From contig JAFWEE010000010.1 of NCBI GenBank assembly GCA_017515795.1, forward strand, positions 8,144-72,143: DNA of 64,000 nucleotides. Reading direction: 5' to 3'. Under the pieces are notes generated by a model, which saw nothing but the letters and a program-made list of their open reading frames with translations, did no database searches and was not told the origin of the DNA. The DNA is from Bacilli bacterium. Its GTDB lineage: Bacteria > Bacillota_I > Bacilli_A > RF39 > UBA660. Shown here one piece after another: positions 1 to 64,000 of the stretch. The position numbers were made by a program, and so were the translations under genes. Each line of letters begins with the position of its first letter. The first letter of the stretch is position 1.

Positions 1-431
1 AAACCTGCTGTTGTATCATATATTAAAACTCTTCCATCATTTAAGATTCTTTCTACAACAGTATGTCTTGAGTAATCACAATTATCATTACCAAATTTTA
101 ATTTATATACTGGGTTTAATTTAATACTATCAACTTGTGCTTGTACTAAATTAACATCCTTTGTATCATTATCATTTAGGAATACCCTTGATAATAAAAA
201 TGCACTTTCAAAACATTTACCATTAGTTAAATAATTACATAATAATGTAATAGAGGCAGGAATACCTTCACTATATATATTTCTTAATTTTGTTAATAAA
301 TCATTATCATAGAATAATAATCTTCCACTTTTTAATCCTTCTATTTTTATAAGTCTACTTTTCCATTTCCAGTTATTCCATTTTTCTATATCTTCAGGAT
401 TAAAATTCATAAGAATATCGGACATATACAT
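1..431 (-). CDS. hypothetical protein (3' end lies outside the window); paralog of 494..1174; retains a Cys/His/Asp pattern like a thiol-enzyme core
   Basis: My own reverse-strand translation gives MYMSDILMNFNPEDIEKW...LRNIYSEGIPASITLLCNYLTNGKCFESAFLLSRVFLNDNDTKDV...CDYSRHTVVERILNDGRVLIYDTTAG. It is absent from the ORF track because it runs off the window. It shares the LRNIY-GIPAS, LLSR-FL and LIYDTTAG blocks with the neighbouring gene. A purine-rich AAAAGGGG lies just upstream. Confidence 0.6.
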   Translation of the reverse strand, partial: MYMSDILMNFNPEDIEKWNNWKWKSRLIKIEGLKSGRLLFYDNDLLTKLRNIYSEGIPASITLLCNYLTNGKCFESAFLLSRVFLNDNDTKDVNLVQAQVDSIKLNPVYKLKFGNDNCDYSRHTVVERILNDGRVLIYDTTAG

Positions 432-451
432 ACCCCTTTTCAAGTAGTAGT

Positions 452-480
452 ATATTATCAAAAATATTATTTTTTGTCAA
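452..480 (-). promoter_or_regulatory. sigma-A type promoter for the 1..431 gene
   Basis: On the minus strand: TTGACA (475..480), a 17-nt spacer, then TAATAT (452..457) preceded by TG (extended -10). Confidence 0.5.
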
Positions 481-482
481 AG

Positions 483-507
483 AAAAAACTGAACTATTTT
501 TGTTCAG
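483..507 (-). terminator. rho-independent terminator after the 494..1174 gene
   Basis: On the minus strand: CTGAAC-AAAAATA-GTTCAG followed by TTTTTT. The hairpin overlaps the stop codon. Confidence 0.55.
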
Positions 508-1174
508 TTTCTTTCTTTGTTTTTGGAATAAGTCTACGTTGTTTAATAGATTTTTTCATTTTATCTTTACAAAGTTTAACTTCTCTTTGTAATAATTTTG
601 AATCATTTTGTGAATATCTCTCATTAGTATTATTATAAGCATCTTCAATCATAGGTAATACTATTGTTAAAGCACATGGATTAATATCATAATCAGTAGG
701 ATGTTTTTCTTTATCTTCTTCAATAGTTTTTTCAATTGAATCTTTTTCTTCTTCTTTTACTACAATAGGTTCTTCTAAACGTAAATAAGCATCTTTATCA
801 TATACTAAACCAGCTGTAGTATCATATATAAGAGTAATACCATTAATAGTAGTTCTTTCTAATACAGAATAATTCTTTGCTTTTGGACTATTCATAGAAC
901 TATTATTAACAACAGTTAATATTCTTACATCTCTAGTATTTTCATCATCTAGGAATGCTCTTGATAATAATTTAGTCATTTGAGCTGGTTTTCTACTTGC
1001 AAAATCATGTGATAATAAACATACTGATGCAGGAATTCCACCATAATATATATTTCTTAATCTTTCAATTAATTCATCATCATATGTAGATATATATCCT
1101 AAATACATACCAAATATATCATGTTGATTCTTATATTTCTTATAGTCTTTCCAATTCTTAAATTGTTTATTCAT
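494..1174 (-). CDS. hypothetical protein, paralog of 1..431, with an acidic/basic low-complexity C-terminal half
   Basis: 226-aa ORF. AGGGAGAG-like RBS upstream of the ATG. Shares the conserved blocks LRNIYYGGIPAS, LLSRAFLDD and LIYDTTAG with the adjacent gene. Confidence 0.7.
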   Translation of the reverse strand: MNKQFKNWKDYKKYKNQHDIFGMYLGYISTYDDELIERLRNIYYGGIPASVCLLSHDFASRKPAQMTKLLSRAFLDDENTRDVRILTVVNNSSMNSPKAKNYSVLERTTINGITLIYDTTAGLVYDKDAYLRLEEPIVVKEEEKDSIEKTIEEDKEKHPTDYDINPCALTIVLPMIEDAYNNTNERYSQNDSKLLQREVKLCKDKMKKSIKQRRLIPKTKKETEQK

Positions 1175-1208
1175 TTATATCTCTCCCTTTTTTCAAAAAG
1201 TGATATTC

Positions 1209-1237
1209 ATTGTATCAAATATTTTTAATTTTGTCAA
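1209..1237 (-). promoter_or_regulatory. sigma-A type promoter for the 494..1174 gene
   Basis: On the minus strand: TTGACA (1232..1237), a 17-nt spacer, then TACAAT (1209..1214) preceded by TG. The layout matches the promoter at 452..480. Confidence 0.5.
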
Positions 1238-1259
1238 AAAAAGATGCATATAGCATCTT
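1236..1259 (-). terminator. terminator downstream of tRNA-Leu
   Basis: On the minus strand: AAGATGC-TATAT-GCATCTT followed by a T-run. Confidence 0.45.
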
Positions 1260-1274
1260 CTTTAATATTATATA

Positions 1275-1361
1275 TGGTGCTCGAAAAGGGACTCGAACCC
1301 TTAAGGTATTGCTACCAGCAGATTTTGAGTCTGCCGCGTCTACCAATTTCGCCATTCGAGC
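1275..1361 (-). tRNA. tRNA-Leu (anticodon CAA), type II with long variable arm, CCA encoded
   Basis: The reverse complement folds as a cloverleaf: acceptor GCTCGAA/TTCGAGC, anticodon stem GCAGA/TCTGC with loop CTCAAAA, T-loop GGTTCGAGTCC, 3' ACCA. Confidence 0.9.
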
Positions 1362-1390
1362 AACTAACAAAATTATAACACTAATAAAAT

Positions 1391-1416
1391 AAAAATAAAA
1401 GAACTCTTGTTCTTTT
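1391..1416 (-). terminator. terminator after the small ORF 1415..1588
   Basis: On the minus strand: AAAAGAAC-AAGA-GTTCTTTT followed by ATTTTT. Confidence 0.5.
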
Positions 1417-1588
1417 ATTTTTCTGCTAAAGATCTAAGTCTTCTTTGTTTTTTTCTTAGTTTTTTAGTTTTACTAGCTAATACTAAGCTATGTTCTTCTT
1501 TATCTTGTAATTTATTTAATTCTATTATTAAATCATTTATTTGATTTATTACTTTAGTACATTTTCTTTCATATGTTTTTTCACTCAT
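1415..1588 (-). CDS. small basic coiled-coil protein, hypothetical
   Basis: The ORF track gives 1415..1597 with a GTG start. An ATG at 1588 sits 5 nt after AGGTGA and is the likelier start. There is no recognisable family and the C-terminus is Lys/Arg-rich. Confidence 0.35.
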   Translation of the reverse strand: MSEKTYERKCTKVINQINDLIIELNKLQDKEEHSLVLASKTKKLRKKQRRLRSLAEK

Positions 1589-1632
1589 ATTTTTCACCTG
1601 GTAAAAAGTATTATAACACTGTATATTCTTGT

Positions 1633-1660
1633 TTGCAACTTTCTATTTTAATGATATAAT
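1633..1660 (+). promoter_or_regulatory. sigma-A type promoter for the pyrophosphatase gene
   Basis: TTGCAA, a 16-nt spacer, then TG-n-TATAAT (1655..1660). Confidence 0.45.
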
Positions 1661-1684
1661 TAAATAAGAATAGAGGGTGGCTAA

Positions 1685-3301
1685 ATGGATAAAGTATATA
1701 TTTTTGGACATCAAAGACCTGATACAGATTCAGTTACATCTGCTATAAGTTTAGCTTATTTAAAGACTAAATTAGGATTAAATGCAGAAGCAAGAGTATT
1801 AGGGGATATAAATGAAGAAACTAAATTTGCTTTAGATTTCTTTAATGTAGAAGTACCTAAATACTTAAATGATGTAAGACTTCAAATAAAAGATGTAACT
1901 TATCATAAAGGTTTATTAATAAACTATAAAGCTACTATTAGAGAAACATATAATTATATATTAGATAATAATGTAACAGGCGTTCCAGTAGTAGATGATG
2001 AAGGTATATGTCTTGGAATAATAACTGTTAAAGACATAGCTAAGAATTTAATACTTGGAGACTTTACTGAATTAGATAGTACTTATGATAATATTTTAAA
2101 GACTATTAATGGTGAAGTAATAACTAAGTTTAATGAAGAAATAGATGGTACTGTAATAGTAGCCTCTTATAAGAGTGAAACATTCTTTAATGATATTAAA
2201 CTTACATCTGAAGATGTAGTAATAGCAGGTGATAGACCTCAAATACATAAGCATGCTATTAATAATAGAGTTAGGCTTCTTATAGTAACTGATAACTCTA
2301 ATATATCAGAGGAAAATATTACTCTTGCTAAAGAGAATAATGTTAATATTATAAGAACTAATTTAGATGCATTTCATACTTCCAGAATAATTAGTCAAGC
2401 TAATGAAATAAAAATACTTAAAACAAGAGATCTAGTTACTTTTAAAGAGACAGATTATTATGATGATTTTATATCTATTACTAAAAAGTATAAACATAAT
2501 AACTATCCAGTAGTAGATTCTAAAGGTAAATGTCTTGGATTAATCAGAGTAACAGATGTTAATGATAAAAATAAGAAAAAAGTTATATTAGTAGATCACC
2601 AAGAGTTTGATCAAAGTGCTTCTGGTATAGAAGATGCTAATATAATAGAAATAGTAGATCATCATAAAATTAGTAATATATCTACTAAAATGCCTATTAA
2701 TTTTAGAAATATGGCTGTAGGATCATCTAATACAATTATTTATGAAATGTATAAAGAAACTGGAATAGAAATACCTAATCATATAGCAGGTATAATGCTA
2801 GCAGGTATCTTATCAGATACTTTAATACTTCAAAGTCCAACTACAACAGTATTAGATAAAGAAGCAGTAGATAGATTATCTGAAAGACTTGGTATTAACT
2901 ATGTTAGATTTGCTTTAGATATGTTTAAGAAGGGTACTTCACTAAAAGGACTTACTAAAGAAGAAATTATTACTAAAGACTTTAAATTATTTGATTCTAA
3001 TGGTAAGAAGTTTGGTATAGGTCAAATAATTACTCTAGATATAGAGTCTATTAGAAATGATTTAGATGCTTTTATAAATGAACTTGAATTATATAAAAAT
3101 AAAATGAATCTAGAATATGTATCTTTATTTATTACAGATATAGTTAGAAATGGTTCTTATGTTATATATACAGAAAACATGAAAGAAATATTAGAAAGAG
3201 GTTACAAGATAGATAACTTTAAAGAGTTAACATTCCTTCAAGATGTAGTATCTAGAAAGAAACAAATTGTACCGGTAATAATGAATGAAATCGAAAGTTA
3301 G
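1685..3301 (+). CDS. ppaC: family II (DHH/DHHA2) manganese-dependent inorganic pyrophosphatase with CBS-pair/DRTGG insert
   Basis: N-terminal FGHQRPDTDSVTSAISLAYL DHH motif. CBS-like segments (VTGVPVVDDEGICLGIITVKDI; NYPVVDSKGKCLGLIRVTDV). DHHKISN and GILSDTL motifs. RBS AGAGGGTGG. Confidence 0.9.
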   Translation: MDKVYIFGHQRPDTDSVTSAISLAYLKTKLGLNAEARVLGDINEETKFALDFFNVEVPKYLNDVRLQIKDVTYHKGLLINYKATIRETYNYILDNNVTGVPVVDDEGICLGIITVKDIAKNLILGDFTELDSTYDNILKTINGEVITKFNEEIDGTVIVASYKSETFFNDIKLTSEDVVIAGDRPQIHKHAINNRVRLLIVTDNSNISEENITLAKENNVNIIRTNLDAFHTSRIISQANEIKILKTRDLVTFKETDYYDDFISITKKYKHNNYPVVDSKGKCLGLIRVTDVNDKNKKKVILVDHQEFDQSASGIEDANIIEIVDHHKISNISTKMPINFRNMAVGSSNTIIYEMYKETGIEIPNHIAGIMLAGILSDTLILQSPTTTVLDKEAVDRLSERLGINYVRFALDMFKKGTSLKGLTKEEIITKDFKLFDSNGKKFGIGQIITLDIESIRNDLDAFINELELYKNKMNLEYVSLFITDIVRNGSYVIYTENMKEILERGYKIDNFKELTFLQDVVSRKKQIVPVIMNEIES

Positions 3302-3839
3302 TAAATTCTTAGATTATGGTTTAGATATAAAGAAAAGTATTAGTGTTATAATTTTAACAATGATATTTGGTGGTGTATTTGGATTCATATATGAATTAAT
3401 ATTCTATAAGTTTGATAAAGGAATATTTATTAATAGAGGATCTACTTATGGACCATGGATACCAGTATATGCATTTGGTGCTTTCTTTATATGTGTACTT
3501 CTATATAGATTAAGAAAGAAACCTTGGTTAGTAATTCTTCTTAGTGCAGTTATAACATTCTTAATGGAATATTTAACTGGATGGTATTTCTTAACTTATA
3601 GAGGAGTTAGACTATGGGATTACAATGTAGAAATACTTAACTTTGGTAATATAAATGGATTTGTATGTTTAAGATCTGTATTATTATTTACTTTTGCTTC
3701 TGTAGCATCTATTTATATGGTAATACCAATGTTTATTAAATTAGCTAAAAAAGTAAATAAGAATACATTATTTATAATATCTTCTTTATTATTTATAATA
3801 TTTATATTAGATATAATTATTTGGGGGATATTACATTAA
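3285..3839 (+). CDS. small polytopic membrane protein (resembles the putative type IV ABC-transporter/CmpB-like family)
   Basis: 184 aa with 4-5 hydrophobic helices and a GSTYGPWIPVYAFGA motif. Overlaps the ppaC end by 17 nt. The start is uncertain. Confidence 0.6.
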   Translation: MKSKVSKFLDYGLDIKKSISVIILTMIFGGVFGFIYELIFYKFDKGIFINRGSTYGPWIPVYAFGAFFICVLLYRLRKKPWLVILLSAVITFLMEYLTGWYFLTYRGVRLWDYNVEILNFGNINGFVCLRSVLLFTFASVASIYMVIPMFIKLAKKVNKNTLFIISSLLFIIFILDIIIWGILH

Positions 3840-3865
3840 TAATGTGGTATAATATTATTAAGAAT

Positions 3866-3912
3866 AAAAAGGAAAATGAAGTGTAATTTTTACATATCAT
3901 TTTCCTTTTTGC
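3866..3912 (+). terminator. rho-independent terminator
   Basis: AAAAAGGAAAATGA ... TCATTTTCCTTTTT hairpin followed by a T-rich tail. Confidence 0.5.
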
Positions 3913-3972
3913 TTGTAATACAAGTAAAATATTGCTATAATTCATAATGTGTGAAACTAAAGGAGGATGTAT

Positions 3973-5886
3973 ATGCCTGCAAAATATGATGAAAGTTCGA
4001 TAAAAGTATTAGAAGGTTTAGAAGCAGTTAGAAAAAGACCAGGTATGTATATTGGGTCTACTGATAAAAGAGGATTACATCATTTAGTATGGGAAATAGT
4101 AGATAACTCTATAGACGAAGTAATGAATGGATATGGAGATACTATTAAGATTACTATTAATGCTGATGGATCTATTACTATAGAAGATAATGGTAGAGGT
4201 GTACCAGTAGGTAAACATGAAACTGGTAAGAGTACTGTTGAAGTAATTTATACTATGCTTCATGCTGGTGGTAAATTTGAAGAAGGTAACTATAAAGTTT
4301 CTGGAGGATTACACGGTGTTGGTGCATCTGTTGTTAATGCTTTATCTAGTTATATGATAGTTAACTCTAAAAGAGATGGTAAAGAATACTCTATTACATT
4401 TAAAAATGGCGGTGAAGTAGATTCTAAATTAAAAGAAATAGGTAAAACTAATAAGACAGGAACTACTGTTACATTCTTACCTAATAAAGATCTATTTAGT
4501 GTTACAGATTTCTCTTATAGTACTATATGTGAAAGAATGCAAGAGTCTGCATTCTTACTAAAAGGACTAACAGTAGAAGTTAATGATAATAGAAATGATA
4601 GACATGATAAATATCATTATGATAACGGTATTAAATCATTCGTAGAATATATAAACGAAGATAAAACTCCAATAAATAATATTCATCACTTTAAAGGTAG
4701 TAAAGATGGTATAGAAGTAGAAATAGCTATGCAATATACTGATTCTTATAATGAAAACATTATTTCATTTGTTAACAATGTTAAAACAAGTGATGGTGGA
4801 ACTCATGAAGTAGGATTTAAGAGTGGTTTAACTAAAACATTTAATGATTATGCTAGAAAAAATAATTTCTTAAAAGCTAAAGATAAAAACTTTGAAGGAG
4901 CAGATGTAAGAGAAGGTTTAACTGCTATTATATCTTTAAAAGTACCTGAAGCACTTCTTCAATTTGAAGGACAAACTAAAGGAAAACTAGGTACTCCAAT
5001 AGCAAAAACAGTAGTAGAACAAATTACATCTGAAAATCTAGGATTTTACCTTGAAGAAAATAAAGATGGTGCAGTTAATATTATTAATAAAGCACTTAAA
5101 GGTAAAATGGCTAGAGATGCAGCTAGAAAAGCAAGAGATGATGCTAGAAAGAGTACTGGTACTAAAAAGGAAAAGAATATTTCTGATAAACTTGCTCCTG
5201 CAGCTAGACATGATAATAAGAAAAATGAATTATTTATAGTAGAGGGAGACTCTGCTGGTGGATCTGCTAAATCAGGAAGAGATAGAACATATCAAGCAAT
5301 ACTTCCACTTAGAGGTAAAGTATTAAATACTGAAAAAGCATCACTTGATGATGCATATAAAAATGCTGAAATAAATACTTTAATATATACAATTGGTGCT
5401 GGTGTAGGAGGAGACTTTAATGTAGATAGTTGTAACTATGATAAAGTTATAATAATGACCGATGCCGATGTTGATGGATGTCATATTCAAGTTCTATTAA
5501 TTACTTTCTTCTATAGATATATGAAACCTCTTATAGAAGCCGGTAAATTATATATTGCTTGTCCACCACTTTATAAAGTTAAATTTAGTAAAAATGAAGA
5601 AATATATGTATATTCTGATGAAGAATTAAAAGAAGTTACTGCTGGTAAAAAAGTAGAAGACCTTCAAAGATATAAAGGACTTGGTGAAATGGATGCTTCT
5701 CAACTTTGGGAAACAACTATGGACCCTGCTACTAGAACTTTAATTAGAGTAAATCTAACAGATGCAGTACTAGCTGAAAAAAGAGTATCTGTATTAATGG
5801 GTGAAAAAGTAGAACCAAGAAAAGTATGGATTGAAGAAAACGTAGAATTCTCATTAGAAGATGACTATAAGATAAATGGGGAGTAG
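3973..5886 (+). CDS. parE: DNA topoisomerase IV subunit B
   Basis: VLEGLEAVRKRPGMYIGST, GLHHLVWEIVDNSIDE, EGDSAGGSAK and the Toprim block DADVDGCHI. Assigned to topo IV through its partner gene. The ATG at 3973 lies 6 nt after AGGAGG, whereas the track start at 3967 abuts the RBS. Confidence 0.9.
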   Translation: MPAKYDESSIKVLEGLEAVRKRPGMYIGSTDKRGLHHLVWEIVDNSIDEVMNGYGDTIKITINADGSITIEDNGRGVPVGKHETGKSTVEVIYTMLHAGGKFEEGNYKVSGGLHGVGASVVNALSSYMIVNSKRDGKEYSITFKNGGEVDSKLKEIGKTNKTGTTVTFLPNKDLFSVTDFSYSTICERMQESAFLLKGLTVEVNDNRNDRHDKYHYDNGIKSFVEYINEDKTPINNIHHFKGSKDGIEVEIAMQYTDSYNENIISFVNNVKTSDGGTHEVGFKSGLTKTFNDYARKNNFLKAKDKNFEGADVREGLTAIISLKVPEALLQFEGQTKGKLGTPIAKTVVEQITSENLGFYLEENKDGAVNIINKALKGKMARDAARKARDDARKSTGTKKEKNISDKLAPAARHDNKKNELFIVEGDSAGGSAKSGRDRTYQAILPLRGKVLNTEKASLDDAYKNAEINTLIYTIGAGVGGDFNVDSCNYDKVIIMTDADVDGCHIQVLLITFFYRYMKPLIEAGKLYIACPPLYKVKFSKNEEIYVYSDEELKEVTAGKKVEDLQRYKGLGEMDASQLWETTMDPATRTLIRVNLTDAVLAEKRVSVLMGEKVEPRKVWIEENVEFSLEDDYKINGE

Positions 5887-5895
5887 GTGATTAAT

Positions 5896-8508
5896 ATGGC
5901 AAAGAAGAAACAAACTGAAGAAATAATACAAAAGATTAATGACTATGCTCTAGAAGAAATTATGGGTGATAGATTTGGTAGATATGCTAAAGAAATTATC
6001 CAAGATAGAGCTATCCCTGATGTAAGAGATGGTTTAAAGCCTGTTCAAAGAAGAATTTTATATGGTATGTATAAGAGTAAAAATACATATGATAATAAAT
6101 ATAGAAAGTCTGCTAGAGCAGTCGGTGAAATCATGGGTAAATACCATCCACATGGTGATTCATCAATTTATGATGCAATGGTAAGAATGAGCCAAGATTG
6201 GAAAATGCTTACTCCATATGTAGATATGCATGGTAATAATGGATCTATGGATGGTGACAGCGCTGCTGCTATGCGTTATACAGAAGTTAGACTTTCTAAA
6301 ATAGCAGGTGAATTATTAAAAGACATAGAAAAAGATACTGTAGAAATGGCTCCAAACTATGATGATACAGAACTTGAACCTACAGTACTTCCTTGTAAAT
6401 TTCCTAACTTACTTGTTAATGGTACAACAGGTATTTCTGCTGGATATGCAACTGATATTCCACCTCATAATTTAGGTGAAATAATAGATGCTACTATTCT
6501 TAGAATAGATAAACCAAAATGTACATTAGATGACATAATGGAAATAGTTCAAGGACCAGACTTTTCAACAGGTGGAACTGTAGAAGGTAAAGATGAAATA
6601 AGAAAAGCTTTAGAATGTGGTAAAGGAAGAATAATAGTTAAATCTAAATATACTATTGTTAATGAAAAAGGTAAGAATCAAATAATTATTACTGAAATAC
6701 CATATGAAGTTAATAAAGCTAATCTTGTTAAGAAAATAAATGATATTAGAATAGAAAAGAAAATAGATGGTATTAATGAAGTAATAGACTCTTCTTCTAG
6801 AGGAGAACTAATTATTACTATAGATCTTAAAAAAGATGCTAATTCTGAGTTAATACTAAATTACTTACTTAAGAATACTGATATGCAAGTAGGTTATAGT
6901 TACAATATGGTAGCTATAGTAAATAGAAGACCTAAAGAAGTAGGTATTATAGATATATTAGATGCTTATATTGCTCATCAAAAAGAAGTAGTAACTAGAA
7001 GATCTAAATTTGATTTAGCACATGCTAAAGCAAGATTTCATATAGTAGAAGGTCTAATAAAAGCTATTTCTATATTAGATGATGTAATTAAGACAATTAG
7101 AGCTTCTAAGAATAGACAAGATGCAACAGAAAACTTAGTAAAAGAATATGCATTTACTTTTGAACAAGCAGATGCAATTGTTAAATTACAATTATATAGA
7201 TTAACTAATACAGACGTTGCAATACTTAAAGAAGAATTAGAAAAATTAAAAGCATTAATAGAAGAACTAGAAGCACTTCTTTCAGATGAAAAGAAATTAA
7301 TGAAACAGATTAAGAAAGAACTTACTGAAGTAAGAAAAGAATATGCTGAAGATAGAAAAACTCTTATAGTAGATGAAATAACTGAAATAAAAATAGATCA
7401 AGATGCATTAATTGCTAAAGAAGATGTAATAGTAGTAGTAACTAAAGAAGGTTATGTTAAGAGAACTTCTCTTAGAAGTTATTCAGCTTCTGAAGCAGAT
7501 GATCTTGCATTAAAAGAAAATGATTATGTAATTGGTATGTATGAAATGAATACTAAAGATACATTACTTATATTTACAGATCTAGGTAATTTCTTATCAG
7601 TACCTGTTCATATGCTTCCAGATTTAAAATGGAAAGATATGGGTAAACATATTAGTAATATTATTACTATTAAAGATGAAGAAAAAGTAATAACATCTAT
7701 GCCTATATATGATTTTGATAAGAAAGAATATATAACTATATTTACAAAGAATGGTATGACTAAGAGAACTAATCTAATAGATTATAAAATCTTAAGTAGA
7801 AGACCATCAGTATGTATGAAATTAAAAGGTGATGATAAAGTAGTTAGTGTTATTAAGAAGAATATGGATAATGTATTTGTATGTACTTCTGATAACTATG
7901 GACTTATTTATCATTTAAATGAAATACCTGTTTTAGGACTTAAAGCATCAGGAGTTAAATCTATTAAACTAGGTAAAGATAAAGTAGTATCTGCTGATAT
8001 CTATGATGATGCAGAATATATTACATTATTTACAGAAAACTCCGCTAAGAGGATAAAACTAGAAGAATTAGAAGTAAGTGCTAGGGCAAGGAGAGGATCA
8101 CTTTTAATTAGATTAATCAAAACAAATCCTCAAAACATTATTAAAGCCTTTGTTACAGATACTAAAGAGTTATTTGGAGTACTTTCTATTAAAGAAATAT
8201 TTGAACTAAAGAATAGTGAAATAAAACTTGCAGATAGACATGCTGCTCCTAGTAGTATTTCTAAACAAAGAATAATGGATATATTTAGAATTGCTGAAAT
8301 AGAAAAAGATACTAAATCTATCCCAAAAGTTATAGAAGAACCAGAAGAAACTATAGAAGAACTAGAACTATTTACTGAAGAAGAAGCTCCTATAGTAGAA
8401 GCACCAAAGAAAGAAGAAAAGAAAGAAAAGAAAAAAGAAGTATCACTTCAAGAAATAGATGACGAGATACTTACAATAGATGACTTTTTGAATGATTTTA
8501 AGATCTAG
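5896..8508 (+). CDS. parC: DNA topoisomerase IV subunit A, with an unusually long acidic/lysine-rich C-terminal tail
   Basis: MGDRFGRYAKEIIQDRAIPDVRDGLKPVQRRILY is the Gram-positive ParC-type N-terminus. No GyrA-box (QRRGGKG) is visible in the C-terminal domain. The ATG at 5896 lies 5 nt after AGGTGA. Confidence 0.9.
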   Translation: MAKKKQTEEIIQKINDYALEEIMGDRFGRYAKEIIQDRAIPDVRDGLKPVQRRILYGMYKSKNTYDNKYRKSARAVGEIMGKYHPHGDSSIYDAMVRMSQDWKMLTPYVDMHGNNGSMDGDSAAAMRYTEVRLSKIAGELLKDIEKDTVEMAPNYDDTELEPTVLPCKFPNLLVNGTTGISAGYATDIPPHNLGEIIDATILRIDKPKCTLDDIMEIVQGPDFSTGGTVEGKDEIRKALECGKGRIIVKSKYTIVNEKGKNQIIITEIPYEVNKANLVKKINDIRIEKKIDGINEVIDSSSRGELIITIDLKKDANSELILNYLLKNTDMQVGYSYNMVAIVNRRPKEVGIIDILDAYIAHQKEVVTRRSKFDLAHAKARFHIVEGLIKAISILDDVIKTIRASKNRQDATENLVKEYAFTFEQADAIVKLQLYRLTNTDVAILKEELEKLKALIEELEALLSDEKKLMKQIKKELTEVRKEYAEDRKTLIVDEITEIKIDQDALIAKEDVIVVVTKEGYVKRTSLRSYSASEADDLALKENDYVIGMYEMNTKDTLLIFTDLGNFLSVPVHMLPDLKWKDMGKHISNIITIKDEEKVITSMPIYDFDKKEYITIFTKNGMTKRTNLIDYKILSRRPSVCMKLKGDDKVVSVIKKNMDNVFVCTSDNYGLIYHLNEIPVLGLKASGVKSIKLGKDKVVSADIYDDAEYITLFTENSAKRIKLEELEVSARARRGSLLIRLIKTNPQNIIKAFVTDTKELFGVLSIKEIFELKNSEIKLADRHAAPSSISKQRIMDIFRIAEIEKDTKSIPKVIEEPEETIEELELFTEEEAPIVEAPKKEEKKEKKKEVSLQEIDDEILTIDDFLNDFKI

Positions 8509-8513
8509 ATATC

Positions 8514-8542
8514 TTGAAAAAAAGTTAAAAATATGGTATAAT
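8514..8542 (+). promoter_or_regulatory. sigma-A type promoter for lemA
   Basis: TTGAAA (8514..8519), a 17-nt spacer, then TG-n-TATAAT (8537..8542). Confidence 0.5.
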
Positions 8543-8569
8543 ACCATTTAGTAAAGGAGAAAAGAAAAT

Positions 8570-9130
8570 ATGATTTGGATTATTGGCGGAATTGCCTTAT
8601 TAGTACTATTAGTACTATGGTTTATTGGAGTTGCAAACAAACTAGTTAGAAAGAAAGCTGAAGTAGATAATGCTTTTGCTGATATCGATGTTTATCTAAC
8701 TAAGAGATTTGATTTAATTCCAAATTTAGTTAACACTGTTAAAGGTTATACTAAACATGAAAAAGAAACATTTGAAGATGTTGTTAATGCTAGATCTAAA
8801 GGATTAAGTGCACAAACAATTAATGAAAAAGTTGAAGCTGACGAACAATTAACTTCTGCTTTAGGTAGATTAATTGCTGTTGCTGAAGCTTATCCAGAAT
8901 TAAAAGCTGATACAAGTTTTATTAAATTACAAGAATCTTTAAATGAAATCGAAACAGAATTAGTTGGAGCTAGAAGATATTATAATGCTGCTGTTAAAGC
9001 TTATAACATTTTAATTCATACTATTCCATCTAATATCGTTGCTTCTATTTTAGGATATAGAGATCTTAAGATGTATGAAGCTACTGAAGAACAAAGAAAA
9101 AATGTTAAAGTAGATTTTTCAGAAGAATAA
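8570..9130 (+). CDS. lemA: LemA family protein
   Basis: N-terminal TM helix followed by NAFADIDVYLTKRFDLIPNLVNTVKGY and ARRYYNAAV motifs typical of LemA. Confidence 0.9.
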   Translation: MIWIIGGIALLVLLVLWFIGVANKLVRKKAEVDNAFADIDVYLTKRFDLIPNLVNTVKGYTKHEKETFEDVVNARSKGLSAQTINEKVEADEQLTSALGRLIAVAEAYPELKADTSFIKLQESLNEIETELVGARRYYNAAVKAYNILIHTIPSNIVASILGYRDLKMYEATEEQRKNVKVDFSEE

Positions 9131-9149
9131 TTATAGAAAGGAAAAGGAT

Positions 9150-10901
9150 ATGAAAAAGAAATTATTAATTTTTGTATCTTTTTTTCTTTTGCTTATACCA
9201 TTTACTGCTAAGGCATCAATCGATGGATTTACAATAACTAATTATGATGTAAATATCATAGTAAGTGAAAAAAACACTTTGGATATTACTGAAAAAATAA
9301 CTGTTGTATATGATCAATTATATAAACATGGAATTATTAGAGAAATACCATTAAAGTATAAATATAGTGGAACTGTTAATGGTAAAGAAGTAACAGTAAG
9401 ACAAAGACCTAAGATTAAAAATGTAACTGTTGATTATGACTATAGTAAATCAAAAGAAGAAGAGAATTTAAATTTAAAAATTGGAAAATCTTATGAATAC
9501 TGTGAAGTAGGTAAAGAATATACTTATACAATTAAATATACATATGATTTTGGTGATGATAATATTGAAGACTATGATATGGTATATTTTAATATTATAG
9601 GTACTGATTGGACTGCTAAAATAGAAAATGTATCATTTTCTATTACTATGCCAAAAGACTTTGATAGTAACAAAATAAACTTTACTACAGGTTATTATGG
9701 TAATGCTTATAATAAAGCAGCTAATTATACTGTAGAAGGTAATACTATTAAAGGATATCTAGAAGAAAAGTTTGATGGTGTTGCTCTTAATGAAAGAGAA
9801 GGCTTAACAGTTAAAATAGAACTTCCAGAAGGATATTTTACTCATGAAAGAAAGAATATAGACTTAACTTTACCAATATTACTTGGATCTATTTCTTTAA
9901 TGCTTTTAGCATTATTAAATGGATTTAGAATATTTATTAAGAATGGTTTAAGAAGAAAAACTGTATCTGTAGTTCAATATAGTGCTCCTGATGGAATGGA
10001 TCCTGCTATGTGTGGATACATATATAATGGATATGCTAAAGGAGATCATATAGTATCTTTAATAACTTATTTAGCTACTAAAGGATATTTAAAAATAATA
10101 GATGATAAAGGTAGTAAGTTTAAATTACAATACTTAAAACCATTAGATGGTAATGAACCAAATTATATAGTTACAACTTATAATGGTTTATTTAAGAAAG
10201 CTAATGAAGAAGGTATAGTAACTAAGAAGGATTTAACTAATAAATTCTATACTTCATTAAATAAAGCTATATCTCAATTAACTAAATCAAGAAAGTTATA
10301 TGATCCAAAAAGAGATGGTGTTATAGCTTATAGTATATTCTTATTAATAATATCTTTTATGTGTTCATTTTTACCTGCATTCTTTACTTATAGAGCTACT
10401 TTATTTTATAGACCATTATTAATAGTATTTATATTAACTATAGTAGTTAGTGCAATATCTTATATAATATTTGCAGCATTAAGTAAGAAAAGAACAGAAG
10501 ATGAAGAAAAAGTGTATGCTAATGTAGCAGGCTTTAGAGAATTTATTGATAAAGTAGATGTTGAAAAAATAAATACTTTAGTAGAAGATGATCCAGAATT
10601 ATTCTATAAAGTACTTCCATATGCATATGTATTTAATTTAACTAATAAATGGATTAAGAAGTTTGAATCTATTAAGTTACAACCTCCAAAATGGTATGAA
10701 GGTAATATATATGATGTTAATACAGGAAAATTTAGATATGATAAATTAACTTCTGGATTAAATTCAGTAACTGCTTCAGCTAAAACAACTATGTCTAGTA
10801 GACCATATGAATCTTATTCATCTGGAGGACATGGTGGATTCTCTGGTGGTGGAGGCTTCTCTGGTGGAGGAGGAGGCGGTGGCGGTGGCCATAGCTGGTA
10901 A
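9150..10901 (+). CDS. DUF2207-type membrane protein with Gly-rich C-terminus
   Basis: Signal peptide, extracytoplasmic domain and several TM helices, ending in GGHGGFSGGGGFSGGGGGGGGGHSW. Sits in the usual position downstream of lemA. Confidence 0.8.
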   Translation: MKKKLLIFVSFFLLLIPFTAKASIDGFTITNYDVNIIVSEKNTLDITEKITVVYDQLYKHGIIREIPLKYKYSGTVNGKEVTVRQRPKIKNVTVDYDYSKSKEEENLNLKIGKSYEYCEVGKEYTYTIKYTYDFGDDNIEDYDMVYFNIIGTDWTAKIENVSFSITMPKDFDSNKINFTTGYYGNAYNKAANYTVEGNTIKGYLEEKFDGVALNEREGLTVKIELPEGYFTHERKNIDLTLPILLGSISLMLLALLNGFRIFIKNGLRRKTVSVVQYSAPDGMDPAMCGYIYNGYAKGDHIVSLITYLATKGYLKIIDDKGSKFKLQYLKPLDGNEPNYIVTTYNGLFKKANEEGIVTKKDLTNKFYTSLNKAISQLTKSRKLYDPKRDGVIAYSIFLLIISFMCSFLPAFFTYRATLFYRPLLIVFILTIVVSAISYIIFAALSKKRTEDEEKVYANVAGFREFIDKVDVEKINTLVEDDPELFYKVLPYAYVFNLTNKWIKKFESIKLQPPKWYEGNIYDVNTGKFRYDKLTSGLNSVTASAKTTMSSRPYESYSSGGHGGFSGGGGFSGGGGGGGGGHSW

Positions 10902-11163
10902 TCTAATCAAAGAGATAGATAATACTGAAGAAGTAAGAAGATTTAAAGAATTAACAAAGATAATTAAATCTAATAAAGAATATATGTCATTAATAGATAA
11001 ATTAAATAATTCTAATAGTAATGAAGAAATAATTGTATTAAGAAAAGAATTATTTAAAATACCTGAAATAAAAGAATATATATCTTTAGAAAGTGATATA
11101 AGATTATTTGCTAAGAAAATTAGTAAAGAAATATCAGGAATAGTAGAAAAACATACTTGTTAA
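10885..11163 (+). CDS. YlbF/YmcA/YheA-like small regulator (tentative)
   Basis: Helical Lys/Glu-rich protein (EVRRFKELTKIIKSNKEYMSLIDKL...) located next to rsmD, as ylbF is in Bacillus. The track start at 10807 overlaps DUF2207 by 95 nt. A GTG at 10885 lies 8 nt after GGAGGAGGAGG. Confidence 0.5.
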   Translation: MAIAGNLIKEIDNTEEVRRFKELTKIIKSNKEYMSLIDKLNNSNSNEEIIVLRKELFKIPEIKEYISLESDIRLFAKKISKEISGIVEKHTC

Positions 11164-11201
11164 GGTATGTTTTTTTTACTATAATATTTCTAGGTGAAGA
11201 C

Positions 11202-11741
11202 ATGAAAGTAATTAGTGGATTATTAAAAGGAAGAAATATAGAAGGATTTGATATAGAAGGTACTAGACCTACTATGGATAGAGTAAAAGAATCCATTTTT
11301 AGTACTATTCAATTTAGTATAAAGGATTCTATAGTATTAGATTTATTTGCTGGTTCAGGTAACCTTGGTATAGAAGCTATATCTAATGGTGCAAATAAGT
11401 GTTATTTTGTAGATAATAATAAAGTAGCTATTAATACTATTAATAAGAATATTAAAACATTTAATATAGAGGACTCTTCTATAGTAATAAAAAATGATTT
11501 TATGGAAGCACTTCATTCACTAAAGAATATTAAATTTGATATAGTATTCTTAGATCCACCATATAAAGATAACTTTATAGATTCATCTATTAAATATTTG
11601 CTAGATAATAATATGTTAAATGAGGATGCATTAATTATCTGTGAATATAATAAAGATATTAAAATAGATTATTCAAACCTAGATGAGAAGAAAACAAAAA
11701 AGTATGGAGATAAGTTCGTAACAATCTTTAAAAAGATTTAA
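11202..11741 (+). CDS. rsmD: 16S rRNA (guanine966-N2)-methyltransferase
   Basis: MKVISGLLKGRNI...TRPTMDRVKESIFS, the SAM motif LDLFAGSGNLGIEA, and the DPPY motif (FLDPPYK). The ATG at 11202 follows AGGTGA. Confidence 0.85.
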   Translation: MKVISGLLKGRNIEGFDIEGTRPTMDRVKESIFSTIQFSIKDSIVLDLFAGSGNLGIEAISNGANKCYFVDNNKVAINTINKNIKTFNIEDSSIVIKNDFMEALHSLKNIKFDIVFLDPPYKDNFIDSSIKYLLDNNMLNEDALIICEYNKDIKIDYSNLDEKKTKKYGDKFVTIFKKI

Positions 11742-11742
11742 T

Positions 11743-11817
11743 TGCCCCATAGCCAAGTGGTAAGGCTCCGGACTCTGACTCCGGCACGCGTAAGTTCGAA
11801 TCTTACTGGGGCAGCCA
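11743..11817 (+). tRNA. tRNA-Gln (anticodon CTG), CCA encoded
   Basis: U1-A72 acceptor TGCCCCA/TGGGGCA, discriminator G, anticodon stem CCGGA/TCCGG with loop CTCTGAC, T-loop GTTCGAATC. Confidence 0.85.
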
Positions 11818-11827
11818 TATGTAAAGC

Positions 11828-11855
11828 AGACATTTGTAAACCAAATGTCTTTTAT
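11828..11855 (+). terminator. terminator after tRNA-Gln
   Basis: AGACATTTG-TAAAC-CAAATGTCT followed by TTT. Confidence 0.5.
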
Positions 11856-11912
11856 ATTGCAAGTAAATGTAAATAGTAATAGAATTATAATTGAAAGAAG
11901 GGAATTTTAAAA

Positions 11913-12821
11913 ATGAATGAAGATTTTAATTCAATTAACAATGAAGTAAACAATGAAGTTAATACTACACCAATTGATCATCCAATTAACAATCCAATAG
12001 AAAGACCAGTAGAACCAACTCCTACAGTAACTACACCACCTAAAAAGGGTAATGGAGGTAAAGTAGTAATAGTTATACTAATTATTCTATTATTAGGAGC
12101 TATAGGATATATTCTATATTCAAATGGTGTATTTGGTGGTGAAACAAAAGAAACAAAAACTACTGAAAAGAGTACAAAAAACAAAGATAAGAATGCTACT
12201 ACTGAAAAAGAAGATGAAGGACAATCAATTAAATTCGATTTTACCAAATATGAAGAAGAAGTAGCAATGAACCCAGTTGAGATAGGAACATTAAAGATAA
12301 ATAATGCTGACTATAAAATAGAGTTTTTAAGAGTATATTGCAATTCAACTATATCTTTACCTGAGGAATGTAATTATGACAAAGGGGCATATATAAATAT
12401 ATTCCTTATAAATAGTAAACAAGGTATACTTAATTCTGATTTAAGTATTAAAGAAGTATCTGTTTTAGATGATAGATATATATTAGTTGATACAGGAACA
12501 TATGGAGATAGAACCCCATCTTTTGGAGATTCAATGGTTATTCTTGATTCACAAAATGAATTTAAGCAAGTTAAAGATGTCGTTGATTCCCGTGTATATG
12601 ATGGATATGTTGAAGATAATGGTAAAGGTGCAGCAAAAACTAGAACTATTGGATATGTAGATAGTAACACATTTACATATGGTACATTTGAAGAAATAAG
12701 TTCAGGTACTGAATGTTCACAAAGATACATTGAATATACTGTTAAAGTTAAAGATGGCAAATTTACTAAGGAAAAAACATTTACTAAAGACGGAGTTCAA
12801 TGCTCAGCTCAATGTAGTTAA
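11913..12821 (+). CDS. hypothetical type II membrane protein (Pro-rich N-terminus, one TM helix, Cys-containing extracytoplasmic domain)
   Basis: 302-aa ORF with an AAGGGA RBS. TM helix VVIVILIILLLGAIGYILY. No family recognised. Confidence 0.65.
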   Translation: MNEDFNSINNEVNNEVNTTPIDHPINNPIERPVEPTPTVTTPPKKGNGGKVVIVILIILLLGAIGYILYSNGVFGGETKETKTTEKSTKNKDKNATTEKEDEGQSIKFDFTKYEEEVAMNPVEIGTLKINNADYKIEFLRVYCNSTISLPEECNYDKGAYINIFLINSKQGILNSDLSIKEVSVLDDRYILVDTGTYGDRTPSFGDSMVILDSQNEFKQVKDVVDSRVYDGYVEDNGKGAAKTRTIGYVDSNTFTYGTFEEISSGTECSQRYIEYTVKVKDGKFTKEKTFTKDGVQCSAQCS

Positions 12822-12824
12822 TAA

Positions 12825-12852
12825 AATAAACACGTAAGTGTTTATTTTTTTT
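12825..12852 (+). terminator. rho-independent terminator, copy 1 of an identical 28-nt element
   Basis: AATAAACAC-GTAA-GTGTTTATT followed by a T-run. Identical to 13586..13613. Confidence 0.6.
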
Positions 12853-12924
12853 GTTTTAAGTGTTATAATGTATTTACAGTAAAAAAGATAAAAGGTTGTA
12901 TTATATATTTTAGGAGTATTTATT

Positions 12925-13587
12925 ATGGCAAAGAAAAATAATAAAAAAGAGAATAAAAAGAAGAAAAAATATTTTTATAGATTTGTAAAAAGGTTCTTTG
13001 ATATATTCTGTTCAATATTTGGAATTATATTTATGATACCTGTAATGATATTTGTTAAGATTTGTTATTTATGTATAGGAGATACTAAATCTATATTCTA
13101 TACTCATAATAGAATTGGTAAAAATGGTAAAATTATTAAATTAATTAAGTTTAGAAGTATGATATGGAATGCAGATGAGGTATTACATAATGTTCTTTTA
13201 AAACAAAAGAAGTATAAAGAAGAATGGGATAAATATCAAAAATTAAATGATGATCCTAGAATTACTAAAGTAGGTAAATTACTTAGAAAAACATCACTTG
13301 ATGAACTTCCTCAATTCATTAATGTATTAAAAGGAGATATGTCTCTAATTGGACCTAGACCTTTAATAGAAGGAGAATTAGATGCTCATAAAGGTAATCA
13401 TGAAATATATGAAAGTGTAAGACCTGGAATATCTGGTTGGTGGGCTGCTAATGGAAGAAGTGCAACAGACTATGAAAAGAGATTAGAACTTGAATATTAT
13501 TACTGTGAAAATTGTAGTTTACTTCTTGATATAAGATGTATATTTAAAACAATTAAAGTAGTACTATTTAGAGATGGAGCAAAATAA
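12925..13587 (+). CDS. undecaprenyl-phosphate sugar-phosphate transferase (small bacterial sugar transferase family; priming enzyme)
   Basis: KRFFDIFCSIFGIIF...PVMIFV, RIGKNGK-IK-KFRSM, DPRITKVGKLLRKTSLDELPQFINVLKGDMSLIGPRP. Confidence 0.9.
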   Translation: MAKKNNKKENKKKKKYFYRFVKRFFDIFCSIFGIIFMIPVMIFVKICYLCIGDTKSIFYTHNRIGKNGKIIKLIKFRSMIWNADEVLHNVLLKQKKYKEEWDKYQKLNDDPRITKVGKLLRKTSLDELPQFINVLKGDMSLIGPRPLIEGELDAHKGNHEIYESVRPGISGWWAANGRSATDYEKRLELEYYYCENCSLLLDIRCIFKTIKVVLFRDGAK

Positions 13588-13613
13588 TAAACACGTAAGT
13601 GTTTATTTTTTTT
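13586..13613 (+). terminator. rho-independent terminator, copy 2 of the identical 28-nt element
   Basis: Same 28 nt as 12825..12852 (AATAAACACGTAAGTGTTTATTTTTTTT). Confidence 0.6.
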
Positions 13614-13651
13614 ATATTTTCTAGTATAATGAAATTAGTATAGGAGGATGA

Positions 13652-14659
13652 ATGAGAAATATACTAGTAACTGGTGGAACTGGATATATTGGTTCACACA
13701 CAGTAGTCGAATTACTCGAAAGAGGAGATAATGTTATTATTGTTGATAACTTATCAAATAGTAAGATAGAGGTTTTAGATGCTATAAAGGAGATAACTAA
13801 TAAAGATGCTAAATTCTATAATATTAATTATTTAGATAGAGAAGCATTAGAAAAAGTATTTGAAGAGAATAAAATAGACGCTGTTATTAATTTTGCTGGA
13901 TATAAGGCAGTAGGGGAATCAGTTAAAAAACCATTGGAGTATTATGAAAATAATGTTTCAGGTGCTATAGTTTTACTTGAAACTATGCAAAAATATGGAG
14001 TTAAGGAATTTGTATTTAGTTCATCTGCAACTATATATGGAGAACAAGAAGTAACTAAATATGTAGAAACTATGAAAAGAGGTATTCCATCTAGTCCATA
14101 TGGTGTTACTAAAGTTATGATTGAAGAAATCTTAGAAAGTTTATATAAAGCAGATCCTGAATGGAAAATATCTATTCTTAGATATTTTAATCCAGTAGGA
14201 GCTCATCCAAGTGGACTTATTGGAGAAGACCCAGATGGTATACCAAATAATTTAATGCCATATATTCAAAGAGTAGCTAATAAACAATTAGCAGAACTAA
14301 CAATATTTGGTAATGATTATCCAACACCAGATGGGACTTGCCTTAGAGATTACCTACATGTAGTTGATCTCGCTAAAGGTCATTTAAAAGCATTAGATTA
14401 TTTAGATAAATCAGATAATGGAATATATATTCATAATCTTGGCACTGGAAATCCAAAGAGTGTACTTGATATAGTTAATGCATTTATTAAAGTTAATAAT
14501 ATAGATGTACCATATAAATTTGGACCAAGAAGAGAAGGAGATTTACCTGAATTCTATGCAGATCCATCTAAAGCAGAAAGAGAACTTGGTTGGAAAGCAG
14601 AAAAATCATTAGAAGACATGTGTAGAGATTCTTGGAATTATCAAAAGAATAAACAATAA
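13652..14659 (+). CDS. galE: UDP-glucose 4-epimerase
   Basis: ILVTGGTGYIGSHT Rossmann motif, SSSATIYG, the YGVTK catalytic YxxxK, and DGTCLRDYLHVVDLA. Confidence 0.92.
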   Translation: MRNILVTGGTGYIGSHTVVELLERGDNVIIVDNLSNSKIEVLDAIKEITNKDAKFYNINYLDREALEKVFEENKIDAVINFAGYKAVGESVKKPLEYYENNVSGAIVLLETMQKYGVKEFVFSSSATIYGEQEVTKYVETMKRGIPSSPYGVTKVMIEEILESLYKADPEWKISILRYFNPVGAHPSGLIGEDPDGIPNNLMPYIQRVANKQLAELTIFGNDYPTPDGTCLRDYLHVVDLAKGHLKALDYLDKSDNGIYIHNLGTGNPKSVLDIVNAFIKVNNIDVPYKFGPRREGDLPEFYADPSKAERELGWKAEKSLEDMCRDSWNYQKNKQ

Positions 14660-14681
14660 TATATTATGTTAGTTTACATTA

Positions 14682-14717
14682 AACAGTAAATATACTATAA
14701 TATTTATTGTTTTTTTA
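14682..14717 (+). terminator. rho-independent terminator after galE
   Basis: AACAGTAAATAT-ACTATA-ATATTTATTGTT (one G-U pair) followed by TTTTT. Confidence 0.5.
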
Positions 14718-14746
14718 TTATATAATTGTATTAGAGGTTGGAATAT

Positions 14747-16810
14747 ATGAAAAAGAAAGTACAAAAAGTTAAGAAAAATCTTATTCAATCTATTAAAGAA
14801 ATAAATTTTAAAAAGATTCTTCATGATTGTATACACTTTATTAAATATAATAGAGTCTTTTTATCATATGTTATTTTATCTTTAATTAGTTGTAAATTAC
14901 TGAGATTGTTTACTATAGAAGATGGTATTAATATAAAAGCATTCCTATTTGATTTAGCTTTTATTCTTATACTTGGTAGTTTTGGTTATTTCTTTAAACC
15001 AAAGAATCAATTTAAATATTGGCTTATTATATTAGGATTCTTTACTATTATAAATACTATAAATGGAATGTATTATATGTTCTTTACATCTTTTGCATCT
15101 TTTTCATTGTTAGAAACTTTTGCACAAACATTTACTGTTAGTGATTCAGTAGTAGCAAAACTTTCATATAAGACATTTGTATATATAATACTTTTATTAA
15201 TATTTATTATTCATAGAGAAGTTCTTAAAAAGAAAAAGTATTATTATACTGTTGAAAAAGTTGAAAAAAGAAAAAAGATATTACCTGGAGTATTAATAAC
15301 AGGAGCAGTTATTTTATTTATAAGTATTGGTATGCTTAATAAAACAGATTTATCAAGATTAAGAAAACAATGGAATAGAGAATATATTGTTGAAAGATAT
15401 GGTATTCTTGTATATCAAGAAAATGATTTAGTACAAACAATTAAAACTAAATTAGATGCTACTTTTGGTAAAGATAAAGCAGCAGAGGAATTTATTAATT
15501 ATTTCAATGAAAATACAAGACCAAAAAGTAATAATGAATATACTAATAAATTAGAGGGCTATAATGTAATAGTTATTCATTTAGAAAGTATGATGGATTT
15601 CTTAATAGGCCTTGAAATAAATGGTCAAGAAGTAACTCCAAATCTAAATAAGCTAACAAAAGAATCTATGTATTTTGATAATTTTTATTCACAAGTAAGT
15701 GTAGGAACTTCATCAGATGCAGAATTTACTTTAAATACAAGTTTACTTCCTGCACAATCAGGTACTGTAGCAGTTTCTTATTATAATAGAAACTATGTTT
15801 CATTAGAAAAATTATTAAATGAAAAGAAATATTATACTTTCTCTATGCATGGTAATAAAGCTACTATGTGGAATAGACAAAACTTACATAATTCTCTAGG
15901 ATATGAAAGATTCTATAGTCAAGATGATTATGATATAGATGAGGTAATAGGACTTGGTTTATCAGATAAATCATTCTTTAGACAATCAGAAGAAAAATTA
16001 CTTGAAATAAGTAATATGGTAAATGATTCTGATAAATATAATAATTATTTTGGAACTATATTAATGCTTTCTAATCATACTCCATTTGAAGATCCATATT
16101 ATCTAGAGGGAGAAAACGCATTTGACGTTAGATATCATACTGGAAGATATGATGAAGAAGGTAATGAAATAATATATGATTATTTACTTGATGAAAATAT
16201 GGAAACATTAGGTAGATATATAAGAAGTGCTCACTATGCTGATGAAGCTCTTGGAGAATACATGGAATATGTTAAAACTCATGATGAATATAATAAAACA
16301 GTATTTGTTATGTATGGTGATCATGCTGCACAAATAGGTAAGAGTGAATTTGGTTATTATCATAATTATAATTTTGAAACAGGAGAGTATTATACAAAAG
16401 ATGATGAAAATTATGTAGATTATGACTATTATTCAAATGAAGTATTTAAAAAGGTTCCATTAATTATATATACTAAAGATAATTCTATTAAACCAGATAA
16501 GATATCTTATCCAATGGGTATGATAGATGTATTACCAACTATTGGTAATATGATTGGTATATATAATAAATATGCTTTAGGAAATGATATATTTGAGGTA
16601 AAAGATGACAATGTAGTAGTATTCCCAAATAGTAATTTCTTAACAAAAGATGTTTATTATTATGCTACTTCAGATAATTATAAAATATTAAATCCAGATG
16701 CACAATTAAGTGCAGATTATGTAGAAGAAAAGAAAGATTATGCAGAATTAATAATAAAAGAATCAAATGATTTAATATTATATAATTTAATAGAATATAC
16801 TAAAGAATAA
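14747..16810 (+). CDS. LTA synthase/sulfatase-family membrane protein (phosphoglycerol-transferase-like)
   Basis: Five N-terminal TM helices, then a sulfatase-type domain (VIVIHLESM, GTSSDAEF, SMHGN, MYGDH). The ATG at 14747 lies downstream of AGAGG, while the track start at 14738 is TTG. Confidence 0.85.
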   Translation: MKKKVQKVKKNLIQSIKEINFKKILHDCIHFIKYNRVFLSYVILSLISCKLLRLFTIEDGINIKAFLFDLAFILILGSFGYFFKPKNQFKYWLIILGFFTIINTINGMYYMFFTSFASFSLLETFAQTFTVSDSVVAKLSYKTFVYIILLLIFIIHREVLKKKKYYYTVEKVEKRKKILPGVLITGAVILFISIGMLNKTDLSRLRKQWNREYIVERYGILVYQENDLVQTIKTKLDATFGKDKAAEEFINYFNENTRPKSNNEYTNKLEGYNVIVIHLESMMDFLIGLEINGQEVTPNLNKLTKESMYFDNFYSQVSVGTSSDAEFTLNTSLLPAQSGTVAVSYYNRNYVSLEKLLNEKKYYTFSMHGNKATMWNRQNLHNSLGYERFYSQDDYDIDEVIGLGLSDKSFFRQSEEKLLEISNMVNDSDKYNNYFGTILMLSNHTPFEDPYYLEGENAFDVRYHTGRYDEEGNEIIYDYLLDENMETLGRYIRSAHYADEALGEYMEYVKTHDEYNKTVFVMYGDHAAQIGKSEFGYYHNYNFETGEYYTKDDENYVDYDYYSNEVFKKVPLIIYTKDNSIKPDKISYPMGMIDVLPTIGNMIGIYNKYALGNDIFEVKDDNVVVFPNSNFLTKDVYYYATSDNYKILNPDAQLSADYVEEKKDYAELIIKESNDLILYNLIEYTKE

Positions 16811-16839
16811 GGAAATTATATTTATAATTTCCTTTTTTT
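16811..16839 (+). terminator. rho-independent terminator
   Basis: GGAAATTATA..TATAATTTCC followed by TTTTTTT. Confidence 0.45.
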
Positions 16840-16889
16840 ATTTTACATATAAAGCATTTTTGTTATAATTATATTACAGGGAGGAAATT

Positions 16890-17222
16890 ATGTTAGAATT
16901 TATTTGTTATTTTATGCCATCTTTTATATCGTTAAAAATATATAATTATTTAAATAAAAAAGAGTTTAAAGTAAAAGATTATTTTATTTATTATGGTATT
17001 TTTACAGTACTTAATAATATAATTGTATTATCTATTATATGCTTTAAAAATTATAATGAAATATTATATTTTGATAGAGTAGGAATTACTTACTTATTTA
17101 AATATTTAATTATGATGATTGTATCATCAATTATTACACCATTTATTGTATCTATTATTGAATCTAATGTTAAATTTAGACTAGAGGTTAAAAAAAGTGA
17201 AAAACCTAAAAAAAATAAGTAA
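16890..17222 (+). CDS. small membrane protein with 3 TM helices; possibly the detached N-terminus of the next gene
   Basis: 110-aa hydrophobic ORF with a GGGAGG RBS. Overlaps the next ORF across A-runs (see findings). Confidence 0.5.
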   Translation: MLEFICYFMPSFISLKIYNYLNKKEFKVKDYFIYYGIFTVLNNIIVLSIICFKNYNEILYFDRVGITYLFKYLIMMIVSSIITPFIVSIIESNVKFRLEVKKSEKPKKNK

Positions 17223-18714
17223 GATACTATTATATGCTTTATTAGCAATCATAATAGTATTAAATATACTTATTATATTTGAAATAGATTGGGTTCAAAA
17301 AAATGTAGGATTTGTTTCTTTTGATGAAATTATATTTCATTTAAGAGTACCTCTAAAAGGAACAAGTTCTGATATAGTAAAAGATAATATTATTAAATGC
17401 TTTTTACCAACATTTATTATTTCTGGAGTAATATTATTTTTACTATATAAAATAAATAGATACAAATCTTATATATATATTAGTTTTAAAAAGAAGGAAT
17501 ATAAATTAAGAATAAAATATATATTCTTAGTAGGATGTCTTATATTAAGTACAGTATTCCTTAGTATTAGAATATCTTATATAGATGAGATGTTTAATGT
17601 TAGTTCATATCTAAAAGCAAGAAGTGAACAATCAGATTTCTTTGAAAAAAATTATGTAGATCCAAGAAATATAAAACTTGAATTTCCAGAAGAAAAAAGA
17701 AATCTAATATATATTTATATTGAATCAATGGAATCAAGTTTCCAAGATGTTAATTTAGATGGTGAAGATATTAATATTATTCCAAAATTAACTGAATTAG
17801 CAAAAGATAATATTAATTTTTCAGATACTGATGATGTTGGTGGATTTTATAATATGTTTGGAACAAACTGGACAGCTAGTGCTATGATTGCACAATCTAT
17901 GGGAATTCATTATAATACACCAATACAAGATAACAAATACGTTGAATATAATTCTGTTATGGCTTCACTAACAAATATTGGTGATATTTTAAAAGACAAT
18001 GGATATTATCAAGAAATAATAATGGGCTCTGATTCATCCTTTGCAGCTAAAAATGTTTTTTTTGAAAAACATGGAAAATTTGTAATTAAAGATTTAAATT
18101 CTTTAAAAAAAGAAAAAATAATTACAAAAGATTATGATGTTAACTGGGGATTTGAAGATAGTATTTTATTTAATTATGCAAAGGATGAATTAAAAAAAAT
18201 ATCTGAAAAAGATGAACCATTCAATTTGACTTTATTAACAAGTAATTCTCATTTCCCAGATGGATATGTAGAAGATGATTGTGATACTATTAGTGATAAT
18301 AATAGTTATGCTAACAGTGTATATTGTTCACAACAACAATTATATGATTTTGTTTCATGGATTAAAAAACAAGACTTTTATGAAAATACAACTGTTATTT
18401 TGGTTGGTGATCATTTAACTATGGCAAGCAACGATATGCTTAAAGAAAAATATGAAGATAGAAGAGTCTATAATGCAATTATTAATTCAGCTACAACTTC
18501 AGATACTTATAAAAACAGAAAATTTACTGCATTTGATATGTTTCCAACAACTCTAGCTAGTATGGGAGTAAAAATTGAAAACAATAAACTTGGTTTAGGT
18601 GTAAATCTATTTAGTGATAAAAAAACATTACTTGAAAAAAATGATTATGACTATGTATATACAGAGTTATCTAAAAAATCTGATTATTATGAGAAAATTA
18701 TCTATAATAATTAG
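17197..18714 (+). CDS. LTA synthase/sulfatase-family membrane protein
   Basis: GTG start 8 nt after GAGGT. Three TM helices, then a sulfatase-type domain (IYIYIESMESSF, GTNWTASA, LVGDHL). Confidence 0.8.
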   Translation: MKNLKKISKILLYALLAIIIVLNILIIFEIDWVQKNVGFVSFDEIIFHLRVPLKGTSSDIVKDNIIKCFLPTFIISGVILFLLYKINRYKSYIYISFKKKEYKLRIKYIFLVGCLILSTVFLSIRISYIDEMFNVSSYLKARSEQSDFFEKNYVDPRNIKLEFPEEKRNLIYIYIESMESSFQDVNLDGEDINIIPKLTELAKDNINFSDTDDVGGFYNMFGTNWTASAMIAQSMGIHYNTPIQDNKYVEYNSVMASLTNIGDILKDNGYYQEIIMGSDSSFAAKNVFFEKHGKFVIKDLNSLKKEKIITKDYDVNWGFEDSILFNYAKDELKKISEKDEPFNLTLLTSNSHFPDGYVEDDCDTISDNNSYANSVYCSQQQLYDFVSWIKKQDFYENTTVILVGDHLTMASNDMLKEKYEDRRVYNAIINSATTSDTYKNRKFTAFDMFPTTLASMGVKIENNKLGLGVNLFSDKKTLLEKNDYDYVYTELSKKSDYYEKIIYNN

Positions 18715-18733
18715 ATTTTTTTCTTTGTAATGT

Positions 18734-18762
18734 TTGACCTAAAGCGTTAATTATTATATAAT
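18734..18762 (+). promoter_or_regulatory. sigma-A type promoter of the glycosyltransferase/wzy/wzx/glf operon
   Basis: TTGACC (18734..18739), a 17-nt spacer, then TATAAT (18757..18762). Confidence 0.5.
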
Positions 18763-18799
18763 ATATATACATAGAACATAGTTAGGGAGGTTATTTGTT

Positions 18800-19588
18800 A
18801 TGAAGAAAATATCAGTAATTGTAGCAACACATAAAAAATATCAAATGCCAACAGATAGTTTATATATTCCAGTACAAGTAGGTGCTGAAGGTAAGGATGA
18901 TTTGGGATACACAAGAGACAATACAGGCGATAATATTTCTACAAAGAATCCTTTTTTTTGTGAACTAACAGGATTATACTGGGCATGGAAAAATCTAGAT
19001 GCAGATTATATTGGACTTGCTCACTATAGAAGACATTTTGGTTTAAAAAAGAAAAAATATAAAAGAGTAGAAGATACTTTGGATCATGTTTTAACTAGAA
19101 AACAAGCTAAAGAATTATTAAAAGATACTGATGTAATACTTCCAAAGAAAAGAAGATATTATATTGAAAATTTATATAATCATTATAAACATACAATGCA
19201 TATTGAAACTCTTGATGAAACAAGAAATATAATTGAAGAAAAATATCCTGAATATTTACCAGAGTTTGATAAGTTACATAAAAGAACTTCAATGCATGCA
19301 TTTAATATGATGATTATGAAAAGAGATATATTAGATGGTTATTGCAAATGGTTATTTGATATATTATTTGAATTAGAAAAAAGAATAGATGCTACTAAAT
19401 ATGATGCATTCCATGCAAGATTCTATGGAAGAGTATCTGAGAGACTTTTAGATGTTTATTTAAATACAAATAATATTAAATATAAAGAAATACCATTTAT
19501 TGAAGTAGAACATATAAATTGGATAAAGAAAGGATTTGGCTTCTTATTTGCTAAATTTTTTGGTAAGAAATATGGAAAAAGCTGTTAA
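18800..19588 (+). CDS. DUF4422-family glycosyltransferase (candidate galactofuranosyltransferase)
   Basis: ISVIVATHKKYQMP...YIPVQVGAEGK...LGYTRDNTGDNISTKNPFFCELTGLYWAWKN is the characteristic DUF4422 N-terminus. Confidence 0.8.
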   Translation: MKKISVIVATHKKYQMPTDSLYIPVQVGAEGKDDLGYTRDNTGDNISTKNPFFCELTGLYWAWKNLDADYIGLAHYRRHFGLKKKKYKRVEDTLDHVLTRKQAKELLKDTDVILPKKRRYYIENLYNHYKHTMHIETLDETRNIIEEKYPEYLPEFDKLHKRTSMHAFNMMIMKRDILDGYCKWLFDILFELEKRIDATKYDAFHARFYGRVSERLLDVYLNTNNIKYKEIPFIEVEHINWIKKGFGFLFAKFFGKKYGKSC

Positions 19589-20561
19589 ACCATTAATTTC
19601 AATAATTATTCCAGCATATAATGTTGAAAAGTATATAGATAGATGTATTGAAAGTATTGTTTCTCAAACATATAACAATATTGAAGTTATTGTTGTGGAT
19701 GATGGTTCAACTGATAAAACATTAGATAAACTAAATGAATGGTCAAAAAAAGATAGTAGAGTTAAAATAATACCTAAAAAAAATGGTGGCGTTTCTTCTG
19801 CTAGAAATGTAGGACTTGATAAAGCTACTGGAGAATATGTATCATTTGTAGACTCAGATGATTTTATTGCAGATACTTACTGCGAAGATATGCTTAATAC
19901 TTTATTAAGTAATAATGCAGATTATATTTCATGCGGATACAATAGAGTATACCAAGATGGGCATTTTGAAACATTTAATGCAGATAATGAATTAAAAATA
20001 ATTGATTCTAAAGAATTTTTTAATAATGTATTAGATGTTATGCCTGGATATGGTTTTGTTCATATGAAAATGGTTAGAAGAAATCTAATTGGAGACATTA
20101 GATTTAATGAAAAACTAAAAGCAGGTGAAGATGCATTATTTAATGCTGAACTATGTGATAAGATAGGCAAAATAGTAATATATAATAAACCATTATATAA
20201 TTATTATTTTAATGAGAATTCTATAGTTAGAAAATATGATGAAAACTATGTTAATAAATATTATGATTCAATGAAGGCTATGTATGATTATATAGGATCT
20301 GGTAATAAGAAAGTATATAGTTATATAGCATTCCATGTATTATTAATATGTGTTAATTATTGTTATCATCCAAAGAATGAAAATCAAAAGAAGTCTTTAA
20401 AAGAAGTATGTAATATACCTTTATTTAAAGAATCTATTAAAAAGACTAATGGTAATAATTGGTCTATATTTAGAAAAGTAACTTTATATACATTAAAGTA
20501 TAAGTTATATTTTATGACTGCAATGATTTGTAAGTTTAGACAAAGACAGTTTAAGAAATAG
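19572..20561 (+). CDS. family 2 glycosyltransferase
   Basis: ISIIIPAYNVEKYIDRCIESI, VVDDGSTD and FVDSDD (DXD). The track start at 19536 overlaps the previous gene, so the ATG at 19572 is preferred. Confidence 0.85.
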   Translation: MEKAVKPLISIIIPAYNVEKYIDRCIESIVSQTYNNIEVIVVDDGSTDKTLDKLNEWSKKDSRVKIIPKKNGGVSSARNVGLDKATGEYVSFVDSDDFIADTYCEDMLNTLLSNNADYISCGYNRVYQDGHFETFNADNELKIIDSKEFFNNVLDVMPGYGFVHMKMVRRNLIGDIRFNEKLKAGEDALFNAELCDKIGKIVIYNKPLYNYYFNENSIVRKYDENYVNKYYDSMKAMYDYIGSGNKKVYSYIAFHVLLICVNYCYHPKNENQKKSLKEVCNIPLFKESIKKTNGNNWSIFRKVTLYTLKYKLYFMTAMICKFRQRQFKK

Positions 20562-20572
20562 GAGTGAGTGCT

Positions 20573-21688
20573 TTGAAAAGAATATTGGTTGGATATGCAA
20601 CAAATGGAAATAATAGTGGTATCAATAAGTATTTATTTAACTTTATTAAGCAAGTTAAAGCAAATAATGATATTAAGATAGATGTATTAAGTTCAGATGT
20701 TGGAAATGTCCTTAAATTAAAAATGAAAGAACTTAATTGTACTTTATATGAGATACCTAGTTTAAAACATCCAATCAAAAGATATAAAGCAATCTGTGAA
20801 ATAATTAATAAAAATAAATATGATATTACATATAGTAATATCTCAGAATCATTTAATTGTTGTTTAGATATGGCTGCTAGAAAATGTAAGGTTCCAAGAA
20901 TAGTAGTACATAGTCATTCTACTAAACCATCTGGACAAAGTGCTTTAGTTAGAAAGGTTAGAACAGTTATTAATAATATCTTTAAAAGAAAACTTCATAA
21001 ATGCTGTACGGAATTTGTTGCATGTTCTAAAGAAGCAGGTGAGTGGTTATTCTTAAATAAAGATGTTAATTCTAAAAAGTTTCATGTAATTAATAATACT
21101 ATTGAATTTAAAGATTATTATTATGATGAAAAGAAAAGAAAGAAATTTAGAGAAGAATATAAAATATCAAATAATGATATAGTTCTTGGTAATATAGGAA
21201 ATTTTGAATATCAAAAGAATCAAATGTTCTTATTAAAAATGTTAAAAGAATTATTAAATGAAAATAATAATTATAAATTAATGCTTATTGGAACTGGTTC
21301 TCAAAAAGATGAATTTAAAGAATATATAAAAGAAAATAATATGAAAGATAAAGTAATATTTACCGGAGTTATTAATAATGTGCATGAAGTATTAAATGCA
21401 ATGGATGTATTCTTATTTCCATCTATGTTTGAAGGATTTGGAATAGTAGCATTAGAAGCTCAAGTAAATGGACTTCCAACTGTTATTAGTGAATATGTTC
21501 CAAAGATGGTAAAAGTTAGCAAAGAAGTATATCAATTACCACTAGATATGAATAAGTGGATGAAGAAAACAAAAGAACTTGCTAAGTTAGAAAGAACTAA
21601 AGCAAATTTAAATGAAGATGCATATCAATATGACAATTCAAATATTGAACAATTTAAATATATTATAGGAGATGATAAAAATGAGTAA
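20573..21688 (+). CDS. family 4 (GT1-clan) glycosyltransferase, EpsF-like
   Basis: C-terminal FLFPSMFEGFGIVALEAQVNGLP (the E-x7-E region). The TTG at 20573 lies 8 nt after AGGAG, whereas the track GTG at 20564 overlaps the RBS. Confidence 0.8.
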   Translation: MKRILVGYATNGNNSGINKYLFNFIKQVKANNDIKIDVLSSDVGNVLKLKMKELNCTLYEIPSLKHPIKRYKAICEIINKNKYDITYSNISESFNCCLDMAARKCKVPRIVVHSHSTKPSGQSALVRKVRTVINNIFKRKLHKCCTEFVACSKEAGEWLFLNKDVNSKKFHVINNTIEFKDYYYDEKKRKKFREEYKISNNDIVLGNIGNFEYQKNQMFLLKMLKELLNENNNYKLMLIGTGSQKDEFKEYIKENNMKDKVIFTGVINNVHEVLNAMDVFLFPSMFEGFGIVALEAQVNGLPTVISEYVPKMVKVSKEVYQLPLDMNKWMKKTKELAKLERTKANLNEDAYQYDNSNIEQFKYIIGDDKNE

Positions 21689-22676
21689 AAAAATACTTTC
21701 TGTATCTGTTGCTTCTTATAACGTTGAAAAGTTTATAGAAACAGCATTAGATTCATATGTAAATTGTAAATGTAAGGATAAATTAGAAATACTAATAGTT
21801 AATGATGGTTCAACTGATAGTACTGCTGATATTGTTACTAAATATAGTAAGAAATATCCAGGTATTATTAATTTAGTTAATCAAAAGAATGCTGGACCTG
21901 GATCTACTGTTAATACAGGATTAAAGAATGCTACTGGTAAGTATTTTAGAATGATTGATGGTGATGACTGGGTTAATACTAAAGATATGGATAGTTATAT
22001 TGAATATCTTGAAAATAATGATGTAGATATGGTTATAACTAACTATACTAAAGTAGATGATAAGTCTGGTAAAGAAGAAAAACAAAAGTTAAATATTGAA
22101 GTTCCATATAATAAAATAATGGACTTTGATGATATATGTAATGATTTACATCTAGATATGCATAATGTTACATATAGAACTGATTTAGTTAAAGGAAAAC
22201 TTAAAATAGATAATTGTTTCTATACTGATACTGAATATCTATTATTTCCTACAGAATATGTAAAAGATGTTGTATTCTTAGAAAACTATATTTATATGTA
22301 TAGAGTTTCACTAGATACACAAAGTGTAAATATAAATAGTTTACAAAAACATTGTGATATGCATGAAATGGTTTTAGATCATTTAATGACTTTCTTTAAA
22401 AACAATAAGAAATCATTTAGTGAATCTAGAACAAATTATGTTGCAAGAAGAATAGCTAATATGGTAGGTACTCAATTATATATTTATTTATCATATGAAG
22501 CTAGTGATGAATATAAAAATAAGATTAAACAAATGTTGGAAAATTTAAAAATTAATAATGAAGAAATATATAAAATAATTGGTAAAACTAAAACTGTTAA
22601 GTTGTTATCTTTAACAAGATATGCAGCTTATAAATTATTAAGTAAGAAAGTTAGAAAAGAAAAACAAAAACAATAA
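21681..22676 (+). CDS. family 2 glycosyltransferase
   Basis: LSVSVASYNVEKFIETALDS, IVNDGSTDST and MIDGDD. The ATG at 21681 lies 9 nt after AGGAG. Confidence 0.85.
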   Translation: MSKKILSVSVASYNVEKFIETALDSYVNCKCKDKLEILIVNDGSTDSTADIVTKYSKKYPGIINLVNQKNAGPGSTVNTGLKNATGKYFRMIDGDDWVNTKDMDSYIEYLENNDVDMVITNYTKVDDKSGKEEKQKLNIEVPYNKIMDFDDICNDLHLDMHNVTYRTDLVKGKLKIDNCFYTDTEYLLFPTEYVKDVVFLENYIYMYRVSLDTQSVNINSLQKHCDMHEMVLDHLMTFFKNNKKSFSESRTNYVARRIANMVGTQLYIYLSYEASDEYKNKIKQMLENLKINNEEIYKIIGKTKTVKLLSLTRYAAYKLLSKKVRKEKQKQ

Positions 22677-22687
22677 GGAGGAAGAAA

Positions 22688-24058
22688 ATGATAAGTTATA
22701 TTATACTAATTTGTCTGATTACATTTTTATTAATTTTATCATTTTTCTTATTTAGGAGAGACTATTTATCTCCTTCCTTTTTATCTTGTGGAATGTTTGA
22801 TATATGTGCTATTTTAGCAGTAATTGGTAAGAATAGTTGGAATAACGAAATTAAATTATCAATTAATACTATAGCAATAATTATTATTGGTTTAAGCGCA
22901 TTTATTCTTGGAGAATTCCTTTTAAAAAGATATATGCAAAATAAACCTAAAACTGATAAAGTAAGTCAATTAAATGTTATTAAAGTTAGTACATTAAAAT
23001 ATGTATTATTATTTACATTTGTAATTACAACTGTTTTATTAGTATATTTTGAAATAAGAAGAATATGTATTCATTATGATTTTACTTCTAGATGGCTTCC
23101 AGATATGTTAAGTTTTTATAGACAAAAATCTATTTTATATGACAATATTTTAATGAGGGATGGAACAGATATTAATTTTATAGTTAAACAAATGCAAAAA
23201 TTCTGTTCAATTATTTGTTGTTTTGGAATATTTATTTTTATTAATAATTTCTTTGCTCATGATAAGAGGAGAAACTATGTTAAATTATTAGCATTAATAA
23301 TTTTATGTTTCTTAGCTTCTTTATTAAGTTCTGGAAGAGCTATATTAATGCAATATTTTATTTTTTCTGTATTTCTTTTTATGTATTATTACAAAGCATA
23401 TTCAAAGAAAAAAAATTATAAAAAAATGATAATTTATTTAGCATTATTCTTTGTATTTATAACATCAGTTTTCTATTTTATTGCACCACTTGTTGGACGC
23501 GGTACAAGAAATAATATAGTAAATTATGTTTCATTCTATTTTGGAACTTCAATTCCTTCATTAAATAGATTTGTTGTTAATATACCTAAACATGATAAGT
23601 ATATTGGTAATGAAACCTTTAGTGGAGTATACGAATCACTAAATAGATATAATGTGATAAATTATGAACGTGATAGTGCTTATGGATGGCAAATGTTTGG
23701 AGAACAAGGAAGTAACATTTATACCTCCTTTAGATCTTATTATTTTGATTTTGGAATAATTGGTATTTTTGTATTCCCATTTATATTTGGTTTCTTAATT
23801 AATTGGTTTTATAAGAAAGCAAAAAGAAATTATTTTTGGTTAATTATATATTCATATTATTCATATATATTTATTGAACAAATAAGAGCAGAACAATTCT
23901 TTAGATTATTATCAAGTACAACAGTATCTTATGTATTATATTTTGCAATGGTATATATATTCTTATTCTATCTTACAAAAGAAAGATATCTTGATATTAA
24001 AAAAGAAGGAATCAAAAGTGCGCTTCTTATGAAGATCACTCCGATTGAGGAGATGTAA
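22688..24058 (+). CDS. wzy: oligosaccharide repeat-unit polymerase (Wzy-like)
   Basis: 456-aa protein with 10 or more TM helices, placed between the glycosyltransferases and the flippase. The assignment rests on topology and context, not on sequence motifs. Confidence 0.6.
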   Translation: MISYIILICLITFLLILSFFLFRRDYLSPSFLSCGMFDICAILAVIGKNSWNNEIKLSINTIAIIIIGLSAFILGEFLLKRYMQNKPKTDKVSQLNVIKVSTLKYVLLFTFVITTVLLVYFEIRRICIHYDFTSRWLPDMLSFYRQKSILYDNILMRDGTDINFIVKQMQKFCSIICCFGIFIFINNFFAHDKRRNYVKLLALIILCFLASLLSSGRAILMQYFIFSVFLFMYYYKAYSKKKNYKKMIIYLALFFVFITSVFYFIAPLVGRGTRNNIVNYVSFYFGTSIPSLNRFVVNIPKHDKYIGNETFSGVYESLNRYNVINYERDSAYGWQMFGEQGSNIYTSFRSYYFDFGIIGIFVFPFIFGFLINWFYKKAKRNYFWLIIYSYYSYIFIEQIRAEQFFRLLSSTTVSYVLYFAMVYIFLFYLTKERYLDIKKEGIKSALLMKITPIEEM

Positions 24059-24060
24059 TT

Positions 24061-25509
24061 ATGAAGAAGAAATCAGTTAGAAAAAATTATTTTTATAATT
24101 TAATATATCAATTATTTGTTCTGATATTGCCAATTGTAACAACTCCATATGTATCAAGAATATTGGGAGCAAAGAATATAGGAATATATGGATATACATT
24201 ATCTATATCTGCATATTTTGTATTATTTGGTGTTCTTGGTACAAATTTATATGGGCAAAGAGAAATAGCATATTATCAAAAGGATAAGAAAAAATATACA
24301 AAGATATTTTATGAAATTCTTTTATTAAAATTAATTGTTATGGCTTTAGCAATGGGAGTATTTTATATTACTTTTGCTAAGGGAAGTGGTGGATATACAT
24401 TATTTTATAAAATATTGATGCTTGAATTATTTGCAAATGGAATAGATGTTAGTTGGTTTTTTCAAGGACTTGAAGATTTTAAAAAGACATCTATTAGAAA
24501 TTTTATAGTTAAGATAATAAGTATTATTTTAATATTTGTATTAGTTAAAGAAAAAAGTGATTTAAATTTATATTTTATTATATATGTTTTATCAATTCTT
24601 GTTGGTAATTTATCTCTTTGGATAAGCTTACCTAAGTATTTAGATAAATTAAATTTAAAAGAATTAAAAATATTTAACCATTTTATTCCAACGTTTATTA
24701 TGTTTGTTCCACAGGCTGCTATTCAAGTATATACAGTACTTGATAGAACTATGATTGGTAAGATTATTCATGATAAGACTGAGGTTGGGTATTATACTCA
24801 AGCAGAAAAAATAGTAAAATTATTGCTTACTATTGTTTCATCTCTTGGTATTGTAATGCTTCCTAGATTAGCTAGTAAGTTTGCTGCTGGTGACAATGAA
24901 GGAATAAAGAAATATATTTATAAATCATTTAGATTTACATCTTTATTATCATTTCCAATTATTATGGGTATAGTTGCTTGTTCTGATTATTTTGTTCCAG
25001 TATTCTTTGGAGAAGGGTATGATAGAGTATCAATAGTTATGAAAATGTTGTGTCCAATAATATTATTTATTGGTGTAAGTGGAATAATAGGATATCAATA
25101 TTTTCTTGCAACTAAACATCAAAAAGAATACACTGCATCAGTTATTATTGGATCTATTATTAATTTTATAATAAACATTATTATGATTCCAAAATATGGG
25201 GCAGTAGGAGCTGCAATTGGTACTATTGCTGCCGAATTCTCCGTAGCATTTGTACAGATAATATTAACATGGAAATTCTTAAATTATAAAAGAATTATAT
25301 TAGATAATTTAGCTTATGTTGTTGGTAGTGGAATCATGTATATAGGCTGTATATCAGTTAATAGATATATTCATTATACAAATATGACTAATTTGATTAT
25401 TATAGTATCTACTGGAGTAATAATATATGGATTCTATTTAATAATTATTAGAGATAGTTTTGTATTTGAAGTGATTAATAAAATATTAAGGAAAGTGAGA
25501 AAACAATGA
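24061..25509 (+). CDS. wzx: polysaccharide flippase (MOP/Wzx family)
   Basis: 482 aa with about 12-14 TM helices. N-terminal NLIYQLFVLILPIVTTPYVSRILGAKNIGIYGY is typical of Wzx-type polysaccharide biosynthesis proteins. Confidence 0.85.
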   Translation: MKKKSVRKNYFYNLIYQLFVLILPIVTTPYVSRILGAKNIGIYGYTLSISAYFVLFGVLGTNLYGQREIAYYQKDKKKYTKIFYEILLLKLIVMALAMGVFYITFAKGSGGYTLFYKILMLELFANGIDVSWFFQGLEDFKKTSIRNFIVKIISIILIFVLVKEKSDLNLYFIIYVLSILVGNLSLWISLPKYLDKLNLKELKIFNHFIPTFIMFVPQAAIQVYTVLDRTMIGKIIHDKTEVGYYTQAEKIVKLLLTIVSSLGIVMLPRLASKFAAGDNEGIKKYIYKSFRFTSLLSFPIIMGIVACSDYFVPVFFGEGYDRVSIVMKMLCPIILFIGVSGIIGYQYFLATKHQKEYTASVIIGSIINFIINIIMIPKYGAVGAAIGTIAAEFSVAFVQIILTWKFLNYKRIILDNLAYVVGSGIMYIGCISVNRYIHYTNMTNLIIIVSTGVIIYGFYLIIIRDSFVFEVINKILRKVRKQ

Positions 25510-26465
25510 AAGAAACAATTAAAAAAATTTTAAAAAAGATAGGTTTATATGAAAAGGTAAAATATCAAGTAAAGGATAAAAAGAAAATATCAAAAAAATA
25601 TGTATTTGAAGATAGAAAAAAAGATTATAAAAAGGTTTGTTTTATCCTAGCAGGATATAAAGATTTTGTATATGATCAAGTATTTGGAAGAATAAAAGAA
25701 TTTATTCCAAAAGATGTAGAAGTATGTATTTTATCTAGTGGAAAATATAGTGATTTATTATCTAAAATTGCAAAAGATAATGATTGGTCATATTTATCTA
25801 CATCTATTAATAATGTTTCATTAATTCAAAATGTTGCAAATAAAGTATTTGATAAAGCAGAATATATCTATAAATTAGATGAAGATGTATTTGTTACAAA
25901 GAATTATTTTGATATGCTTTATAAAACATATAAAGAATGTGAAGAAAATGGAGAATATAAAGTTGGTTTTGTTGCTCCAACTATTCCAATAAATGGGTTT
26001 GGCCATATGCTTATTTTAAAAAGATTTAATCTTGAAAAAACATATGAAAAGATGTTTGAAAAACCATTATATGCAGCAGGAGCAGATAGAATGATAGAAA
26101 ATAATCCTGATGTAGCTAAATTTATGTGGGGTTATGAAGATTATTTACCAAATATTGATGAAATAAGTAATACACTTTCAAAAGATAAATTTGAATATGT
26201 TGTTTGTCCAATAAGATTTAGTATTGGAGCAATTCTTTATAAAAGAGAATTATGGGAAGAAATGGGAATGTTTGATGTATCAAAAGGTTCTGGCCTTGGA
26301 TTAGATGAAGAAAATATTTGCTCACTTGCTATAAAAAAATCATATGCTATGATTGTTTCTAAGAATACAGCTGTTGGTCATTTATCATTTGGTACTCAAA
26401 ATGGACCTATGAAAGAATATTTTGAAAATAATAAAGAAGTATTTAATATTCATAAAGTGAAATAG
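25506..26465 (+). CDS. hypothetical cytoplasmic protein, possibly a GT-A-like transferase (DED motif)
   Basis: 319-aa ORF translationally coupled to wzx (ATGA overlap). YKLDEDVFV resembles a DXD motif. No family recognised. Confidence 0.55.
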   Translation: MKETIKKILKKIGLYEKVKYQVKDKKKISKKYVFEDRKKDYKKVCFILAGYKDFVYDQVFGRIKEFIPKDVEVCILSSGKYSDLLSKIAKDNDWSYLSTSINNVSLIQNVANKVFDKAEYIYKLDEDVFVTKNYFDMLYKTYKECEENGEYKVGFVAPTIPINGFGHMLILKRFNLEKTYEKMFEKPLYAAGADRMIENNPDVAKFMWGYEDYLPNIDEISNTLSKDKFEYVVCPIRFSIGAILYKRELWEEMGMFDVSKGSGLGLDEENICSLAIKKSYAMIVSKNTAVGHLSFGTQNGPMKEYFENNKEVFNIHKVK

Positions 26466-26475
26466 GAGGTAATTT

Positions 26476-27573
26476 ATGAAATATGATTATTTAATTGTTG
26501 GAGCAGGATTATTTGGTGCTACATGCGCAAATCTTCTTACTAAAAAGGGTAAAAAGGTTTTAGTAATTGATCGTAGAGATCATATTGCTGGTAATGTTTA
26601 TACTGAAAAAGTAGAAGGCATTAATGTTCATAAATATGGTGCTCATATATTCCATACAGATTATAAAGATGTTTGGGATTACGTTAATTCATTTGTTGAA
26701 TTTAATAGATATACTAATTCACCAATAGCAAGAATTGGTAATGAAGTATATAACATGCCATTTAATATGAATACATTCTCTAAAATATGGGATGATGTAT
26801 TTACTCCAGAAGATGCAATGAGACATATTAATGAAGAAAAGAAAGAAATAACTGGAGAACCAAAGAATCTTGAAGAACAAGCTATTTCATTAGTAGGTAG
26901 ATCTATTTATGAAAAATTAATTAAGGGATATACAGAAAAGCAATGGAATAGAGATTGTAAAGATCTTCCTGCATTTATTATTAAGAGATTACCTGTTAGA
27001 TTAATATATGATAACAATTACTTTAATGATAGATATCAAGGTATTCCAATGGGAGGATATACTCTTTTAGTAGAAAAAATGCTAGAAGGAGTAGAAGTAA
27101 GACTTAATACCAATTTCTTTGATAATAGAGAAGAACTTACTTCATTAGCAGATAAAGTTATTTATACTGGACCTCTAGATGAATTCTTTGATTATTCACT
27201 TGGAAAATTAGAATATAGATCACTTAAGTTTGATACTAAAATACTTGATGAAGTTAATTATCAAGGAAACGCAGTAGTAAATTATACTGGTCATGAAGTC
27301 GATTATACAAGAGTAATTGAACATAAACATTTTGAATTTGATACTACTAGTCCAAAAACTGTAGTAACATTTGAATATCCATCTGACTATGAAGAAGGAA
27401 TGGAAAAGTATTATACAATTAATGATGATAAGAATAATGCTTTAGCAGAAAAGTATAGAGAATTAGCTGCTAAAGAAGAAAATACTATATTTGGTGGTAG
27501 ACTTGCTGAATATAAGTATTATGATATGGATGATGTTATTAAATCAGCTTTTGATTGTATTGAAAAACTATAA
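26476..27573 (+). CDS. glf: UDP-galactopyranose mutase
   Basis: YDYLIVGAGLFGA FAD motif, HKYGAHIFHT, YTEKQW, RYQGIPMGGYT and GGRLAEYKYYDMD. Confidence 0.93.
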   Translation: MKYDYLIVGAGLFGATCANLLTKKGKKVLVIDRRDHIAGNVYTEKVEGINVHKYGAHIFHTDYKDVWDYVNSFVEFNRYTNSPIARIGNEVYNMPFNMNTFSKIWDDVFTPEDAMRHINEEKKEITGEPKNLEEQAISLVGRSIYEKLIKGYTEKQWNRDCKDLPAFIIKRLPVRLIYDNNYFNDRYQGIPMGGYTLLVEKMLEGVEVRLNTNFFDNREELTSLADKVIYTGPLDEFFDYSLGKLEYRSLKFDTKILDEVNYQGNAVVNYTGHEVDYTRVIEHKHFEFDTTSPKTVVTFEYPSDYEEGMEKYYTINDDKNNALAEKYRELAAKEENTIFGGRLAEYKYYDMDDVIKSAFDCIEKL

Positions 27574-27608
27574 TAAAATATTATGTAAAAGTATAATAGG
27601 TGAATAAT

Positions 27609-28670
27609 ATGGTACAAGAAAAGAGAATAATTAAATCATTATATACAATACGTTTTCTTTTATTTATATTAATCTTTTTAAGGCATACTATTGGTCTTGT
27701 TAAAATGGAATGGTTAGCTCAATCAGGACTTGCTGTTACAGGTTTTATAATTCTAAGTGGTTTCTTAAATGGATATATGTATAATAGTAAATATGATAAG
27801 ATAACCATAAAAAATATAATTGATTTTGTATATAAAAGAATAAAAAAACTATATCCACTACATATAATAACTTTGTTAATCGCAATAGGTATGTATCCAC
27901 CGTTTAATGAGTTTATTTTTCATCAAATAGAATATATAAAAATATTTTTAATGAATTTATTTTTAATTCAAACTTGGGTTAATGATAGTAATTATTATTT
28001 CTCATTTAATGGAGTTTCATGGTTTTTAAGTACTTATTTATTCTTAACAATTATTACTGTTCCAATTTTATATGTTATAGGAAAGATTAATAAGAAAAAG
28101 TATTCAGCAATTATATTTGCAGTATTTATAGTTATAATTTATTCTGCACTATTATTATTAACTCATTATATTCAAATTAAAGGATTGAATTCTGAATTTT
28201 GGATTAATGTATTTCCTCCATCAAGAGCATTAGAATATACAATTGGAATATTATCTGGATGTATAATAAGTAAAATAAAGATTAATTTTAAATATGATAA
28301 AATTGTGTTTACTTTTGCCGAATTATTTTCTTTAATACTAATTTGTGTTTTTGTAAAATATGTTCCATTAAATACATGGTTAACATATTGGGGAAGTAAA
28401 TGGGTAGTACCTTTAGTTCTAATATTTAGTATATTTATATATGAAAAAGGTTATATTAGTAAATTATTTGGAATAAAACTATTAGTAATGATTGGATCTT
28501 CTACTATGGTAATGTATTTTATTCATTCAGAACTTATATATTATATTGTTCATGCAACAGGATATACTATGCATCCACGTTACCTTGCACTATATATATT
28601 CATATTATCTGTTTTATTAGGAGTTATAATTACAAATCTTATGAATAATAAGAAAAAAGATAAGTGTTAA
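27609..28670 (+). CDS. acyltransferase family 3 membrane protein (O-acyltransferase)
   Basis: About 10 TM helices. IRFLLFILIFLRH and VSWFLSTYLF motifs. The ATG at 27609 follows AGGTGA. Confidence 0.8.
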   Translation: MVQEKRIIKSLYTIRFLLFILIFLRHTIGLVKMEWLAQSGLAVTGFIILSGFLNGYMYNSKYDKITIKNIIDFVYKRIKKLYPLHIITLLIAIGMYPPFNEFIFHQIEYIKIFLMNLFLIQTWVNDSNYYFSFNGVSWFLSTYLFLTIITVPILYVIGKINKKKYSAIIFAVFIVIIYSALLLLTHYIQIKGLNSEFWINVFPPSRALEYTIGILSGCIISKIKINFKYDKIVFTFAELFSLILICVFVKYVPLNTWLTYWGSKWVVPLVLIFSIFIYEKGYISKLFGIKLLVMIGSSTMVMYFIHSELIYYIVHATGYTMHPRYLALYIFILSVLLGVIITNLMNNKKKDKC

Positions 28671-28680
28671 ATATTCGCCA

Positions 28681-28708
28681 AACTAAAAGTTAAAACTTTT
28701 AGTTTTTT
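28681..28708 (+). terminator. rho-independent terminator
   Basis: AACTAAAAGTT..AACTTTTAGTT followed by TTTT. Confidence 0.5.
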
Positions 28709-28749
28709 ACTTTTTATGCTATAATGAAAAATAGGAAAGTTGGTGTTAA

Positions 28750-29799
28750 ATGAAAAAGAGAAAAATTAATAAGAGAAAAATTTTTACTTTGATGTTAATA
28801 CTACTACTTGTGATTGGATTAGGTGCATTTGGTATTTATAAATTTGTTTTAAGTGATAAAGCACCAATAAAAAAGGGTAAAAAATTAGAAGCTAAAATTG
28901 AAGCAAAAGTTGATATAATTGATGTTGATTCTAAAACTAGACCTTTAGCAATATCAATTAATAATACTCCTGTTGCAGTAAAAGTACAAACAGGTTTAAA
29001 TAAAGCATATTTATTATATGAAATTCCAACAGAAGGATATACAGCAAGATTAATTGCATTCTTTAAAGATGTTGAAGATACTAAAGTAGGTACTATTAGA
29101 AGTGCTAGACATAATATGCTTGATTATTCATATGAATCAGATGCAATATTTGTTGCTTTTGGATGGAGTCATTATGCTCAAGATGATATGCAAAACAAGA
29201 AATTAATTGATTATGTTCAAGGTATAGTAGGTGAAGGTGGAATGTGGAGAGACAATCCTGCACATTTAGATTCTGAACATACTGTTTATTTACAAACACA
29301 AAAAGTAATTGATTACGCTAAAGATAGAAAAGGATATTCTATGGAAAGTGATGATACAGTACTTTTAAATTATAATGTTGTGGACGTTGATTTAAGCAAT
29401 AGATCAGATGCAAAGGTAGCAAATAAAGTTACAATTCCATATGGATCTGTTACAAATGTATTTGAGTATAATTCTGAAACAGGTATGTATACTAGAATAG
29501 TAAATGATAGAAGAACTACAGATTATTATACTGGAGAAGAATTTACTGCTAAGAATTTAATTGTTCAAAAAATAACATATAATAGAACAGATGATGGTTA
29601 TTATTGGAATTTACATACATCTGGTTCTGGTGATGGATATTACATTACTAATGGTTATGCTATTCCAATTAAATGGAGTAAAGAAAATAGAAAAGCTAAA
29701 ACAAAATTTACATACACTGATGGTGATGAAATAGAAGTATCAGACGGAAGAACTTATATAGAAGTTCAAATAACTGATAAACTTACAACAATAGAATAG
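28750..29799 (+). CDS. DUF3048 (YerB-like) secreted/membrane-anchored protein
   Basis: N-terminal TM helix. RPLAISINNTPVAVKVQTGLNKAYLLYEIPTEGYTARLIAFF resembles the DUF3048 N-domain. Confidence 0.7.
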   Translation: MKKRKINKRKIFTLMLILLLVIGLGAFGIYKFVLSDKAPIKKGKKLEAKIEAKVDIIDVDSKTRPLAISINNTPVAVKVQTGLNKAYLLYEIPTEGYTARLIAFFKDVEDTKVGTIRSARHNMLDYSYESDAIFVAFGWSHYAQDDMQNKKLIDYVQGIVGEGGMWRDNPAHLDSEHTVYLQTQKVIDYAKDRKGYSMESDDTVLLNYNVVDVDLSNRSDAKVANKVTIPYGSVTNVFEYNSETGMYTRIVNDRRTTDYYTGEEFTAKNLIVQKITYNRTDDGYYWNLHTSGSGDGYYITNGYAIPIKWSKENRKAKTKFTYTDGDEIEVSDGRTYIEVQITDKLTTIE

Positions 29800-29810
29800 A
29801 GGAGAATAAA

Positions 29811-31358
29811 ATGGAAAAGAAGAAGAAAAAAACAAAATCTAAAAAGACTAAGAATAAGAATAAAACTAGCAAAAAGATTGTTAGTAGAATTATAAACGTA
29901 CTATCCATTGTAGCAGTTACATTATTCTTGTGGTATTCATATCATATAAATATTATTCCAATGAAATACTATAGAATTGCTGCATTATCATTAGTAGGTT
30001 TTGAAATTATTTATACATTATTATGTATTAACAAGAAAAAATCTGGAATAATATTAAAACTATTTAATGTATTAGCTCTTTTATTCATTATTGGATGTGG
30101 AGTTGGATATTGGTATTTAAATAAAACGGTTGCCTTTATAGAAGAAAACTTTAAGAAGAATTATACATATGATGAATATTATATTCTTACAAATAAAGAT
30201 TCATCATTTAATACTATTAAAGATATTAAGGGTAAAACAATATATTATAATGTTGATACAGATTACTATGCTGAAATTAAAACAGAATTGAAAAAGAAAA
30301 CAACTGCTAAAATATCAAAAGTTGATTCTTTATCAGATTCACTTGGAGTTTTAGCTGAACCAGATACTTTAATTCTATTAAGTTCTGGATTATATGATTC
30401 AATTTCAACATATGATGAGGGATATATAAATCATATAAAAATAGTTGATACTATAAGAATAATAGTACCAAGAGTACAAGAAGAAAAAGAAAAAGAAATT
30501 GATTTAACAAATACGCCATTTATTATTTATTTAAGTGGTATAGATACTAGAACTGAAACATTAGTTAAAAAGAGTCTTAGTGACGTTAATATGTTTATAG
30601 TTGTTAATCCTAATACTAAAACAATATTACTTGTTAGTATTCCAAGAGATTCTTATGTTCCACTTCATGGATATAATGGTAGGAAAGATAAATTAACTCA
30701 TGCTGGATCTTTAGGTGGCCTAGAATTATCAAAAGCAACAAGTGAAGATGTATTAGACATCCATGCAGATTATTATGCAAGAGTAAACTTTAGAGCAGTT
30801 GTTAACTTAGTTGATGCTGTTGGTGGTGTAGTTGTTCAAGAAGAACCATATATAACAAAGAGATTTTCTTGTTGGACAAATAGAAAATGCTGGATAGAAC
30901 CAGGTGAAAACTATTTAACAGGTGAATGTGCATTAGCATTTGCTAGAGAAAGATATCATTATTATGATGGTGATATGCAAAGAAATAAGAACCAACAAAA
31001 AGTATTACAAGCGTTATTTAATAAGTTATCATCAAGTACTTATATGGTTGCTCATTATGATAAATTCTTAAATGCCGTAGCAGGTACTTTTGAAACTGAT
31101 ATGTCTCCAGAAGATATTAAAAAGTTAATTAAGTTCCAATTAAATGATATGTCACCTTGGACATTTGAATCACAAAATGTAGTTGGTGGTACTGGAAGAA
31201 CAACAACATATTCTTCAGGATCTACAGAATTATCAGTTGTTTATCCAAATCAAAAGTCTATAAATGAAGCTAAAGAAGCTATCAGAAAAGTATTAGCTGG
31301 TGAATCACTTCATCCAGAAGAAAATACTACTACTGAAGGTGAAAATGCTGCACAATAA
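29811..31358 (+). CDS. LCP (LytR-CpsA-Psr) family glycopolymer-to-peptidoglycan ligase
   Basis: Lys-rich N-terminus and TM helices. Core FIIYLSGIDTR...SDVNMFIVVNPNTKTILLVSIPRDSYV...KLTHA and ALAFARERYHY. Confidence 0.85.
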   Translation: MEKKKKKTKSKKTKNKNKTSKKIVSRIINVLSIVAVTLFLWYSYHINIIPMKYYRIAALSLVGFEIIYTLLCINKKKSGIILKLFNVLALLFIIGCGVGYWYLNKTVAFIEENFKKNYTYDEYYILTNKDSSFNTIKDIKGKTIYYNVDTDYYAEIKTELKKKTTAKISKVDSLSDSLGVLAEPDTLILLSSGLYDSISTYDEGYINHIKIVDTIRIIVPRVQEEKEKEIDLTNTPFIIYLSGIDTRTETLVKKSLSDVNMFIVVNPNTKTILLVSIPRDSYVPLHGYNGRKDKLTHAGSLGGLELSKATSEDVLDIHADYYARVNFRAVVNLVDAVGGVVVQEEPYITKRFSCWTNRKCWIEPGENYLTGECALAFARERYHYYDGDMQRNKNQQKVLQALFNKLSSSTYMVAHYDKFLNAVAGTFETDMSPEDIKKLIKFQLNDMSPWTFESQNVVGGTGRTTTYSSGSTELSVVYPNQKSINEAKEAIRKVLAGESLHPEENTTTEGENAAQ

Positions 31359-31385
31359 GTTTTGCTAAAAAGCAAAACTTTTTTA
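31358..31385 (+). terminator. rho-independent terminator
   Basis: AGTTTTGCT-AAAA-AGCAAAACT followed by TTTTT. Confidence 0.55.
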
Positions 31386-31431
31386 TTTAAATAAAATAAT
31401 ACATGTTATAATATTGTTAGGAGGTATTACT

Positions 31432-32592
31432 ATGGATAAAAACAAATTATTTGATAAATTTATAATGATATTTTTAATAATTAGTCCTATATTAGATTTC
31501 TTTGCATATGTTCAAAAAGAATATATTAAATTTCCAATATCAATAAGTCTAATTATTAGGGGATTATTCTTGTTAATAATATTTATATATTTAATTAGAA
31601 AACAAGATAATAGAAAAATATTATTATTCTTTTTAATATATTTTATATTAGCACTTGGTTCTTATTTATTAAGAAAAGTAAATATATATTATGAAATAGT
31701 TAATCTTTTAAAGATATTCTATTTACCTATAATGATGTTATTCTTTTCTAAATATACTAATTCTAAAATAGATGATAAATTTATATTAAAAGTATATATA
31801 GTTTATATTATTACTTTTGTTATAATGCATATATTAAAGTTAGACACTCAATATATTCCTATTATTAGTGCTATATTAGTAGGATTATTACCTGTAACAT
31901 TAAATTATGTAATGGAATCAAAGAATTATATATTAAAGGTAGTATTTTATTTACTATTGGGGTTAATAACATATTTAATTGGTACTAGATTATTAGTTAC
32001 TGGATTCTTAGTTGTATTCTTTGGAGTATATGTTATGAGATACAAACTAGAATTTATTTATAATAATTTTAAAAGAAGATTTACTATTATTCTTTCGTTT
32101 ATTGGATTCCTAGTAGTATTTGGAATAATAGTTAGATTTACTCCTTTCTACGGAATAATGAAAGATACTATAACATCTTTAAATATCCATTCATTAAGAG
32201 ATGTTTATAGATTTAATACAATAGATCAATTAATATTCTCTGGTGGTCTTTCACAATTTGCAGATATTATGAAGGATTTCATAAAAGGTGGATATGACAC
32301 AATTATGTATGGCCTTGGTTGGAATGGTGTAGAAACTTTAACTAAAATAGATCCTTTTGATATATTAGTTACTACAGGTATTTTTGGTAGTGCTATATTT
32401 ATAATAATGTTTACTTATGTTAATTTTAGAACTGAGTTAAAAAAAGAACATTATTATTCATATGTAATGTTTTTAGCAATAGCGGTATTTGCTGGAAGAA
32501 CATTATTATATCCATCAGTATCATTATTTATAGCAGTTCTTTATTTAGTGTCTGCTAATTCAATTAAAATCGAAAAAAAAAAATACTCCTAG
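31432..32592 (+). CDS. polytopic membrane protein, O-antigen ligase/polymerase-like
   Basis: About 10-12 TM helices. The ATG at 31432 lies 7 nt after AGGAGG. The reading frame ends 9 nt after an A11 tract. Confidence 0.6.
   Translation: MDKNKLFDKFIMIFLIISPILDFFAYVQKEYIKFPISISLIIRGLFLLIIFIYLIRKQDNRKILLFFLIYFILALGSYLLRKVNIYYEIVNLLKIFYLPIMMLFFSKYTNSKIDDKFILKVYIVYIITFVIMHILKLDTQYIPIISAILVGLLPVTLNYVMESKNYILKVVFYLLLGLITYLIGTRLLVTGFLVVFFGVYVMRYKLEFIYNNFKRRFTIILSFIGFLVVFGIIVRFTPFYGIMKDTITSLNIHSLRDVYRFNTIDQLIFSGGLSQFADIMKDFIKGGYDTIMYGLGWNGVETLTKIDPFDILVTTGIFGSAIFIIMFTYVNFRTELKKEHYYSYVMFLAIAVFAGRTLLYPSVSLFIAVLYLVSANSIKIEKKKYS
32573..32583 (+). repeat. homopolymeric A11 tract at the junction of two reading frames
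   Basis: Counted directly: cg + 8 A at 32571..32580, then 3 A at 32581..32583. Confidence 0.95.
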
Positions 32593-33662
32593 TATCTAAT
32601 TTATATCCATCAAAAAAATATGAGTATTATGGAGTATATATTAAGAATGTTAAAGAAATATTAGATACAAAGTATGATGTTTCTTTAATAGTAGTTCATA
32701 AAGAAGAAAAAATATTAAAGAAATTATTATCTTATATATATTTACATACTAGAGTAATTCTTAAGGGTATATTTAATAATTATGATTATATTTATGTTCA
32801 TAATATAGCAAGAACTTCGTTTGGTGCAGTTTTAATTAAGTTAACATCAAAGAATACAAAACTTATTATGAATGCTCACACAAATGATATTATTGATGAT
32901 AGAGAAAAAGATTTAGAATATATTAGAAAAACTAGAAGATATATAAGTTTTGCTGATAAAGTTATTGTTCCATCTGAATATTTTAAAAATATTATAAGAG
33001 ATAATTATTATTATGATGAATCAAAAATAGTTATATATCCATCTGGTGGAGTAGACACTGATATTTTTAAAGATGCTGATAAAAAAGAAGCACTTGAAAG
33101 ATTAAATCTTAATAGTAAATATAAATATGTAGGATTTGCATCTAGAATAGAAGCAAATAAAGGATATGATATTTATCTTAGATTTATAAAAGAATTAGAA
33201 AAAGATAAAAAAATAGGTAATTATAGATTTTTAATTGTAGGTACAGGTTCAGAAGAAAATAAACTAAATAGTTTAATTAAAGATTTATCCTTAGAAAAAT
33301 ATGTAGAAGTTAGAAGTATGCTTGAATTAAAAGAATTGGTGGACTTCTATAATTCCTTAGATGTATTTATTTTTCCAACTTATAGAAGAAGTGAAAGTCT
33401 TGGGCTTGTTGGACTTGAAGCTATGTCATGTGGTTGTTTTGTAATAGCATCCGATAACTATGGACCTAGCAGTTATATTAAGAATAATAAAAATGGATTT
33501 ACTTTTAAAAGTAAAGATCCAATAGATTTAAAAAATAGATTTATAGAATATACAAATCTAAATAATGAAAAATTGAATAAAATCATTTCTAAAGCTATAG
33601 AGACTGCTAAAGAATATGATAAAAATAGTACAAAAGACATTATTTTAAAAGTTTTTGAATAA
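32574..33662 (+). CDS. family 4 glycosyltransferase with a full-length reading frame but no start codon for its N-terminal ~98 codons (frameshifted, fused or phase-variable)
   Basis: The track ORF 32868..33662 covers only the C-terminal two thirds (ESLGLVGLEAMSCGCFVI E-x7-E region). The same frame stays open back to 32568 and encodes KKKILLVSNLYPSKKYEYYGVYIKN, a typical GT4 N-terminus. There is no ATG, GTG or TTG in frame before 32868. Confidence 0.7.
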   Translation, partial: KKKILLVSNLYPSKKYEYYGVYIKNVKEILDTKYDVSLIVVHKEEKILKKLLSYIYLHTRVILKGIFNNYDYIYVHNIARTSFGAVLIKLTSKNTKLIMNAHTNDIIDDREKDLEYIRKTRRYISFADKVIVPSEYFKNIIRDNYYYDESKIVIYPSGGVDTDIFKDADKKEALERLNLNSKYKYVGFASRIEANKGYDIYLRFIKELEKDKKIGNYRFLIVGTGSEENKLNSLIKDLSLEKYVEVRSMLELKELVDFYNSLDVFIFPTYRRSESLGLVGLEAMSCGCFVIASDNYGPSSYIKNNKNGFTFKSKDPIDLKNRFIEYTNLNNEKLNKIISKAIETAKEYDKNSTKDIILKVFE

Positions 33663-33730
33663 AACACTATATTTATTTCTATATTTTTGATAGAATATAT
33701 ATCTATATTCTTTTAATGACGGAGGAATAA

Positions 33731-34885
33731 ATGAAAAATATTATTATAATTGGTTCAAAAGGATATGAATGTAATTATGGTGGATGGGAGACATTTGTTT
33801 CCAATTTAATTAATAATTATAAAGATGATGATATTAGATTCTTTGTTCCAGAATTATCATTTAAAATGAATAGTAATATAGAAATAAGAAATGGTGTAAT
33901 ATGCAAACAAGTATTTATACCTAAACATGGTTATTTTACCATGTTTAGTTTTGTTATTAAGGCACTTCTTTATTACACTAAACTTATTAGAAAAGAAAGA
34001 ATGAAGAATGTAATCATATATATGCTTGGTTGCAGGGGTGGATTAATTATTCCATTTATTAAAAAGAGATTATCTAAAATGGGTGTTAAGATTATTACTA
34101 ATCCTGGTAGTATTGATTGGAAGATTGAATCTAAACCATGGATTATTAGAAAACTATCAAAAATATCTGAAAAGAAAATGATTAATGCATCTAATTTAGT
34201 AGTTTGTGATAGTAAAATGGTAGAAAACTATATTAAAGAAAACTATGATGTTCAAACTAAATATATTCCTATGGGATCTAGACTAAATGAAGTAAAAGAT
34301 ATTGATAAAAAAACAAGAATATTCATGGAAAAAAAGAATATTAGAAAAAGAGAATACTATTTAGTTATTGTAAGATTTGTCCCTAAGAATAATATTGAAT
34401 TAATAATTAAAGAATTTATGCTTAGTGATACTAAAAAAGATTTAGTAATTGTATCTGATATAGAAAAGAATAAATACTATGATAGATTATTAAAAACTAC
34501 AAATTTTGATAAAGATAAAAGAATTAAATTTGTAGGACCTATTTATGATAAAGATATTATTACTAGACTAAGAGTATATGCTAAAGCAAATATTTATGGA
34601 CATAAAGAGGGAGGTATTAATCCATCTTTAATAGAGAACTTATCAACAACAGATATTAATATAGTTTATGAAAATGAATATAATAAAGAGGTTGGAAAAG
34701 ACTCTTGTATATATTTTACTGATGAAGCATTTATGTTAAGAGATATTTTAGATAAAGTAGATAACTTTAAAACAAGAGAATATGAAGAGTATGGTAACAA
34801 AGCAAAAGAAAGAATAAAGGAAGAGTATAATCTTGATTCTATAATGAACAAGTATAAAAAAATATTTAATAATTTATTGAAGTAA
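33731..34885 (+). CDS. glycosyltransferase with DUF1972 N-terminal domain (WchF/RgpA-like)
   Basis: IIIIGSKGYECNYGGWETFVSNLINNY matches the DUF1972 signature (G-S-R/K-G...YGG-F/W-ETFV). RBS GGAGG. Confidence 0.8.
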   Translation: MKNIIIIGSKGYECNYGGWETFVSNLINNYKDDDIRFFVPELSFKMNSNIEIRNGVICKQVFIPKHGYFTMFSFVIKALLYYTKLIRKERMKNVIIYMLGCRGGLIIPFIKKRLSKMGVKIITNPGSIDWKIESKPWIIRKLSKISEKKMINASNLVVCDSKMVENYIKENYDVQTKYIPMGSRLNEVKDIDKKTRIFMEKKNIRKREYYLVIVRFVPKNNIELIIKEFMLSDTKKDLVIVSDIEKNKYYDRLLKTTNFDKDKRIKFVGPIYDKDIITRLRVYAKANIYGHKEGGINPSLIENLSTTDINIVYENEYNKEVGKDSCIYFTDEAFMLRDILDKVDNFKTREYEEYGNKAKERIKEEYNLDSIMNKYKKIFNNLLK

Positions 34886-34898
34886 CAAGGAGATTATA

Positions 34899-35648
34899 AT
34901 GAGAACAGTTATATATGCATATAAAACAAAAAATAATAATTATGAAGAAGTATTTGAAAATGGAATTTGTTTTTTTAATACATCATTAGATTTAAATAAA
35001 TCTTTTGTAAGAATAACAGACGGAAACAATGATGATTTTCTTTTAGGATTAAAAAATGGAGAAGTAGCTTATTTTATTACTATTCCAGAAAAATATTTAG
35101 AGGTTAAAGAATCTGATGATAAGAGAATTTCACCATATCCAATATTATTTGAAAGAGCAATGACAAATCCTGAAGAAGGGGTAATGGATATATTCCCAGT
35201 AATTGTTCCATGCTTAATATCAGGTATGTATGATTCAAAATTAGACTATATTGAAAACCCAGACTATAGAATTAACTTTGATCCTCGTGGTTTAAAATTT
35301 ACTAAGGAACAACTTAGTAGTATAAAATGTTATATGCCTGAAGAAGTAAGAGAAACACTAGTAAATAGAAATAATAGAGATTCATTAGAATTATTCCAAG
35401 AAGAATTAAATGAAGAACCTAAAACTATAAAAGATAAAGAAGGAAATACTAGAATAATAGATTGGATTTGGAAACCATTAATGAAACAACATAAAATTGA
35501 AAGTGTAACCCCACCATTTGCTAAAAAAGGAAATCTACTAAGTATTAAATTTACTGAAAAGAAAGAAAAAACAAAAAAATTAGAACAAGGAAAAGGAAAA
35601 AAGGGTAAAAAGAACAAAAGAACATTTGATATGGAAGAAGATTATTAA
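34899..35648 (+). CDS. hypothetical soluble protein with a Lys-rich C-terminal tail
   Basis: 249-aa ORF with an AAGGAG RBS, 13 nt after the preceding glycosyltransferase and followed by a terminator. No TM helix and no recognisable family. Confidence 0.6.
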   Translation: MRTVIYAYKTKNNNYEEVFENGICFFNTSLDLNKSFVRITDGNNDDFLLGLKNGEVAYFITIPEKYLEVKESDDKRISPYPILFERAMTNPEEGVMDIFPVIVPCLISGMYDSKLDYIENPDYRINFDPRGLKFTKEQLSSIKCYMPEEVRETLVNRNNRDSLELFQEELNEEPKTIKDKEGNTRIIDWIWKPLMKQHKIESVTPPFAKKGNLLSIKFTEKKEKTKKLEQGKGKKGKKNKRTFDMEEDY

Positions 35649-35675
35649 AATCATTCATAAGAATGATTTTTTTTA
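35648..35675 (+). terminator. rho-independent terminator
   Basis: AATCATTC-ATAA-GAATGATT followed by TTTTTT. Confidence 0.55.
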
Positions 35676-35720
35676 ATGGAATAATCATTTATAAAAGAAA
35701 ATATAATATTTAAGGGGGGA

Positions 35721-36839
35721 TTGATTATAAAAAAAATAATTAATTTTATTATATTTTCTTTTATTATTGGGTTTATTATTTATTATTCTATATTTGAAAA
35801 TGGAAAAGAAGAAAAAGAAGTAATTATTAAAAAACCAAAGGTAGTAGAAGAAACAGAAAAACTAGTATATCTAATAGATAAAAATAACTCTAATGTAGAA
35901 GAACTTCTAAAAGATGAAATAATTATTAAATATGAAACTGTATATATATGTGAAGAGCAAGAAGAAATAGAAGAGGAAATATTAGAAGAAAAAGAAGAAA
36001 TAGAAGAAATTCCAAAAGAAGGTTTATTAGAGGAAGAAGATGGAACATATTATTATGTTAATAATGAAAGACAAAAAGGTATTATAAATAATATGTATTT
36101 TGATGATAATTATAAACTAAGAAATGAATTTAAAGTAATAGATAACAAAGTATATTATGATAATAATAGAGGTCTTCATTTAGTAGATGGAATAAGATAT
36201 TATTTTGATTTTATTGATGGACATTTAATTAGGTCCTCAGTTAAAAGTGTAATAGATATATCATCATGGCAAGGCGATATAGATTTTGATAAATTAAAAG
36301 AAAGTAATGTAGTAGATGCTGTTATAGTAAGAGTAGGCTATGGAACAAGTATTAATTCTAAATGTGGACTAGATAAAAAGTTTGAAAGAAATATATCTGA
36401 ATTAAATAGATTAGGTATTCCATATGGAATATATATTTATGGATATGCTCAAAATGAATATGCTGCTAATATTGAAGCAAACTTTGTTTATGATATGATT
36501 CAAAAATATAATGTTAAACTATATTATCCAGTATTCTATGATGCTGAAATAAGGAATTATAACGGTGTAAATTATACTAAAAACTTATATACTAAGGTAA
36601 TTAATGCATTTAGTAATAATCTTGAAAATAAAGGCATAAAAACAGGCGTATATGGTAACTTATATATGCTTACTAAAGGATCTTTAAATGATTTATCTAT
36701 TAGAAATAAACCTATATGGGTAGCTCAATATTATAATAAATGTCAATATGATTCTGATTATATAGGATGGCAATATTCTTCTAAAGGAAGTATACCAGGT
36801 GTAAATGGAAGAGTAGATGTAAATATTTTTAATTATTAG
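35721..36839 (+). CDS. membrane-anchored GH25 muramidase (lysozyme) with an acidic linker and cell-wall-binding-like repeats
   Basis: VIDISSWQGDIDFDKLKESNVVDAVIVRVGYG and YGIYIYGYA are GH25 motifs. N-terminal TM helix. The TTG start abuts the GGGGGG run, so the exact start is uncertain. Confidence 0.85.
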   Translation: MIIKKIINFIIFSFIIGFIIYYSIFENGKEEKEVIIKKPKVVEETEKLVYLIDKNNSNVEELLKDEIIIKYETVYICEEQEEIEEEILEEKEEIEEIPKEGLLEEEDGTYYYVNNERQKGIINNMYFDDNYKLRNEFKVIDNKVYYDNNRGLHLVDGIRYYFDFIDGHLIRSSVKSVIDISSWQGDIDFDKLKESNVVDAVIVRVGYGTSINSKCGLDKKFERNISELNRLGIPYGIYIYGYAQNEYAANIEANFVYDMIQKYNVKLYYPVFYDAEIRNYNGVNYTKNLYTKVINAFSNNLENKGIKTGVYGNLYMLTKGSLNDLSIRNKPIWVAQYYNKCQYDSDYIGWQYSSKGSIPGVNGRVDVNIFNY

Positions 36840-36915
36840 TGTAAACTTTTTAAAAACCAATTATTTTTATACATATTTATGATATTATATATATGTTAGC
36901 AAGGTGGTTGAAAAA

Positions 36916-37620
36916 ATGAAAAAATTAGATCAAATAGTATTATTTATAGTATTTGCTTTATTAATAGGCATAATTGTATTGATGACATTAATGTTTGTAC
37001 AAAAAGGTAGAATTACTTTTGGAAGAATAGTAGTTAAAGAGAATGTTATAGAAGAAAAGAAAGTAATGAGTGAAAATATTGTTTTCTTAGGAGACTCTAT
37101 TACTGAAGGTTATGATTTAGATAAATACTTTGAAAAACATTATCATGTACAAAGTGGAATAAATGGTAATTATACTGAAGATGTATTAAATGATTTAGAA
37201 AAAAGAGTATATCAATATAATCCATCAAAGGTATTTATAATGCTAGGTATAAATAATTTTGTATGGGGAGATTCTTCTGCAGAAGATGTTGCAAATGATA
37301 TTAAAAAGATCTGTGAAAAAATAGAAGAAAGAAATCCATATACAGAGATTTATATAGAGTCTATATTCCCTTATTCTGCTAAATGGAAAGAAGAACATGA
37401 TCATGCTCATGATGCGGATTATGTAGTTAGTAGAATAAATGATACTAATAAGATATTAAAGAAATATGCTGTGGAAAAAGATTATAAGTATATAGATTTA
37501 TATTCACTTTTAGTAGATGAAGATGGTAAATACGATTTAAAATATACTGATGATGGTCTTCATCCAAATGAAGAAGGATATAAAGTAGTAACAGCAGAAT
37601 TATTAAAATATATGAAATAG
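36916..37620 (+). CDS. SGNH/GDSL hydrolase (esterase/acylhydrolase)
   Basis: IVFLGDSITEGY (block I) and DDGLHPN (block V). N-terminal TM helix. The ATG at 36916 follows AAGGTGG. Confidence 0.85.
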   Translation: MKKLDQIVLFIVFALLIGIIVLMTLMFVQKGRITFGRIVVKENVIEEKKVMSENIVFLGDSITEGYDLDKYFEKHYHVQSGINGNYTEDVLNDLEKRVYQYNPSKVFIMLGINNFVWGDSSAEDVANDIKKICEKIEERNPYTEIYIESIFPYSAKWKEEHDHAHDADYVVSRINDTNKILKKYAVEKDYKYIDLYSLLVDEDGKYDLKYTDDGLHPNEEGYKVVTAELLKYMK

Positions 37621-37643
37621 AGTTTTATTTAAACTCTTTTTTT
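37619..37643 (+). terminator. rho-independent terminator
   Basis: AGAGTTT-TATTT-AAACTCT followed by TTTTTT. Confidence 0.5.
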
Positions 37644-37684
37644 GTTATAATTAATTTGTTAGATAGAAAATATGGAGGTTTATT

Positions 37685-38173
37685 ATGCAAATATATGACT
37701 TTATTGGTATAAGTAAACAATCTATTATTGGTATTAAAAATCCAGGTTTAGTTATAGAAGGAATATGCCTTAAAAAGGATGCAACATTTATTGTAATGGC
37801 TGATGGAGATGAAATTCCATTTCTTTTATATGATACAGGCGAAGAAAATGGATTTGGTATATCAGCACCTTTAAGTACTGATATGAAATATATAAAAGCA
37901 TATGTAGTTGATGGAAATAGAAGACTATTAATTTTTTCAAGTAAAATGAGTGTATTTAATAGAATAGGCCTTAAAGTTGAAATTTTAGTAGGTAATATAT
38001 ATGTATTCTTTAAAGTATTCTTTCCAATTCTAGGTAGAGGTATATCTTATTTATGGAAAAAACATCATTTACTAGTTCCATTTAAACTATGGGGTAAATA
38101 CTTTAAAGAATTTAAAAATAAAGTAAAAGATAGTTATGAAGAAAACATTAAAGATGTTAATGTTTTAGACTAG
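37685..38173 (+). CDS. hypothetical protein (possibly a remnant or stand-alone N-terminal module of a larger transferase)
   Basis: 162-aa ORF with a GGAGG RBS. One hydrophobic segment (NIYVFFKVFFPILG). No family recognised with confidence. Confidence 0.5.
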   Translation: MQIYDFIGISKQSIIGIKNPGLVIEGICLKKDATFIVMADGDEIPFLLYDTGEENGFGISAPLSTDMKYIKAYVVDGNRRLLIFSSKMSVFNRIGLKVEILVGNIYVFFKVFFPILGRGISYLWKKHHLLVPFKLWGKYFKEFKNKVKDSYEENIKDVNVLD

Positions 38174-38194
38174 TGATATAATCAGGAGGGTAAA

Positions 38195-39316
38195 ATGAAA
38201 GAAAAAGATATCAGACAATCAAATTTTGAATTAATGAGAATTATTTCAATGGTATTTATTGCTTTATGGCATTTCTTTTTACATGGCAAAATATTTGATA
38301 GAACTACAGGCGTAGATCATTTTATAGTTGTTATTATAACTGCCTTAATAGCAGTACATGTAAATTCATTTGTATTATTATCAGGTTATTTTAACTATGA
38401 CAAGAGGTTTAAACTATCTAAAATAGTTAGACTAAGTAATACTTTATGGTTTTATAAATTTATCTGGATTTTAATAGCAATATTTGGCTTTTCAATGACT
38501 TTTTCAAAAGCATATTTATTAGAAAATTTATCATTTATACCTAGAATAGAAAATTGTTGGTTTATAGTTGTTTATATGGTTTTTTATCTATTTACACCTG
38601 TATTAAATATTGTTATAAAAAATATAGATAAATCAAAACACAAATCTATCATAGTAGCCATGCTGATTGTTACATTATTTTGTTATATAACTTTAGATAG
38701 ATTTATAAGTATAAATAGAGGTTATTCAGTTTTTTCATTTATTACTTTATATTTTATAGGTTCTTATTTACATAAGTATCCTATAGATAGAAAAAAGCAT
38801 TCTAAGAAAAAGATTATATTATTAGCTTTTCTTGTATATATTGTTTTTGTATTAATTAATGTAGGTATTCACTATTTAGGAATTAGTCATTTAAACTCAT
38901 CTCATGAGATTTTAAGAAATTATTCTTATTTAATGAAAATGGGTTTCTTTGAATACTTTAATCCATTTGTAATAATTTGTACTATTGCATACTTTATAAT
39001 CTTTAGTCAGTTAGAATTTAAGAGTAGAATTATAAACCTTTACGCTAAATATATTTTAGGTGTTTATCTAATGACAGATAATTTACTTGCTAGAGCAATA
39101 ATATATAAAAATATTGGTTTCAATCTAAAATCTTATACTCTTAAACATGTATTATTAGCATTCATAATATCTATTGGTATGGTATTAGTACTTCCTGTAA
39201 TAGAATTTATTAGATCTAAAGTATATAAATTCTTCTATAATAGAAAACTAGCTAAAAAGAATAGAGTATTTATTCAAAATTGTATTAATAAACTTGGATT
39301 AAGCGTTAAATGGTAA
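38195..39316 (+). CDS. acyltransferase family 3 membrane protein
   Basis: NFELMRIISMVFIALWHFF N-terminus and about 10 TM helices. RBS AGGAGGG. Confidence 0.8.
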   Translation: MKEKDIRQSNFELMRIISMVFIALWHFFLHGKIFDRTTGVDHFIVVIITALIAVHVNSFVLLSGYFNYDKRFKLSKIVRLSNTLWFYKFIWILIAIFGFSMTFSKAYLLENLSFIPRIENCWFIVVYMVFYLFTPVLNIVIKNIDKSKHKSIIVAMLIVTLFCYITLDRFISINRGYSVFSFITLYFIGSYLHKYPIDRKKHSKKKIILLAFLVYIVFVLINVGIHYLGISHLNSSHEILRNYSYLMKMGFFEYFNPFVIICTIAYFIIFSQLEFKSRIINLYAKYILGVYLMTDNLLARAIIYKNIGFNLKSYTLKHVLLAFIISIGMVLVLPVIEFIRSKVYKFFYNRKLAKKNRVFIQNCINKLGLSVKW

Positions 39317-39317
39317 T

Positions 39318-39360
39318 AAAAAAGAGTTATAATCTTATAAGATTTGTTAACTCTTTTTTT
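39318..39360. terminator. bidirectional terminator between convergent genes
   Basis: AAAAAAGAGTTA-(AATCTTATAAGATT core)-TAACTCTTTTTT, with A/T runs on both sides. Overlaps the 3' end of tmcAL. Confidence 0.55.
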
Positions 39361-40421
39361 ATTAATTCAGAATCATTAACTATCAATGAATATATTTTAG
39401 AAACATTATATTCATACTCTAAATCTTTATTAAATTTAGTATATATAGGTATTTTTATACTCTTTTTAATACTATTTAAATACTTTTGTCCATTATTATT
39501 AAATCCTAGTACTCTTATATATTTAATGTCTTTATCATTATCTTCTTTTTTAAATGATAAAAGTATAGATATAAACATTCTTTTTAATTTATTAACTGTA
39601 TATCTTTTAGTTTTAACTTTATCTATTAATTCTTCTAATGTATTACATTCTGTAATACACTTTTTTAATCTATTTTCTATACCTTCATCTACTAAGTTAT
39701 ATTTATATAATTCATTATCAGATATTATTTTATATTTTAATAAATTAAAATAATCTGGAGTATAGTAATCAACTATAGCATTTTTTGGAACATATTTCTT
39801 AATATCTATATTATTAATATTATTTCTAATAGCATTAGCACTTATAATATCACTATCTAAATTATTAGAATTATAATCATTAGTTCTTTTTATAGTTAAT
39901 GGTATCATTCTAGATTTAATATTATTGATTTCTTTTATATATGAAATACCAAGTATATCATTGGATTCTATATCTTCTATATTATATATTTTTAATGCTT
40001 TATGTAAGGCATTTTTATAACTAATACCATTATCCATTAATTTCTTAACTTCATTATTATATTTAGATTCTGATTGTATTTTACTAATATACTTTAATTT
40101 ATTTATATCATCAGATTCAGATCCAAATACTAAATAATCTACATCTAGATAATTAAGTATATCTACTGCTTTAGAAAAAGTATCAGCAGACTGAATAACA
40201 TATTTAGTAGGTATTTCTACTACTAAATCTATATTGTTTTCTAAAGCTATTCTAGTTTTATCCCATTTATTAATTATGGAAACATCTCCTCTTTGAGTAA
40301 AAGAAGGGGACATAGCTAAAATAATAATAGAATCCGGAAACATTTCTTTAATTTTATCTATATGATATTTATGTCCATTATGAAATGGATTATATTCACA
40401 TATTATTCCAACTTTAGTCAT
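39327..40421 (-). CDS. tmcAL: tRNA(Met) cytidine acetate ligase (YlbM/UPF0348 nucleotidyltransferase)
   Basis: MTKVGIICEYNPFHNGHKYHIDKIKE is the characteristic N-terminus. The ATG at 40421 follows GGAG, and the track start at 40451 is less likely. Confidence 0.85.
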   Translation of the reverse strand: MTKVGIICEYNPFHNGHKYHIDKIKEMFPDSIIILAMSPSFTQRGDVSIINKWDKTRIALENNIDLVVEIPTKYVIQSADTFSKAVDILNYLDVDYLVFGSESDDINKLKYISKIQSESKYNNEVKKLMDNGISYKNALHKALKIYNIEDIESNDILGISYIKEINNIKSRMIPLTIKRTNDYNSNNLDSDIISANAIRNNINNIDIKKYVPKNAIVDYYTPDYFNLLKYKIISDNELYKYNLVDEGIENRLKKCITECNTLEELIDKVKTKRYTVNKLKRMFISILLSFKKEDNDKDIKYIRVLGFNNNGQKYLNSIKKSIKIPIYTKFNKDLEYEYNVSKIYSLIVNDSELIKKELTNLIRL

Positions 40422-40559
40422 AGTATTTCTCCTTGATAAGTATTTTATCACATGTAAAGGTAAAATGTAAACACATGGGAAAATGTTCGTAAATATAGTG
40501 TAATCCTTTAATTATATTAATATAAATGGTATAATTTATAGTGGAAAAGAAGTGATAAA

Positions 40560-41588
40560 ATGCAAAGTATATATAATATGACTAAGAAGAAATTAGAAGA
40601 ATATTTTGAGTCTATTAATGATAAAAAATATAGGGCTACTCAAGTATATGAATGGCTTTATAGATCTAAGGTTAAGTCATTTGATGAAATGACTAATTTA
40701 AAAAAAGATTTAATAGAAAAACTAAAAGAAGATTATTTCTTTGATGATATTAAATTAGTTATTAAACAAGAAGATGAATTAACTAATAAATATTTATTTG
40801 AATTAAATGATAATCATAGAATAGAAGCAGTTTTAATGAAACATGATTATGGTAATAGTATTTGTATATCATCTCAAATTGGTTGTAATATGGGATGCGC
40901 ATTTTGTCAAAGTGGAAGACTTAAAAAAATTAGAGATTTAGCAGTATCTGAGATGCTACTTCAAGTTATTAAAGTAGAGGAAGATCTAGGAGAAAGAATT
41001 AGTCATGTTGTTATTATGGGTATTGGAGAACCATTTGATAACTATGATAATGTTATAGACTTTGTAAGAATAATTAATGATCCATATGCACTTGCAATTG
41101 GAGTTAGACATATAACAGTTTCAACTTGTGGAATAGTTCCTAAAATATATGCTTTAGCAGATGAAAATTTAGATATTAATCTTGCTATATCACTTCATGC
41201 TCCAAATAATGAACTAAGAAGTAAAATAATGAGAATTAATAATGCTTATCCATTAGAAGAAGTAATGAAGGCAGTAAAAGATTATATTTCTAAAACTAAT
41301 AGAAGAGTTACTTTTGAATATATTATGCTAAAAGGAGTTAATGATTCTATTAAATGTGCTTTAGAGCTTGTTAGTTTAGTAAAAGGATTAAATGCATATG
41401 TTAATTTAATACCATATAATGAAACAGAAAATATTGAATTTAAACGTTCAGATTATTCACAAATTAGTGCATTTTATGATATACTAAAGAAGAATAATGT
41501 AACATCAACAATAAGAAAAGAGTTTGGATCTAATGTATCTGCAGCATGTGGACAACTTAGAGCTGAAAATATAGAAGGAGAGATATAA
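40560..41588 (+). CDS. rlmN: 23S rRNA/tRNA (adenine-C2)-methyltransferase, radical SAM
   Basis: YRATQVYEWLY, the radical-SAM cluster CNMGCAFCQSG, GIGEP, and C-terminal SAACGQL. Confidence 0.93.
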   Translation: MQSIYNMTKKKLEEYFESINDKKYRATQVYEWLYRSKVKSFDEMTNLKKDLIEKLKEDYFFDDIKLVIKQEDELTNKYLFELNDNHRIEAVLMKHDYGNSICISSQIGCNMGCAFCQSGRLKKIRDLAVSEMLLQVIKVEEDLGERISHVVIMGIGEPFDNYDNVIDFVRIINDPYALAIGVRHITVSTCGIVPKIYALADENLDINLAISLHAPNNELRSKIMRINNAYPLEEVMKAVKDYISKTNRRVTFEYIMLKGVNDSIKCALELVSLVKGLNAYVNLIPYNETENIEFKRSDYSQISAFYDILKKNNVTSTIRKEFGSNVSAACGQLRAENIEGEI

Positions 41589-42329
41589 ATGGAAAGTTAT
41601 TTTTTAACTGATACAGGAAAAGTTAGAGAACATAATGAAGATAGTGTTACTATATTAAAAAATAAAAAAGAAGAATATTTACTTGCTGTTGCAGATGGCA
41701 TGGGTGGTCATAAAGCAGGAGAAATAGCCTCTTCAATGGCAATTAATCATTTAACAGAGAGTTTTAACAAATTAGATTCTATGGGTGATAAAAAAGAATG
41801 TGTAGAATGGATTAGAACTAATGTAAATGAAATTAATGAAGAAATATTTGAATATACTAAAAATCATCCTGAAAGTAAAGGAATGGGTTCTACTTTAGTT
41901 ATGGCTATTTATACTAAAGATTATTTATTATTTGCTAATATTGGAGATTCATCAGGATTTGTAATTAAGAAAGATGAACTATTTAAAATAACTAAAGATC
42001 ATACTTTAGTTAATATGCTTGTTAATAATGGTGAATTAACTGAAAGTCAAGCTGCTAATCATCCAAAGAAAAATATTCTTATGAGAGCACTTGGAGCAAA
42101 TAATCCAATAGAAGTAGATATATTCTCAGTAGAAGAAGAAGTATCTGGAATAGTACTTTCATCTGATGGACTAACTTCTATGCTTACAAAAGCTCAAATA
42201 GAAAGAGTTCTTGCAAATAAAGAACTTAGTCTATCTGAAAAAGTAATTAGATTAATAAGAAAGAGTAATATAAGAGGTGGGCTAGATAATATATCAGTCG
42301 CATGTTTAATGATGGGAAGTGATAAATAG
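41589..42329 (+). CDS. stp: PP2C-family Ser/Thr protein phosphatase
   Basis: TDTGKVREHNEDS, VADGMGGHKAGE and DNISVA motifs. Confidence 0.9.
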   Translation: MESYFLTDTGKVREHNEDSVTILKNKKEEYLLAVADGMGGHKAGEIASSMAINHLTESFNKLDSMGDKKECVEWIRTNVNEINEEIFEYTKNHPESKGMGSTLVMAIYTKDYLLFANIGDSSGFVIKKDELFKITKDHTLVNMLVNNGELTESQAANHPKKNILMRALGANNPIEVDIFSVEEEVSGIVLSSDGLTSMLTKAQIERVLANKELSLSEKVIRLIRKSNIRGGLDNISVACLMMGSDK

Positions 42330-44119
42330 TGATAGCAAAGGGTCAAAAGATTAATGATAGATATGAAGTTAAAGCTTTAATTGGTGAAGGTGGAATGGCC
42401 AATGTGTACCTTGGTTATGACACTATTTTAGGTAGAGATGTTGCGATTAAAGTTTTAAGAGGAGACCTAGCAGATGATGAAAAGTTTGTTAGAAGATTTA
42501 GAAGAGAAGCTCAAAGTGCATCTTTATTAAATCATCCAAATATAGTTCAAATATATGATGTAGGAGAAGACGATGGAAACTTCTATATAGTAATGGAATA
42601 TATTAATGGACAAACTTTAAAACAAATAATTAAAAAAAGAAAAAGATTATCTATTTCTGAGACAATTGATATTATGTGTCAATTAACTGATGGACTTTCA
42701 TCAGCACATGATTCATATATTATTCATAGAGATATTAAACCACAAAATATAATGATACTTGATGATGGTATGGTTAAAATAACAGACTTTGGTATAGCAA
42801 TGGCTGTTAATGCATCTGATTTAACACAAACTAATTCAGTTATGGGATCAGTTCATTATTTACCTCCAGAACAAGCATCAGGTAGAGGTAGTACTATTAA
42901 AAGTGATATTTATTCACTTGGTATTATGCTTTATGAAATGCTTGCAGGTACTATGCCATTTAGAGGAGAAACAGCTGTAGAAATAGCTATGAAACATCTT
43001 AAATCTCCAATGCCTAGTATTAGAAAACTTAGAGATGATGTTCCACAAAGTTTAGAAAATATAATTCTTAAAGCTGCTGCTAAGAATCCAAAGAATAGAT
43101 ATAATAATGTAAGAGAATTATATGATGATTTAAAAACATGTCTTGATGAACAAAGAAAAGATGAAAAAAGAATTGTATTTAAATATCCAGAAAATGAATA
43201 TGATGATGAAAAAACAGTTATTACAAATAACCTAAAAGAAGAAATAAAGAAAAAAGAAGAAGAAAAGGAAGAAAGGAAAAAGATTGAAGTTAAAGAAATA
43301 GAAGAATCAATCGAGGATAAAAGAATGAGTAAATTTACTAAACTTTTAATAATTTTAGTTTCTGTATTAGTATTTGCATTACTTGCAGTATTTATAATAT
43401 TCCCAGCAGTATTTAAAAATCCATCTATTGAGGTTCCAGATGTATCTGGATTATCAGTTAAAGAAGCAAGAACACTTCTTAAGAATGAAGGATTAAAAAT
43501 ATCAGGTACTATTAAAGAGGATTATACAGATGATGTAGAAGCAGGAAAAGTTACTAAAACAAATCCTAAAGCTGGATCTGTTGTTAAAAAGGGTGCAGTT
43601 ATTACACTTTATAAGTCTCTTGGAAGTAATAGAATTGAATTAAAAGACTATACTGGTGAGGAAGCTGAAAAGATTAAATGGGATCTAGATAAAGAAGGTA
43701 TAAATGTAATTATAGAGAAGAAAGATGTTGATAACAAATCAGATTATTTAGATAAAGCAGATATTATAATTGCACAAGAACCTGCAGCAGGAGAAAAAAT
43801 AATATCAGGAGACATTTTAAAATTATATATTCCTAATATTATTACAGCATATCCAAACTTTGTTGAGGATAGTAAATATAAATCAAGTATAGATAAAATA
43901 CAAGCATTCTGTGATGAATATGATATTAATTTAACTGTTAAAGAAGTAGAAACTGAAGAAAAAGCTGCTGGTACTATTCTTTCACAAAGTATATCAGAAG
44001 GTTCTAAGATTAATAAAGGTGATAAAATTACAGTTGAATTAGCTAAAAAACCAGTTGAATTAGTTCCAATTGAAGGAGAAAGTGAAAACTCAAATGAACA
44101 GAATAATCAAGATAATTAG
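42329..44119 (+). CDS. prkC: Ser/Thr protein kinase with PASTA repeats
   Basis: GEGGMANVY glycine loop, VAIKVL, HRDIKPQN, DFG and SVHYLPPE. A TM helix is followed by three PASTA-like repeats. The GTG start overlaps the stp stop. Confidence 0.92.
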   Translation: MIAKGQKINDRYEVKALIGEGGMANVYLGYDTILGRDVAIKVLRGDLADDEKFVRRFRREAQSASLLNHPNIVQIYDVGEDDGNFYIVMEYINGQTLKQIIKKRKRLSISETIDIMCQLTDGLSSAHDSYIIHRDIKPQNIMILDDGMVKITDFGIAMAVNASDLTQTNSVMGSVHYLPPEQASGRGSTIKSDIYSLGIMLYEMLAGTMPFRGETAVEIAMKHLKSPMPSIRKLRDDVPQSLENIILKAAAKNPKNRYNNVRELYDDLKTCLDEQRKDEKRIVFKYPENEYDDEKTVITNNLKEEIKKKEEEKEERKKIEVKEIEESIEDKRMSKFTKLLIILVSVLVFALLAVFIIFPAVFKNPSIEVPDVSGLSVKEARTLLKNEGLKISGTIKEDYTDDVEAGKVTKTNPKAGSVVKKGAVITLYKSLGSNRIELKDYTGEEAEKIKWDLDKEGINVIIEKKDVDNKSDYLDKADIIIAQEPAAGEKIISGDILKLYIPNIITAYPNFVEDSKYKSSIDKIQAFCDEYDINLTVKEVETEEKAAGTILSQSISEGSKINKGDKITVELAKKPVELVPIEGESENSNEQNNQDN

Positions 44120-44918
44120 TAATGATTATACAGTTGAATTTGATAATAAAGAAAAAAGAGTCTGTAAAGCTAGAGGAGTATTCCGTAATAAGAATATAAC
44201 TCCTTTAGCAGGAGACTTTTGTTTAGTTAATAGTGACAATATAATAGAAGAAATTTTAGATAGAAAAAACAGTTTAAATAGACCTCCTGTAGCAAATATA
44301 GATATTGCTATGGTAGTTACATCTATTGTTAATCCAGATTTTTCATCTAAGTTATTAGATAAATTACTAACAGTAATTGAATATAATAATATAGAACCTG
44401 TTATATGTTTTACTAAATTAGATTTATCTGATTTAGATATTACCTCTCTTAGAGAGTACTATGAATCAATAGGATATAAAGTAGTTACTAATGAAGAATT
44501 AGATAAAATAAAAGAGATAATAAAAGGTAAAACTGTTATATTAACTGGTCAATCAGGAGCAGGTAAATCCTCTTTATTAAATAGATTAGATAGTTCTTTA
44601 GATTTAAAAACAGATGAAATATCTAAAGCATTAAATAGAGGAAAACATACTACTAGAAATATAGAATTCTACGAATTATGTGATTCTTATGTAGCAGATA
44701 CTCCAGGGTTTTCAAAATTAGATTTTGCTGATATGACTAAAGAAAACATAAGAGATAGTTTTGTAGAGTTCAATAATTATGAATGTAAGTATTCTGATTG
44801 TATGCATATAAAAGAAGAGGGTTGCAAAGTTAAAGAAGCAGTAGATAATAAAGAAATAATTATATCAAGATATGAGAACTATATTAGTTTTATAAATGAA
44901 AAGGAAAATGAAAGATGA
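44094..44918 (+). CDS. rsgA: ribosome small-subunit-dependent GTPase A
   Basis: Circularly permuted GTPase: TKLDL (G4) precedes GQSGAGKSSLLN (G1), and DTPGF follows. C-terminal Cys/His zinc motif (CKYSDCMHIKEEGC). The start is chosen at the ATG (MNRII) and remains uncertain. Confidence 0.88.
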   Translation: MNRIIKIISNDYTVEFDNKEKRVCKARGVFRNKNITPLAGDFCLVNSDNIIEEILDRKNSLNRPPVANIDIAMVVTSIVNPDFSSKLLDKLLTVIEYNNIEPVICFTKLDLSDLDITSLREYYESIGYKVVTNEELDKIKEIIKGKTVILTGQSGAGKSSLLNRLDSSLDLKTDEISKALNRGKHTTRNIEFYELCDSYVADTPGFSKLDFADMTKENIRDSFVEFNNYECKYSDCMHIKEEGCKVKEAVDNKEIIISRYENYISFINEKENER

Positions 44919-45541
44919 AAGTATCAGTATCAATATTAAAAGAAAAAGATAATATAGAAAATGTTATTAAAAAGATAAATCTAACAGATGCAGATTATAT
45001 TCATATTGATGTACAGAATAATACTTATACAGAAAATTATAGTTTCCCTGTAGAAGACTTTAAAAATATTAATGATTATAATACTAAAAAGTTAGATATT
45101 CATTTAATGTGCACTGAACCATTAGATTTAATAGAAGACTATTCTAAATTAAATCCAGAATATATTACTTTTCATATAGAAGCAGTAAATGATCCATATA
45201 AGTATATAAAACTAATAAAATCATATGGTATAAAAGTAGGTATAGCATTAAATCCAGAAACAGATGTTAATAAAATAACTGAATATTTACCATATATAGA
45301 TATGGTATTAGTTATGAGTGTTACTCCTGGAAAAGGAGGTCAATCATTTTTAGATAATACATCATATAAAATGGAAGAATTATATAATTTAAAAGATAGA
45401 TATAATTATATTATATCTGCTGATGGTGGTATAAATGATAAAACTATTAATATTGTTAATAAGTATTTAGATATGGTTGTTTCTGGAAGTTTTATTACTA
45501 ATAATGAAGATTTTCAAAAACAAATTAATTTATTGAAATAG
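44915..45541 (+). CDS. rpe: ribulose-phosphate 3-epimerase (divergent)
   Basis: HIDV, DIHLM, VMSVTPGKGGQSF and SADGGIN motifs. In the conserved position after rsgA. Confidence 0.75.
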   Translation: MKVSVSILKEKDNIENVIKKINLTDADYIHIDVQNNTYTENYSFPVEDFKNINDYNTKKLDIHLMCTEPLDLIEDYSKLNPEYITFHIEAVNDPYKYIKLIKSYGIKVGIALNPETDVNKITEYLPYIDMVLVMSVTPGKGGQSFLDNTSYKMEELYNLKDRYNYIISADGGINDKTINIVNKYLDMVVSGSFITNNEDFQKQINLLK

Positions 45542-45586
45542 TAAATAAATAATGCTATAATGATAAATGAGAATAGGAGATAGGGT

Positions 45587-47581
45587 ATGAAAAAGAAAGA
45601 GACAGTTATTGATTCAGATATAAAAGAAGTTAAAACTGAAAAAGTAAAAGCTGAAAAAGTTCAAAAAACTAAGACTAAAAAAGAGAAAAAGAAACTAGTT
45701 ATTAATAAAAAATTAGTTACTATAATAGCTGCTGGAATAATTGTAGTAATCGCTTTATTATTATTTTTATTTAGAACTAAAGTTGATACTATAACTAAAG
45801 TTAAAAAAGTAGCTGCTACTAAATATTACAATGTTGAATGTTTAACTTCTACATGTGATTATATAGTTGCTGAAAAAGGTAATAAACTAGGAAAGTCAAA
45901 AGTTTATGTATATGATGCAAAAGGAAATGAAGTAGTATCATTTAAAGATAAATATAATGCTAAAAAAGATTATGTTTTATCTGTTTATGATGTATCTAAG
46001 AATTTTGTATTATTTAAAAAACTAAATAAATTAACTAGTAAAACTGAAGGATATATTATTGCTAATACAAAGGGTAAGAATAAATATTCTACAGGTAATA
46101 CTTTATATAAGATTAATGAAAATTTAATATCAGAATTTGATCAAAAAGATAATAAATATCTTATATTAAATAAAAAAGGTAAAGTAATTTATGATGGCGT
46201 AACTGATATTAATAAATATAATAATGGTAAAATAATAGCGTTAAATCTTAAAGGTAATGATGTATTAATTAATGAAAATGGAGAAAATATTCTTGGCGGA
46301 TATGTTGTTGCTAAAGAGGTTACTTCTTCTGATGGTGATACATTATATTTAATACTTTCTGATTCTAAAGCAAATGCATATTATTACTATAATGTTGATT
46401 CAAATAAAATAATGGGTGAATCATTTAATGGATATGTTTCTTCTGATAAAGAAGGAGAATTAATTATTACTAAGAGAATTAATAACTCTGATGTTAAATA
46501 TAGTTTAAGTCCATCTGGTAAACAAACTAAAATATCAGATGAAACTTTAAATGAAAGAATTACATTCATTAAAGAAAAAGTTGGTAGTGACTATGCTTTA
46601 TATGTATCATCTGTTATTAAAGCTGATCAAAGATATGTATTTGTTAATAAGATTAAAGATTCATCATTTGGTGTATATGATGTAGATAGTGGTAAATATA
46701 CTAAATTATATAATTATTCATCAGATGAAAAATCTACTTCTATATATAATTTAGAGTCAAATGATAATGGTATCTATATGCAAGCAACTTGTGCTAAAGG
46801 ATATTGTGATAAAACTATATTATATGTATATAATTTAGCTACTAATAAAGAATTATTTAAATCAGATGATGAAAGTAAAATACCTCAAAAATATGCTGAG
46901 TATACTGGTGGTTATAAAGTAATTAGATATTCTACTTCATCTGAAAATGAAAACTATAAAGGTAAATATGTTTTATATGATGAAAAAGGAAAAGAGTTAG
47001 TTAATTCATCAAATATTGTAGTTCCTCTAGGAGAAGAAAATCTATTTGGTGAAGTATCATCTAGTAGAGCATTAATACTTTATTCTACAAAAGAAAAAAG
47101 AGTTTTAAATTCTGATAACTATCTTGGAAGTAAAATTAATGTAAGTGGTACTTATATTTATAAATTCTCAGATTCTGAAACTACATACCTATATAATATA
47201 AAAGGCAAAAAGATGGTATCTATTAAGACTTCTGATGCAAGACTTATATATTCTGATGAAACTATAGTATATATCTTAAATGGTAAGATTAATATTATTG
47301 ATCCTACTACAGGAAGAGTTAGAAAATATAGATTAAAATCTGAAGAAAGAATTAATGATATCTCTGGAGAAACAATTGCTCCTTATAGAAACTCTTTATA
47401 TATTAATAATCCTGCTAAAAAATATGTTAAAGTTGTTAATGTAAAAGGTAGAACTATTAAGAAAATAAAGAAAGCTGAAATTAAATCAGTTGTTAAAAAT
47501 GAAAAATCTAATAACGTTATTATAATTGTAAGAAATATTAAGAATAATAATAACTTATATGGATTATATATAGCAAAATAA
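45587..47581 (+). CDS. hypothetical membrane-anchored protein with repeated beta-strand (KWG-like) units
   Basis: 664 aa with a Lys-rich N-terminus and one TM helix. Recurring Y-x-Y-D/N-x-KGK-x-V/L units (VYVYDAKGNEV, YLILNKKGKVI, YVLYDEKGKEL, YLYNIKGKKM). Confidence 0.65.
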   Translation: MKKKETVIDSDIKEVKTEKVKAEKVQKTKTKKEKKKLVINKKLVTIIAAGIIVVIALLLFLFRTKVDTITKVKKVAATKYYNVECLTSTCDYIVAEKGNKLGKSKVYVYDAKGNEVVSFKDKYNAKKDYVLSVYDVSKNFVLFKKLNKLTSKTEGYIIANTKGKNKYSTGNTLYKINENLISEFDQKDNKYLILNKKGKVIYDGVTDINKYNNGKIIALNLKGNDVLINENGENILGGYVVAKEVTSSDGDTLYLILSDSKANAYYYYNVDSNKIMGESFNGYVSSDKEGELIITKRINNSDVKYSLSPSGKQTKISDETLNERITFIKEKVGSDYALYVSSVIKADQRYVFVNKIKDSSFGVYDVDSGKYTKLYNYSSDEKSTSIYNLESNDNGIYMQATCAKGYCDKTILYVYNLATNKELFKSDDESKIPQKYAEYTGGYKVIRYSTSSENENYKGKYVLYDEKGKELVNSSNIVVPLGEENLFGEVSSSRALILYSTKEKRVLNSDNYLGSKINVSGTYIYKFSDSETTYLYNIKGKKMVSIKTSDARLIYSDETIVYILNGKINIIDPTTGRVRKYRLKSEERINDISGETIAPYRNSLYINNPAKKYVKVVNVKGRTIKKIKKAEIKSVVKNEKSNNVIIIVRNIKNNNNLYGLYIAK

Positions 47582-47590
47582 TTGTTAATA

Positions 47591-47620
47591 AAATCTAGTT
47601 ATATAACTAGATTTTTATTT
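47591..47620 (+). terminator. rho-independent terminator
   Basis: Perfect palindrome AAATCTAGTTATATAACTAGATTT followed by TTATTTT. Confidence 0.55.
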
Positions 47621-47658
47621 TCAAATAAAGTATAATAATTTTTAGGATGGTGATAAAC

Positions 47659-48942
47659 ATGAGAAGTCTTTTACCTGCAGATACATATGTAGTAATTAAC
47701 AAAACAATTTTAAATGACTCTGATAGAAAAGTCTTAACTATGCTTTATCAACCAATAATAGGTAGTATTAGTACTAATTTATATAATACACTTTGTTTAA
47801 ATCTAGATAAAAATGAATTTATGAGTGATGAATTTACTCATCATTCTTTAATGGTAAATAATAAGATTTCTTTAGAAGACATTTTATCTGCTAGAGAAAA
47901 ATTAGAGGGTATAGGTTTACTTAAAACATTTGTAAAAGAAAAAGAAGATTCTAATTCATATGTATATGAATTATATTCACCATTAAGTGCTTCAGAATTC
48001 TTTGCTCATCCAATATTAAACATTGTTTTATATAATAATGTAGGAAAAAAAGAATATGAAAGATTAGTATTATATTTTAAAATTCCTAGAGTAAATCTAA
48101 ATGGATATGAAGATATAACTAAATCATTTAATGATGTATTCTCATCTGTTCCATCTTCATCATTTGTTAATAATATAGTAGATATAAAAGAAATCTCTAA
48201 AGTAGGTATATGTTTAAATTATAGTTTTGATTATGATATGCTTATTACTTCATTTCCTAAGGAAACTATTAATGAAAAAACATTTACTAAAGAGAATAAA
48301 GAACTTATAGAGAATTTATCTTATATATATAACTTAGATACTTTAGAAATAAAAGATCTAATAATTAATTCATTAAATGATAGATTAATGATTGATAAAG
48401 TAGAATTAAGAAAGAATGCTAGAAACTATTATCAATATCAAAACAATGGAAAATTACCAACTCTTATATATCAAAATCAACCTGAATATTTAAGAAGTCC
48501 TGTTGGTAAAGATAGTAAAAGAGCTAAAATGATATATACATTTGAAACTGTATCTCCATATAATTTCTTAAAAGGAAAATATAATGGAAGTAAACCAACA
48601 TCTAGAGATTTAAAATTAATAGTGGACTTAATGGTTGATGTAGGACTTAAACCAGGAGTAGTAAATGTACTTATTGATTATGCTTTAAGAGTAAATAATA
48701 ATAAATTAAATAAAAACTTTATAGAGACAATAGCAGGTCAATGGAAAAGACTAAATATTGAGACTGCTGAGGGCGCTATGAATAGGGCATCAAAAGAGAG
48801 TAAAAATAAAAAAGTTAAAGATACTATTTATAAAAAGAAAGATGTTACTCTTCCTGAATGGTTTGATAAAGAAAATACTAAAGAAGAAATATCAAAAGAA
48901 GAAGAAGATGAAGTTAAAAATCTATTAAAAGATTTTTCATAG
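47659..48942 (+). CDS. dnaB: replication initiation/membrane attachment protein (Bacillus DnaB-type helicase co-loader, DnaD-like domains)
   Basis: N-terminal LLPADTYVVINKTILNDSDRKVLTMLYQPIIG resembles Bacillus DnaB. Lies directly upstream of dnaI. The ATG at 47659 follows GGTGA. Confidence 0.75.
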   Translation: MRSLLPADTYVVINKTILNDSDRKVLTMLYQPIIGSISTNLYNTLCLNLDKNEFMSDEFTHHSLMVNNKISLEDILSAREKLEGIGLLKTFVKEKEDSNSYVYELYSPLSASEFFAHPILNIVLYNNVGKKEYERLVLYFKIPRVNLNGYEDITKSFNDVFSSVPSSSFVNNIVDIKEISKVGICLNYSFDYDMLITSFPKETINEKTFTKENKELIENLSYIYNLDTLEIKDLIINSLNDRLMIDKVELRKNARNYYQYQNNGKLPTLIYQNQPEYLRSPVGKDSKRAKMIYTFETVSPYNFLKGKYNGSKPTSRDLKLIVDLMVDVGLKPGVVNVLIDYALRVNNNKLNKNFIETIAGQWKRLNIETAEGAMNRASKESKNKKVKDTIYKKKDVTLPEWFDKENTKEEISKEEEDEVKNLLKDFS

Positions 48943-48951
48943 AGGTATAAA

Positions 48952-49857
48952 ATGAAAGATATTAATAAGATGAATATAAAAACTGGTAAAATTAATCTAG
49001 AAGCAGAGTATTTAAAAGCTAAAAAAGATCCTAATTTTATTAAAATAATAACTAGTTTAGATTTAGATGATAAAGAATTAATGAAATATACATCTAAATT
49101 AATGCAATGTGCTAAAGAACTAGATAATTATGGAGATAAAAGTGATAAATCATTTTCTAATAATGAAATACCTGGATTTATACTTACTCCTTATTTAGTA
49201 GATGGAGTACTTAATTTTAAATATGTAGCATGTAAAGAAAAAGAAGAAGAATTAGAAAATGCAGAATATATAAAAAATGGATATAGATTTGAAGTTTCTA
49301 AAGATATTAGAAATGCTAAAATGAAAGATATATATACTGATGATAAGAATAGAGTACCTCTTATTAAATGGGTTACTTCTTTTATAAAAGATTATAAATC
49401 AGGTAAAAAAGTTAAAGGTTTATATTTAAGTGGTAACTTTGGTTCTGGTAAATCATATATAGTATCTGCAATGCTAAATGAACTTGTTAAAGATGGTTAT
49501 AAGGCTGCTATGATATATTATCCTGAGTTCTTAAGAATACTTAAATCATCATTTAAAACAGACTTTGATGAAGAATATGATTATGCTAGAAAAGTAGATT
49601 TATTACTATTAGATGATATAGGAGCAGAAAATATTACTTCTTGGTCTAGAGATGAAATATTAGGTCCTATTCTTCAATATAGAATGGATAATAATTTACC
49701 TACATTTTTTACATCAAATTTAGATTTAAAAGAATTAGAAGTTCATTTATCAGAAAGTAAAAATGAAGTAGATAAATTAAAAGCTAAAAGAATAATAGAA
49801 AGAATTAAATATTTAACTGAAGACTTAACTTTAATAAGTGAAAACAAAAGAAAATAA
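48952..49857 (+). CDS. dnaI: primosomal helicase loader DnaI (AAA+)
   Basis: Walker A GNFGSGKSY and Walker B LLLLDDIGAE, plus an N-terminal DnaI-type domain. Confidence 0.85.
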   Translation: MKDINKMNIKTGKINLEAEYLKAKKDPNFIKIITSLDLDDKELMKYTSKLMQCAKELDNYGDKSDKSFSNNEIPGFILTPYLVDGVLNFKYVACKEKEEELENAEYIKNGYRFEVSKDIRNAKMKDIYTDDKNRVPLIKWVTSFIKDYKSGKKVKGLYLSGNFGSGKSYIVSAMLNELVKDGYKAAMIYYPEFLRILKSSFKTDFDEEYDYARKVDLLLLDDIGAENITSWSRDEILGPILQYRMDNNLPTFFTSNLDLKELEVHLSESKNEVDKLKAKRIIERIKYLTEDLTLISENKRK

Positions 49858-49883
49858 AGATATATATAATATATCTTTTTTTT
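49856..49883 (+). terminator. rho-independent terminator after dnaI
   Basis: AAAGATATAT-ATA-ATATATCTTT followed by a T-run. Confidence 0.5.
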
Positions 49884-49910
49884 GACATTTTTATTATCTT
49901 ATAGTATATT
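49882..49910 (+). promoter_or_regulatory. sigma-A type promoter of the two-paralog operon
   Basis: TTGACA (49882..49887), a 17-nt spacer, then TATATT (49905..49910). Confidence 0.5.
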
Positions 49911-49939
49911 ATTTTTAATTTTTATTAAGGGGGATATTT

Positions 49940-50992
49940 ATGAATCATTTAAAAAAGCTTCTTGATATATTAAAAAGAGAAAGAGTTAATGAAGCTATAT
50001 ATAAAAAATGTTCTGAATATGTTGATGAATTAGATGATGATGATTTATATGTTGGTAAATTACATTCATATGTTAAAGCATTAATAGTAGATGATTTCTT
50101 AAAATTATCTGAGAAAGGCCAAAAAGATACATTATCTCTTTTATCATGCGGTTTTATTGATTCAAAGTATGTATGTATTGCTATTAGAAATATAAATATG
50201 CTATTTGTTGATAGTGGTTCATTAATGTATCCTCCAAGAAGAAGTCTTTTAAGAGGATTAGAACAATATAAAGATGATCCAGTATTAGATGAAGATTTAA
50301 TATCTAATGATGAATTAATTAAGAAAATAATATGTAAGAGAAATCATATATATCCAATAGATGATATAGAAAAAGGTAAATATAGTTTAATACATAATTA
50401 TAGATTAGATGAAAGTGAAATTTCAGAGATTAAAAAGGTTACATATATAACAGATATTCTTATAAGAAGAGTTCATGAATTATATGATGAAGACCAAGGA
50501 GAATTTAATAAAACTGTATGTAATTATGATGCTATAGAAGATGAAGCAATAAGAAAACTAATACCTCATACATATAGAAAGAATCCTCCTGTACAAGTAT
50601 TATTAAGTAATGGTTCTATAGTAGATTATTACAAAGGGGATATTAAAATAAAACCTTATAGAATGATGGACTTTATTAACTTAGTAAAACTAGTATATGT
50701 CAAAAAAAGACATGAAAGTTCTCTAATGGAAGAATATGAACCAGAAATATTAGAAGAACGTAATAGTGAAATGGCATATCTAGAAGAAAGATTATGGTTA
50801 ACAGAAAAAGAAAAAGAAAGATTAGAAGAATTAAGAGAATTATATTTATTTAAAAGACAAATAAAAGATATAGTAGATGAAGTATCTGAAGAAATAGATG
50901 GATTAGATCAAGTATATTCTAAGAGGATGAAGGATATGTCTAAACAAAAAGTAGATATGATGGATAGTCTAGTTCTAAAGTATGATTTATAG
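49940..50992 (+). CDS. hypothetical protein, paralog A of an unknown family
   Basis: 350 aa with an AAGGGGGA RBS and no TM helix. Shares YVKALIVDDF/YLKAFLIDKF, NYRL-x-E-I-x-IK, CNYD-I-E-IR/K-L-PHT and G-IV-YYKGDI blocks with the next gene. Confidence 0.7.
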   Translation: MNHLKKLLDILKRERVNEAIYKKCSEYVDELDDDDLYVGKLHSYVKALIVDDFLKLSEKGQKDTLSLLSCGFIDSKYVCIAIRNINMLFVDSGSLMYPPRRSLLRGLEQYKDDPVLDEDLISNDELIKKIICKRNHIYPIDDIEKGKYSLIHNYRLDESEISEIKKVTYITDILIRRVHELYDEDQGEFNKTVCNYDAIEDEAIRKLIPHTYRKNPPVQVLLSNGSIVDYYKGDIKIKPYRMMDFINLVKLVYVKKRHESSLMEEYEPEILEERNSEMAYLEERLWLTEKEKERLEELRELYLFKRQIKDIVDEVSEEIDGLDQVYSKRMKDMSKQKVDMMDSLVLKYDL

Positions 50993-51001
50993 GAGTTATT
51001 T

Positions 51002-52021
51002 ATGAATAAATTAAGAGTATTTTATAATTTATTAAATAGTAGATTAATAACAGATAGTATGATTGAATATCATATAGAGCACTCTGATTCTTTAAAAGCA
51101 AAATGGAAAGATGAATCTGTATTTGTAAGATATCTAAAAGCTTTTTTAATAGATAAATTTAATACAGTGCCAGATGAAATAAAAGATCATCTTATAGAAG
51201 AATTACGTGATGGTATTGTTAATACCTATTTAGTAGAAACCTTTGTAGAAATTATAAGAGGAGAACAAGCTAATGTTAATGAATATATAGATGGTATAAC
51301 TCTTGGCGATTTTTCTGATTTATTAGTATATAAAGATGATGAAATATTTAAAAGATTATCTAGTAATAATGAATGGATTAGAGGTTTAACTAAAGAGAAT
51401 AACAATTTTATTTCTATAATAGAATTAGAAAATGGTAATTATTTTTTACCAGGTAATTATAGATTATCTAAAGATGAAATAAATACTATTAAGTGTTCTA
51501 AAATGTTAGCTCCTATAATAGGAATGGTTCATTCTAAATATGATGAAATGTGTTATGATGAAAATGGAGTATCAGAAGAAAGAACTATATGTAATTATGA
51601 TGTTATAAAAGAGGAAACTATTAAATCATTAGTACCTCATACTGATAAGAATAATCCTGATATAGAAATATTATTTAATGATGGAACTATAGTAAACTAT
51701 TATAAAGGTGATATACGTATACTTCCATTTAACTTTAAACAATTAGTAGAATATATTAAATTAATGTTTGTATATAATTATTATAATGGATCAAACAATC
51801 CGTTATTAGCATTCTATTTAGAAACAGAAGATGGAGTATCTTTAGATACTGATTTTGATGATATGAATCTAGAAGAAATAGAAATACTTTTAGGATACGC
51901 TATATCAATGGCTACAGATGTAGTTAGAAGTTTATCTCAAAGATATTCTGAAAGAATGATAGAACAATCAAAAGAAAAAGTTGCACATTTATTAAAATTA
52001 GCAAATAAATATAAATTATAA
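51002..52021 (+). CDS. hypothetical protein, paralog B of the same unknown family
   Basis: 339 aa with an AGGAG RBS, 9 nt after paralog A. Collinear similarity over the full length, including the C-terminal helical tail (SKRMKDMSKQKV / SERMIEQSKEKV). Confidence 0.7.
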   Translation: MNKLRVFYNLLNSRLITDSMIEYHIEHSDSLKAKWKDESVFVRYLKAFLIDKFNTVPDEIKDHLIEELRDGIVNTYLVETFVEIIRGEQANVNEYIDGITLGDFSDLLVYKDDEIFKRLSSNNEWIRGLTKENNNFISIIELENGNYFLPGNYRLSKDEINTIKCSKMLAPIIGMVHSKYDEMCYDENGVSEERTICNYDVIKEETIKSLVPHTDKNNPDIEILFNDGTIVNYYKGDIRILPFNFKQLVEYIKLMFVYNYYNGSNNPLLAFYLETEDGVSLDTDFDDMNLEEIEILLGYAISMATDVVRSLSQRYSERMIEQSKEKVAHLLKLANKYKL

Positions 52022-52026
52022 AACTA

Positions 52027-52055
52027 TTTACAAGTAAATATATTAGAGTTATAAT
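52027..52055 (+). promoter_or_regulatory. sigma-A type promoter of the thrS leader
   Basis: TTTACA (52027..52032), a 17-nt spacer, then TATAAT (52050..52055). Confidence 0.5.
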
Positions 52056-52061
52056 AATTTT

Positions 52062-52251
52062 GTAAATCGATGAAGAAAGACGAGATTTATATATTTGATT
52101 TATAGAGAGTTACCGGTTGGTGTAAGGTAATATGATATATATAAGTTACTACTTTCTAAGAGGATTAATAAATCCCGGCATAGCCGTTATATTAATTAAG
52201 TAAACAAAGGATGGTACCGCCTAAATAGGCTCCTTATACCATCCTTTTTTT
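52062..52251 (+). promoter_or_regulatory. T-box riboswitch leader (Thr specifier) with terminator/antiterminator
   Basis: AGAGA(G) bay and GGTTGGTGTAAGG distal-loop motif in stem I. ACU followed by A at 52148..52151 is the candidate specifier. T-box sequence AAAGGATGGTACCGCC. Terminator AAGGATGGTA (52207..52216) / TACCATCCTT (52237..52246) plus a T-run. Confidence 0.85.
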
Positions 52252-52270
52252 GTTTAAAAAGGAGGAAATT

Positions 52271-54031
52271 ATGATTAATATTAAAGAAGATGAACGTTTA
52301 AGTAAATTAAACCATTCATGTGCACATTTAATGGCACAAGCAGTAAAACATTTATATCCAAATGCTAAATTCTGGGTAGGACCTGTTATTGAAGATGGAT
52401 TCTATTATGATATTGATTTAGGAGATAAAGTTATTACTGATGAAGATATTGAAGCAATCTCTAAAGAAATGAAGAAATTAGCTAAAGATGGAAAAAGAAT
52501 CTATAGAGAAGAGATCTCTAAAGAAGAAGCATTAGAAAAGTTTAAAGATGATCCATACAAGATTGATCTTATTTCTAGAATGGATGAAGATAATACTGTA
52601 ATATCTTGTTATACACAAGGAGACTTTACTGATCTTTGTAGAGGACCTCATGTTGATTCAGTTAAAGAACTTAAGAACTTTAAACTTCTTAAATTTAGTG
52701 GTGCTTATTGGAAAGGTGATTCTAATAATAAAATGCTTCAAAGAATATATGGAGTTTGTTTTGATACTCCAGAAGCTTTAGAAGAACATTTAAAAGAATT
52801 AGAAGAAGCTAAAGAAAGAGATCATAGAAAAATAGGTAAAGATATGGAAATCTTTATGATGAGTGACTTAGTAGGTAGAGGACTTCCAATGTATTTACCA
52901 AATGGGTTTATTTTATGGAATGAACTAGAAAATTACATTAGAAACAAAGAAATTAGAAGAGGATATAAGCATGTTCAAACTCCACCACTTGGTAATGTAA
53001 ATCTATATAAAACTTCTGGTCACTTAGAACACTATAAAGATGCAATGTTTCCTATAATGCAAGTAGAAGATGAAGAATATGTTCTAAGACCAATGAACTG
53101 TCCTCATCATATGGTTATTTATGGAAATGATATACATTCTTATAGAGATTTACCACTTAGAATTGCTGAAATAGCAAGAGATTGTAGATATGAAACTTCT
53201 GGTTCATTAAAAGGTATTGAAAGAGTTAGAACATTCTGTCAAAATGATTCACATATATTCTGTACTCCAGATCAAATTGAATCTGAATTTAAAGATGTAG
53301 TTGATTTAATACTTGAAGTTTATAAAGAAATGAATATTACTGATTATAGATTTGAATTAGCTTTAAGAGACCCAGAAGATAAAGTCAAATTCCATCAAGA
53401 TGATGAAATGTGGGATAAAGCAGAAAATGCTTTAAGAAAGATACTTGATGATATTGGTGTACCATATGAAGAAAAAATAGGAGATGCTGCTTTCTATGGA
53501 CCAAAATTAGATGTTCAAGTTAAACCTGCTGTTGGTAATGAATTTAGTTTATCTACTTGTCAAATAGATTTTTGTTTACCAGCTAAATTTGATTTAACTT
53601 ATATTGATAAAGATGGTTCTAAGAAGACTCCAGTAGTTCTTCATAGAGCAGTATTTGGTTCAATTGATAGAACTATTGCATATTACTTAGAACAAACTAA
53701 AGGAATACTTCCTTTATGGCTTTCTCCAGTACAAGTAAATATAGTTCCTGTTAATATGGAATATCATGAAGTATATGCTAAAGAAGTATATAATGAATTA
53801 TTAAATAATGGTGTAAGATGTAAAGTTGATTTAAGAGATGAAAAGATGAATTATAAATTAAGAGAATCTTTTATTCATAAATATCCTATTACTTTAATCC
53901 TTGGAGATAAAGAAAAAGATAATGAAAATATCTCTTATAGAAGATATGGTTCTGAAGAGACAATTACTGCCTCAAAAGATGACTTTATAAAACTACTTTT
54001 AAATGAAATAAATAGCAAAAAAGTACTTTAA
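52271..54031 (+). CDS. thrS: threonine--tRNA ligase lacking the N-terminal TGS domain
   Basis: Begins directly with the editing-domain HSCAHLMAQAV motif. Class II motifs follow (RPMNCPHH, FCQNDSHIF, GPKLD...). The ATG at 52271 follows AGGAGG. Confidence 0.93.
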   Translation: MINIKEDERLSKLNHSCAHLMAQAVKHLYPNAKFWVGPVIEDGFYYDIDLGDKVITDEDIEAISKEMKKLAKDGKRIYREEISKEEALEKFKDDPYKIDLISRMDEDNTVISCYTQGDFTDLCRGPHVDSVKELKNFKLLKFSGAYWKGDSNNKMLQRIYGVCFDTPEALEEHLKELEEAKERDHRKIGKDMEIFMMSDLVGRGLPMYLPNGFILWNELENYIRNKEIRRGYKHVQTPPLGNVNLYKTSGHLEHYKDAMFPIMQVEDEEYVLRPMNCPHHMVIYGNDIHSYRDLPLRIAEIARDCRYETSGSLKGIERVRTFCQNDSHIFCTPDQIESEFKDVVDLILEVYKEMNITDYRFELALRDPEDKVKFHQDDEMWDKAENALRKILDDIGVPYEEKIGDAAFYGPKLDVQVKPAVGNEFSLSTCQIDFCLPAKFDLTYIDKDGSKKTPVVLHRAVFGSIDRTIAYYLEQTKGILPLWLSPVQVNIVPVNMEYHEVYAKEVYNELLNNGVRCKVDLRDEKMNYKLRESFIHKYPITLILGDKEKDNENISYRRYGSEETITASKDDFIKLLLNEINSKKVL

Positions 54032-54047
54032 AAAGTACTTTTTTTAT
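54017..54047 (+). terminator. rho-independent terminator after thrS
   Basis: Two copies of the self-complementary AAGTACTT separated by TAAAA, followed by TTTTT. Confidence 0.5.
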
Positions 54048-54093
54048 GTTATACTTTTATTATAGTGTAATAGTATAGGAAGGTAGGGTATTT

Positions 54094-57000
54094 ATGAATA
54101 ATAAATCAAATAAAAACAAAAGAAGTTTTGTTAAATCTATAATCCCAGCATTATCTATAATAATGATAATAACTGCTATTTTATTAGTAGTTTATACATT
54201 AGATAGTAAGAAATTTAATAAAGGAAGAGTAGTCTATGATTCAGACTATACGATGCATGTAATGTATCTAGTTATGGATAAAGCGGAGGTCCCTAAAGAT
54301 ATTACTATAGATAAGACATTTGATCCTGCCTATAGTGAGTTCCCAATAGGCATTTTATCAACTTCTAGTTCTATTGTTCCTTTAACTAAAAAAGGTGATT
54401 ATTTATATGTAGATCTTGATAAATTTACTAATCCAGAACTTTTAAAAAATGAAACTGATTACATATTTACTAAAACAAATATTAATGGTGAAGTTATTGA
54501 TGGATGTGAATATGATAAAAAGGAAAATGTAATAAAAGTCCCTGCATCATATTTTGAAGAGAACAAAACAATTCCTATACAGATGGAACTTCAAACATTA
54601 ATGGATTATTCAGTTTATGAAAATCTTGAAACAAAAGTTAATGTTAAAAAATTTATTACTAATAAAGTTAAAGCAAAGAATAATGCATTGGCATTTCAAA
54701 CAAGTGTTTATTTAGGTAAAAACGGACCTGGAGAACTCCAAAATAAAAATGTGCATGTGTATGTTAATAATTCTAAAATAGAATTAGAAGACGATAGATA
54801 TGAAATCAATAATAATACACTTACTGTATTTTTACCACCACTTCAAATAAGTGAACTTGATGTAAAAGTAGATTATACGTTAAGTAGTGCAAAAGCAGTA
54901 GCATGTTTAAATAATTCACAAAAAGATTGTGATGATTCACAACAAGGATTTAATGATAATTGGAGAGGTATTAAAGTTTCTCAACCAATTGATTATACTT
55001 CATGGGGTAAGAGTTCATTACCTGTTGTTGAAGAATATCCAAGACAAAATAATCCAAAAGCGGAAGAAAGTAATCCACCACAAAGATGGACTAAAATCAT
55101 CACTTTAAGTACAGGATATGGTAATCCTGGTGATCAATATGATGTTGTTTATTGTAGTAATACAAAGAGTGCTTCTGGGTGTATTGATTCATATAATAAT
55201 GAAATAGTATTTCCTGCTACAGCTGCAAACTGGGCATATACTTATGTTCCTTATGTAACTGATAATTGGCCAAGTGATACTCCATCTGGAACAATATATA
55301 ACGTATATAATTATAGTGTTAATTCTAATAATAAAATTAATTCATATTTAGAAACACTTTATACCTATAAAATAAAATTAACATCTTTATTGGACGGTAT
55401 TCAATCAGGTTTAAGTACTGATGGTACATTTGATCCTGTCCATGAAGGATATAATACTTCTTGGCTTGCATTCTATTGTACACATCATAGTACTAGTTAT
55501 GATTATGGAAATGTTTCAGAAACAAATCCTATGAGAATGGCCGTTATGGTTATGCAAGAATCTACAAATTCAATAATTGTAAAATTTCAATCAATAAATA
55601 CATATGATTCTCAAGCTGCAGGAGCTTACATGAGATTCTATTGGGATCAAGTTCAAGTAAATGCTGGATTAAGAGTTAAGAAAACTGATAATTCAAGTCC
55701 AACTGGACTTCCAATTAAAGGTGTAAGAATAACAATTCAAAATAGAGCAGATTCATCTGATATTCATACTGATACAACTGGTGCAGATGGTATTGTGACA
55801 TTCTCTGGTTTACCTCTTGGTGCTAAATATAATATATACGAAGATTGTTCAAACTATTCTATAACTTATCCGGGAAATAGTTCTGATCCAGAAGATACAG
55901 GAACGTTTGCTAGTTTAGGTTTGAGTTGTGATTATCCATCAACATCACCATATACAAATAATGGTAATGGTGTTGCAGCAGTAGAAGATTATACTTCTGG
56001 ATCAACTGGATTATACTCAATATCTAATGCTAGAAAACCATATGGCTTAAGAATCAAGAAAACTGATGATTCAGCAACACCTATACCAATTAAAGGATTG
56101 CAAATTACAATAAAAAATAAAACTACAGGTGCTACTATTACAAAAACTACAAATGATGCTGGTATTGCAACATTTGATAATTTACCTGTAGGATCTAAAT
56201 ATACAGTAACTGAAAATTGTAGTTCAACAATTTCATATAATGGACATAATAATACAACATTAGATGCAGAAGATATTGCATGTTCATATGATTCATCTAA
56301 TCCATATGCTGGAACTGATGGAACTGGTGTTGCAGCAGTAGAAAATTATACTTCTGGATCAACTGGTTTATATGAAATAAGTAATGCTAAATATAGACAT
56401 TGTGCTTTTGTTAAGAAGGTTAAAGGTCCAAATAAAAAAGTAGAGCCTAATGCTAGATTCCAATTAATAATACCTGCTAATGTATGTAGGAATTATGCTT
56501 CAGGTACAACACTTACTCAAACTACTAATTTAAATGGTATTGCTGAATTTAATGGACTTGGAAACTGTAGTGGAGCAAAATTTGTAAATGCTAAACTAGT
56601 AGACCAAGAACATTTAGCTTCATTAATAGGTTCTGATACTCAACAAGTAGAACTTAGACGTACAACAATCTATGTTACTAAGAATTCTGGTATTGATTAT
56701 AAAGGTAAACATTATGCTAAGAATACACAAGTAGTTATTTCAGATAGAGATTGGAATACATATAAGAATGATGTAGAAGAAATCTGCGTTGGAACTGTAT
56801 ATCCATCATCTAATGGTTCTGGAACAACAGAATTTGTAGATAAGGGATATGTTCTATTATGGAATAAAATTAATAAAACACACAGAACTAATGTTAGTGA
56901 TCGTGGTCCAGCAATGGCTAATATTAAATTTAGTGTTAAAGATAGTCATAATAATACTATAAGAGTATTATCCTCTAAAGCAAATTATACGGATATTGAA

Positions 57001-60000
57001 AGTGTTACTAAGAATTGTTATACATATACAGATCAAACAGGAAGTGGTACTCAAGATTTTGTTGTTTCAGATGCAAATGGTATGGTTTGTATTTCAAATC
57101 TACCAAATGAAGAACAATTTACTATAACTGAAGAAACTACAAGTTTCTATAATAATTCATATATACGTATAAATTCTAGTGAAAAGTTTAGTACATTTAC
57201 TTCAACTGATTATAATAATAATGAATATGTTATAGATTGGGTTAAGAAAGAATATAATAATGGTAAAACATCTAATAGTGATGGAAGTTTAAAACAAACT
57301 ACATTTACTGTAGTTGATTCTAGTAATGTAACTATTAAGACTAAACCAAATAAAGAAGAAGTATTAGATACTAATGGTGTTAAAAAGAATTGTTATGTAA
57401 TAGATATAGATACACCTCTAAATAATACTAATGAATACTTTGTAACTGATAATGATGGTTATGTATGTATTGTTGGAACTAAATCAGGAATGACTTATAC
57501 TATTACAGAGTCTACACCTCCAACATATTACTCTGCTAGTGATACTAATACTCAAACAACAACTTCTAAGTTAACATTTATGGATGCAAATACTAAGAGA
57601 TTTAATAACTGTCCAACAGAAGTAGAAATTTCTAAAACTACTACTGAATACAGTAATGCATCTGCTGAATATAAAGCATTAATTAAAGAAGAATTAAAGA
57701 AATTAACATTCAATATTTATGATAGTGAAAATCATTTATTATTCTTTACTTACAATTCAGAATCAAAGCATTATGAATATACAACTGCAATTAATGCATT
57801 AACTGGTAATACATATATTGGTGCACCAGAATTAAGATTAAATGATGATTTAAAGATTTTAGTTGATTATTTACCTGAAGGTAGTTATGTATTAAAAGAA
57901 GCAAGTTCTGTATCTTGTGCATCTAATGGTGGTGCTGCTAATGGAAGTAATTGTACTTGCTCAAATAATACAACAAGTGGTGGAGGTACTCCAGCTGAAA
58001 CTGCATGTTCTAATATGGGATATGCTAAGATAGCAGATATTAACTTTAGTGTAACTAAGAATAATCATGGAGGAAGTTCAACATGTAATATGACTGATAC
58101 TTCAGTTAAGATACCTATTACTAATAAGCCTACAAAAGTAAGCTTTACTAAGAGTGATATGTATGGATACTTTAGTGGTACAGATACTGTTACATTTGAA
58201 AATGAAGATGAAATTAAAGCATTTGATAATATTATTTTTAGAGTAAGAAAACAAAGTACTATTAATTCATCTGGAACTACTTCAGAAGCTAATAGTAACT
58301 TTGAATGGTTTTATAAAACTGCTAATGGAGAATATAGATATGATGCACTTCATGTATGTACTAGAGAAGGAGATATTGTAGCAGGTTATAGATGTACACA
58401 AAACTTATTTACTAATCGTGGTAGTATGACAATTAGACATTTATGTAAATGTGAAACATATTTAATAGAAGAATATGAAGTTCCAGAAGGAACAGTATTC
58501 ATATTACCAAAAGCTGAAAATAATACATGTGAAGCTGGATATCTAAAAGTAGATAAAGGTGGAAAGATAGAATGCCATCCAATTAAAACTGTTAAGATAT
58601 GTGATTGTGATGATGATAATCCTGAATCATCTCCACCAGTATTAATTGAAGATAAACCAACTAAACAAGTATTTATAAAGAAGGATTTAAAATATAATAC
58701 AATTATTACTGATCAAAATACTACATTTGAAGTATTCTTAACTAAAGAAGAAGCAGCAAATGCTGGAAGAAAATGTAATCCTTATGATGCAACATCTAAG
58801 GCAAATGACTGTATTCAAATATATTTTGAAAAGAATAAAATATTAGATCCAGATGAAACAGAAAGAGTATATGCTTATAGAATTGCTAAAGATGGAACAT
58901 CTGCTAATAATAAGACTAAAGAATTACATGTCGATGAAAATACAGGTAAATTAATTCTTAGATATTTACCTTCATATATTTCAAGAGAATATGTATTATA
59001 TGAAACTAAAGCTCCTAAAGGATATGATTTACCAAAAGGAGAAAAAGCAGTAACAAGATTTACAGTAGTTAATGATACTATAAATGTAGATATTACTAAT
59101 GTTCCAAATAAACCTACAAAGGTTATTGTTAGTAAATATGATAAAGCTACTGGTAAATTAATACCTGGATTTAAGTTTAAAGTTTATAAAGTAAATAATT
59201 ATGATCCTAACTTAAGTGCTATGAAACAATCAATGAGTTCAGCATTAGAGTTTAAGACTATTAGAGATGGTTCTTATGAGTATAGAGAAGTGTTTGATAC
59301 TGATTTAATTACTACTTGTACTGATAGAGCAGGTTCTCCTTGCAGTAGTATTAGTAGTACTCTAGTAGATAGTGAATTTAGTAGTACTCCTATGGGAGAA
59401 AATAATATTACTATTAGAGAAGGTCAAGCATTAATTCAATACTTAGATAGTGATTCATACTATGTAATAGAGGAAGTAGAAGCTCCTGAAGGATATAAAC
59501 TTCCTGATAAAGAGAGTGAAAGATATACTTTATTCCACATAGATGAAACAGAGGAAACATCTGTTATATCTAGAATTTATAATACTGAGAACTATTTCAC
59601 ATATTATAAATATGATGATTATAATAGATTAATTGATGGTGCCGTATTTAAACTTCAAAAACTTAATAAAGATAAAGTTTATGAAGATGTTCCATTAGAA
59701 GAAATAGAATCTGAAGATGCTAAGATATATAAAGTATCTTCTACATCTGATAATTATGAGATGACAACATTAAATGGACAAGCAACCATTTATAGACTTA
59801 CAGAAGGTCAATATAGAGTACTTGAAATAAGTGCTCCAGAAGGATATGAACTTCCTAAGAAAACATATAATGTTGTAACATTCTTTGTAGATAAAAATGG
59901 TAGTATTTATGGTTCTAATATAATTGCTAATAAGAAAACTACTGATAGGAAATTTACTGTTCCAACTTCAGAAGCTGAGTTAGTAGTAACTATTCAAACT

Positions 60001-60093
60001 GGTCAAGTTGTAATTAAATATGGACTTATAATAACAGGAATACTTGGACTAATAGGACTTCTAATATTTATTAGAAAAAAGATTAGTAAGTAG
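54094..60093 (+). CDS. giant cell-surface protein (1999 aa) with multiple Cna-B/SpaA-type (prealbumin-fold) domains and a C-terminal anchor
   Basis: N-terminal signal/anchor helix. Repeated domain hallmarks: GL-R-I/V-KKTD...P-I-K-G...T-D-x-x-G...F-x-x-L-P-x-G-x-KY and E-x-x-AP-x-GY (EVEAPEGYKLP, ETKAPKGYDLP, EISAPEGYELP). The C-terminus is TIQTGQ + a hydrophobic helix + RKKISK. Confidence 0.85.
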   Translation: MNNKSNKNKRSFVKSIIPALSIIMIITAILLVVYTLDSKKFNKGRVVYDSDYTMHVMYLVMDKAEVPKDITIDKTFDPAYSEFPIGILSTSSSIVPLTKKGDYLYVDLDKFTNPELLKNETDYIFTKTNINGEVIDGCEYDKKENVIKVPASYFEENKTIPIQMELQTLMDYSVYENLETKVNVKKFITNKVKAKNNALAFQTSVYLGKNGPGELQNKNVHVYVNNSKIELEDDRYEINNNTLTVFLPPLQISELDVKVDYTLSSAKAVACLNNSQKDCDDSQQGFNDNWRGIKVSQPIDYTSWGKSSLPVVEEYPRQNNPKAEESNPPQRWTKIITLSTGYGNPGDQYDVVYCSNTKSASGCIDSYNNEIVFPATAANWAYTYVPYVTDNWPSDTPSGTIYNVYNYSVNSNNKINSYLETLYTYKIKLTSLLDGIQSGLSTDGTFDPVHEGYNTSWLAFYCTHHSTSYDYGNVSETNPMRMAVMVMQESTNSIIVKFQSINTYDSQAAGAYMRFYWDQVQVNAGLRVKKTDNSSPTGLPIKGVRITIQNRADSSDIHTDTTGADGIVTFSGLPLGAKYNIYEDCSNYSITYPGNSSDPEDTGTFASLGLSCDYPSTSPYTNNGNGVAAVEDYTSGSTGLYSISNARKPYGLRIKKTDDSATPIPIKGLQITIKNKTTGATITKTTNDAGIATFDNLPVGSKYTVTENCSSTISYNGHNNTTLDAEDIACSYDSSNPYAGTDGTGVAAVENYTSGSTGLYEISNAKYRHCAFVKKVKGPNKKVEPNARFQLIIPANVCRNYASGTTLTQTTNLNGIAEFNGLGNCSGAKFVNAKLVDQEHLASLIGSDTQQVELRRTTIYVTKNSGIDYKGKHYAKNTQVVISDRDWNTYKNDVEEICVGTVYPSSNGSGTTEFVDKGYVLLWNKINKTHRTNVSDRGPAMANIKFSVKDSHNNTIRVLSSKANYTDIESVTKNCYTYTDQTGSGTQDFVVSDANGMVCISNLPNEEQFTITEETTSFYNNSYIRINSSEKFSTFTSTDYNNNEYVIDWVKKEYNNGKTSNSDGSLKQTTFTVVDSSNVTIKTKPNKEEVLDTNGVKKNCYVIDIDTPLNNTNEYFVTDNDGYVCIVGTKSGMTYTITESTPPTYYSASDTNTQTTTSKLTFMDANTKRFNNCPTEVEISKTTTEYSNASAEYKALIKEELKKLTFNIYDSENHLLFFTYNSESKHYEYTTAINALTGNTYIGAPELRLNDDLKILVDYLPEGSYVLKEASSVSCASNGGAANGSNCTCSNNTTSGGGTPAETACSNMGYAKIADINFSVTKNNHGGSSTCNMTDTSVKIPITNKPTKVSFTKSDMYGYFSGTDTVTFENEDEIKAFDNIIFRVRKQSTINSSGTTSEANSNFEWFYKTANGEYRYDALHVCTREGDIVAGYRCTQNLFTNRGSMTIRHLCKCETYLIEEYEVPEGTVFILPKAENNTCEAGYLKVDKGGKIECHPIKTVKICDCDDDNPESSPPVLIEDKPTKQVFIKKDLKYNTIITDQNTTFEVFLTKEEAANAGRKCNPYDATSKANDCIQIYFEKNKILDPDETERVYAYRIAKDGTSANNKTKELHVDENTGKLILRYLPSYISREYVLYETKAPKGYDLPKGEKAVTRFTVVNDTINVDITNVPNKPTKVIVSKYDKATGKLIPGFKFKVYKVNNYDPNLSAMKQSMSSALEFKTIRDGSYEYREVFDTDLITTCTDRAGSPCSSISSTLVDSEFSSTPMGENNITIREGQALIQYLDSDSYYVIEEVEAPEGYKLPDKESERYTLFHIDETEETSVISRIYNTENYFTYYKYDDYNRLIDGAVFKLQKLNKDKVYEDVPLEEIESEDAKIYKVSSTSDNYEMTTLNGQATIYRLTEGQYRVLEISAPEGYELPKKTYNVVTFFVDKNGSIYGSNIIANKKTTDRKFTVPTSEAELVVTIQTGQVVIKYGLIITGILGLIGLLIFIRKKISK
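55666..56421 (+). repeat. two tandem 126-codon repeat units inside the surface-protein gene
   Basis: Units start at 55666 (GLRVKKTD) and 56044 (GLRIKKTD). They include a ~42-nt stretch differing at only two positions (ggtgttgcagcagtagaaGattatacttctggatcaactggA at 55969 versus ...aAatt...ggT at 56326). Confidence 0.8.
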
Positions 60094-60104
60094 GAGGTAA
60101 TAAT

Positions 60105-60764
60105 ATGAAAAAGAATAAAATGAAAATAGCTAAAAAAGATTTTAAAATATTATTATCAATAATAGTCCTAGTTTTCCTTATATTCTTAATTTTATATGTT
60201 AGAAACTTTAGAAATTTTGCTGAGGTAAAACTTGGTACAAATAAAAAGAATATATTTACTATTGCTGATTTAAAGATAGACAATTTAAAATATTCATCTA
60301 CTGAAAAAGAAGTAGTAAAATCACTTGGTAAAGCTAAAAAAGTAGAGGAACTAAGTGCTAATGGTTTCAAATATAAAATACTTAGATATAAGGATTTAAA
60401 TATTACTTTAAGAGAATATTATGATGATTATATTTTAGTAGGAGTAGAATCTACTTCTAGAAGTTATAAAATGGGAAGAGGTCTTAGAGTAGGTTCTAAT
60501 ATTAATAGAGTATTTAACAAATATAGAATTGATAACAAGTCTGGAAATTATTTATATGGTAATTATAATTATGAAGAAATGATGGATAAGACTATTACTG
60601 ATAATATTTATATGGGTATTAGAACTAAATCTAAAGTATCATATTATAATATGGATCCAAGATCTAAAGATGATATATTCCCTTTAAATTCAATTTCTAA
60701 AATAGAGTTTGAATATAAAAATGGAACTGTAACAAAGATAACTTGGAGTTATGATTATGAATAA
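60105..60764 (+). CDS. hypothetical single-pass membrane protein, co-transcribed with the giant surface protein
   Basis: 219 aa with an AGGAGG RBS, 11 nt after the upstream stop. TM helix ILLSIIVLVFLIFLILYV. Confidence 0.6.
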   Translation: MKKNKMKIAKKDFKILLSIIVLVFLIFLILYVRNFRNFAEVKLGTNKKNIFTIADLKIDNLKYSSTEKEVVKSLGKAKKVEELSANGFKYKILRYKDLNITLREYYDDYILVGVESTSRSYKMGRGLRVGSNINRVFNKYRIDNKSGNYLYGNYNYEEMMDKTITDNIYMGIRTKSKVSYYNMDPRSKDDIFPLNSISKIEFEYKNGTVTKITWSYDYE

Positions 60765-60765
60765 T

Positions 60766-60797
60766 AAAAAAGTATAGCTAAGCTATACTTTTTTTAT
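60766..60797. terminator. bidirectional terminator
   Basis: AAAAAGTATAGC-TAA-GCTATACTTTTT flanked by A and T runs. Confidence 0.55.
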
Positions 60798-60833
60798 ATT
60801 AAAAAAAAAGACTTAAAGTCTTAATATTATAAG

Positions 60834-60917
60834 TGGTGCAGGTGAAGGGACTTGAACCCCCACTCCATAGGAACTAGATCCTAAGTCTAGCGCGTCTGCC
60901 AATTTCGCCACACCTGC
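60834..60917 (-). tRNA. tRNA-Leu (anticodon TAG), type II, CCA encoded
   Basis: Reverse complement: acceptor GCAGGTG/CACCTGC, anticodon stem CTAGA/TCTAG with loop CTTAGGA, long variable arm, T-loop GGTTCAAGTCC. Confidence 0.9.
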
Positions 60918-60927
60918 AAAATAAAAG

Positions 60928-61004
60928 TGGTGGACCCTGTAGGACTCGAACCTACGACCGCCCGGTTATGAGCCGGATGCTCTAACCAACTGAGCTAAGG
61001 GTCC
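60928..61004 (-). tRNA. tRNA with CAT anticodon, most like tRNA-Ile2 (lysidine-modified) rather than elongator or initiator Met
   Basis: Reverse complement is GGACCCTTAGCTCAGTTGGTTAGAGC...CTCATAA...GGTTCGAGTCCTACAGGGTCCACCA. As far as I recall, the body resembles Firmicute tRNA-Ile(CAU). It lacks the initiator features (a C1:A72 mismatch and three G-C pairs in the anticodon stem). Confidence 0.8.
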
Positions 61005-61086
61005 ACATGAAAATATTATCACAAATGTAGTGGTTTTTCAATCTTTTTTTGTAAAAATATGGTAAAATATTTATGTAGGTGTTAGT

Positions 61087-62076
61087 ATGAATAAAATAAA
61101 ATTTTTAATTAAAGCAATTTTAAAACTAAATTATAAAGAAATGTTTAGAGTTGCTAGAAAAATATCTACTGAACATGGTAGATTAACATTAATTACATTC
61201 TTTGATATTATATACTGCGGTCTTAGATATGGTGCAGGATATATGGATTATTTAGAGTTTGAATTTTACTTACTAAATGGCAAACAAAGAAAAACATATT
61301 TAACTAGAGCTAAGAATAATGAAATAGTTAGAAAGTATAATAACAAAGAATATAATCATTTCTTAAATAATAAAATTGAATTTAATAATATGTTTAAAGA
61401 TTATTTAGATAGAGATTTTATTGATTTATCGCATGCTACTAAGAAAGACTTTAAGCAATTCTGTAAAGGTAAGAAATATGTTATAGCTAAAGAAGTAGAT
61501 AATTGTGGTGGAGAAGGAGTTACAAAAGAATTTGTTCAAGATACTAATAGATTATATGAAAAACTAAAGAAGAATAAACAATATTTAGTTGAAGAAGTAT
61601 TAGTTCAAAATTCTAAAGTATCTAAGTTATATCCTGATGCTGTTAACACTTTAAGACTATTCACTTTCTTAGATGATAATGGTGAAGTACATGTTTTAAA
61701 TCAAATATTTAAAATAGGTAATAAAGGATTCGTTGATAATTTTGCATCTGGTGGTATGTATACATTTTTAGATGAAAATGGAGAAGTAATATGTCCTGCT
61801 ATCAATAAAAAGGATGAGAGATTTACAGTACATCCAGAAACAAAAGAACAAATAATAGGATTTAAAGTACCTAATTATGATAAAGCAATAGAATTAGTAA
61901 AAGAAGCATCTCTTCTTATACCTGAAATAAGATATATTGGATGGGATGTTGCTATTACTGAAAAAGGTGCTTGTTTAATTGAAGGTAATGAATTCCCTGG
62001 TGTATTCCAAATTAAACCTAGTTATATGGATGAACCAGAGGGAATACTTCCTAAATATAGCAAATATATGAAGTAG
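61087..62076 (+). CDS. ATP-grasp enzyme of the sugar-transfer-associated (ATPgrasp_ST-like) type
   Basis: GGEGV, DNFASGGMY and IGWDVAITEKGACLIEGNEFPG motifs, plus an N-terminal helical region typical of this family. Confidence 0.7.
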   Translation: MNKIKFLIKAILKLNYKEMFRVARKISTEHGRLTLITFFDIIYCGLRYGAGYMDYLEFEFYLLNGKQRKTYLTRAKNNEIVRKYNNKEYNHFLNNKIEFNNMFKDYLDRDFIDLSHATKKDFKQFCKGKKYVIAKEVDNCGGEGVTKEFVQDTNRLYEKLKKNKQYLVEEVLVQNSKVSKLYPDAVNTLRLFTFLDDNGEVHVLNQIFKIGNKGFVDNFASGGMYTFLDENGEVICPAINKKDERFTVHPETKEQIIGFKVPNYDKAIELVKEASLLIPEIRYIGWDVAITEKGACLIEGNEFPGVFQIKPSYMDEPEGILPKYSKYMK

Positions 62077-62086
62077 GAGGTATAAA

Positions 62087-62677
62087 ATGGATAAAATTAA
62101 AGTATTTAAACCTGAAATAGATCAAATAAAAGATGAACGATTAAGAAAGAATCTAGAAATTATAATAAATAATCTTCCAGATTATTTCTTTATTATTCCT
62201 GCTTCATCAACTGGTAAACACCATCCTAAATTTGATTTAGGTGATGCTGGACTTGTAAGACATAGTAAGGTTGCTTTTAGAGTAGGTAGTGAATTACTTA
62301 ATACTCAAACTTTTGGTGATGATTTTACTGAAAAAGAAAAAGACTTATTACTTATGTCAATACTTGTTCATGATGGTTTAAAAAGTGGTAAAGAGCAAGA
62401 GAAATATACAAGATTTGATCATCCTTTATTGATGGCTAATTATATATCTGAAATTAAAGATAAATTAACTCTAAAAGATGATGAAATATCTTTTATGCAT
62501 GATGCAATTATTTCACATATGGGTGAATGGAATACTAGTAGTAAATGTAATGTTACTCTTCCAAAACCTGAAACAAAATATCAAAAGTTTGTACATTTAT
62601 GCGATTATATTGCATCAAGAAAGTTTCTTAATTTCACATTTGAAGATAATAATTTAATAGATAGAGAGGACTATTAA
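62087..62677 (+). CDS. HD-domain phosphohydrolase
   Basis: SSTGKHHP...GGL/GLVRHS, the LVHDGLK (HD) motif, and downstream ISHMG and HLCDYIAS His/Asp motifs. Confidence 0.7.
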   Translation: MDKIKVFKPEIDQIKDERLRKNLEIIINNLPDYFFIIPASSTGKHHPKFDLGDAGLVRHSKVAFRVGSELLNTQTFGDDFTEKEKDLLLMSILVHDGLKSGKEQEKYTRFDHPLLMANYISEIKDKLTLKDDEISFMHDAIISHMGEWNTSSKCNVTLPKPETKYQKFVHLCDYIASRKFLNFTFEDNNLIDREDY

Positions 62678-62679
62678 CA

Positions 62680-63591
62680 ATGGAAAATGTAAAAAAATCA
62701 TATTACACTATATTTCCTGCATTATTAATGATATTTGTAGCATTAATTCCATTAATGTCTATATTATCTGATGTAGTTAAATTAACTAGTTTATTATTCT
62801 TTATAATAAAAATATTATATGTAGTTATATTATTCTTATTATTAATAGTGAATGTAGTTTTATTATTTCTTTTAATGAAAGAAATAGTAAAGTGTAATGA
62901 TATATCAAAAGGTAAAAAAACAATACTATTAATACTTTTAGTGTTATTTAGTTTAATTGTTATGCCATATATTTATCATAAATATATTTTAAAGGATATA
63001 GTTAAACCTAATTCTTTAATAATATATTTTATAGCAATAGTATTCTTAGCATTTGTATTTGCATTTGGTTATAGAGTATATAATAAAAAAATAAATGAAG
63101 AAATACAAAAACAAAAAGAATTAGAAGCTAAAAGAGTAACTTATATAGAAAAGAATAATCAATTTAGTTTTGATTTTAAAACAAGTTATAAGCAAAAAGA
63201 AGTAGGAGAATATGATTTATATGTAAAAGATAAAAAAAGAAATATAGTATTTACTACATTTACATATGATACTTCTAGATATGAACAAAAAACTATAGAG
63301 GAATATCTTTTAAAAGGTGTAGCTGATATAGAAGCTACTAAAGAAAATGCTAAAATATATAAAGAAAAGAAATTAACTGAATTAGAGGATAAAAAAGTAT
63401 ACGAAATAGTATATGAAGGAAAAGTAGAAAAATCAGATCCATGTATTTACAGAATATCTGTTATTCAGTTTAATTCTAATCCTGAATTAATTGAGTATGT
63501 AGTAACTGTATCTTTAAAAGAGGACTATCCTTCATTAGAAAAAGAAATTAATGAAATAATTAATTCAGTAAAAATTATTCAAAATGAATAA
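62680..63591 (+). CDS. hypothetical membrane protein (4 N-terminal TM helices plus a soluble C-terminal domain)
   Basis: 303-aa ORF, 2 nt after the HD gene and followed by a terminator. Confidence 0.6.
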   Translation: MENVKKSYYTIFPALLMIFVALIPLMSILSDVVKLTSLLFFIIKILYVVILFLLLIVNVVLLFLLMKEIVKCNDISKGKKTILLILLVLFSLIVMPYIYHKYILKDIVKPNSLIIYFIAIVFLAFVFAFGYRVYNKKINEEIQKQKELEAKRVTYIEKNNQFSFDFKTSYKQKEVGEYDLYVKDKKRNIVFTTFTYDTSRYEQKTIEEYLLKGVADIEATKENAKIYKEKKLTELEDKKVYEIVYEGKVEKSDPCIYRISVIQFNSNPELIEYVVTVSLKEDYPSLEKEINEIINSVKIIQNE

Positions 63592-63617
63592 ACTCCTAAG
63601 GGAGTTTATTTTTTTAT
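63590..63617 (+). terminator. rho-independent terminator
   Basis: AAACTCC-TAAG-GGAGTTT followed by ATTTTTTT. Confidence 0.55.
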
Positions 63618-63638
63618 GGTTAATAAAATATATGGGAG

Positions 63639-64000
63639 GTGAAAATATTTAGATTTGTAAAACAATCAAACCTCAAGGATTGTGCATCATCTTGTATATA
63701 TAATTTAATTAGATATTATAAGGGAAATGTAAATTATAATAATATTACCAAAAAACTAAATATTACAGAGAAAGGATCTTCAATATATAATGTAGTTAAA
63801 ACTCTAAAGTATTATAAATTTACATCTGATGCTTATAAATGTAATTATGATAATTTAATTACTATTAATCATCCATTTATTGCTTACTTAAAAATAGAAG
63901 AATATTATCACTATGTAATTATTAAAAAGATTAAAAATAATAAAGTATATATATTTGATCCTATTAGGGGAAATCTTATATATACTAAAAACCAATTCAT
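63639..64000 (+). CDS. peptidase C39 (bacteriocin-processing-type) domain protein, 5' part only; likely the N-terminus of an ABC exporter
   Basis: My own translation of the frame open from 63627: (V)KIFRFVKQSNLKDCASSCIYNLIRYYKGNVNYNNITKKL...HYVIIKKIKNNKVYIFDPIRGN. This shows a Q-x4-DC-x3-C/L catalytic Cys context and an H-Y/F-V-V later motif. There is no in-frame ATG. A GTG at 63639 overlaps GGGAGG, so the start is uncertain. Confidence 0.65.
   Translation, partial: MKIFRFVKQSNLKDCASSCIYNLIRYYKGNVNYNNITKKLNITEKGSSIYNVVKTLKYYKFTSDAYKCNYDNLITINHPFIAYLKIEEYYHYVIIKKIKNNKVYIFDPIRGNLIYTKNQF

Follow-up and report, generated by a model that had tools for sequence, protein, structure and literature searches.

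Two adjacent open reading frames in the 64,000-nt stretch of Bacilli DNA analysed here (the window) probably constitute one functional gene, encoding a polytopic membrane module joined to a cytoplasmic GT4 glycosyltransferase. On the evidence of sequence comparison, the full-length fusion is likely to be produced by slippage of RNA polymerase or of the ribosome on an A11 run at the junction (Table 1), that is, from a recoded gene. In every assembly of these rumen and gut Bacilli, annotation pipelines divide the gene between a hypothetical membrane protein of 386 aa and a truncated glycosyltransferase of 264–356 aa, so that protein catalogues lack the 743-aa enzyme. Recognition of the site restores a conserved part of a wall-polysaccharide locus linked to a LytR-CpsA-Psr (LCP) protein.

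Table 1. Features of the interrupted gene and its neighbours, in window coordinates.
Feature	Position	Strand	Basis or remark
LytR-CpsA-Psr (LCP) glycopolymer-to-peptidoglycan ligase gene	29811..31358	+	PF03816, 1.3e-39; directly upstream
Terminator-like hairpin of LCP gene	31357-31380		Terminator scan
Shine-Dalgarno-like GGAGG	31420..31424	+	7 nt 5' of ATG at 31432; sequence reading
0-frame ORF, polytopic membrane module, 386 aa	31432..32592	+	PF13425; AF2 model; ortholog collinearity
Start-less -1-frame segment, N-terminal Rossmann half of GT4 with its first beta strand (fusion residues 385-479)	32568..32867	+	No ATG/GTG/TTG
A11 run, putative slippery site	32573..32583	+	Direct reading of the window; encodes E(381)KKK; one A fewer than in-frame GAA AAA AAA AAA ATA
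Complete GT4 (GT-B) glycosyltransferase CDS, -1 frame, I385-E743 and stop	32583..33662	+	Pfam; AF2 model; invariant residues
0-frame TAG stop	32590..32592	+	Two codons past A11 run
DUF1972/GT4 gene, Cps2T beta-1,4-rhamnosyltransferase-like	33731..34885	+	Directly downstream; NF046071 367 bits, short of the cut-off of 500

Structure of the interrupted gene

In the membrane-protein (0) frame the junction reads ...ATC GAA AAA AAA AAA TAC TCC TAG, and the product of standard decoding is a 386-aa membrane protein ending ...IKIEKKKYS*. The frame of the ORF called from 32868 is open back to 32568, where it is preceded by a TAA (32565-32567), and reads NRKKKILLVSNLYPSKKYEYYGVYIKNVKEILDTKYDVSLIVV...; none of the 100 codons of 32568-32867 is ATG, GTG or TTG. 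Adding one A to the A11 gives, by computed translation, a 743-aa fusion reading ...IKIEKKKILLVSNLYPS..., the junction peptide of which is predicted to be KKKILLVSNLYPSKKYE. The A11, the stop at 32592, the open start-less frame and the fusion on A12 had all been stated in a preliminary description of this DNA, and all were confirmed by direct reading. No terminator-like site was found between the two halves by a terminator scan, the single one in 31250-33800 belonging upstream. A promoter scan returned 24 sites versus 24.8 expected in AT-rich DNA, and so carries no signal either way on an internal promoter of the 264-aa ORF.

The GC content of the window is 25.2%, and A11 is expected in it by chance (mean 2.64, at least one in 82/100 shuffles). 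Runs of at least nine are nevertheless rarer in the window than expected (4 overlapping hits vs 16.6 +/- 5.7). The A11 is the longest homopolymer of the window and the only run of at least nine within coding sequence, the other such run, an A9 at 60801, being intergenic. The remarkable feature is the placement of the A11, not its occurrence.

The membrane module is collinear with residues 1-384 of a 743-aa ortholog, and its AF2 model is all-helical (pLDDT 87.9), with a final TM helix at residues 361-376. The label O-antigen-ligase-like, which it had been given beforehand, rests on a partial match to PF13425 (O-antigen_lig, Pfam), which at 35.8 bits lies narrowly above the cut-off of 31 and covers residues 6-132 of the membrane protein only. 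The membrane half has no match among PDB sequences, and a Foldseek search of solved structures with this confident model gave nothing below E = 0.1. The assignment of the module as an O-antigen ligase is weak. In the fold search with the whole protein, matches were mostly driven by the GT4 part.

Gene callers annotate only 32868-33662 (264 aa) of the GT4 frame. The extended frame carries both Glyco_transf_4 and Glycos_transf_1 (Pfam), and the AF2 model of the ortholog matches the two-domain GT4 enzymes MshA and BshA over ~380-400 columns (TM up to 0.79, Foldseek); in that model the Rossmann fold opens with a beta strand at residues 384-389. The window keeps 52/53 family-invariant residues, including the paired glutamates E655/E663, and the frameshifted lineages keep 49-52 of the 53, with an in-frame relative being equal in this respect. 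S460, which is invariant in the family, is changed to A in the window subclade.

Conservation of the fusion and of the frameshift

A single fused protein of 737-769 aa is found in >100 protein clusters, a count to be taken as a lower bound since the homologue search seems to prefer matches near the query in length (split products were absent from its results), with 100% coverage of the hypothetical fusion. The best fused match has 66% identity to it and identical length, and about 70 species representatives carry the fusion in a single frame. In Bacilli MAGs the fused family is annotated as 'O-antigen ligase family protein', with lengths of ~740-770 aa. The fusion of a membrane module with a GT4 domain had been called an unusual architecture; for this group that is wrong, as it is the rule in these clusters and species. 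The fused-gene reading does hold for the ancestral architecture, and the syntenic ortholog P0001, which at 743 aa has the length of the predicted fusion, encodes the predicted junction, IEKKKILLVSN, in frame. Its junction reads ATT AAA ATA GAA AAG AAA AAG ATA, and the window has one base fewer. In the family alignment the junction is ...KKK-ILLVSN(M)YP, where K382, I385 and L386 are nearly invariant and L387-N390 are invariant.

In the in-frame relatives, AAG accounts for 34.5% of junction Lys codons vs 17.9% gene-wide (p = 1.9e-5). In-frame KKK junctions are interrupted by AAG in 8/8 cases, with a longest A-run of at most 8, and no in-frame pure long A-run was seen anywhere among the compared loci. 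The comparison of orthologs for tract length and a start codon, a check proposed in the preliminary description, finds typical relatives to be fused, with the A-run broken by AAG.

Within the species, A11 is present in 16/16 other contigs, from 16 assemblies, including strains that are 0.85% and 2% diverged, and the contig names suggest that differing assemblers (k141, NODE, scaffold, Logan) lie behind this agreement. The sister lineages carry runs of A9 (L142), A17 (L143) and A10 (L144, L146, L147, L037, L038 and L145), all of them pure and lacking one A, so that the GT4 falls in the -1 frame; judging from contig naming these are short-read consensus lengths, in which minority tract lengths are invisible, and the A17 count is the least certain. 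The L143 run is 6 nt longer and keeps the frame offset. A10 is fixed within the L037/L038/L145 group (3/3 contigs), where L145, being an L038 strain that carries a mosaic patch, is counted as an extra assembly, not as an independent lineage. None of the 24 contigs of the frameshifted lineages, nor the window, is in frame.

In the tree, the window belongs to a clade with 100% support in which all lineages bar one carry a pure A9-A17, one A short. Three subclades are wholly frameshifted (99-100% bootstrap), as is L147. The in-frame L001/L002 fall inside or basal to the frameshifted clade, the competing placements having 22% vs 48% bootstrap. Given L001/L002, the lineages may simply tolerate the one-short state, or it may have had more than one origin. 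Over a dS of about 0.5-1.0 the out-of-frame length is stable. The 0-frame tails vary between sister lineages (YS*, YY*, SS*, SC*, RSS*), whereas the -1-frame I/V-L-L is conserved, its codons (385-387) showing synonymous variation between lineages.

Both halves of the gene, start-less segment included, are under purifying selection. Between frameshifted lineages, dN/dS is 0.15-0.32 in the start-less segment (at dS 0.5-1.0), 0.08-0.21 in the rest of the GT4 and 0.05-0.46 in the membrane half, the last range leaving out comparisons with L145, which are inflated by the mosaic patch. Synonymous to nonsynonymous changes between L037 and L038 number 32:7 in the membrane half and 14:5 in the GT half; the window compares at 17:1 with L004 and at 32:10 with L148. 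Over seven lineages, the 95 codons of the start-less segment contain 0 stops, whereas the two alternative frames have 61 and 120, and in neutral simulation (random substitutions in the observed numbers) the segment stays stop-free in 0.4-2.8% of trials. Both ORFs are intact and collinear across the frameshifted lineages (384 + 359 codons, 0 indels). In strain L004 a further single-nucleotide deletion lies in the membrane half.

Proposed slippage and rival explanations

Under the proposed scheme, the Lys-rich linker between the last TM helix and the first GT4 strand would have become a pure A-run, one A short. Unslipped decoding would terminate after ...EKKKYS and leave the 386-aa membrane protein. 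The A11 would be the site at which RNA polymerase slips and adds one A to the mRNA or, alternatively, at which the ribosome moves -1 on A_AAA_AAA, and by both routes the 743-aa fusion would be made with the same peptide, ...IEKKKILLVSN.... What the comparisons above establish is the anatomy, the fused ancestry, a one-short run fixed within and between lineages, and purifying selection on both halves, whereas slippage as the route, the polymerase or ribosome step responsible, its efficiency, and selection for, as against tolerance of, a ratio of two products are inferences. Programmed slippage is the best-fitting of the three readings offered in the preliminary description (slipped-strand switch, programmed slippage and fused gene), with a frameshift that is common to several lineages and purifying selection on both halves.

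The homopolymer of at least 8-9 nt that characterises slippage sites is found at the frame junction, as A11 in the window and as A9, A10 or A17 in sister lineages, and 24 contigs plus the window agree on where the frame changes and in which direction. The X_XXY_YYZ heptamer of -1 frameshift sites, followed by an ORF in the -1 frame, is also present (A_AAA_AAA); in L142 it reads A_AAA_AAG. No conserved stimulator for a ribosomal -1 shift was found downstream or upstream of the run. RNAalifold gave -8.96 kcal/mol with 0 compensatory pairs, and this fold is also found in the in-frame ortholog; single-sequence fold z-scores range from -3.7 to +1.0, and there is no SD-like motif in the 40 nt upstream of the run. 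This lack of a conserved structure or SD-like stimulator weakens the ribosomal variant and favours the RNA-polymerase route, as does the fact that no run of the clade is shorter than 9 nt, which is roughly what the RNA-DNA hybrid measures. PRF needs a run of 7 nt, and the clade runs are all longer. Efficient slippage occurs on runs of 9 A/T, the RNA-DNA hybrid being 9-10 bp long (PMC5009743).

It is conceivable, though doubtful, that the one-short run is a selected signal that sets a ratio between the free membrane module and the fusion, with the two tuning synthesis or export of the peptidoglycan-linked polysaccharide. The stable offset, the A17 expansion that keeps it, the lack of in-frame pure runs among the compared loci and the avoidance of long runs by in-frame relatives are compatible with such a role but do not prove it. 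If it were true, a conserved recoding site would be described for the first time in a glycopolymer pathway of the Gram-positive cell wall.

Slipped-strand phase variation of the DNA would instead make A12 cells ON and A11 cells OFF, the assemblies showing the majority OFF state only. The A11 is indeed a simple repeat within a cell-wall polysaccharide gene, and a homopolymer in a surface-glycan gene is a classic device of this kind (PMC3711429). A-runs of 9-17 nt are prone to mutation, minority alleles do not show in consensus assemblies, and purifying selection would also be seen on a gene that is ON part-time. However, in-frame alleles are absent from the 24 contigs and the window, and the tract is constant within species (A11 in the 16 others at up to 2% divergence; A10 in L037/L038/L145). 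Two OFF classes are possible, yet all lineages are one short and never of the other class, and the exact A12 (ON) product does not occur among 15 billion proteins. The switch put forward in the preliminary description is thus unsupported, and phase variation is unlikely. The assembly error considered there, with a real tract of A12 and a plain fusion gene, would fit the error-prone nature of homopolymers and the position of the A11 as the longest in the window, but it is not borne out by the 16 further contigs, which come from different assemblies and all have A11. Related runs of 9, 10 and 17 are off by the same single base, and the ORF map of the window is dense, with no other gene that looks split, leaving an artefact extremely improbable. 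Inactivation by a recent deletion at a mutational hot spot, with decay of the locus, would account for a one-base loss in the longest homopolymer, and the second frameshift in the membrane half of L004 and the change of S460 to A in the window subclade point the same way. Against this, the frameshift is common to lineages that are dS 0.5-1.0 apart, the ORFs are intact with dN/dS of 0.05-0.46 and 49-52/53 invariant residues, and a stop-free start-less segment is expected in <1-3% of neutral simulations. The pseudogene reading is largely refuted by these comparisons, and is very improbable.

A split gene would require a separate membrane module and GT4, the latter translated by termination-reinitiation or from a non-canonical start near the 0-frame stop. 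Stand-alone GT4 enzymes are common, and reinitiation is conceivable outside the window subclade, where every lineage has ATG at codon 391, where GTG (codon 388) overlaps the 0-frame TAG (TAGTG) in L144, L146 and L147, and where gene callers give GT4 proteins of 353-356 aa. M391 is not evidence of a start, however, because it is a residue conserved family-wide. Candidate starts are preceded by no SD-like motif in the scan, and starting at 388 or 391 would clip the first Rossmann beta strand of the AF2 model. Codons 385-387, which lie 5' of these starts, show synonymous variation but protein-level conservation. In the window, L142 and L143, codon 388 is GTA, codon 391 does not encode Met, and ATG, GTG and TTG are all absent between the run and codon 480, yet the start-less segment is stop-free and at dN/dS 0.2-0.3. 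Separate production of the two halves is therefore improbable, and slippage on the A-run is the preferred explanation.

Comparison with recoded genes and locus context

In Citrobacter rodentium, the A11 of tssM1 gives rise to transcripts carrying 10-15 A's and to two products, both of them required; slippage was shown by mass spectrometry of RT-PCR products (Gueguen et al. 2014, PMC4256274). The window gene resembles tssM1, and also tssM of Yersinia pseudotuberculosis, in having an A11 just before a premature stop in a membrane protein gene that is uninterrupted in its orthologs. As in tssM1, a truncated, membrane-anchored form results from standard decoding, the full-length one would come from transcripts with added A's, and there is no SD-like or structural stimulator. 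The window site differs in that it is known from DNA alone, and in belonging to a cell-wall glycopolymer pathway, to uncultured low-GC Bacilli and to another gene family; its multi-lineage conservation was established by comparative analysis, whereas tssM1 was established by RNA-level demonstration.

Adjacent ORFs joined only via poly-A slippage are also seen in dnaX, with A9/A10 in Thermus thermophilus and in two-ORF Chlorobi (PMC3711429, PMC5009743). In the Chlorobi two-ORF dnaX, the longer tau subunit needs recoding (Antonov et al. 2013, PMC3711429; Atkins et al. 2016, PMC5009743). The likeness extends to a longer product that would depend on recoding and to a position and direction of the shift that are conserved across species. 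Unlike the window gene, dnaX serves replication, is essential and has two products that are known to be required in a given stoichiometry. The -1 PRF sites of E. coli dnaX and of IS3/IS1 OrfAB (A_AAA_AAG / A_AAA_AAA) share with the window a perfect 0-frame heptamer and a transframe fusion, but their SD-like element, hairpin or pseudoknot was not found conserved at the window junction.

Ancient poly(A) frameshifts rescued by transcriptional slippage are described from Buchnera and Blochmannia (Tamas et al. 2008, Wernegreen et al. 2010, as cited in PMC3017870). They resemble the window in a very AT-rich genome, in a single-base indel within a run of at least 9 A, in conservation of the frameshift between species without decay, and in in-frame relatives with an interrupted tract. 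They differ from the window in occurring in reduced genomes under strong drift, with 114-153 such tracts per genome. The window points to less drift and a more site-specific state, because long runs are depleted in it and the A11 is the only coding one.

Poly-G/C tracts in the glycosyltransferases of Neisseria, Campylobacter and Helicobacter are contingency loci. A poly-A contingency tract is listed for p78 of Mycoplasma fermentans (cited in PMC3711429). The window gene is like homopolymer contingency loci in that the run lies inside a cell-surface glycan gene and a one-base change toggles the frame. It is unlike them in that contingency loci have ON and OFF lengths among strains, whereas the length is fixed in the window species and all frameshifted lineages are out by the same base.

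A slippage-dependent gene of this kind would add a natural example beyond endosymbionts, mobile elements and proteobacterial secretion systems. Among sister species, the KKK linker is encoded either by AAG-broken in-frame codons or by a pure one-short A-run, and this contrast allows frameshifts to be tested as selected vs merely rescued. As judged from sequence, the surrounding genes form a cell-wall polysaccharide locus of the LCP/rhamnosyltransferase kind, and the Bacilli that carry it are uncultured, low in GC and found in gut and rumen. Exact-protein searches had matches for the LCP, 249-aa and 264-aa products and none for the downstream DUF1972 product. The LCP gene is the upstream neighbour in all related loci, and the DUF1972/GT4 gene is a conserved neighbour in them.

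The junction and the fused protein family

The A11 run, the stop codon of the upstream frame and the start-less stretch behind it are genuine features of the window, and direct reading of the sequence agrees with the preliminary description of both frames. The membrane-protein ORF ends in the 0 frame as ...ATT AAA ATC GAA AAA AAA AAA TAC TCC TAG. Upstream of its called start at 32868, the downstream ORF has an open frame reaching to 32568, which encodes NRKKKILLVSNLYPSKKYEYYG..., with no ATG, GTG or TTG in the 100 codons preceding 32868. In silico, one added A fuses both ORFs, as predicted, into a protein of 743 aa whose junction reads ...IKIEKKKILLVSN... In Pfam, the extended downstream frame carries Glyco_transf_4 and Glycos_transf_1. 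The upstream protein matches PF13425 (O-antigen_lig) above the cut-off (35.8 bits vs 31), but in residues 6-132 only. As sequence and fold searches with the membrane module gave no significant match among solved structures, the 'O-antigen ligase' label is a weak one.

Coordinates of features in the window, and the junction run in related loci with the same frameshift (L037 and L038, species representatives; L142-L147, contigs)
Feature	Position	Strand	Details
Membrane ORF	ATG 31432, stop 32590-32592	+	0 frame; GGAGG ends 7 nt before ATG
Homopolymer run, exactly A11	32573-32583	+	sequence read
Other run of at least 9, A9	60801-60809		intergenic; homopolymer scan of window
Single 1999-aa ORF	54094-60093	+	
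Run in L142			GT-A9-G
Run in L143			G-A17-T; two extra Lys codons
Run in L144			TC-A10-T
Run in L146, L037, L038, L145			GT-A10-T
Run in L147			G-A10-G

At 25.2% GC, the presence of an A11 in the window is expected from base composition (2.64 per shuffle; 82% of shuffles with at least one). A/T homopolymers of at least 9 are strongly depleted across positions 1-64000 (4 overlapping hits at 2 loci vs 16.6 +/- 5.7 in shuffles), and the A11 is the sole such run within coding sequence.

With the hypothetical fusion as query, >100 protein clusters of 737-769 aa were found that cover 100% of the query, a lower bound because the search returned only matches of roughly query length: the split 386- and 264-aa products were missed with the 743-aa fusion as query, and the 743-aa ortholog with the GT4 half as query. 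Most of these clusters carry PF13425 and GT4 domains, and the few with names are 'O-antigen ligase family protein [Bacilli bacterium]'. Among genomes scanned at one per species, ~70 carried the gene in a single frame; they are MAGs of uncultured Bacilli, Erysipelotrichaceae and 'Tenericutes' recovered from rumen and from rabbit, mouse, chicken and human gut. Few parts of the protein are as well conserved as the junction, where K382, I385 and L386 are nearly invariant and L387-N390 invariant. AF2 models the closest in-frame ortholog with confidence (pLDDT 89.3). Its last transmembrane helix extends to residue 376, and a 7-residue linker leads from there to the Rossmann fold of the GT4 part, whose first strand is residues 384-389 (KILLVS). 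The GT4 part can be superposed on full two-domain GT4 enzymes, MshA and BshA among them. Thus, the fused architecture, previously regarded as unusual, is ordinary in this group, and the start-less segment is an integral part of the GT4 enzyme.

The best match, the syntenic in-frame ortholog P0001, shares 66% identity and the exact length of 743 aa. Its junction reads ATT AAA ATA GAA AAG AAA AAG ATA TTA in frame, and its alignment with the window has one single-base gap, inside the run. By this alignment, the window copy is the fused family gene minus one base.

Stand-alone second membrane modules, 23-29% identical to the membrane half, occur in many family members. In eight loci (L069, L077, L080, L082, L089, L090, L100 and L102) the module precedes the fused gene by ~3 kb, and in L039 and L051 the extra copy is downstream. 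As these modules adjoin the fused gene, a free membrane module alongside the fusion has precedent in the family. Two members have a second fused-like copy, and one distant member, P0105 (856 aa), is a triple fusion with an N-terminal GtrA-like domain (PF04138) before the membrane module.

Distribution of the frameshift and selection on both halves

Same-species contigs were retrieved by exact identity to window-encoded proteins; look-ups through the LCP gene and the 249-aa gene are unbiased, since both are independent of the split. Sixteen further contigs, from 16 assemblies of several accession series, span the junction, and all 16 have A11. One of these strains, L004, has 18 substitutions relative to the window (17 synonymous, 1 non-synonymous). 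Another has 46, without any indel; 32 of its codon changes are synonymous and 10 non-synonymous. A collection of 15 billion proteins contains both split products but lacks the exact A12 product. An assembly error concealing a true A12 is therefore contradicted by the 16 other contigs. In L004 (L004:4566-6795; ERZ28655180 scaffold_2242, 99.15% identical), the 18 substitutions are accompanied by an additional 1-nt deletion, AAGAATT to AAGATT, at window-equivalent 31924. It breaks the membrane half into pieces of 167 and 211 aa and reflects either a mistake in the assembly or a gene recently knocked out in this strain.

In orthologous loci, the gene is split at the identical junction in two species representatives and six contigs, the latter found through the GT4 half; every split relative has a pure run that would need exactly one more A to be in frame. 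In every in-frame member, however, the junction A-run is at most 8; junction Lys codons favour AAG (34.5% vs 17.9% gene-wide, p = 1.9e-5), and 8/8 KKK junctions are interrupted by AAG. The frameshifted copies form a clade with in-frame L001 and L002 (100% bootstrap), within which {window, L142, L143}, {L144, L146} and {L037, L038, L145} are wholly frameshifted subclades (99-100% support); in-frame L001 may lie inside this clade or at its base, with low bootstrap support for either place. L145 differs from L038 solely in a 34-codon patch (GT4-half codons 544-577, locus approx. 3960-4062) that holds 38 nucleotide changes. The patch resembles a more distant branch of the family, the 737-aa group, and would stem either from short-tract gene conversion or from chimeric assembly of the metagenome.

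All frameshifted copies are collinear (384 + 359 codons), with no indels or stops. Pairs of frameshifted lineages (dS 0.5-1.0) have a dN/dS of 0.15-0.32 in the start-less segment (codons 385-479); pairs inside wholly frameshifted subclades fall within this range (window-L142 0.30, window-L143 0.20, L144-L146 0.15). Across 7 lineages no stop occurs in the segment, vs 61 and 120 when it is read in either other frame; after random substitution at the observed numbers, few trials kept it free of stops, 0.4-0.7% with the window subclade and 1.6-2.8% with the rest. Membrane-half dN/dS is 0.05-0.23 within subclades complete for this half, and 0.33-0.46 in comparisons with the window, L147 or L001. 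Between L037 and L038, synonymous:non-synonymous changes are 32:7 in the membrane half and 14:5 in the GT4 half. Family-invariant residues, including the paired glutamates E655 and E663, are kept at 49-52 of 53 positions, equal to the in-frame relative. Collinear intact halves, low dN/dS, absence of stops and kept invariant residues rule out a decaying pseudogene. Both halves are under purifying selection, and the start-less segment is in all likelihood translated in the -1 frame.

At window 32808-32810 (fusion codon 460), the window, L142 and L143 encode Ala where 52/52 aligned in-frame members have Ser; all but one or two other invariant residues are kept in this subclade. The membrane half (window 31432-32583) evolves much faster than the GT4 half relative to L143, L142, L147 and L144 (amino-acid identity 52-57% vs 77-85%; dN/dS 0.33-0.41 vs 0.08-0.21), which would fit a surface-exposed or substrate-specific module.

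Route into the -1 frame

In the window, L142 and L143, a scan from the run to codon 480 found neither a canonical start nor an SD-like motif. Codons 385-387 vary synonymously (ATA/ATC/GTA, CTC/CTG/CTA, CTA/TTA), and the overlapping 0-frame tail varies among lineages (YS*, YY*, SS*, SC*, RSS*). On these grounds, translation of the GT4 frame in these three would have to enter from the upstream ORF. Reinitiation at a GTG overlapping the 0-frame stop, or at the conserved M391, could operate in some lineages, but cannot apply to this subclade. A slipped-strand switch, as proposed in the preliminary description, would need a persistent OFF majority. Consensus assemblies do hide minority tract lengths inside samples; however, the frameshifted lineages have no in-frame alleles, fixed tract lengths and a single OFF class, so a DNA-level switch is possible but strained.

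Two candidate routes, both established mechanisms, would give the same peptide: RNA polymerase may insert one A on the run, making an in-frame mRNA, or the ribosome may shift -1 on A_AAA_AAA. Transcriptional slippage is favoured, since every run in the frameshifted lineages is at least 9, the RNA-DNA hybrid length from which slippage on A/T is efficient (PMC5009743), no conserved downstream RNA structure or upstream SD-like element was found at the junction across the compared lineages, and there is a close precedent. This is Citrobacter rodentium tssM1, the closest experimental one, where transcripts from an A11 run, as in the window, contain 10-15 A's and neither product is dispensable (PMC4256274). 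Further precedents are dnaX with A9/A10 runs, whose longer product needs recoding (PMC3711429), and ancient poly(A) frameshifts maintained by selection in endosymbionts, as cited in PMC3017870. With a one-short run common to lineages in which both halves are under selection, programmed slippage is the best fit among the earlier proposals, and the locus is best explained as a conserved, putatively slippage-dependent frameshift inside a fused membrane-module/GT4 gene of a cell-wall polysaccharide locus. The two-product arrangement may be selected, or merely tolerated since slippage would rescue expression; the branching position of in-frame L001 bears on which of the two holds.

Locus context

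Gene order is common to the window and P0001: acyltransferase, DUF3048, LCP, fusion, DUF1972 glycosyltransferase, GH25, GDSL. Upstream lies an LCP ligase and, at a greater distance, genes for Wzx, Wzy and UDP-galactopyranose mutase; a Cps2T-like rhamnosyltransferase lies downstream. This gene context suggests a function in cell-wall polysaccharide synthesis. In one sample (L007:3105-7868), the frameshifted gene is near-identical to that of the window (1 substitution over 1868 nt compared), and downstream of the DUF1972 glycosyltransferase sulfatase, DUF4422, GT2 and GT4 genes replace the 249-aa gene, GH25 and GDSL, suggesting cassette exchange between strains in the polysaccharide locus.
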